Assembly: GCA_023334545.1 (NCBI GenBank)
Contig: JAADVB010000168.1
Location: 1 to 42,474, forward strand
Length of the DNA stretch: 42,474 bases
Source: Salisapilia sapeloensis CBS 127946
Lineage: Eukaryota > Protista > Oomycota
Reading direction: 5' to 3'
In this document: positions 1 to 42,474 of the stretch, in pieces
How positions within the stretch are numbered: position 1 is the first letter of the stretch
How the letters are laid out: each line of letters starts with the position of its first letter
Translations under genes and position numbers: made by a program
The notes under the pieces: model-generated
The model's database searches: none
What the model was told of the DNA's origin: nothing
The model's input: the letters and a program-made list of their open reading frames with translations, nothing else

Positions 1-699
1 CACATCATTCGTAGCATACCGAAAGTGGATATACTGCCGAAGCCGGCGCCGGAAGTGTAAAGCAAGCATGTTGTTAGCGCTTGTCTTCATCTGAATGGCT
101 GCATAGTTAATGATCGAACTTCTGTTTACAACTGCCACCGGGTGTAGGCTGTATTTGAGTGCGTAGGTCTTTGTAGAGTTGACAAGTCAGACCGAAACCC
201 GGGTATTTGGTAACGAGCGTTTTTTGTTTACCGTGCTTTGGGTATGTAAGCACAGCGGACTGACAGCGGTAAAAGAAGTTTTGGTCTAGTTGGGGTAAAA
301 CTTCCCGTCCTTGATGCATCGGCGAACATGCAAATTTACTAGATGTGAAGCTTCCGTAACGACTTGACGCATAACGACAGAAACTCGTCGTATCTCATCG
401 CACACTCTTCCTGGTGGACTCAACCGGGAAAATTTACAGGTGACGGTGGAAGTAGTCGTAGGGCCTGAGGTTGGCAGAAACGTGCCATTTCCTACAGGTT
501 GATCCAGCTCTACGCTTGAGTGGGTTTTAAGCACGGCGTGAGCGGATAGTTGAAAAGAGGGTGGTACCTCTTCAGAAGCTTTCCGCTTGCGTTCGAGTTG
601 TCTCTGAAAGTTGGGAGTTGCCATTTGCAGGCTGCGTGGACGTTTGAGTAATGAGGACTTCGAGGTCGTATGCGCTTGGGTCGATAAGTTGCGTTTCAT
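1..699 (-). mobile_element. 5' part of a probable Fanzor1 (eukaryotic TnpB-like) gene, truncated by the window edge and interrupted by two 1-nt indels
   Basis: Joining three segments on the - strand gives ...TVTCKFSRL..RVCDEIRRVSVVMRQVVTEASHLVNLHVRRCIKDG / EVLPQLDQNFFYRCQSAV...LYKDLR..QPT / PVAVVNRSSIINYAAIQMKTSANNMLALHFRRRLRQYIHFRY, with the last frame open to base 1. The EAxHLxNLH, LDQxFFYxC and N..LHFxxRLxxYI motifs match my recollection of the Fanzor1 N-terminal (WED/REC) region. The RuvC domain is not in the window. Confidence 0.68.
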
Positions 700-850
700 C
701 AATCAACTTCATTGCAGCAAGGCAAAAGGATAATGTAGGCACGATCTAAGAAGGCGCTGTTCGGAATTAACGGTACGACAAAAAAGACTTTTTATATTTG
801 TGTTTTGCTGACTTTCATTCTTGTGCTTTTAGCTAAAATTACCCAACTTG

Positions 851-922
851 TTCGATTTGCAAACCGCAAATAAATCGAATTAGTCCTTATGATTGGATTA
901 AAGTATATTTATTAACCAATCA
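851..922. repeat. Two adjacent inverted repeats upstream of the Fanzor-like ORF
   Basis: TTCGATTT(851-858)...AAATCGAA(872-879) with an inner ATTTGC/GCAAAT pairing option. TGATTGG-A-TTAA(890-901)...TTAA-CCAATCA(912-922). Confidence 0.6.
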
Positions 923-1563
923 GATGATTAGGTTAAACCTGAAATAGCACATGTCTTTTTTGTCCTTAGCACATACAAAAAGCAAGTGTTCGTTTTGGTG
1001 GGCGATTATCCGTGCGCGATTGATTCAAACAGGTTCAAAATATTTCGAATCAAACGCACAATACTTTCTTCTAGCATATCGGATTTGAACTATCCTTTGC
1101 CATTTGTGCTATTTTTTCGTTGCTATGAGTTCTAATTATGAGCTTTGTACAATGGCTATAAAGATGGGAATGTTGTAGACATCATTTGCACTGATTCCTT
1201 ACGGTAGTAGAGAATGAGCATACCAATGCCAACTAAACCAACGATGCAACATAGTACAATTCGTCAGTACGTACATGCTTTTCAATGCGTGTCATCGTGA
1301 TACGCCTTGCCAATTTTACAAGCTAGCACAGAGTATCTTGAGAATTAAGTGGTTAAAGACAAGTACTCAGCAGCAAAGGAAAAGCAAAGCTGGAAACAAC
1401 CAACACGTCGATGATATACTCTAAAATTCAGTAGCCTTAACAGAAGAAAAGCTAGCAAGAAAAAGATAGTACGCATGAATATGTCGATGTCGCAAAAGAA
1501 CCGTTTATTACAGCTGTAAGCAAAGAATCTAGAGCTCGTACTGCCACTGCATTCGCTTCAAAC

Positions 1564-2271
1564 TTACCAAGTCACAACTTTTCCTTCGTAATTGTACCAC
1601 TTGCCACTAAAGTCGGGTGTCATCTTCGTCAGTACGTTAGCCATGATGCCACTTGTGCTTTCATCAACACTGAGGACTCCGCTATATCCGTTTATGCTGG
1701 TAGCAACGTATCCCGGGCTTAAGAGGAAAGCATGGATACTTTCCTCCTTCATGTCCTCACAAAGGCTCAGCGTGAGCATGTTCAGCGCAGATTTCGACGC
1801 TCGATAAGGGACTGCTGAACCGGGAAACATCTTTATACTCATACTACCAAGTGTACTCGATATGTTCATCACGTATGCTTGATGGTCACTCGACCTCTCC
1901 ACTGCCGCCCTCAAGTTCGGACGAAAAGCTTGGGTCACCTGAAATGGACCGATAGCATTCACCTCGAATGACATTAGCATTTGGTGTTTCGTGGACTCAT
2001 TGACATTGCTTCCATGATCTATGCCAGCGTTGTTGATGAGGATGTCGATGGGAATTCCTTCACATGCTTTCGCGGCCTCCTGAATGGACGCTTCGTCCGT
2101 AACGTCTAGCTGAATGACCTTCAACGGGTTCAGTGCTTTCAGTTTGTCCGCTTTATCCGGCCGACGTGCAGTTCCGATGACCTTCCAACCAGCTTGAATC
2201 ATCTTTTCTACGAGACCGAGTCCGATGCCTTGGTTCGCACCTGTAATGAGGCAGGTCTTCTCGGTGCTCAT
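1564..2271 (-). CDS. Short-chain dehydrogenase/reductase, CsgA (C-factor)-like, intronless, 235 aa
   Basis: TGANQGIG Rossmann motif, NNAG, NISS and the YRASK catalytic YxxxK. First ATG is at 2271 (the ORF track starts at a GTG at 2352). Confidence 0.93.
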   Translation of the reverse strand: MSTEKTCLITGANQGIGLGLVEKMIQAGWKVIGTARRPDKADKLKALNPLKVIQLDVTDEASIQEAAKACEGIPIDILINNAGIDHGSNVNESTKHQMLMSFEVNAIGPFQVTQAFRPNLRAAVERSSDHQAYVMNISSTLGSMSIKMFPGSAVPYRASKSALNMLTLSLCEDMKEESIHAFLLSPGYVATSINGYSGVLSVDESTSGIMANVLTKMTPDFSGKWYNYEGKVVTW

Positions 2272-3295
2272 GGTTGATTTTCGTAGTCGGTGGTAGCTTT
2301 GTAAGTGCTTCTTCAGCTCCACGCACGTTTCGATATCATTGCGGATTTGCACATGATAAAGTAGGGATCAAAGTAAAGAAAGGGCCAATGCTGAAAATAA
2401 AGCTGTTTCGCTAAGTCGAAATTGCGATACTCTTCTCGCCTGAAAAGAGGCTTGCTGCAATAGCTTGTATGACGTAGCATCAAAATCTTTATCCGAGTCT
2501 CTTTCCCTAACCAAACGGTCTAAAATTTTGTAAGGGAGTTTCTATCTTGCATAGTCAAGGTCGAGTTGGTGCATCAACTGTGCTGAAAGCGAGGCGTTCG
2601 GACGGTATGTTTTGACACGATTATGATGACGGTATTGATCAACGATAGTAAACACCAAAGGGTGATCGTCACCGTTGTTGGCTGTATTGAAGCCTTTTTC
2701 AATCATGAAATTATCTAGCGCCGGAGGCGGCTAATACAGATCAATTTGGGTCATTCCATGACTTTTGTTTTTAATGACCAAGAATTTGGTCACGCGCTTC
2801 TTATAGCGGATGTGGCCACCAAGTTGATAGGTTACAATGCTCTAGTTGTGCTGCTTCGTGTACGCACGGATAAATTGTCCTTGTCCATTCACGATTCCAC
2901 TATAAGAACTTTTTGACCATAGAACCAATTGTCCGTAGGATGGGGGTCACAAATAGCATTGTGACCAAATCGAAATTTGACCTGCATGAGACCCCACCTA
3001 GATTACACGTAGGACAAGCACCTTATAGGAAAGTGTAAAAATCAAAGCATGAACAAATTCTTCTTTGCGTAGGTAAGAGGCGAAGAAAGTTTACCAACGT
3101 GGCACATTGCGCATAAATGGATCGTTGAATGAGTCGAAAACTCTATTTCCATCGACAAGCTTTCTTCGGAATATCAAGAACGACAATGATATCGTCTTAC
3201 GCTTGTTCTTTGGTTTGAATATCTGCATTAAGGTCTTTCATTTTGAAAGTTGCCAGTAAGATAAGAAGTCATACGCGAGAACGGAAGCAGCGATA

Positions 3296-4044
3296 ATGGA
3301 CAAAACCATTGGTAACTCCATTCATAACCTTACTGAAGAGATTCTTGCGCATGTTCCAATTGCGGAGGGAGTCGCAGACGGTGAAAGCGTCGTCTACACT
3401 TACACTCGTCTTCTTGCTCTGTGCAAAAAACTTCTTCAGTTCGAAGATAGAGGACGGAGAGCTATAGAGAGCTTGTCTGCGCTGCCGATGGAACTCCACG
3501 ATATTTTGCTTTCTGAAATTGATGGGGCTTTGTTCCAACTGTCCACTAATGACGCGGTGAGCTACCACCTAGGAGTTCACAGCTTCTACAAGGAAGACAG
3601 AATTGCAGACGGTGGACTCAATGCAATGGCACACAACTTAAGCTCGCTTCAATTATGAAGTGGTACATTTCTGTCGCCGATGACGGACATTTGATCTTTC
3701 GGAATAAGAAACACACACCAGACTGTTTGACTGCCCTTCGAGCCGTATACAAATCCACGTTAACTCCTGTGATCGTATCCTATGATCCCATCAATGACTT
3801 CTGCAAATGGGAGGTTTGCGTTACCAGTAAGCCACCGTCCAATACCGGAGACACCCAAAGCGTATTTCATTTAAAGCTCAAGACAAAGGATTCGCGTGCA
3901 TTTCTTTCGGCCGATCCAGATCGCGTCCGAGATCGCCATTCAACCTGCATGGGTGGAAGTATGTACGCAACTTGTGCGAGATATGAGGCCTTTGGAGCTT
4001 TACAATGCTGGACGATCAAAAAGTGTGTGTATCCGCAGCCGTAA
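3296..4044 (+). CDS. Probable single gene in two frames (intron or frameshift): helical N-terminus plus fascin/beta-trefoil-like C-terminus; may be a pseudogene
   Basis: ORFs 3296-3658 and 3655-4044 overlap at ATGA, and frame 2 is already open from 3553. A candidate 44-nt intron GTGAG(3557)..CAG(3600) joins them in frame. Repeats LKLASIMKWYISVADDG and LKLKTKDSRAFLSADPD resemble beta-trefoil strands. Confidence 0.4.
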
Positions 4045-5156
4045 TTTTTCCAATAGCGGAGTAAGTTCACCGAAACAATGCACTGAATTGAGTAAGACAT
4101 TCATTATCTTTACATAAGAGCAAATACCTGCGTTTTAATTCATTTGGAAATGATTTATTACGTTGCCGCTTGGAGTTCAAACAAGTGAATATTAATAGCC
4201 GGTGGGAGCGACTGGAAAGCAACCAGAAAACACCAGATAAACAGGATAAGGCCGAGCTAAGTAATAGACTGAATGGACGTGGGTATACCCAGTGGGCGGA
4301 ACCGGTACTACCGCTTTATCTCATCTGGAAGTAACGCCTGAATTGCAGCAAGCTAGATCTTGAGTCAATCGCGAGTGCCCTAAATTTTATCCAAGACCCC
4401 GGCACAGGTAAATGAGAATCGAGATATCGCTTATCAAGGAAAATCAATGGTTAACTCTGCAAAGGATAATGTTCTGACGGCTTCACAGCAAACCATTTTG
4501 CATCCAAAGCGATTGAAAATAACGTGGACAATAGTCAAGAAGATAATATCGTAGTATAGGCTCTGAAACTCTTGCTTCATGTCGTGTACTGTGAATCTCA
4601 ATTCCGGTTGTGTATCTCTTACATGTGATGGCTTTTTAACAACTCCCGAACAGTGTTTACTATGACTATTCTCGCAATCTCTTTTGCCTAATATATTCGG
4701 TCTCTTCGATAGCATCATAGCATAGATCTGAAGGAAAGTGAAATTCAATAGTTTCAGGCTCGTCACAGAAGAAACTTGTTTCAACGCTACAGTTGCCAAG
4801 TATACATTCGACTATATCATGACCAAGTTTCCGTAGAGGAAGACGTCAAGTTTAAGCTGTTTGACGTAGAGTTGCCGCTTAAGTTTAGAACTATCCGATA
4901 CGAATAGCTGATAAAAATGCATATATTTTCATCATGCATGCATGATCCTTTTTGAGTTATCTAGTACAGTCTACTCATCTTATCGTCAACTATTCTTAGC
5001 TTTTCACCATATAACCTCCATGCCCAGTTTTTAGGGATGTGTCCTCAGATGGGCGAGATATGAAGACTCTCTGCTAGAGATAAGTCTACGAAGAGTGCTA
5101 GACTTCAGAAGAGGCAAAGGTCATAATTAAATCTCCCATAAGCGTACTTCGAAAAG

Positions 5157-6209
5157 ATGCCAGCGACAGAAGTTAGCCCAGCATTACGTAGAAGACTATC
5201 GGACGATGCTCGCAGACTTCTACAATGGGGACTCGGCCATGCTTCTAATGCATCAAACCTCCGCGAGCTTTCCCAAGCTCAAAGATTCCAAAACTTCCGT
5301 GCTCAGGTGAATCTTGGGCTGCCAGAGTCTGGTACAACACTGCAATTCCGAATCGCTGCATCCGAAACTCAGTACCTCCTTCGATGCCAATTTGAAATCA
5401 GCGGTTCTGAAATTGCCCTCCTTCGAAGTGCATCAAACTCGACATCCTGGATTACCACTGATGAAGGAAGGCATGTGCAACTTCGCTCTTACCTAAAGCA
5501 GGGGCTTGCATCCGACGAAGATATCCATCAGATCAAAACCATTGTTGAAATAATGGGCGTGCTCGATCTTTCTGATGTCTATAAAGCGTGCTTAATTGCG
5601 ACTGAAGTACCACGAGAAGCAGTTGACGATCTATCTGCATCTGATCGAGCGGATAACGTCCAAGTCTTCTCCGCAACGAGTGAAAAGAATGCATATATAT
5701 TCACATTTGATCGCGAACATGGCCATCCTCGCACTGTCACTCAAACGACTTTAGCCGAAGCTGAAACAGAAACGCCGATGGTTTTAAAGCTGCGCATTTC
5801 GGACTATGCAAAATTTGAAGGGTGCATTGAAGCACCACCAGGAATGAAATCCGACATTGAATTGATGATCGATGCTGCGATGACCAAGTTTTCGGGTTGG
5901 AGCTATGGCGCGCAGCAAAGGATTATGGCGCTCTTTGACACTATAGACAAAGATGGAGATGGCTATGTGTCTACAGATGATGTATACGAGCAACTAGTCA
6001 CCGCCGGTCGGTCCGAAAGACACAGCTCACGACTGGCCCATGAAACAGATCGACTGCTCGGGGATGCCGCGGATCCTTCGGACGAGCTTCATTTCTACAG
6101 ATTTTGTGGCTTTTGGCTTTCGATGCTTGTGGACAGTTCAAGTAGCAAAGATCTATCGAACGAGATCGATATGATCAACACGCTTGAAAGCCTCTTCTTA
6201 GGTGTCTAA
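5157..6209 (+). CDS. Intronless 350-aa protein with a C-terminal EF-hand; N-terminal two thirds unrecognised
   Basis: Long ATG-initiated ORF. LFDTIDKDGDGYVSTDDV is an EF-hand loop in helix-loop-helix context. Confidence 0.8.
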   Translation: MPATEVSPALRRRLSDDARRLLQWGLGHASNASNLRELSQAQRFQNFRAQVNLGLPESGTTLQFRIAASETQYLLRCQFEISGSEIALLRSASNSTSWITTDEGRHVQLRSYLKQGLASDEDIHQIKTIVEIMGVLDLSDVYKACLIATEVPREAVDDLSASDRADNVQVFSATSEKNAYIFTFDREHGHPRTVTQTTLAEAETETPMVLKLRISDYAKFEGCIEAPPGMKSDIELMIDAAMTKFSGWSYGAQQRIMALFDTIDKDGDGYVSTDDVYEQLVTAGRSERHSSRLAHETDRLLGDAADPSDELHFYRFCGFWLSMLVDSSSSKDLSNEIDMINTLESLFLGV

Positions 6210-7074
6210 GTGCTTTCAAGGAATCTGATCAAGTCAGAAGTAGATTCAAAGTTACTACGGACGTGGAAATGCAAATAAGTAGGTAATGTTGAGGAATAAT
6301 AAACGATGGACTTTACGTAACTTGTATAAATGTTCGAATGCGTAGAATAGCTGGCGATTTCGCTATGATAGCGGACATCAAGCCGCATTTAAGCCTGTGG
6401 ACGAATTTCATCATCAATCTTACAAAGTCATTGTTTCTACAAAGGTTTGACTGAAAATGCATTCATGTCAATCCCAGATAACTTAATTACCGCCTGGTCT
6501 TTTCTTCTACCGATAAAATGTCATATAGTGCTACTCAATCATGGGAAAGTTGTTCAGAGCTAATCGTAGACCCGTAAAAGCTCGACTTCGGTTGAGTCGT
6601 CGACGATATCCATTTTCAAACGACACAACATTTATAATGTCGCCTGTCATCATGATTAGATCGACAGAACGTTTAATATTCTATACTACGAAGCACAGGG
6701 AATATTTGGCGACTTGCTGCATACTAAAGGAGCAGGTCTGGCGTGCAGAGTGTGACTGCCATAGCGACTCGTCGGCGTAAAACGTTAGACAATTGTGACA
6801 AATGTGGATATTCCATCCCTATTGTATATATTCGTGCTCAAAGGGTGCTAGGTTGACATTGGCGGTAGCACTTCTTCTCTTTTTCTGCGCTGCACTACTA
6901 ATTCTTCGTTTTTTCTTCAATTTCAGCAAGAGACTCCCTACGCATGCTTTGGCCAGCGTGAAAGAAAGCAGAACATCGATGTTCGTCTCATTCCAAAGTT
7001 TGCTCTTTAACCCTTAGATCTCGTGACCACAGCATCAAACAACTTTAAGCAATACTCTCCCATCAACCTCGATC

Positions 7075-9297
7075 ATGGCGCCTCGTTCCCAAGCAGTTCA
7101 GCTCGCCGAATCAAGTGAATGGAGTGCACTTAAAAGGCTAGTGATTGACTGCCCCAAAGTTGCCAATGAGCGAGGAGAGTACGGCATGCGTCCCATCCAC
7201 TGGTAAGGTTACCATCGCAACCGATATATTGAAGTGAGTTGTAACTTTACTTTCCATTAATATAGGGCTTGTACGGAACCTCGTTTACCGCTATCAGTGC
7301 TGGACCAACTTCTTTTGGCAGCCCCTGACACTGTACGAACAAGAAATGATGCACAACTACTACCACTTCACATTGCTATACGAGCAAAAGCTCCATATGA
7401 CTTCCTTGAACGGCTCGTACGAGCATATCCTGACGCGTTAACTGAACTCACACGTGACGGGAAGTCAACAAGCGAACTTGCTGAATGGGTGGGTCTCCCA
7501 AAAGAATGCCGCCGACTACTAAATGGATGTAATCGGACCGTCATGGTGGCGAACGAGTCCACAAATCAAAGTACAAACGAAAAAGATGACTTGAAAGACC
7601 CTCTAGTCCACACAGACGAAGAGGACCTATTAGCGTCCGAAAGTGAAATGACTTTGCTTCGCTGTCAGCAACCAGCTTCTGCGGACGGTGATCAATATGG
7701 AAATGACAGCATCATTCTTTTGGATGCGGACTGGACACCACTCATGCAATCGACATCCGGCATGCGTCCGACTGGAGAGAGCAATGATCTTGCCACTTCA
7801 ACTAAACTCGACGATTCCTTTCTCGATTGGTCCAGTGAACTCCTAGCAGAGTGCGAATCATCTTTCAAGCGTGACCCGCTTATTTCGCCGTCTTCTTCGT
7901 CTTCTTCACATTCTTCTTTCTCCATCGATTCAGTTGAAAATCATGATGATAATGTGAGAAAACAAGACCAAGAGGATACCGAGTCGATCAGTGCGATCAG
8001 TGTCTTATCAGCTCCTGAAACTTCATCATATAAAAAGAAGCCGTTTCTGACAACAAAGGAAATGCAGAACACTGCGAGCAGAAAGCATTCATTGGACACC
8101 AAGTCTCATCTGAAGGCAGCAGAAGAGGCGACACACTTTCAGCAAGAATCGTTACACATGCAATCTAATCAAGCAAGGCCGAATGCCATTTCATCTGTGT
8201 CTCGAGCAATAAGTGCTCCTGATGGTCATCCAAAGAAAGAGCCTCGTCATCGATCTCTTCCTATTGTGCCTAGCTTTCACAAATTCCGTATGAAAGAAGA
8301 TGAGTATCACTCACTGGACGGAATCTTTGGTGCTGACAATCAAGACGACGATAAAGAGCCGCAAACAATGAGCTTGAGTGATCGAGGAAGACGTCGAAGG
8401 GATAGAGTTATCAGCTCCTTTAAAAGATCAGCAAAGAGTCATGAAGGTGTAGAAGAAGATGGAAATCCACCTGTCATAGCAAGCTCAAAACCAATGGACG
8501 CTGCTCCTGAGTGGCGCCACGATGATCAATGCTCTATCTGTAGTTTAACATTCAGCATCTTTAAGCACCGCCATCATTGCCGTAACTGTGGAAAGAGTGT
8601 GTGTAAAGATCACAGTGCTGGTAAGAAGCTGCCAATGCGTGAGAAAGGATTTACAGCACCGCAGCGCGTATGCGTCGCTTGCTACACAATGCTAAACCAA
8701 AAATCTAGTAAGCACAAAGAGGTATCATCTCCTAAGGAAGACGGTGTCTTGGCTGACATGATGACAGACAGTAACCCAGTAACCAGCTTCGCTAAGCAGC
8801 AGGAGCGCTCTGTGCAATCCATGAGAACAACATCAGCAGGAGCGGCGAGTTCTCACATGACCTCATCAATGCCCATTGGTTTCATGCCTCGCACAACGAC
8901 TTGCTCCTCTGAGTATAGCTCACATTTTGATTATCCAGTCCTTCGTTACCGGAGTCCTACATCAACTAACCAGCGCACACGAATGCATTGTGCTCAAGAC
9001 TACCAACCCAATAGCTGTGGAAAACCTTCAGAAAGTTGTACAGCTGGAGGAAAGACAGAAAAAAGTAGTTCGGATGATACACCAGGCAATATTCACGTGG
9101 AGTTAAAAGACATGGTAAAGAGGCAGGATGATAAGATCGAACGTCTGGAGAAACAGAATGCCAACTTGAAAGCAGAAATTACCAGGCAGCAGGAAACGGG
9201 GGCCGAAACCAATAGACTGCTGAACCAACTGCTGAGTCGTGTATCGATTCTGGAACAAGCAGCATCGATGCATAAGAACCAAATGAATGAATTTTGA
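7075..9297 (+). CDS. Ankyrin-like repeat + FYVE zinc finger + C-terminal coiled-coil protein (exons 7075-7202, 7266-9297)
   Basis: Intron GTAAGG..TATAG (7203-7265) restores MRPIHWAC. A second repeat reads LLPLHIAIR. FYVE motifs: WRHDDQCSIC, KHRHHCRNCG, VCKDHS, RVCVAC. Confidence 0.9.
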
Positions 9298-9546
9298 TCC
9301 AAAATCTGATCGCTTTTGACGTCATTCACGTAGATCGTATTAAATGCACTGACCATGTATAGACTGTGATAGCATACTCTTTCTTGCCAAAAGTAATTGA
9401 TCATGATGAATAGCGAAACGAAGCTATGAAAAATGACTTGGTCGATGTTCAAGCATGTATTGGACAATTAACAGCACTTGAGAGCAGATTGTCTTTTACG
9501 ACTTGGATCTAAGTTTCCTGAATAGTACGATATCCATTCACGCTTC

Positions 9547-9741
9547 TTAACTGTGCGAATTCTCTTCGCTGTGTCCGTGGCCAGCAGCACCGTGGTGGTC
9601 GTCCTTGGAACCAGTGAAGAAGTCCACGACGAGGTAAGCACCGAATATGCCGGCAGCAATTCCGATGCCAGGGAAGGGCTTCTTACCAGCGTTGGAAATG
9701 AAAGGGTGCTTGCGCCAAGCGTCTTGTCCGGAGAGAACCAT
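9547..9741 (-). CDS. NDUFB3: Complex I accessory subunit B12/NDUFB3-like, 64 aa
   Basis: MVLSGQDAWRKHPFISN..PFPGIGIAAGIFGAYLVVD matches the plant-type B12 pattern (WRKHP..PGLGI..F..YL) with one TM helix. ATG at 9741. Confidence 0.8.
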   Translation of the reverse strand: MVLSGQDAWRKHPFISNAGKKPFPGIGIAAGIFGAYLVVDFFTGSKDDHHGAAGHGHSEENSHS

Positions 9742-9889
9742 CACAACCGCCGGAATCAATTTTCGTGTCCAAAGTTTGTGTTGGGACCGCTCGTGTGTTC
9801 CAAAAATAACGAACGTTATTTACTACCAATTGATGTAAATATTACAAGACAGACACGAAAAAGAAAAAGAATTCAAGAATTGGACGAGG

Positions 9890-10849
9890 ATGCCGGTATG
9901 TCTCCTCTATAGCACTATATCTCTATTCTAAAGGATATTTGTGTCTTTCTGAGTGATTCAGTGTATCAATTACTGACATGGGTGCCATTTTATCGCTCTT
10001 GCGTTTGATAATATGCTATATAGTCGAAAGAGAAGGAAGGAAAGAAAGGAGTGTCCAATGTCACGCGACAGACTTGGGATAAAGCACACTACGAGCGGCT
10101 CGCACAGCAGCGTGCGGGTGGTCAAGTCCAGACAGATAGCGTACGCACAAAATTTATACCGTATATTGGACTTAAAGCGTTCATATAAACTTTAATGCCA
10201 TCTATAGGAACCAACAAAGGAGATAAAGTCGAACAAGGAAGAGTTCAAGGCCGCAGATGAAGGATCTGCAGGTCCAATGGGCTCTTCGCGAGCCTTCTTG
10301 AAGTCACGAAGCCAGAAAGTTTCGCTTGATAATGACGTTGGCAAGGTCCGAGTGCTCAATGTCGACGATCCGACCAAGTCTGGCGGTTATTTCTGCGAAG
10401 TGTGTGAAGTTACACTCAAGGATTCCGTCGCTTATCTGGACCACATTAATGGGAAACGACGTACGTGCTATCTTTGCCGCTTACAAAGTGTCTCAGACTA
10501 AGATGAAGGCTAACTTCTTGCCATAGATTTAAGTAAACTCGGTTATAGTATGCGTGTGGAACGTTCCACTGCGGACCAAGTGAAGAATCGATTGCAGTCT
10601 GCAATTAAACGGAAGTGGGATCCGGTGATGACGAAGAAACTAGGAGCTTTAGAGGAGCATGAGAAGAAAGTAAAGGAGAGTGAGGAAAGAGAAGCTCGGG
10701 TAAAGCGACAGAAGAAGGAGAAGAAGAAGGCTGCGAAGGAAGGAGGTAATGATCAAGACGCCAAGGCAGAGGAGGTGACAGAGACTCCTGAGGAGGCTGA
10801 AATGAAGGCGATGATGGGCTTCAGTGGTTTTAACACCTCAAAGAAATGA
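9890..10849 (+). CDS. ZMAT2: Zinc finger matrin-type protein 2 / Snu23 (exons 9890-9895, 10024-10140, 10208-10460, 10527-10849)
   Basis: RQTWDKAHYERLAQ, GGYFCEVCEVTLKDSVAYLDHINGKRH, LGYSMRVERST and C-terminal MKAMMGFSGF. Splice phases are consistent; the 6-nt first exon is inferred. Confidence 0.92.
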
Positions 10850-11603
10850 TATTTTTACTTGTCCACATATTTTTTTCTTGCGGAAAGGACTAGTTGTTGG
10901 GAAAGCTTGTAGCAATAGGTTGTCACTAGTGTTACTAGTGCTTTGCAACCTGTTTGCTTGTGAAAACTACAACAGGTTACGTTAAGCTAGACTCCTAGAT
11001 AAGCGCTACCTGTGAATAGTTCGATAGTTTTGACTCTATGCTTCACGTGAAGATTGGCAAGCACGACGATAGCAAGGTACTTGATGAAACTGGTGCGATA
11101 GTTCCAGCTACCGACAGGTGACTTACAAGAAAACTTTATTTATGTAGTTTCGCAAAGTGGCGGGACATCATCCATATGCTACTTAGCATATCTGGTGGAT
11201 GCTTCATAAGCCTCGGATATTCTTTGACAGCTATAGCTCTACAACACTACATTTAATCCGTTTTTATCGACTCGTACTAGACGTTTCTGCCGACTACTCT
11301 TATTAATCAATGCTCCAGCACAAAGCTGTTACACCGCCATCTTCAACATGCATTCCAACGAGCTTCCTCTCATCCAGCATTTCATCCAATCCCCATCCTA
11401 GTTGAAACACGTGCACGCGTCTCTATCCTACAAAAGCCCGAAATGTCGGACATGATCCTATTTTTCTCGACTTCGACGGAAGATTCGACAGTGGCATACA
11501 AAAGTCAAGTGCTTTGAGAATCTGAAGCGTTGCGAGCCAAACCTGTGGCTCTCTCACATCCGCAATTGCTTCCTAGAACAAACGTACTAAGAACATACTA
11601 ACA

Positions 11604-12805
11604 ATGCGTGGAGCTCAAGTCCTACGTCGATTCGCTGCTACAGCCACCAAGAGTGCTGCGCCAGTGCGGTTCACGGCCGCTCGTGCACTCGCGCCTGCTT
11701 TCACCCAGCAGTCTGCTCTAACTACTCGTGGCTTTGCCTCGGGACCTGCAGACCAAGACCTGTCGGACCTCTTTGGCGCCGAGTACGGCGACGAAGAGTT
11801 CGTCCAGTACCCTTCTGTCTCTGCCAAGGTGAATGAGAAGGCTCCGAGCTTCTCCACCGACGCTGTCATCGGAGACGACATCACGACGGTGTCTCTCGAC
11901 GACTACGCTGGCAAGTACAAGGTGCTCTTCTTCTACCCGAAGGACTTTACGTACGTCTGCCCGACGGAGATCATCGCCTTTAGCGACCGTGTCAAGGAAT
12001 TCGAAGAGCTCGGTGTCCAAGTCATGGCTTGTTCCACGGACTCTCCTGAAGCTCACTTGGCTTGGACGCGTACGCCTCGTAACAAGGGCGGTCTCGGCGA
12101 CATGAACATTCCGATCCTGTCCGACTTGACTAAGGTCATTTCCGCCAAGTACGGCGTCCTCCTGGAAGACCAGGGCGTCGCGCTACGAGGCCTGTTCATC
12201 ATCGACGGCAACGACGTCGTCCAGCAGATTACGATCAACAACCTTCCGATCGGCCGCAGCGTCGACGAGACCTTGCGTCTCGTCAAGGCGCTCCAGTTCG
12301 TCGAGGAGCATGGCGAGGTCTGTCCTGCCAACTGGACGCCTGGTGACAAGTACTATTTGCATTGATATTCTCCTAAAGACATTGAACTAACGCAAGAGAT
12401 AGGACGATCCAGAGCGACCCGAAGAACGCATTCAAGTACTTCTCGACGCTTGAAGGAGAGGAGGAGACGTCGGACGAGAACCAAGCGCTCCAGACCGTCA
12501 CGTCTCGTAAGCAATTCGACGATGCTGTCAACTCTGGTAAGCCAGTCGTCGCTGAGTTCATGGCGCCGTGGTGCGGCAAGTGTTCCCAGATCCTGCCGTT
12601 CGTCCAGCAGCTCGCGAATGAGACGCCGGACGTGACGTTTTTGAAACTCGACGTGACGCACCCGGACAATGAAGACTTGAAGAATGAGCTCGAGATTGAT
12701 GTCTTCCCTGAATTCCGCTTCTACAAGGACGGCAAGCCGGTCGAGAAGCCTGTGACAGGATACAAGAAGGGTCCGTTGAAAAAGACGGTCGAGAAACTTG
12801 CCTAA
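11604..12805 (+). CDS. Mitochondrial typical 2-Cys peroxiredoxin fused to a C-terminal thioredoxin domain (exons 11604-12349, 12403-12805; 382 aa)
   Basis: Arg/Ala/Thr-rich presequence, FYPKDFTYVCPTE, GGLG and EVCPANW. A 53-nt intron (GTAC..ACTAAC..ATAG) joins in frame to KTIQSDP..KYFS, an acidic linker and then EFMAPWCGKC. Confidence 0.93.
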
Positions 12806-12816
12806 GAGAAATATAT

Positions 12817-15283
12817 TCAAGGCCGTTGGGCCATTCGACGCAGTCGTTGTTTGTGTCTACTTTCAGGTGGAGGCTGCGCGGCACCGACTCCCATCGTCTC
12901 CATGCCGCTCTGTCCGTTGTTCGCGATAGGTGCCGTGATACCAGTGCCATGCTTGCCGAGACCCTGTCCGCTCTTCCATCCCATAAGCTTGAGCATCCTG
13001 CCACCGATCCCCGTCTCAAGCGTCGATGACAGCTCTGCTTCACTCGGAGGCTCGGCGTCCTCTGGCATTGTAAGCACGCGAGACGGCTCTTCAGTCAAGA
13101 CGCTACGAGGTCGAGGGGCGACGGGAGGGAGAGGTGCCATCGGGATGGCGACTGGGTGCTTTCGACACAGCGATTCGTGCTTTCGAAGCTGCTCGATCGA
13201 AGCTGCTTCCCATTTGCATACCTGCGTAGATACATGTTATAGATCACTCTAGATATCGAATATAGATCTGATCTTCGGACCAAGCAGATGAGTGAGTCTG
13301 GCGTATCGTCCGGCGTCCAGTTCGAGCCTTTCGGAGCAGGAGATGGCTCGGCATCTACCTGCGGCTGGGACCACGTCGCGTCGTCTAGTGACTTGCGCTT
13401 CGTACTCACCTTCTTACCACTCTTATTGCTGCCAAAGCTGAGGGTAAAGGAGACTGGAGCAGTGCTATCTGCCTCCGGTGCAGTTGGCTCAGTCGAGAGA
13501 GTAGCCGAGTCGACTGGTGGCGTCGGATGATACGGTTGAAAGGTGGTCGCGTAGGTGTAGTAGAGACCTCGATACGCATCGTAGTAGTGTTTGGTGTCCG
13601 TGTCGTAATAAAACATACTATCAGGTTCATAGAAAAGGCCAGAGGAACTATCAAAGACATAGTTAGCTCCGCCAGATTCGAACGGAGGCGGCCACTCCTT
13701 CTTTGGCTCTTGTAACTCTGGAGCAGATGTTGGCTCTACTTGCATCTCTCCTTCATTCGCACTAGTTGTCTCCTACACACGAGTGAGGTCTAAGGGAATG
13801 TAGATGCTAGGGTCTGGCTGTACCAGCATGGACTGGATGGGGTTGACGGCGGCGTTGTATCCGTTGGCCATGGCCCATTGGGCTTGACTCAAAGCCTCTG
13901 CAGCATACGGATTGGGCGCAATCGATCGTCGGTCCTTTGGATGGAAGCCGTCTTTTGCGTACGACACGCGCACGACACTTCCATGGATACGCAACGGTCC
14001 TGCTTTCGCCACTTGCAACGCTCTTCCTGCATGCTTTAAATGCAACAACGACAAGTTAGATTGCAAAAAGTGTCCAAGCGAAATGTGGTAGAGTCGGAGA
14101 AATGACTAGAGAGATAGAGTATTCACAGTACGTCCAGATCGATGAACTCAACAAAGCCAAAGCCTCTTGATGCATTCGATACGCGGTCACGAACGAGTCG
14201 AATGTCTTTCACGCCTGGACATTCGGCAAAAGCTACTTGAAGCTATAGGAAAGACATGAATTAGGAGTTTCTATCGTGAGAAGATGTAATAAAGTACTTC
14301 GGATTCATCTGCTTCGAAAGGAAGCATGCGAACGACAAGAACGTGACATGGTTCGTTACTGTCTTCCTGACCATTGACATCCATATTAATCGGTTGGGCT
14401 AATTCCGTCGCGTTCTCCGTCTTGGGAGCTCCGCATTTGAAGCAGACAGTCCGACGGGAAAAGTTATCAATGCCACACTACCACCACTGAATTAATAATC
14501 TTGAGGGATGAGAGACTGATAGGCTGTGTACGTATTCGCAGAGCCAGTCCAGACGAGGTGGACGAGGGGGAGGAGCAACGGCAGATTGCTTCACGTCTTT
14601 CTTGTCATCGAATTTAATCAGAACCTGTCGGTCCAGCAATTGGAGAGGCTTATGCGCTACTAAGAGTGTTAGTAGAGTGAATCTAGACAGAATGCATACA
14701 ACGGATCGTACAGTAATAGTCTACGACTTCTTGTGCGACGGAAGGAGAGGTAAAGTCCACGAATGCAAAGCCTCTCGGTTCGCCAGTGGGCTGATGATAG
14801 ATAAAGCATTTAGCACTGGACGATAAATCATATATATTCGTCACGGCATACTTTATGGAAGACGATTCGGACGTCTTGCGGGTTGAATTGAGCAAGCTCC
14901 GTGAGTATCTAGACGGTCGATGCATGAGGACGTAGTACTAGCTATAGTACTATCAATACAAGTACATTGGGTTTCGTGACGGCAGGTGGGAGGCCACGGA
15001 GGATAAGTGTATTACTGGTAGGTTCCTCCTTCGGTACCGATTGCTGGACAGCGGACGCTTCTTGCGATCGTGATGGCTGCTCTTTTCGACGACTTTCACG
15101 AGGCGAGTCTCGAGATCTCGACCGGCCTCGACGACGGTTTTCACGGTACCGAGAGGATCTGGATGATTGAGGCGAAGGAGACACACGTCGATGGGATGAA
15201 CGACTGCGTCGACGATCGCCGCTGCGGTCGCGCCGGCGGTCTCGGCTTCTGTCTCGGCTTCTGTCTCGGCTCCGGTCGCGCAT
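12817..15283 (-). CDS. RBM5: RBM5/RBM10-like splicing regulator (RS-rich N-terminus, RRM, RanBP2 zinc finger, RRM, OCRE, G-patch); many short introns
   Basis: MRDRSRDRS start at 15283; RGFAFVDF; DWLCEY|CGIDNFSRRTVCFKC; RGFGFVEF; YVFDSSSGLFYEPDSMFYYD; GIGGRMLKLMGWKSGQGLGK. The 3' exon junctions are not all resolved. Confidence 0.9.
15241..15276. repeat. 12-nt coding tandem repeat (CTCGGCTTCTGT, about 3 copies) encoding RDRS
   Basis: Directly visible; it lies in the RS domain of the RBM5-like gene. Confidence 0.8.
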
Positions 15284-17343
15284 TTTCGCTCTTCGTGGTG
15301 GACGAGTGGCTATGATTTTGAGTGAGAATACTTTATCCAAGTATAGGAGAGCTAGAAAAGGCGTTATACGAACGGACTCTTTTCCTAGTTATGAACGCGC
15401 GCATTGAGATGAAGAAGCTCGTCTTTCATGTACTCTATAGTTTAGATTATGAAGATACCAGTAGTGTAGGTGGAAAGTCAAACGAAATGCGGTGGTAGAT
15501 AAGTTGATTAGTACAAAGGATAGAAGTCAATATGCATTGCATGGATAGTTGCTGTATTGCCACCTCTTCATATATCCTGTTAAATAGGATTATAGACTTA
15601 GCAAAAAGTGATAGAGTAAATGGATGGCAAGGCGCTGATCTGGCCTTGTTATTGAAGCTACAAGTAGATCGAGCTATGAGGAGAAAAGATAATGGAGCAA
15701 TGTCCAGGTTACCGCATGTAAGCCGCCAGCCTGAAATCAGTTGTACCGAACGATGCTCTCCTAGCCGTAATGAGTTGCATGCAGATTCGACTTACTAGCT
15801 TATTGAATACGCTATGGATCAATAAAGCAAGGAAGATGGTAGTGGTAACGTATTGCTGAATGAGATGATAACTTGATCCGTTCAGAATTATAAAGCACGT
15901 AGCTTATAGCGCGATGGCGGGGAAATGCGGCTCGCAGATGCTTTAAGATAAACCTGCGATTCATCGCTCGCTTTTGCATGCTAAAAATGAGAAAGGAAGG
16001 GAAATTGATCTGATAAGACGTTGATTTGAAATACATCTTTTTAAGCCACATCTTGTAGCTTTAACTGATAGTTACGGGGAGAATGCACAAAAGGTTATGC
16101 TTCTTAGCAAGTTGGGCCATTTGAGGAGATAATGAGAAGAAATAGTTGACTGTTGTCGTTGGATCTCGGCTGGTAACCTGACTCGACTCGTCTTCCTATC
16201 CAGGATATCCATTCGAACATTGGACCTGATCGTCCGTCTTCGTGTCTGACAAAAGCAATTGCGTGCTCGGTAAGTTTAAATGATAGGGCATTCTACTTGT
16301 AGATAAATTGAAAAGGAGAAAAGAATTTGCTCGCATGGTCCTTTTATGAGTGATTTTCATGTTGAACGGAAACTTGGGCTTTGAAAGCGCGAATTTTCAA
16401 GCTTTGGTCAAGCAGTCTAAAGCAAACAACAGAGCTAATTTAGCACGGCCTTATTGTCAATAATTCGTCTAGCTACATGTAAAGTTGGATATAATTCTTT
16501 GTAGCTCAAATGCCAACACTAGAAGCAGAAGTAGTATGACAAGTCAAGGTGCTCGTACATCCCGATGTGATTGACCATAATGCGGACAAAAGCATGATAT
16601 CTTTAGCTGGGTACCTCCCTAGAACATACATTACGAAACGCATTTATCATTTATGGTCTAGCAATATGCACAACGTTCCTACCTAATTGCCGGGAGCGCA
16701 ACGGAAATACACTCCTTGATGTAATGTACTATATGTTTGCCGTTAAAGCGTACTTCTCATGTCAACGAAGCTGCGATGGCTCTATCATTTTTTTCGCTCT
16801 ATCAAAATCACCCATTCATCGAAAGGCGGGACGATTAGAGATGCAAAACGGAGGGATGGAGCTGCCAAGGAACGTTGTGGATGAACATAGGACACTGTGG
16901 ATGGAACAACTTGCAGCGCATGCGCTGCAGTCAATCTTAATCACCCATATTCAAATATTGCTTAGCATAAGGAAACTAGTGGATCTAAGTACTCTTTCGT
17001 CTACGTTCTAGTTAGCCGTTACTCGTGGACTATTACGGAAGTTGCTATCATCAACATAAAACTCATTCCAAAACAGTGTAGATGACACTCATTTGAAGTT
17101 CAAGCCGATATTTGGAGATCTGCTTACCGTTCTTACTCTTTCTTCTATGCATAGTCCCATTAGAAAGTTAAAATTTTATCACCCAGGAGGAATACAATCT
17201 CCTCAACATGAACATGCAGGCATTTCAACCCTGAGAAGCCTCTTCTTAGCTTTTTGAATCATTTTTAATTTTCCTTCAAACCCCGAGTTAGGCCACATAC
17301 AGATAGCTCAGTTCGTCAAGCTTGCTCATAAGCCTCGATCAGA

Positions 17344-19082
17344 ATGGCATTCCGATCCATTCAACTACCGGAAGTTGTGGGAAATAATGAAATGCTGGTC
17401 ACAACTGCCCTGGTCATCGCTGGCGCCTACGTCTTGTCGAAAACTTACAACTGGCTCACCATATCCAAATTGGAACGCAACGCCCCTTTATTGCCTACAC
17501 CACCAGGACATCTCCCGTTCATTGGACTTACTCTTCAAATCCTCTGGAACCAGAACCGATTTCATGACTGGTTGACCGAGTGCAGCGAGCAGTTCGGACC
17601 GCAGCCATACAAACTCTATATTGCTGGCCTTCCTCCAATAGTTGTCGTTAATACGGAAGAGCTTTTCGAAGACGTGATGAAAACGCAGTTTGAGAACTTC
17701 CCAAAGGTATCACGTACATACACTACCTTGGTAAGCTCGCTCTAAACTGTTTTACAACTTGGTCAAAGTAGGGTCCAAACGTGAACCAAATTGTTGGTGA
17801 TCTCCTCGGAGACGGTATCTTCGGTGTTGGTGCGTCCAATATTTTACGCTTGATATCTATTACATTGCTGATTCAGATAAGAGTAGACGGAGAGAAGTGG
17901 TATCATCAGCGCAAGACAGCCCGTCACTTGTTTACGATGAAAGCTTTAAAGGGCACGATAGAAGATGCGATTTGCAGAAGTGTCCCTGTCCTTAATGCCA
18001 TTTTGGAATCAAGTCGATTGTCAGGGAAGAAGGTGGTTCTAACACGACTCTTATCTAAATTTACGATGGAGACCTTTGGTATCATTGGCTTTGGCGTTGA
18101 TCTGAATCAACTGGATACGAATGACGAGCATCCATTGCATAAAGCGTTCGATAGCGCCACGTCTGGGCTCATTTACCGTGTCATCACACCCATGTGGCTG
18201 TGGAAACTTCAGCGCTTCTTTAGTATTGGCAAGGAAGGTGAGATTCGTCGGAGCGTGGAAGTGATCGACGAGTTCGTATACGGTATCATCCGTAACTCTT
18301 TCGAACGTCGCAATATGCAAGGAGTCAAGAGTAATGAGTCTGATAGTAGCAACCGTCGGGACCTTATATCCTTGTTTCTCGATACCGAATGCATGTACGG
18401 ATCGAAAAGCAGTACGTTGGACTACCGGTTCCTGCGTGACATTGTCGTCAATTTTGTATTTGCTGGACGGGATTCGACATCCAACACTTTGTCTTGGATC
18501 TTCTGCTTGCTCGCCCAACGTCCGGACGTCCAACGCAAAGCCTGTAAAGAGTTGGTGACAGAGCTCCCGGATCTTGTCAATGGATATATGGATGCTCCGA
18601 CCATGGAACAAGTGAGCAACTTGGTCTATCTGGATGCAATCATAAAAGAGACGCTACGTTTGTATCCTCAAGTACCTACAAATAGGCGCGAAGCTATCAA
18701 AGACACGTTCCTATGTGATGGAACGTTGGTACCAAAAGGACACGCTGTCAACATCTCTTCGTACGTTCATGGTCGCATGAAGCACATTTGGGGCGAAGAC
18801 GCAAAAGAGTTTAAACCAGAGCGATGGATTGATGAAAAAACAGGAAAGGTGAAAACTGAGACGACTTGGAAATTCCCTGCTTTCCATGGTGGCAATCGCA
18901 CTTGCATCGGACAGCGACTGGCAAACATGCAGATCAAGATTGTCGTCGCAAGTGTCCTTGCGAAATATCAACTAAAAATCGACGAAACAAGAGAAATCAC
19001 GTACGACATGAGCTTGACGCTGCCGATAAAAGGTGGCCTACCAGTCACTGTGGATAAGGCTCCGCATGCGGTTGCAGGGTAA
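17344..19082 (+). CDS. Cytochrome P450, CYP86/CYP704-clan-like (exons 17344-17706, 17772-17829, 17887-19082)
   Basis: N-terminal TM anchor, PPGHLPFIG, LLGDGIF..DGEKW..QRK, FAGRDST, ETLRLYP, PERW and heme motif FHGGNRTCIG. Confidence 0.95.
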
Positions 19083-19482
19083 GAGGAAGGATGAAATGAA
19101 GCAATACATAATACAGAAAAGTGGATATTGGAGCTTATGAATATAACGTCTTTATTACTGCTGTTCATGTACTTTGTTGCATGTACTCTGCAGCAAAGTC
19201 ATCGTACAAAGCATGAAACGGACGAATATCAAGATAGACCAGAATGGTCAAAAGTATGCCCCATCTGCTATTCTTTTATGTGGTTATGTATATTATATAT
19301 GTGGAGTGCAAAGACATTTCCATAACGAACTCTAGGTAGAGCTCCCACCTTCTTCCTACTTGTGTACGAGAAAACGGAGTGCGTCCAAGCATATCGTTCG
19401 TGTGTCTTTAAATCCATATCCTTACGACTGGACCTCGCGACCGGATAAAGTTCTCTCTGAGCTTTGCTTATTACGAATAAAC

Positions 19483-19979
19483 ATGGAGACCCAAGTCGTG
19501 GAGATGACCGAGGCGGAGGCTGCGCAGCACCAACTGCAGATGGAGCAGCAGCTCAAGACCTTTTGGCAGAAGCAACTCGTAGAGGTATGGCCTGTATCAT
19601 GTTTATTAGCCAGTGCGTAGTAAAAACACGGTACTGGGGTCTAGATGGAGCAATTGGAAGTCGGGAGTGAACAAGGTCCATTTTCTTTTTATCAACATGT
19701 ATACGTCCACCTAACGCTCCGATAGACTTTAAGAACCATAACGACCTTCCGCTGGCACGTATCAAGCGTATCATGAAATCGGATGAAGACGTTCGTATGA
19801 TCAGTGCCGAGGCTCCTGTCCTGTTCGCCAAAGCCTGTGAGATGTTCATCTTAGAACTCACTTTGCGTGCGTGGGGATACTCTGAAAAGAACAAGCGTCG
19901 TACGTTGCAAAAGGAGGACATTCAGACCGCCATTCGCAACACGGACATCTTTGATTTTCTTGTGGACGTCATCAACTAA
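19483..19979 (+). CDS. NFYC: Nuclear transcription factor Y subunit C (exons 19483-19584, 19645-19675, 19726-19979; 128 aa)
   Basis: [46 protein letters not shown] and [17 protein letters not shown]. Confidence 0.96.
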
Positions 19980-20038
19980 GTGTCTACTAGCTACATTGGT
20001 CTCCTTCCAATCGAAAAACGAGTTCTTTGCTTTCCATC

Positions 20039-21745
20039 TTAGTGTTCCAATCCTTCTTTAATACCAGCAACCACGTGCTCATACTTGGGAAACAGCTTCT
20101 CATCGCCACAGTACACGACACTCGGCTCGTGCTCCATCGCTTGGCGCATCACGCGCATTAGATCCTCTTGCGTCACCTTGTCAATCTTGGCACATACGCT
20201 CTCGGGGCTCTCACGCTCTCCGTACGTCAGTAGCTGTCGACCAATGTCTTCGTACAAGACCATTCGACTCTCGAGATTCATCAGGACAGAAGATTTGAGC
20301 TGGTTCTTCGCGCGTTCGAGCTCCAACGGCTGGACAGGACGCTTCGCAACGTCCAGCAGTTGGTTGCACAGGAGCGCTACGAGGTTGCTCGTGTGGGACG
20401 GAAGACCGGCGCCGTAGATACCGAGTAAACCGACGTCATCGTGGATGGCAGACAAGGCAAAGGCTGACTCGACCCAGTAGAATCGGTTCAGGACACTCGT
20501 GTAGAGACGACTGTACATGCCTTTGCCTGGTCCTCCGGCAGAGAAGCTATCACCACCACCTAGTAGCGTGTGGAGGACGCAGACAGGAACGAGGTCATCG
20601 TCGTGCCACCCGCCTTTTGTGGGGAACGCAACGGCAGCGTAGGAGAACTCGGTGTCTGTTCGAGGAAGCATCTCCACGCCGCCTTTGTACACGACTGGAT
20701 GATTGACCTTGGTCGAAGAGGTGGTTGGGAGGTCGGCAAAGTACTTTTTCGCGTAGCTGACAAGAGACTCGTGCTCGATACCAGCGCCGGCAAGTACGAG
20801 ATTGTCCGGAGTGAAGCGTTCTTGACGGAACTTGAGGACTTTGTCAACGGTGAGGTTATCTACTTTATCAAGAGGACACTGGACAGGACGGCCGAGAGAG
20901 GATGTGGGCCCGTAGGCAGCTGCGTGGATGTAGTCTTGGACCAGAGCAGGAGAGTTCTGGAGCATGTCTTCCGTCTCGATCTTCATGATCTGCTTCACGA
21001 ACTCTACTTCTTCTACGTCTAGAGCTGGATTCACGATCGTGTCAGCTAGGAGTGCTAGGCCTCGCTCGGCGTTGTCGCGGAGGAGGTCGATGGTGTAGAT
21101 GATCTGTTCTCGGTCGGCCGTGGCGGACGTGACGGCACCAATATCTTCTGCTTCTCGGACGAACTCTGCGTGGCTTCGAGAAGTAGAGGACTTAAAGCCG
21201 AGGTGCTGGAGCATGTGACTGACGCCGACATTTTCATCTACAGAGGCATTAGGATGGTATGAGGAGGAAGAAGGAAGAGGGCGAGTACCGTTTTCAAAGA
21301 TGGTGCCGGCACCGACGAAGACGCCGAGAGTTGCTGCCTGGCCGTATGTTTCCTGCGAGATCACACGAAGACCCGAAGGGAGTGTCGTGACCTGTGTCTG
21401 TGGCGCGTCGAGCTGATCGGCAGGCTTGAGTACTGGCAGTCTAGCGGTGCAAGGAGCGTAAGTAGGATGCTATAGGTGTCTTGGCAGCGTAAGAGCGGAT
21501 ATATACCCCGGTAATTCCTGGTCGAGTGGCAATTGGGACCTGGAACTCTTCTCTGGACGAAGGATGGACGCAGGATCGACCGGCTCATCGACCGAGGTCG
21601 GGCTCATCTTCTGTTTGGAGATTGTTGATGCATGAAAGCTACGGGACTGAGGTTGCAACCAGCTCTGCTGGACAATGGAAGCTGTAGCACGTTGCAAGTG
21701 CTTGGCGTGGCGCCGTACGAGCGCCGAGGTAGGACGACGTAGCAT
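20039..21745 (-). CDS. PMPCA: Mitochondrial processing peptidase alpha subunit (exons 21745-21507, 21440-20039; 546 aa)
   Basis: Presequence, TTLPSGLRVISQE, Gly-rich loop GGGDSFSAGGPGKGMYSRLY, MNLESR and EDIGRQLL. It lacks HXXEH (has HMLQH), as expected for the alpha subunit. Confidence 0.96.
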
Positions 21746-21921
21746 GAGTCTCTATGAAGGTTTTCTGCTTTGGCACCAACAGAATGGCAATTGACTTGAC
21801 ATTTGTATATATGCAGTTCTTCAATACAACATGCAGTCCACTCTCATAAAGAAAGATAAAGAGAATACAATATTTTGAGATATAGTACTAAGAGTGGCAT
21901 CCGGTGTTGGTACTTAAGACG

Positions 21922-23359
21922 ATGGCTGGTAAGCGCCGTACGCATTGGGCTCAGCGCCGTAAGAAGAAGATTCAGAGGCGACAAGAGTGGGAGGAAACTG
22001 GCGAGACTGGTAGTAATGAGTACCACAAGTACGATCGTCGAGCGGAGTTTCCGGAACAACCTCACCCCGGGTCTTATGCTGTCACTCGTCCAGCATCGAC
22101 GGAGAAGGAGGCGATAGACAAGGAAGATCGACCGATTAAGCGTCGATATGGTCTCTGGGTCGCATTTTGCGGAAAGAACTATTCTGGCATGCAAATGTAC
22201 GTTTCTATGACGTCGTATTGTGTATGATGAACAGAGGACTGAGTCCGTGGCTAGGAACGAAGGTGTGAAAACGGTCGAAGCAGAGCTCGAAAGAGCTTTA
22301 TATGAAGTGGATGCAATCGTCGAGAGCAACTATGGTTTCCTCCAAAAAGTATATACGTGCTACTTTTTATATAACTCCAAGGCTGATCCGTGGGAGTAGA
22401 TTGGCTGGAGTCGAGCTGCACGAACGGATAAAGGTGTCCACGCTGCGAGTCAAGTGGTTACAGCAAAACTGCATGTAGGAGAGGACCTCGAGACGTTCAC
22501 GAGAGCTGTTAATAACGCACTTCCAGACGACATTCGAGTCCTCGATACAGTCTCCGTCACAAAAAACTTTAACGCTCGCTTGTCTTGTGATAAAAGAACA
22601 TACGAATACATAGCTCCGACGTTCATGTTTGAACCTCGAAGTCTCCGGCCTCGTCCAAGTTCAGAGGCAAAGGAGGATGCATCGTCTACGCCGTCCGAAG
22701 CTCCGATCGATACGAATGACGTGCAGACGCATTTGAATTACAAGATCTCGGACGAAACGCTTGCTACACTTCGATCGACGTTGAAAAAGTATGAAGGATC
22801 GCACAACTTCCATAATTTTACAGCCAAAGTCATTTCGACAAGTTCTCAAGCCCAACGGTTCATCCATTCCTTCACGGTGGGCGAACCGTTCGAGATGGAG
22901 GGCATCCAATGGGTTAAGCTGCAGGTCGTCGGCCAAAGCTTTTTACTGCATCACATTCGAAAGATGATTGGAACTGCGGCGGATATCGTTGCTGGTGTCA
23001 CGGATGACGGCGCGATCGAAAGAGCCATGGGGCAAGATAAGATCGACCTGCCGATGGCTCCTAGTGTCGGACTGTACCTTGCCCAGCCTCATTTCGAAGC
23101 TTACAATCGTAAGGTCGAGAGAGACGACCAGGCTGACCATGATCCGTTGGATATAACCCTCAAGCCGGATATCAAGGCCAAGATGGACGAGTTCAAGGAG
23201 CATGTGATCATCCCTCACATTATCAGTCACGAGAAGAAATACCATAGCTACATGACGTGGCTGAGACACTTGGAGAGTCAGCCGTTCGAGTACATTTCTC
23301 GGACGCAAGCCAAGCCACGGAACCCTGAAATCGTTGACGAAGGAGATGAGGATGACTAG
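21922..23359 (+). CDS. PUS1: tRNA pseudouridine synthase, TruA/Pus1 family (exons 21922-22196, 22255-22348, 22400-23359)
   Basis: YSGMQ, catalytic ARTDKGVHAA, YEGSHNFHNFT, GQSFLLHHIRKMIG and PMAPSVGLYL. Confidence 0.95.
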
Positions 23360-23555
23360 GATAGTGTTGCCTCGCTATACTTTGCACTCGTTTGACTGAA
23401 AGTTTTTCCGTTCTGAGTCGTCTGGGCCGTTTCATCATGATGTATTTCAGGACACTTGTTGTACCTTGGTGTAGAGGAAATTAGCGGAAAATAGTTCACT
23501 TGTCGCTTACTCTTTCTCTCGTTGTTATCTCTATCGAATCTGTACACTATCTATT

Positions 23556-25797
23556 ATGATCCCGAACTTGTGTGACGATGACGAGTTAAGACTTACCGAG
23601 AATGCAAACACACGGAATCGTTTTCAAGGATTAGAGCACAATCTAGATGAGGCTGATGGTGAGCATCCAGAGGAAGAGCTATCTGGCACAGCTTTAAAGC
23701 TGTCCAAAGTCATTGAGCGAGAAGCAAAGCGACGGGTGATACTGGAATCTGGTCAAGGGCCACAGTGGGCTAGTGTATACCATCAACTGGGCATTAATGC
23801 TAATAAAGACAACCATGCGTCGTTTATTACGGCGCGGCGAAACCATCTTACGAAAAAGAGACCGTCTGCAGCAATACTACCGGCTCCAGACCCGAAAGTG
23901 CTACGAAAAAGCATGCAAAAGGGAAAGAATGGAAGTTTGAACAATAGTATCGGAAATGAATATGAGCGCGGTCAAGATGAGAGATCAGGATCAGAGTTTA
24001 CTCTGACAAAGACACAGCAAATTTGGTTATTTATGGAGGATCCGAACTCATCAACGTCTGCATACTACTTTTCCATGTTCATGTTTGGCTTTATCACCCT
24101 CTCCACTCTTATTTTCATCCTTCAGACGGAAAGTCGTTTGATCCAGTTCGACTACGTTCTAGCTTGGTTTGAAATGATATGTGCTGTTGTCTTCACTATC
24201 GAGCTCATTCTACGTTTATGCTCGTGTCCAAGTCTCACACGCTTCGCCAAAAGTAAGTCCCTGTTTGACTTTTTAATGATATCACGGTCTCACCTTCGTG
24301 TCCACCATGATAGATTACCTAAACTGGATCGATGTGGCTTCCATTATACCATTCTACCTCGAAGCCGTTCTATCCGTCGAGTACGCAAGTGGCATGGGAG
24401 CACTTCGTATCATTCGTCTCGTTCGAGTTGCTCGAGTATTAAAGATGTCTCGCTATTCCTCTGCTATTCAAATATTTATCCAGTCGCTTATTGTGAGCAT
24501 GCAAGCCCTATCAATGCTCGTGTTTCTCATGGCTCTAGTTGTCATTGTCTTCTCTAGTGCTATATACTTTGCAGAGTTTACAGAGGACGGGTGTCGGAAA
24601 GGTGGATGGATAGGAGATTGCGATTCGGACAATGCCGAACGTATATATGCTTACTCGGGTGGTGAAGCTGCTGCACGAGGAAGCCAAGTGTTGCGAACAG
24701 ACCCAGATCTACCCTCTGGAAGATGCGTGTGTGTCGATCCTAATCCTTATACCAGCATCATCTCTTCCTTTTGGTGGTGTCTCGTTACCATGTCCACTGT
24801 CGGGTATGGCGACATGACTCCGGTCACCATGCAAGGCAAAATCGTAGGTTGCACTACATTGTTAACAGGCATGCTCGTTTTGGCTCTACCGATCACAGTT
24901 ATAGGGACCAATTTTCAGAAAGTCATGAAATCCTTAGCACAGGATACGATGAAATCAAATGTGGATTACCTAAAAGGCAAACGGATGATCTGCCGAAACG
25001 AAATACAAGCCATTTTAGACAGATTTCATGCCGTCGCAGATAACATACATCTAGATATTGACGATGTGATCAACGTCTACGACACAGATAATAGTGGCAT
25101 GCTTGAGAATGAAGAACTGAATCATTTTATGCAAGATCTAGAGGCATTGCAAAACCGAGCCTTTATGAGCCAGCACGCAGGTACAATCGAGCCATCAAAG
25201 TCTGTACGACCCATCAAACAACCTCGATCCGTCAAAAAAGTTCAAGAGGTTGAGAGCGAGAATAAACTACCGGATAGTCATGATACCGAGCGAAGAAGTT
25301 CCCATATTCCTTTACGAAAAGCAGCAACACAAACATCTTTGCGAGCAGATAGCTCGTCGTCACAAGCAAACAGAGCAGACCGCAGATCAACAGCACAAGC
25401 TCGACTAAGTGACGCTCAAGCAGCGGGATTAGACGATATCGTATCTCAATCATACAACGCTAGATATCGAACGACTGCCTCTCTCATATCTCCTCGGGCA
25501 TCTGAGATATTTATCCCGACATCGCTAGGTCCTGAAAGTACTGCAGAATCGACAGAAGTACCCTCAGTTTCTAATCCACATAAGGAAGATCTGTCCAATC
25601 TTTCGTATCCTTTAATTACCGATGAAAGTAGGAATAGTCTGCATGTAAGTGAAGAGATGCTCGAACGACGAATAGCGGAACTGAAGCATACTTGGGAAGA
25701 GCGACTTGTGGAGACAGAGCAACGCCTTGACACAAAGTTTCATAATTTGACTAAAATCTTGCTTCGAATTGAAAGTATGATGGAAATGCAAGAGTAA
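23556..25797 (+). CDS. Voltage-gated K+ channel (6TM, Kv-like) with C-terminal EF-hand (exons 23556-24252, 24314-25797; 726 aa)
   Basis: FMEDPNSS before S1; NWIDVASIIPFY (S3); LRIIRLVRVARVLKMSRYS (S4); SFWWCLVTMSTVGYGD filter; LALPITVIGTNF (S6); VYDTDNSGMLENEEL EF loop. Confidence 0.94.
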
Positions 25798-25872
25798 GCT
25801 AAACGCAAAATGGTACAATTGGTTGCCGTCTACTTTAAATAGGTAAATTAAAGCCTAGCTTTTCGAGTCCGT

Positions 25873-26991
25873 TTAGCTCGCATCGCCCAAGTCACTGCAA
25901 AGTCGATGTAATCTTGCTTTCGCTTGCTTTTTCAGCTTTTCAAAAAGAGCAATGTCGTCCTGCACTTCTTCTGTGTTACAACTACTTTTTAATTCACTAT
26001 TCGTAGAACGAGCATCAAGCTCATCTTGTTCTTGCAAAGATGATCGAAGTTGAGCTAGAGTTTGGATGACATTTCGTAAATGCCCTGTCAACCGGATGCA
26101 CTCCTCCATGCATTGCGACGGATTCTGTCGTAGAGGCTGGTGAACATATGATGCTGCTTTCGACGACTTTGCTGAGCCATGTCCGAAGTTACCGCTTTGA
26201 CTCTCTTCGTCCACTGTGTTGCTCATGCTACACGCATCTGACGATTCCGTCATGCCGTCTGCTAGAGCTGTGTGCGTAGCATTCTCAGTTGTACTGCTCT
26301 TGTAATGATTCGCAATTCCGCTTAATATCTCGAGATCTCCTCTCGATTCACCACAGGCAATCTGTGGGACGGCTGCTGGACGAACAAAGTTTGGATAGTG
26401 GAAAGGAATGACCGGTACGAAAGATGTGTGCGGTTCAGTGATGGTCGAAGAGTCATAAAATGAAGAAAGACTGGCTGCATATGAAACGGTAGCTTGGGCT
26501 GTACTAGGCAGCTTTCGTTTCTTCGACGTAGGCGTCTTCTTTATGGTGATACCACCCGGATGATTACTCCCTGCAACTGAATCCAATATCTCTAATGAGG
26601 ACAAGGCTGGATGCTCTGGAGATACCTGTCGCTTTCGATTAGTTGCTACTGGAGCGGGAGGAGAAATTATTGGTGGTGTCTTTCGCAAGCGTTTTTCCGT
26701 ATCTGACTTGCGTAGGAGCTCTACATATCCGCTCTTATTGTCATTCGCATTCGGCCCTTTCTTTATTGGTCGAATGCCACGACGATAACACTCTGCACGC
26801 AAGTCATGCGCTCGTAAGCGGTCATAAGGTTCCTCGATGAAAAGCGCTCGTGATGGTCCAATGCGTGAAGTGACCGTTTCCGACGATGATATTTCTTTAT
26901 ACTGGTCGTTGTTGTCGTTATTGACAGGCGACAGTAGTCCTGCATTGCTGTCAACGGTATCTGACGCTTCAGGAGCGTGGGAAGTGTCCAT
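25873..26991 (-). CDS. Hypothetical protein (372 aa) with a short helical N-terminal domain, basic NLS-like tracts and a C-terminal coiled coil
   Basis: Long ORF with first ATG at 26991. YDRLRAHDLRAECYRRGI..KSGYVELLR looks helix-extension-helix-like; RKRQ and KKRK tracts are present. Confidence 0.75.
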   Translation of the reverse strand: MDTSHAPEASDTVDSNAGLLSPVNNDNNDQYKEISSSETVTSRIGPSRALFIEEPYDRLRAHDLRAECYRRGIRPIKKGPNANDNKSGYVELLRKSDTEKRLRKTPPIISPPAPVATNRKRQVSPEHPALSSLEILDSVAGSNHPGGITIKKTPTSKKRKLPSTAQATVSYAASLSSFYDSSTITEPHTSFVPVIPFHYPNFVRPAAVPQIACGESRGDLEILSGIANHYKSSTTENATHTALADGMTESSDACSMSNTVDEESQSGNFGHGSAKSSKAASYVHQPLRQNPSQCMEECIRLTGHLRNVIQTLAQLRSSLQEQDELDARSTNSELKSSCNTEEVQDDIALFEKLKKQAKARLHRLCSDLGDAS

Positions 26992-27255
26992 AGCACTCGA
27001 TATGACGCCTTCCACGCTATGCTCCTGCAGAATTAGTCTTCTCGTAGTACTAAATATGACACAAAGTTGTCGTTTTAATAACGAATTAGACCTAAACTTC
27101 CGGTCACCTATCAAGTGCCTTCGATGGACTTTTGGTCGATGTATCCTACGATATATGTAAAGCTAATTATAGAGAAGACGTTATTCATGCACATGCTGTT
27201 TCATAGAGTGTCACTATTCTGTATTCTCTCGCGTAGGCTCGTCACTTGTACTAAG

Positions 27256-28258
27256 ATGGGTGGTCAAGTCTCTGATCAAGCAATGGAAAAGGCTGTAGTA
27301 GCAGAGCAACTGAGCAGACTATCTATGGAATGCAAGCTAAAAGGTCAAACGATTCAAACTCTTGAGGCACAGGTGCAGTCACTACGTGAAGAACTTGTAG
27401 CAGAAAAGAAAAAAGTACTTCGATTGCAGCAGACACAGGACAAAGTCTCCATTTCATCTACATCAGATACTGTCTCTGCTATCGAGCTTCATCCCAATCT
27501 CAATGACTACCGAGCCAAGAATCAGCGATATAACTACATCAGTAGCTGGAAAGCTGGTGCAGAAAAATCTGCACAGAACTCTAGCTTACACCGTTTACTG
27601 TTTACTCCCAGTCCTTCTACCAGCAATGACAATCAAGATAGCGAAGATGGAGAGGTAAAGAGCGTGAGCGAGAATGATTTTGTTTTGGAAACAGAGGTCG
27701 AAAGTTTGAAGACAGAGCTGAGGCAGTCCAAAGAGATGATCATTCGATTAACTCGTGATGTCTATAACTTTAGTAAAATGCATCAGGTATCGATGAAAGA
27801 CCAACAAGGTCTTATAAAAGCAACGATCGATATTATGAAAACTCCATCAGGCTCCGATAGCAATACGCGCAAGAACGAAACGACACCTTACTTGTCAAAT
27901 TATGATTCTGCCCGTCCAAACGGACTAAGGCGTAATAGCAAACCTAGTTTGACTCTTCCAACGTCTAACGTAGTGCTATCAAGAGCCGGCAAATGTGATT
28001 CATTGCGATTTGCAGCAGAAAATAATATAAAGCTAGCCGAGAGAGCTCTCAGTGATCTCCATCAGCAGGTAAGCGGACGACATCACTTTAGGATATGCAT
28101 ATCTAATCCTGGTTTAGCTGCAAGTACAACGAGATCTGACTGCTACTCTATGTGAGCTGGCGACAGGGAATCAGCTGGAGCTTCGATCAAAGCCACATCT
28201 ACCAAACCTGACACTACCGTTTGCCACGTGCTTTTCTACACCACCATCTCAATTTTAA
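27256..28258 (+). CDS. Coiled-coil hypothetical protein with an MG start (exons 27256-28068, 28118-28258)
   Basis: MGGQVS start and heptad-rich segments. Intron GTAAGC..CTAATC..TTTAG gives an open second exon ending TAA at 28258. Confidence 0.72.
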
Positions 28259-28323
28259 AGATACCAGCAACTGCCATAAACTGAAGTCGAAATGAACATT
28301 AACACTGTTTCCATCTACGTGAT

Positions 28324-31300
28324 CTAGCCTTCCTCCGCTTCAGCTGGACTAGCAGCTCCACTGACAGTTTCAAAGACGTCATGCTCCTTTCCTTTCCGTT
28401 CCATTTCCTTTACCAGCTTCTCCGTCCCATTCACGCGACACGCCATCATGACTTTTCGTACACTTTGCGTAGTGTCCTCTTCAACATCCATCTTTATAGA
28501 CTTGCATAGCGCATCGAGGACGTGTCCCCACGTTTCGGATACAAAGGACGGTACGGTCGAGAGTTTGCCAAAGTTGTCTCGAATTACCGAGCAGATCAAT
28601 CGCAGTAATTGAAGGTGCGCTCTATCTTGATTCTCCATGGTTGCTGACAGCTTCCGTCCATTTCCAGAGGCTGAGCTATAACTGCGTATCCGACGTAGAC
28701 TCTGACTTTCATTCGACACATCCGCACTTTTAAAGTAGTTTAGATCGGCATGGATACTTTCTGCTAGGCCATCATCCCAACTTGGATCCACAAGTGACCT
28801 GTAAAGCGGAAGTAGTCCAGACGCTATCACAGCGTCTAGTGACTCGGCTGATACCTGCCACGATCCAGATGAGAGCATATTGCTACAACAGTCGATACAT
28901 GCGTTTAATTCCTCCTCAATGATGCTAACGGAGGCACTATCCTCCTCCTCTTGCACCATGGACACTAAAGAATTGGAGATCTTAAAGACACCACCAACAA
29001 GCCGCATGTGCAGTGTCTTTAACTCGACCTCCGTCTCTTCTCTTCGACTCACTTGCTGCATTGCTGTCTCATCCAAATTGTTCGACAGAACCACTAGCAA
29101 AGCAACCGATTTTGTGTCGGATACTGTAGTCCCTTGCATACTACTCTTTAACGCTGATTGTACTATAAACCCAGCCAAGTCCATCACATTCATCCCGTCT
29201 TCATCGACTTGCCACACATGGTGATGGATCAACTGGCAGAGTAAGCTGGACATTGCAGAGGCATGAAACGGAGACGTCAAGAACGCCTTCATCGAGCCTT
29301 CGACAGACTTCCATTGTAGTACTGAAAGCAACGTCGGAACAGCGTCCGATGGTTTGTGCTCGAGTACATGTGCCAAGCCTCGAATAAGCTGCAGCAAAAG
29401 TGGAGACAATAGTGAATTTGTTGATCCGAACGTCAGTGCAGTATTCACCAACCGAGCACTATCGGATACGTCTACATAGTTGTTCGATGCGACTGAAAAG
29501 ACACCGGTGAGCGCTTTGTAGGTTTCGACACACGTTGTGCTGTAGTCACTTGCGTCCACATCTTTCTCCAGCTCCTGACGCAGAAGAGGCAACAAGCGTT
29601 CATAGTGCTGGCATCCTCTCTGTAGTATAGAAGTCTCCGATGTAGATGCGAGTAGGCACGAAAGCACGTGCGCAAACAAAACACGTCCAGCTCCTCTTCC
29701 CTCTCCTTCCAACTGATCTATCAACGCATCTACTATATAACCTGCATTTTCGCTAGGTAACACGCACAAGTCCTGGAGAAAGGATTCGAGATGATACGGT
29801 CGTAACAGCTCCTGTAGACTTTCCACACTCTCATCTGTCTCCGTCTCGGAACGTAGCGACAGACTACGAGTACGAACGCTCTTAGATGCAACCAAGTCGT
29901 CTGCATTTTGTGCTAACCACGACGGAAGTGCTTTCTCTCCGCGTAACTCGGCGGATGAGAATGATGAGCGAGGGATTTCCTCATCACTATCTTCCTCCGG
30001 CTCTCCTCTAAAGTTCGCATCCAAGGCCGACAGGAACCACGTGACGCCACTAAAGAACCCTGCGTCATCATCGCTCGTCACTTGCTTTTGCTCTAACAAG
30101 AGTCGATTACGTCGGACAGCTCGCAAGAAGTTACGATTCTCTGCCCTCGACAGCATCTCTTTATCTTCGTCTAGTCGTAGACTACCGGGAGGTAGAGCTT
30201 GTAGTAGTCTCAAGGCACTGATGAGGTGCAAAAGGTAGCTCCACGTGTCTTTTTGGAAGCTACCTGGATGTTCTCGGAAGAGCGTGAAGCTTGCTGCGAG
30301 TGCGGCACAGCAGCTTTCGTTGGCCATGAACTGTCCACAGCCGTCGTCTCGAGTCGTTAGTGGTATCGGGTACTTGTCAGAAGGAACGAGCGCAGTCAAC
30401 TCACTAAGAGATACAAAAATACCATGGAAAATGTCTGAGACATGCAGTCTAGAAGCAACAGCAGCAATACTCACGAGACCGTTAGCAGCTATTTGAAGCA
30501 GCGTGTGGTCTGGCAAATAGAAGAGCGCGTTCTCTTCGTCATTGTCTTCCGACTCGGGAGAAATGTCTGTCGTGGACGCCAGTACGAATTGATCGAACAC
30601 AGTCTCGAAAGCAGATGCCAAGTGGCTGGCGTGGTCTAGGAAGATTTGCTTACGAACCGCCGGTTGGGTGTCTGTACGATAGCTGTTATCTTGTTCATGT
30701 CGAAGAAGAAGGTCTCTCCACCTGTCTTCTGTTACTTGGCCATTCGAGTCTTCCAACGTCCGGAACTCGTGCTGAGCAATATTGTCATACAATTCATTCA
30801 GGAAATCTTCCGGTAGTTCTCGTCCGCAACTGACTTCCTGTCCGTAGTTCAAATTATTCCGTAGAAAAGCGATACGAGACATCTTCTTCTCGGGGCGAAT
30901 ATTTGGGTTGTGGAGGTCCGTATTAAGCATAATGAGACTGAATGAAAGCAAGTAGGCAACGTCTTCGGACGCAAACGCAGATCTGTCTCGACTTTGTCGA
31001 TACACGATCGAAGCAAAGGCATTGAGGATGCGATCAATCTGCTGTGCTTCACCTGGTAGTCGAAAGGCAGAGAGGAAGACCCGAAGAGCGCTGAGGATTC
31101 CTTCATCTTGGAAACGGAAGGACGCAACGTACTCGCGCAAGACTTGTTCATGGAACGTCGAGCTCTCACTTTCGTGTTTGCTATCCGACGGGTCTTTTCC
31201 AACCGCACCCAAGTACTCTCCGACTTTACTCTTTTCCAGTCCGTGCGGAAGTGATCGTAGGAATGCCGCGAGAGACTTTGCGTCGACTGGAGATGGGAAA

Positions 31301-33048
31301 AAGTTCTGTTCTTCGAGCAGTTTGATGCCTGTTGTAGGTTTCCGATTGAATTCTTCTACTGCCTTTTGGAACTCGATCTTCTTCTTTCGGTCGCTCTCGA
31401 CCTGCTCATCGATTTTGAACACTGCATCAGAGTGATGCCATAGCTGTAGCGGATGTGAGAGAGCACGTAGGGAAAGCTCAGCCACGTTTTGACTCCATTG
31501 GAACAACTCTCCACCTTCCTCTTCCCCCACCTGTCGACACACGTCCTGTGATAGCTGAATAAGAGAGTGGAAGGAACGTAGGACGGTATTGACGACATCA
31601 CATCGACCAATGACGCAATCGTAGTTCACGTATAGCTCTTCCAGGACGTTTTCCTGACCGATAAAGTCGATCAAACACTCTAGAATGTCTATCGACAGAC
31701 TTTGCAGGCGTTGGAATGGGACAGGGTTTCCAGACAGCAAATCGTTGGAAGCCTCGACAGGCATATTGTCGCTACCAGGTGTGACTCCAAGAGAAGTCTC
31801 GAGTGCGTGGCGTGTCCAGCGTAGACAGTGGATGAACACGCCGTTCCAAATGGTTTCAATTTGCATACGAAGGGCAGAGCGATAGCTGAGGTAGAGAGAA
31901 CGGAAGAGATCCATGGCACCAAGCGCCACGCGTCGATCTTGACTAGCGCCAAGCTTGCCGAGACGCAGTACAGCCATGCACAGATCATCCTGAATAAAGT
32001 AGCAAAGGGATGGCGAAGATAGGACAGTCGTGGGGTTACTAGAGGAGAGAACACGTTGCCATAGCGACAGGACGAGGCCCATCTCGCGGCGACTGGAAGA
32101 TCCACTAGTGGACGACATGGCGACGGTTGCCTTGGAAGCTGATACGGACGTGTATTCGGACGTTGGTACAGACGTAAAGTGTAGTTTTTTCGACAGAAAA
32201 CTGAGCACTCTTATAGCACAGGGCATACCAAACTGAAGAGTGCTTTGGGCTCTTGCGTCGTCGTCGACAATCGTGGAGAATAAGAACGAGATTGTTTCAC
32301 CTAAGAAATGAATAGCTGTAGTGCGAAGGGAAGATGGGACGTGAACGTCGAAACGAGAGGCTCGACTGAGAGCGTACAGAGATTCAATGAGCTGCCACAT
32401 GGCATGGTCGGACAGAGCATAACCTAGGCTGGATGTGCGGACAGTGTTTAGTGCGTGGACGACGTTCACGAGCACTTGCTGGTCGCTTTCCACTGCGACT
32501 TCTTGGAAACGACATTGCACGAGAGCTTCGATGATATCAACGGCGGCATCACTAGCTTGTCGGGAATAACTTTCCTCGAGGTCGTCCCACGGATACAACT
32601 GAACGAGGTGCATCGTTGTTTCCAATGCAGCTGATGTGACTATACTAGTCACTCCCTCATGACGTATAAGTGCTAGGAGGGGTGCCAAGATGGTGCTAGT
32701 ATCAAGTTCAAGCACATCTATCCTCAAAAAGTTAGCTCTTGTTATCCTATTTAGTATGTCGATGGGCTATCATGCGCATACATACTTTTGCTTGCTAAGA
32801 GACGTGTCCTGGTAGCATTAACAGCTTTGTATAGAGCGACAGGGGCTTTCTAATTGAAGTAATCACAAGATCGTAAGACACTTAGGATGTTCGTGGGGGG
32901 AATGGTAAAGGAGCACCTGAGCTTCTTCTGTAATTGAGTTGGATACTGCAGTGTTGATGCGTCTTCTATAAAGACTGAGAAGGTTTTGAAGGTCACCAAG
33001 TAAGACGGATCGGCATTGGGCTCCTCGGTAGGAGCTCCGTCCCTCCAT
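28324..33048 (-). CDS. GBF1: Large ARF guanine-nucleotide exchange factor, GBF1/GNOM type (exons 33048-32917, 32849-32786, 32717-28324; ~1529 aa)
   Basis: DCB-like ILAPLLALIR..TSAAL, HUS box LYVNYDC, Sec7 core FNRKPTTGIKLL..FRLPGEAQQIDRILNAF..SLIMLNTDLHNP. Confidence 0.93.
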
Positions 33049-34423
33049 ATTTTCCCGTGATACGCTCGGATGTTCGTTAGGTTGTGTGATTGTCTTGTTT
33101 AACAAAACTGTAAAAGTAGCCAATCGTATGGTAGACTAGAGCTTTTTATAACCAATCAGGAATGCGAGTGACAAGACAGGAGCTCCAGTCGTTTGTGGCG
33201 ACTGCAAGATGATTGACACAATTCGTTTTTCGAGCAGTAGGATGGACTTGGGGATGGGATGAAGATATCTTTATAGTTGTGGCGATCGCTTTCCACCGCC
33301 GTTTTGGTGTGTTGGGGCATTCATGAGCCAATTCTTTTTTGTCATAGTTACACTGACCTCCCCTCTACGTGCTGCATTAAATAAATTTCTGCTGTTGCTA
33401 CATAGCTTTATGTGTTCTATACGTTTGTACTTGTTCATGCAAGTTGGTTACTAAGTACTACGTTCGGTTGCAAGGTCTGGATGGTTTTCATAAATTATAC
33501 TCCTGGCACGGTGCCTAAAAACTGAGGGGTAAAAATGTAGAGTGATCGACATCTTGAGTTGATGATCGGCAAATGAATCGACGGCGCTTTTTAAATCATC
33601 GTGCGATCAATATACGTTTCGATGGATTTCTATCTTATGAACGAGCTGCAGCTGTAAATGCACTAGCGTATGAGGACAGAAAGACTAGCAACCAGTGCCG
33701 ACAGCTAGGTCATATAGATCATTCAATAGCTCCATCATACTTTAGTGTGTTCGACATGTGCAGAAGCAATAGAAGGGCAATGTGCCACATAGTTTATCGA
33801 TAGAAAAAATGGCTGTAAAGGTGGAAAGAAATGATACCCGGTTATCATATTTTAGTGGATTGCTTTGTCTGAGATAGTCATCTATTGACATTAGCATTGC
33901 GTTATACTTGTAAACAGCTTCCTTCTCATACATATCTTACTCTAACTCCAATGAAGCTGTGCTGGCTTGTTTGGCAAACTGAGGCCTCGTGTAACTGATA
34001 TCTGCACTTGATTGTATCAGTGCGGAAGTAAGCGAAGCCAACGCCAAGCTGCTGATGGTGACCAACTTGATTACTTGATTAAAGTGTTCATATGAAAACT
34101 TCCAATCTTTTATTTCTTGCTCTTTTGCACTGAAAGCGAGGTAGATGGACACGGATACGCTTGCTTTGGTCCGTTGCTCTAACGTAACGGAATTCCTATA
34201 GGCTTGTACCAATTTCCATCGATACTTGGCAGACTATTTCGGCAGAGTGCATCTACAATTTGTAGGCTATACCAAATTTCTATTGCAACTCATTCAGTGC
34301 GTTTGACATGGCCTAGCTAGGTATCAACTTGGACGCGTACTCGACAACTTGACCTAGGTTGCTGCCATAAGCTTGAAGTTATGATCACTAAGCAATGTAC
34401 CAAAGTAGTATCAAGTAAATTAT

Positions 34424-34496
34424 CCAATCAAACAAACATAAAGGTTCTAGAACATACGTGATTGGCTAAATAGCTGCTCTAACACAAAGTCATTCG
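34424..34496 (+). promoter_or_regulatory. Candidate heat-shock element flanked by two inverted CCAAT boxes, plus an Inr-like TCATTC, upstream of the SGT gene
   Basis: CCAATCA at 34424-34430; tAAAg-gTTCt-aGAAc-aTACg at 34439-34458; TGATTGG at 34459-34465; TCATTC at 34490-34495; ATG at 34527. Confidence 0.5.
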
Positions 34497-34526
34497 ATAT
34501 ATCGAGAACAGGACGAGAGCAGGATA

Positions 34527-36104
34527 ATGGATCGGAAGAAAGCTGCGCTCTACAACGCCCTCGCATGGATCAACTCCATGAAAAACGACGATGGAATCGA
34601 CAGTGAGAATGTCGATGTCGGCGTCCAATGTCTATCGTACGCTTTCGAATGTCCATGTCCTTATGATTGGAGAGCAGATCTTACCACTTTGTATTGCGTT
34701 TTTATAGTGAAGCGTTCGGAATTAAGCTGCAAGATGCAGAGCAGCAACAGCAATACCAAGTGCAAGGCGCTTCCCCTTTTGAAGACATATTCCACGCTGG
34801 CATTAACAAGCTCGACGTACAGATTGGGGTGAACTCTTCTTCCAACCATCCTCTCACCCTCCTCTAAGCTAAATTATTTTCATATAGTCGAGTGCTGGTT
34901 CATCTAGTGTAGACCAGGATCCTGTCGTCTCCAAGAGTATGTGTTTCATTCCGCCCAGGAGTATAATATAATAATAAAAACGAATGGTATGTATAGACCC
35001 GGACTTGTGGAAGAAGTGGGTGTCCAAATTGGAGTCTAAGGGCTTCTTCAAAGACGCACCAACCGGCAGCCAAGAATACAATAACCGACTGACGAAAGCT
35101 CTTGGTAAATTCAAGGAGAAATTCGGAGACGTCCACCCTCCAGTACGTACGCTGTCCTACTATTTACTACCAGTCTAACTTTCTTTTATAGACGGAAATG
35201 TCGAAAAAGGACAAGGAGGCCAAAGCAGAGCATGTCAAAGCGGATGGTAATGCTGCATTGGCTGCTGGTAACCACGCACGTGCGGCGGAGCTGTACACGG
35301 AAGCCCTGTCGCTCTCTCCTGACGGACCCAACTCCCATATCTACCACTCGAATTTGGCTGCTGCGCTTACCTACTTGGGCAAGTACGAAGAAGTTGTGGA
35401 GCATTGCGAACAGTCAATCCAGTTGAACGCAAACTACGTGAAAGCCTACTCTCGCATGGGTAACGCTCGTCTTCATTTGGAGGACTATGATGGTGCCATC
35501 GATGCCTTCCGTCGCGGCTTGGAAGTGGACCCGAACAATGCTGCTTGTCGCGATGGACTGGCCGACGCTGAGCGTAAGATGCAGTCTAGTGGATCGACTG
35601 CCGCGACGTCCAGTGCACCTGCTGGTGGCATGCCTGACCTGAGCAGTTTGGCTGGTATGCTCGGCGGTGGTGGAGGCGGAGGCGGCGGCCTCGGTGACCT
35701 CTTGAACAACCCTCAGATGCAGCAGATGGCGCAGAATATGATGCAGAATCCTCAGATGATGCAGATGTACGATTATATCTTGTATATGGTCAAAAATAGA
35801 TACTCATGTATGGTGTAGGGCGCAAAATATGATGCAGAACCCTGACATGCTCCGGAATATGATGTCCGGTATGGGTAACGGCGGAGGCAGTGGAGGCGGA
35901 GCTCCTGGAGCTGGAGCTGGAGGTATGCCGGATATGAGCAGCATGATGAACAGCCCGGAGATTGCGAACGCGAGGCAGGATCCAGAGCTCCAGGACTTTT
36001 TCCGTGACATTGATTCGGAAGGTCCGTCCGCAGCGACTCGCCACATGTCGAATCCGAAGGTGATGCAACTGCTTCAGTCGATTACGCAACGTATGCAAGG
36101 TTAG
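34527..36104 (+). CDS. SGTA: SGT (small glutamine-rich TPR) co-chaperone (exons 34527-34636, 34708-34816, 34888-34936, 34997-35142, 35192-35766, 35819-36104)
   Basis: N-terminal dimerisation-like VDVGVQCLSEAFGI; three TPRs (KADGNAAL..YHSNLAAA..YVKAYSRMG); Met/Gln-rich STI1-like tail (LLNNPQMQQMAQ..MSNPKVMQ). All splice phases are consistent. Confidence 0.9.
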
Positions 36105-36497
36105 AATGATGGAACAGGAGAAAAGCTTTTGTGATGAAGGATGTTTGATTCACTTCTTGCTGCTTCATTAATACTTGCGATATCCAGTGTATCCTGGTGG
36201 CTTCATGTGACTAGTGAATAGGATAAGAGATTGCTATGTGCGAGTAGAGTAGATAGAATGTACTGATTTTCATGGAGAAGACTCTTGTCGGTCGAATCGC
36301 CATAGCTTTTGCGAAAAGATGGAGCAGGTGAACTATTCAATCGAGTTAGTCGATGCTTAGGTCGATGCTAAGTGAAGAGGTACTTGGAGGAGGTTGACGA
36401 TGCACTGGATCGAGATGAAACGAGCTTATCTCCTATTCCGGCGAGTAGTGAACGACGTCCGAGTACTGGCTGAGTAAGACATCGAACGCCAGCACCA

Positions 36498-37411
36498 TTA
36501 GTACCTGAATTTGAATCTGTTGGAATCGTAGGAGATGACATGATATGCTTTGAACGTTGGCTCCCTGTCCTAGCTTGCTCATACTAGTATTGCTTCAGGT
36601 TGATATCTACTAAACGCATGCTTGTAAAGGCTTACCGCTGGGGTGACATGGCGTCTTGTTGGTGCGTTCTGGACTGAGCCAAGCTTGAAAGCATCTTTTG
36701 GTGTCGCTTCCATCCTTACTTGAGCAGCGTAAGACCTAGTATACATTTGATATGACAAAGGCAGAATGGCATGGTACTATGAAACGTACGTTTTCCACTG
36801 CTGATCGTCTGATACAGGGTACTGAGGCTACAATCAACCCTTAGATATGTTTACCTCGTAAAGTAGGAACGAATGATGGCAACGTACCTGATGAACTGCG
36901 TTTTCAGCATGCGCTTGGTTTGATGGAAACTGTTTCTTGCTTCCCTCTGATAGATTTGAGCTAATAGACCTAGAAGGATTTGGAACATATCCTTCGGTTT
37001 CCGAAGCTAGATGCTATGACACGAATATGTTGGTAAAAATTGCCATGTCAGCAAAGAATGTCTTGTGTATATACGCTAGCGTTGATTTTCTCTGGATAGA
37101 ATCGTTTCTTGTGCGTACGAGGTACAACTCCACCCCAATCTGCATCTGGATGAGAAGGATCGACTCGGTCTTTCAGATGTGGAACGCAATTGGATTCTAT
37201 ATCCTGATTCATGCTGATACTAGTGTAGTTCTTGCGTATGGTGGTGTGGAAATTGCTTGGGAGGAGACGATTCCAAGTGCTATTTCGGGTGGGACAATAG
37301 TTGACGAAAATATCTTTAGTTGTCTAAGGTTGAATTTCTATTCTTTGGTTGTTTTTAATCGTAGTACACTTGAGTTATGCCAGGAAGCTTTGAACTGCCT
37401 GTAGATGGCAT
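36498..37411 (-). CDS. Six-exon hypothetical gene (208 aa) invisible in the ORF track (exons 37411-37370, 37323-37075, 37013-36888, 36827-36790, 36735-36636, 36569-36498)
   Basis: Five GT-AG introns of 46, 61, 60, 54 and 66 nt join in phase with no internal stop. The product includes DRVDPSHPDADWGGVVPRTHKKRF and QWKTSYAAQ. The first donor (GTGTAC) is weak. Confidence 0.62.
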
Positions 37412-38106
37412 TGAAATTTAGACGTGAAAATGTTTGATGTCGAAATTTGGTCGATTTAGAAACCTCGTTCTTTCCTACGTAAATACGCCTTCGCTTAGAT
37501 GATTGATTATGAGCCTTTCTATGCTTTCTTTTGTAGAGGTAGCTTCATCCGGGCTCCATTGTTGATGAGCCAGTTATTGTACTAGACTTCCTTAATGATT
37601 GACGTTCAATCTCACGAAGCAAGTGAAGTGCTACTGTTGACTAGTCAAAGAGAGTTCAGGGCATTAGACATTTTATAATCGAAATGAAATAACAAATATA
37701 CAGTCTAGGCAAGGACTAAGTACTTCCATCAAGTAGTTGATAGTTCCTAATCATCCTCTTTGAAAGGATATTATGATGAAGTCACTTGATTGGAAACTTG
37801 GATGGCCCAGTACGCAAACTTTAGAGAAATCACTACTTCATGCAATCATTTGTTCTTTCGCTTCATCTTTCATTTTTAATTTTTCTTCATCGCAAAGTTT
37901 AAATGGTATAGGGAACCTTGAGTTCTAGCAGACTATAGAAACCCTGCAATTGGCGAGCAATGCGATGTCAATGACGTTCAAGGATCCACTGCCAGGATGT
38001 CATACGAGTCGCAGCTGTAGCGTTTCAAGATACCTTCATATGCCTGAACAGCTACTTCCTTATCGCACTGGAAATACGGGACGGACACTCTACCAAACAC
38101 GAAACT

Positions 38107-40467
38107 ATGAAGTTGGTGGCGCTTGTCAGCGGAGGCAAGGATAGCTGCTATGGTATGCTGGAGGCAGTTCGCTTCGGCCATGAAATTACCTGTCTTGCCC
38201 ACCTCCGTCCGCCACGAGACGAAGACAATGAGATTGATTCGTTCATGTACCAAAGCGTTGGTCATAACGTCGTGAGCATGGTCGCCAAAGCCATGGAGCT
38301 ACCTTTGATCACAGAGTCGATTACTGGGAAAGCTGTGTCTACAGATCTGCACTATAACTCGGAGCTAAGTGGTGATGAAGTCGAAGATCTCTTTCGCTTG
38401 CTTCGACGTGTCAAGGTACATGTTCACAAGCCTGATAATGGCGGCTCGATGCATAATGTCTTCTATCTATGTACAGGACGAGTATCCCGAAGTAGAAGGT
38501 GTATGCTCGGGTGCAATCTTCTCTTCCTATCAACGCAATCGAGTGGAGCACGTGTACGTTCAATCGTTATCCCTATCACTTGTGCGTGTATTTATATAAA
38601 TACTAGATGCTCTCGACTAAGCCTGAGTTCTATCGGGTATCTCTGGCGACGAGAGCAGACGCAACTACTCAGCGATATGGTGGAAGACCAGATGGAGTGC
38701 ATACTTGTAAAAGTGGCTTCTATCGGTCTAATGCCTAGAAAACATTTAGGAAAGACGATCGGCGAGTTACAGTATCAACTACTGGCATTGGTAAGCAATT
38801 GTGTCTTGCTTAATTCTTACATTTATGCTTATGTCACACGACGAATAGAAAGAAAAGTATCAGATGAACGTATGTGGTGAAGGAGGGGAGTACGAGACAT
38901 TTACCCTTGACTGTCCTCTTTTCAAGAAGCGCATCGCCATGTAATGAGAATCATCTTAGGAGTAAGAAACAGTTAACTAATACTAGTCCTACATAGTGAC
39001 TCATCCCGGACGGTACTTCACTCGGACGATATCTGTGCGCCAGTGGCATACCTCGTCATAGATGCTTGTCATCTAGAGGACAAAGAACAGCCCCCGTCTT
39101 CCCTATTCTCATCCAAATGCCCTTCATCAGAAGTGGTGGCATCGCCTGCTCCCAAGAAAGAGTCTCCTTACACCATTTTACCTGCTTTCACCGACTGCCT
39201 CCCATGCATTTCTACCGTCTCCGAATTTCGTGACCAAGTACATGTAGGTGGTGTGCAGAGTGTACGGTCCGAGGAGCTTACACTAGAGGAAGAGGTACAT
39301 GAACTATTTAGCTCCATGCAATCGCTACTCGCAACCAAAGACATTTGCATGGACGACGTCTGCTTTGTCCACGTCTATGTTCGAGACATGAGTGACTTTG
39401 GGCGCATCAACGCAGTGTATTCAAGCTACTTTTCCCATCAGCCTCCTTCTCGTAGCTGTGTGGAAAGCCATACTCTGTCAAGTCGACTCGTCATCGACTG
39501 CTATGCCATTCGTGGAAGTGGGGCAAACAAGTTTAAAAAGAAGCACTTGAGAGAAGTCATGCATGTACAGAGCATTTCCAACTGGGCTCCACCATGCATC
39601 GGACCGTACAGTCAAGCGAATGTACTCCATTCGTCCCTTATCCTGTGTGCTGGACAGATCCCTCTTTTCGCTCCAACCATGCAGATCATCGGTACGTCGC
39701 CCGAAGAGCAATTACTTCAGTGCGTGAAGAACGCAGGACTAGCGTTAGAGGCTCTAGACTCGAACCTTCGGCACGTTGCCAGTGCTGTTGTGTATGGTGT
39801 AGAGGGCGCTAGACTAGATATGCAGTGTAGGCAACATTTCGTGGAGAATGGGGGACTAGGAGATGTATATGAAGATGCCGAGTGTAGTGACGAAAGTGAT
39901 CCAGAAGTGGATAAGGACATGGAGTTGATCCAACTCGTACGCACTTGTCCTGCTCTGTTCGTAGGCGTGTCGCATCTACCTAAAAGTGCGTTCGTTGAGA
40001 TCGAACTGCAAGCTTTAACGCATTTGGTCGTCAAGTACCTTTCCCCTCGAACGACAGAGTCAAGTTTGGTTGAAAATGGATGGAAATGCGAGAGGCAGTC
40101 GACACTACTCGACCACTCTCTCGCTCTCACCATGTGCTGGGCAAGTCCAGAGCAGATGGATGCCACCATGGAGCATGCCATTGGAAACTTATTGGAGCAA
40201 GTGCAGACGAGTCTGATGGATGCCAAGCTCGATTGGGACTGTCTCCTCCACATTAGAGTCTTCTACTGCCTCTCTCTCGCATCCACTGAAGATGCCATCG
40301 CACGAACCATTGATGAAGTGCTAGGCAACATATGCAACGGCAATGGTCCATCGATCACGTTCGTACGTGCGGAGAAACTACAGGAGGACGCAGCGATCGC
40401 CTTTCAAGTGACAGCGCAGGACCTAGATCGACTAGAAGCCGACTTGTGGCTACGTCATCAAGTCTAA
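38107..40467 (+). CDS. DPH6: Diphthine-ammonia ligase with C-terminal RidA/YjgF-like domains (exons 38107-38415, 38477-38553, 38607-38790, 38849-38940, 38997-40467)
   Basis: MKLVALVSGGKDS PP-loop, DSFMYQSVG, GAIFSSYQRNRVE, CGEGGEYETF, HVYVRDMSDFGRINAVY..PPSRSCV and HVQSISNWAPPCIGPYSQA. Confidence 0.95.
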
Positions 40468-40503
40468 ACATGGATAGCAAAGCATGATTGTGTCTTAACT
40501 GAT

Positions 40504-41976
40504 CTAACTACGACGTTTTCGACGAGAGTAGCTATCGTCCTCCCGCTCACGACGTTTACCTCCGTGTCGATCACGGTCTCGGCGCTCGCGATCGCGGTCT
40601 CTGTCTCTTTCTCGATCACGCCCGCGGTCTCGACGGTCTCGGTCTCGACCACGCTCGCGTTCACGATCTTTGTTTCGACCACGATCTCGGTCCCGATCAC
40701 GACGCGGTTCTTCCTTCTCTTCTCTCTTGCCCTCCTTCCTCGATCTGGAGTGGGAGCGACTACGTCGACTGCGCTCTCGCTCTCGATCCCGACCTGCATG
40801 CCCGTCCGGCGGTCCATTCCACGGACCTCCCCAAGGCGGATACCCTTGCTGCATGTAGTTATCGTTAGGAGGCATGGAATTCTGCCATCCAGGCGGTACC
40901 TGGTGGCTCCATTCTGCCGGTGGCGGCTGCTCTGCCTTTGCTTTCGAGTTCATGGCTTCTTCCTCTGCCTTGTACTTGGAGTTTGAAAGCGCTTGTCGAG
41001 CTGCTTCCTGACGAGACTTTTCAAGCGCCAATTCACGGCGAACTTGCAACTGCTGTGCGGCATAGTCCTATACGAAGTGTGAGATGAGGACAGGAAGAGA
41101 GACCGAAGGGATGTACCCGCCACGAGTGTTCATCGAAACCGTAGTTGAAGTAGTCAGAGATATCCACGCCAGGCTTCCGCCACGGCTTATCGTCGAGCAT
41201 GTCAATGTCAACGTCAAAGGCGGTGCGACGTCCACCGAAGAAGGCCAAGTCGTCAATTACTTCTCCATCTTGCTGCATAAAGTGTTAGACATTGTAAATG
41301 ATATACATGTAGGGTGAACTGCACCTCGCCAGGTTTCGGAGCATAAGTGGAAGTCGTCTGCTGACTTCCAGGACCAAAGTGATTTCGGACGTATCGATTG
41401 GAGCCTAAATAATGGATGAATATGCGTCTGTATATGCTACAAAAAGTCGTTTTCTACCTGCAGCGAATCGCACGGATGACTTGGAGTCATCTCGAAGGAC
41501 GATGGCGACATCCTCTTCTTCGTCGTCATCGTCGTCTTCTCCATCTCCCTTCTCACCCGCCTTTGCCGAGTCTTGTTTCGCTTTATCACCTGTCGTAGCT
41601 GACTTTAAAGAGATCGAGACGCCTCCGTAGAGATCGTCTTCATCCAATGTAGCTGCTGGATCCTCTTCTTTAATAGTAGACGCTGCAGGCAGTGCGGTCG
41701 GGTCGGAAGCAACGCCACCGACAGCTACATCTTGCTCTGTTTTAACCTTCGTTCCCTCCTGTTTGACGTCGTCTACTCCACTTGATGAGATTTATATCGG
41801 TGAATTATTGGAGAAGAAGGCGACCTTGGGTGGACGCATGGGGTTCTTTCTTGGTTGTGATCAGGACGTTGTTACCGAACTCCTCGTCCTATGGTTAAGG
41901 GTGTTAAAATTGTAAAGTACTCGGAAGAGGCTTTGTCCTCATAGAGATTAAGTCAGGCGGCTCTTACCTCGTCCAT
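40504..41976 (-). CDS. FIP1: Pre-mRNA 3'-end processing factor FIP1 (multi-exon; coding part of first exon probably ATGGACGAG)
   Basis: Acidic N-terminus (DEDDLYG), Fip1 motif [34 protein letters not shown] and an RD/RE/RS-rich C-terminus. The 5' exons are inferred from phase-compatible GT-AG sites. Confidence 0.92.
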
Positions 41977-42474
41977 GATGTCGCGCTTTAGGAGTCCGTG
42001 TTCGTAACCTATATTCTAGCTGTTTATTTCATTAACAATTTTGTTTTGCACGTATCTTTAAACACCGGTGATACGGTTTCCAACATGCTTCCTGCTTGGA
42101 TACGCTATAGCGACAATGAATCTTCTCCTTACATGATCAGAAGATCCTATAGGTTTTTGGCGTTTCATTAAAACCTATACGGCGCAAAAACCTTTACTCC
42201 ACATTGCCCACTCGGATAAATTTGATGCAAAAAAAGTTTTACTAGTGTTGCGATGTGGTAACCTAGAGTCGAAGCATTCGTCGCCCACGCACGTGTGTAA
42301 GTCAAGTCCGAGATTGCAGCACGAAGAGTATATTTGCTGTACTCGTTCTCCTAGCTGTATCTATAGCAGTCATACTTTTGCACTTGGCAGCACGCGGATA
42401 TGAAAAGTATATTTTCTTCCGTATGGTAATCGAGCTTCGAGACTCGTATATTGAGATCCCTGTCGGCTTTTCGA

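What the first reader, a model, noticed from the sequence alone, without database searches (positions are those of the whole stretch)
1..699. Probable Fanzor1 (eukaryotic TnpB-like RNA-guided nuclease) gene running off the left edge
Seen: the two ORF-track fragments (286-702, 107-319) plus an unlisted open frame at 1-~141 join into ~230 aa with TVTCK..EASHLVNLH..LPQLDQNFFYRC..LY..IINYAAIQMKT..NNMLALHFRRRLRQYIHFRY. Established: Fanzor1 proteins are TnpB descendants carried by eukaryotic transposons, including in oomycetes, and use an omegaRNA encoded at the 3' end of the element. Inference: this is the N-terminal half of one; the RuvC domain, zinc finger and omegaRNA would lie left of base 1. 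It is the best candidate in the window for an uncharacterised RNA-guided system.
Basis: partly seen in the sequence, partly recalled or inferred. Interest (0 to 1): 0.8.

Follow-up and report, generated by a model that had tools for sequence, protein, structure and literature searches.

The report
Broken, transcribed Fanzor1 gene relic
The left edge of the window holds the first third of a Fanzor1 (eukaryotic TnpB-like RNA-guided nuclease) gene from a family already described in oomycete mariner transposons, but this copy is broken by two one-base frameshifts that are also present in its RNA, so it is a transcribed relic and not a new working system.

Summary
On the minus strand of 1-702, three open pieces in frames f1, f0 and f1 are consecutive parts of one ancestral reading frame.

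A profile was built from 42 Phytophthora/Nothophytophthora proteins, none taken from the window. It hits exactly these three of the window's 1,316 open stretches, in order: E 5e-19, 8e-10 and 9e-15, at profile positions 75-127, 126-176 and 181-226.

The same motifs sit in the N-termini of the published oomycete Fanzor1 consensus proteins PUl-1, PCa-1 and PSo-3 (Bao & Jurka 2013). Those proteins carry the TnpB signature further downstream. In a Phytophthora idaei locus, the ORF just after the N-terminal homologue has the DEYRTS-CxxC motif, and its only PDB match is Spizellomyces Fanzor.

This copy is broken. A -1 shift lies at about 301-307 and a +1 shift at about 142-157. Contigs from eight RNA runs match the window without gaps, so the shifts are real. 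Translation from ATG 624 stops at TAG 288-286 after 112 residues.

The RNA is unspliced and about 2.66 kb long. Its 5' ends fall at 763-778 and it runs about 1.89 kb past the left edge.

The RuvC domain, zinc finger and omegaRNA lie outside the window and could not be reached.

First-reader notes of this scan report other Fanzor relics elsewhere in this genome (unchecked).

Verdict: a new, decayed member of a known family, of low to moderate interest.

The parts
763..778 (-). 5' ends of the transcript. RNA contigs of eight runs stop at 763, 768, 769, 774, 776, 776 and 778; there is no RNA from 783 to 1484.
   Evidence: read laying. The left ends are sharper (1888-1892 nt beyond base 1 in three runs). 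A minor intron reads GT..AG on the minus strand. Both point to minus-strand transcription.
575..712 (-). Upstream 46-codon ORF in frame f0. Its ATG at 712 is the first AUG of the RNA, and it overlaps the Fanzor start. It is not homologous to the family.
   Evidence: list of ATGs; profile score -1.5 bits, E about 100. It has the highest host-like codon score of the region (0.32 per codon).
289..624 (-). Piece 1 (frame f1) from the probable start ATG 624. It holds a basic NLS-like patch (ERKRKASEE), a disordered linker, the first beta strand (TVTCKFSRL) and the first long helix (VCDEIRR...EASHLVNLHVRRCIKDG).
   Evidence: hmmsearch E 5e-19, profile positions 75-127. Residue 1 of the homologues aligns at ERKRK. 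The AF2 model of homologue P0127 shows strand 83-88 followed by helices.
286..288 (-). TAG that ends frame f1. Translation from ATG 624 gives only 112 residues.
301..307 (-). Frame break 1 (f1 to f0; one base missing or two extra), at or beside the CCC run at 304-306 of the + strand.
   Evidence: Profile position 126/127 is reached by residue 134 of piece 1 (codon 303-301) and by residue 30 of piece 2 (codon 307-305). Sequence read.
155..307 (-). Piece 2 (frame f0): REVLPQLDQNFFYRC...YPGFGLTCQLY, the continuation of the REC-like helical region.
   Evidence: hmmsearch E 8e-10, profile positions 126-176. About 40% identity to Phytophthora proteins. The matching motifs FFYRC and TCQLY occur in PUl-1 and PCa-1.
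142..157 (-). Frame break 2 (f0 to f1; one extra base or two missing), near the GGG run at 140-142 of the + strand.
   Evidence: Profile position 176 ends at codon 157-155, and position 181 starts at codon 144-142. The DNA run X1 carries a further +C after 141, which does not restore the frame.
1..144 (-). Piece 3 (frame f1): VVNRSSIINYAAIQMKTSANNMLALHFRRRLRQYIHFRYATNDV, open to the window edge. It is the most conserved block.
   Evidence: hmmsearch E 9e-15, profile positions 181-226. 61-65% identity over 40 residues to Phytophthora proteins. Near-identical block in PSo-3 and PCa-1.
515..567 (-). Minor 53-nt intron (GT..AG on the minus strand), seen in one 58-nt contig of one RNA run. All long contigs retain it.
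   Evidence: table 5. Not seen in four further runs.

Best explanation
Window 1-624 (minus strand) is the 5' third of a Fanzor1 gene of the oomycete PUl-1/PCa-1/PSo-3 clade. Fanzor1 proteins are TnpB-derived, omegaRNA-guided DNA endonucleases. In Pythium and Phytophthora this clade rides in Tc1/mariner-type DNA transposons.

The part in the window would encode an NLS-like basic patch, a disordered linker, the first WED beta strand and the first REC helices. In an intact protein those parts hold the guide RNA and read the target-adjacent motif (TAM).

This copy is a relic. One -1 and one +1 single-base shift, about 150 nt apart, put the middle 50 codons out of frame. A ribosome starting at ATG 624 stops after 112 residues.

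The locus is still transcribed from its own upstream region as an unspliced RNA of about 2.66 kb. That length fits a full-length Fanzor1 gene of about 790 codons plus its 3' tail.

Shown here: the homology, the order of the pieces, the positions of the breaks, the presence of the breaks in RNA, and the extent of the transcript. Inferred: the mariner carrier, the presence of the nuclease half to the left, and loss of function.
For: (1) Exact words of the pieces (FFYRC, HLVN, HFRRR) occur in the Fanzor1 protein file of Bao & Jurka 2013. Reading that file shows colinear matches in PUl-1, PCa-1, PSo-3, PUl-3 and PUl-4. Those proteins continue into GIDPG..., DEYRTS-CxxC...C..C and NRDVNAA, the TnpB/Fanzor signature.

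(2) An exhaustive HMMER search with piece 1 found seven oomycete N-terminal fragments at E 1.6e-5 to 9e-4. A profile of them found 42 Phytophthora/Nothophytophthora proteins.

(3) Profiles made without any window sequence hit only the three pieces among 1,316 open stretches. E-values were 5e-19, 8e-10 and 9e-15, at contiguous profile positions. Pieces 2 and 3 played no part in retrieving the family, so their hits are independent.

(4) tblastn of P0129 and P0127 against the whole window gives E 6e-19 and 4e-17, only at 7-657 on the minus strand.

(5) Link to the nuclease half by tools: in P. idaei locus L003 the ORF 90 nt downstream of N-terminal homologue P0150 reads ...GDWS...MDEYRTSVTCSCCH.... 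It has a weak Cas12f1-like TNB hit (PF07282, E 0.024). Its only PDB match is Spizellomyces Fanzor 8GKH (E 0.012).

(6) The N-terminal profile's best PDB sequence hit is also 8GKH, though not significant (E 0.13).

(7) RNA contigs of eight runs (X2, X3, X4, X5, X8, X9, X10) lie on 1..763-778 with 3 mismatches and 0 gaps. They run 1218-1892 nt beyond base 1. There is no RNA at 783-1484.

(8) Other copies exist. One is a transcript contig about 85% identical over 570-747. Another is a DNA contig that joins 470 to about 665. DNA depth over 228-552 is 1.6-3 times the single-copy depth.
Against: No Pfam, NCBIfam or PDB sequence hit for the pieces themselves. This is expected, because Fanzor N-terminal halves are highly variable and all defining motifs are C-terminal (PMC3627910).

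The structure search was inconclusive. The AF2 model of a homologous fragment has pTM 0.45. It gave no Foldseek hit below E 1, and Guillardia Fanzor appears only at rank 31 with Z 4.5.

The nuclease half itself was never seen for this locus. At least one relative, P. citrophthora locus L001, is a solo N-terminal remnant wedged between host genes, so an N-terminus does not guarantee a C-terminus.

No mariner-type terminal repeat like that of PUl-1 or PUl-4 was found in the window.
Confidence: 0.85

Rival explanations
1. An intact, working Fanzor1 gene; the two frame breaks are assembly or sequencing errors in the window.
For: Both breaks sit at or beside 3-nt G/C runs, where long-read assemblies often err. 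They compensate each other in length. DNA run X1 differs from the window by one base at 141.
Against: Contigs assembled independently from eight RNA runs of a 2019 study agree with the window over 1-763/778 with no gap. The X1 variant (+C after 141) does not restore the frame either. Codon usage of the pieces is no better than that of chance ORFs. Relatives in Phytophthora genomes are likewise mostly fragments or frameshifted copies.
Confidence: 0.04
2. A solo N-terminal remnant. Only the first 230 codons or so of the Fanzor gene survive here, and the 1.9 kb of RNA to the left belongs to something else, such as read-through into another gene or a captured sequence.
For: P. citrophthora homologue P0127 is such a remnant: 258 residues, with the next host gene 550 nt downstream. 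The left-hand DNA was not seen.
Against: Frame f1 is still open and still matching the family profile at base 1 (profile position 226 of 375). The RNA length from ATG 624 (about 2.5 kb) fits a protein of about 790 residues, like PCa-1 (788) or PUl-1 (802), plus a short tail. An unchecked first-reader note (s1-288940) reports a 1,671-letter decayed Fanzor1 with RuvC codons on another piece of this genome. That size would complete this gene, but the link is not shown.
Confidence: 0.1
3. Not coding at all: chance open frames inside a non-coding or untranslated RNA. One version is the long 3' UTR of a + strand gene that ends at TAA 58-60 or TGA 91-93.
For: Both + frames are open from the edge to those stops. 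Codon usage is not gene-like. A 138-codon open run is only mildly unusual.
Against: The three colinear profile hits at E 5e-19 to 8e-10 cannot arise by chance. The sharp transcript ends lie to the left and the ragged ends at 763-778, and the one intron seen is GT..AG on the minus strand.
Confidence: 0.01

Closest known systems
Oomycete Fanzor1 families PUl-1 (Pythium ultimum, 802 aa), PCa-1 (Phytophthora capsici, 788 aa) and PSo-3 (P. sojae, 716 aa), Bao & Jurka 2013, PMC3627910
   Same: Same N-terminal architecture in the same order: a basic KRK patch, a linker, 'CKL.R.C...L..EI....V.MKQVQLE..HL.NLH.LRCL', 'LP.L.Q.FFYRC', 'TCQLY', then 'N.NMLALHFRRRLHQYIRFRYA'. Identity is 40-65% in these blocks. 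The gene is single-exon and low in copy number.
   Different: This copy carries two frameshifts. Its carrier transposon and termini are unknown: PUl-1 and PUl-4 have 24-26-bp TIRs and TA duplications, and no such TIR was found in the window. The host is an oomycete-like organism far from Pythium and Phytophthora; a neighbouring SDR enzyme is only 51% identical to its best hit.
Spizellomyces punctatus Fanzor1 (SpuFz1, PDB 8GKH), the biochemically and structurally characterised Fanzor1
   Same: It is the best and only PDB sequence match for the C-terminal ORF of the P. idaei relative (E 0.012). It is also the top PDB hit, though not significant, for the N-terminal family profile (E 0.13). The general plan is WED/REC at the N-terminus and RuvC/TNB at the C-terminus, with an omegaRNA from the 3' end of the element (PMC10432273, PMC11423790).
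   Different: There is no significant sequence or fold match of the window's part to SpuFz1. Activity, TAM and omegaRNA are unknown here, and this copy cannot make the full protein.
Bacterial TnpB (IS200/IS605, e.g. ISDra2)
   Same: It is the ancestor family of Fanzor. The beta strand followed by a helix at the start of the conserved core resembles the TnpB N-terminal strand-helix (my own reading, not tested).
   Different: No Pfam HTH_OrfB_IS605 or OrfB hit for the pieces. The setting is eukaryotic, with an NLS-like patch.

Membership tests
Fanzor1 (eukaryotic TnpB-like nuclease) | RuvC catalytic residues in the motif D-X(125,275)-[TS][TS]-X-X-[C4]-X(5,50)-RD (PMC3627910) | not testable with these tools
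   They would lie left of base 1. That DNA could not be fetched.
Fanzor1 (eukaryotic TnpB-like nuclease) | C4 zinc finger / TNB domain (PF07282) | not testable with these tools
   Outside the window. It is present in relatives: the PCa-1 and PUl-1 text and the L003 ORF (PF07282 E 0.024; 8GKH E 0.012).
Fanzor1 (eukaryotic TnpB-like nuclease) | Significant, colinear sequence homology to bona fide Fanzor1 proteins | tested here: met
   Profile hits at E 5e-19, 8e-10 and 9e-15 in contiguous order. tblastn E 6e-19. Motif matches to PUl-1, PCa-1 and PSo-3.
Fanzor1 (eukaryotic TnpB-like nuclease) | Uninterrupted reading frame (a functional gene) | tested here: not met
   Two frame shifts at about 301-307 and 142-157. 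They are present in RNA contigs of eight runs.
Fanzor1 (eukaryotic TnpB-like nuclease) | omegaRNA encoded at or after the 3' end of the gene | not testable with these tools
   The 3' end is about 1.9 kb outside the window. Only assembled contigs, not small-RNA reads, were available.
Tc1/mariner-borne Fanzor element (PUl-1/PUl-4 type) | 24-26-bp terminal inverted repeats flanked by TA duplications; optionally a mariner transposase upstream | tested here: inconclusive
   No match to the PUl-1/PUl-4 terminal consensus with up to 3 mismatches. No other copy in the window to define ends. The 700 nt upstream hold no ORF over 49 codons. Divergence is large, so absence proves little.
Repeated (mobile) element | More than one copy in the genome | tested here: met
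   A paralogous transcript contig at about 85% identity. A paralogous DNA contig with a roughly 193-nt deletion, and 1.6-3 times the single-copy depth at 228-552. The copy number appears low, about 2-3.

The most novel reading that the evidence does not exclude
The relic is kept transcribed because its RNA still does something. It might supply an omegaRNA or guide-like RNA to an intact Fanzor1 paralogue elsewhere in this small (about 24 Mb of contigs) oomycete-like genome. Alternatively, an internal start (ATG 90) might yield an N-terminally truncated, repurposed protein from an intact left-hand part.
Probability: 0.07. Interest if true: 0.55.

Novelty: new member of a known kind. Interest (0 to 1): 0.22.

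Why it matters
It extends the known oomycete Fanzor1 clade to a lineage that is absent from the protein databases. It also shows that a frameshifted copy can remain well transcribed, at roughly half the contig depth of the neighbouring SDR gene.

For a search for new RNA-guided systems it is a negative result. The family is known and this copy is dead in its first third.

Its practical value is as a pointer. The same genome may hold a better-preserved copy, and the family profile built here finds such copies even when no ORF track shows them.

Tried and rejected
(a) Pfam and NCBIfam scans of the three pieces found nothing relevant.

(b) phmmer of the pieces against PDB sequences found nothing.

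(c) A word-indexed protein search with piece 1 found nothing, because its length filter excludes long relatives. An ESM Atlas look-up was uninformative.

(d) I tried to fetch the DNA left of base 1 by exact look-up of window proteins: the SDR, the 350-aa ORF, and the 113-, 137- and 70-aa pieces. None is on record. The organism's own proteins are not in the databases; the best SDR hit is 51% identical.

(e) Two metagenome scans with pieces 3 and 1 found no relatives.

(f) I considered a third frame break that would make the upstream ORF 712-575 the true N-terminus. By eye it resembled PUl-1's 'DETQ...ETQ' region. I rejected it: the profile gives -1.5 bits, while frame f1 from ATG 624 aligns with residue 1 of the homologues.

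(g) Structure route: the AF2 model of homologue P0127 (pLDDT 66, pTM 0.45) gave no Foldseek PDB hit under E 1. The VIA wide search put Guillardia Fanzor at rank 31 (Z 4.5), within the noise for helical fragments.

(h) Rfam, repeat and bacterial promoter scans of 1-1600 found nothing relevant.

(i) The first exhaustive protein search job was lost and had to be rerun.

(j) I did not paste the published PUl/PCa sequences into a script. Comparison with them is by exact-word search and by reading. The computed statistics use database proteins of the same family.

Full report
**What is in the sequence**

On the minus strand of 1-702 there are three open stretches.
- Frame f1 is open from 702 to 289. 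It has ATGs at 699 and 624 and a TAG at 288-286.
- Frame f0 is open from 394 to 110.
- Frame f1 is open again from 186 to 1 and runs off the edge.

On their own these frames are not impressive. A 138-codon open run turns up in 2.6% of shuffles of 800 nt. About four such runs are expected per shuffled 42-kb window. Codon-usage scores of the pieces are 0.03, 0.02 and -0.04 per codon. Those match chance shadow ORFs (0.05 +/- 0.08), not host genes (0.16 +/- 0.06).

Pfam, NCBIfam, PDB sequence search, the word-indexed protein search and the ESM Atlas gave nothing for the pieces.

**Transcription**

Logan contigs of eight RNA runs from one 2019 study lie on 1..763-778 with three mismatches and no gap. 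They continue past base 1 for 1218 nt (three runs), 1735 nt (one run) or 1888-1892 nt (three runs).

No RNA covers 783-1484, so this is not DNA contamination.

The left ends are sharp and the right ends are ragged. The one minor splice seen (515-567) is GT..AG on the minus strand. The RNA is therefore a minus-strand transcript of about 2.66 kb that starts near 770.

Its contig depth (20-56) is about half that of the neighbouring SDR gene.

**Identification**

Exact words from the pieces (FFYRC, HLVN, HFRRR) occur in the protein file of Bao & Jurka 2013 (PMC3627910).

Reading that file shows that Pythium ultimum PUl-1, Phytophthora capsici PCa-1 and P. sojae PSo-3 carry the same blocks in the same order as the window. 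PUl-3 and PUl-4 do so more distantly.
- The window's 'VCDEIRR...MRQV..EASHLVNLHVRRCIKDG' corresponds to '...EIKKVCV.MKQVQLEGWHLANLHVLRCLKEG'.
- 'LPQLDQNFFYRC' corresponds to 'VPELEQMFFYRCC'.
- 'TCQLY' corresponds to 'KTCQLYW'.
- 'NNMLALHFRRRLRQYIHFRYA' corresponds to 'LNMVALHFRRRLHQYIRFKYA'.

Those proteins are 716-802 residues long and single-exon. They continue into the TnpB/Fanzor signature (GIDPG..., DEYRTS-CxxC...C..C, NRDVNAA). PUl-1 and PUl-4 sit in Tc1/mariner elements with 24-26-bp TIRs and TA duplications.

**Computed support**

An exhaustive HMMER search of 1.84 billion representatives with piece 1 found seven oomycete N-terminal fragments (E 1.6e-5 to 9e-4), plus two low-complexity hits that I discount.

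A profile of the seven retrieved 42 Phytophthora/Nothophytophthora 'hypothetical proteins', none with a Pfam domain.

Profiles built from these proteins contain no window sequence. They hit exactly three of the window's 1,316 open stretches:

| Stretch | Frame | E-value | Profile positions |
|---|---|---|---|
| 289-702 | f1 | 5e-19 | 75-127 |
| 110-394 | f0 | 8e-10 | 126-176 |
| 1-186 | f1 | 9e-15 | 181-226 |

The next best stretch has E 0.65 (the seven-member profile gives the same picture).

Pieces 2 and 3 played no part in retrieving the family, so their hits are independent confirmation.

tblastn of single members finds only this place in the window (E 6e-19 and 4e-17).

Block identities are about 45% for the piece 1 core, about 40% for piece 2 and 61-65% for piece 3.

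**Link to the nuclease half by tools**

In P. idaei locus L003, the ORF that begins 90 nt after N-terminal homologue P0150 reads '...GDWS...MDEYRTSVTCSCCH...'.

It has a weak Cas12f1-like TNB hit (PF07282, E 0.024). Its only PDB match is Spizellomyces Fanzor 8GKH (E 0.012).

The N-terminal profile's top PDB hit is also 8GKH, but it is not significant (E 0.13).

**The gene is broken**

The contiguous profile coordinates fix the two breaks.
- Break 1: f1 to f0 at about 301-307, beside the CCC run at 304-306.
- Break 2: f0 to f1 at about 142-157, near the GGG run at 140-142.

This agrees with note s1-282609.

The shifts cancel in length, but in frame f1 the stretch between them holds two stops. 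A ribosome starting at ATG 624, which aligns with residue 1 of the homologues, ends at TAG 288-286 after 112 residues.

The RNA contigs carry both shifts, so they are not assembly errors.

DNA run X1 has a variant with an extra C after 141. That variant does not restore the frame either.

**Upstream ORF**

A 46-codon upstream ORF (712-575) overlaps the start. I first took it for the true N-terminus, but the profile rejects this.

**Other copies**

- A low-depth transcript contig is about 85% identical over 570-747.
- A DNA contig joins 470 to about 665.
- DNA depth over 228-552 is 1.6-3 times the single-copy depth.

This indicates a small family of about 2-3 copies. There is no second copy inside the window.

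Relatives in Phytophthora genomes are also mostly relics. L001 is a solo N-terminal remnant between a CLC channel gene and a PEX1-like gene. L003 and L005 are split over several frames.

**What could not be done**

The DNA left of base 1 could not be reached. Exact-protein look-ups failed. The organism is not in the protein databases; its best SDR hit is 51% identical, to Pythium. Metagenome scans found nothing.

So the RuvC residues, the zinc finger, the omegaRNA and the element ends remain untested for this locus.

The structure route was inconclusive. The model had pTM 0.45, there were no Foldseek hits, and Guillardia Fanzor scored Z 4.5 at rank 31.

Unchecked first-reader notes report other Fanzor relics in this genome. 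One is a 1,671-letter decayed Fanzor1 with RuvC codons (s1-288940), followed by a candidate omegaRNA (s1-288954). Its size would complete this gene, but I could not test the link.

**Verdict**

The Fanzor1 reading is right in terms of homology. However, the locus is a transcribed, frameshifted relic of a family known since 2013, not an uncharacterised system.

It is a new member of a known kind. Interest is low to moderate.

Noticed in passing
window 2438-2788: RNA contigs show a + strand GT..AG intron at 2467-2534 (68 nt) in a transcript that abuts or overlaps the 5' end of the minus-strand SDR gene (CDS 2271..1567). One contig joins it to SDR sequence.
   Followed up: no
window 1484-2423: The short-chain dehydrogenase gene (235 aa from ATG 2271) is expressed, with a sharp 3' end at 1484-1488. 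Its best database hits are only 51% identical (Pythium brassicae, P. oligandrum) and 40-43% identical (Phytophthora). The organism is therefore an oomycete-like lineage not represented in the protein collections.
   Followed up: partly
window 575-712 (-): The first AUG of the relic's RNA opens a 46-codon ORF. It has the most host-like codon usage of the region (0.32 per codon) but no homology to the Fanzor family. It may be chance or a small upstream ORF.
   Followed up: partly
window 875-925: An inverted ATTGG/CCAAT pair lies about 110-160 nt upstream of the transcript 5' ends.
   Followed up: no
window 79, 136, 141, 146: There are strain or copy differences. G79T is seen in all RNA runs and in DNA run X1. 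C136T is seen in RNA only. A146G and +C after 141 are seen in X1 only. The X1 contig has 1.6 times the single-copy depth, so it may be a collapsed paralogue.
   Followed up: partly
L001 5001-5777 (Phytophthora citrophthora JASMQC010000014.1): A 258-residue solo N-terminal Fanzor1 remnant is annotated as a hypothetical protein. It sits between a CLC channel gene and a PEX1/AAA gene, with no room for the nuclease half.
   Followed up: no
L003 3965-6200 (P. idaei) and L005 400-3740 (P. kernoviae): These are Fanzor1 copies of the same clade, split over several reading frames and annotated as separate hypothetical genes without Pfam domains. Such relics seem common and unrecognised in Phytophthora annotations.
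   Followed up: partly
window 5157-27114: The rest of the window is ordinary compact housekeeping DNA: a FYVE protein, a peroxiredoxin, an OCRE protein, a P450, an M16 peptidase, a pseudouridine synthase and an ion channel split over two overlapping ORFs at 23556-25797.
   Followed up: no
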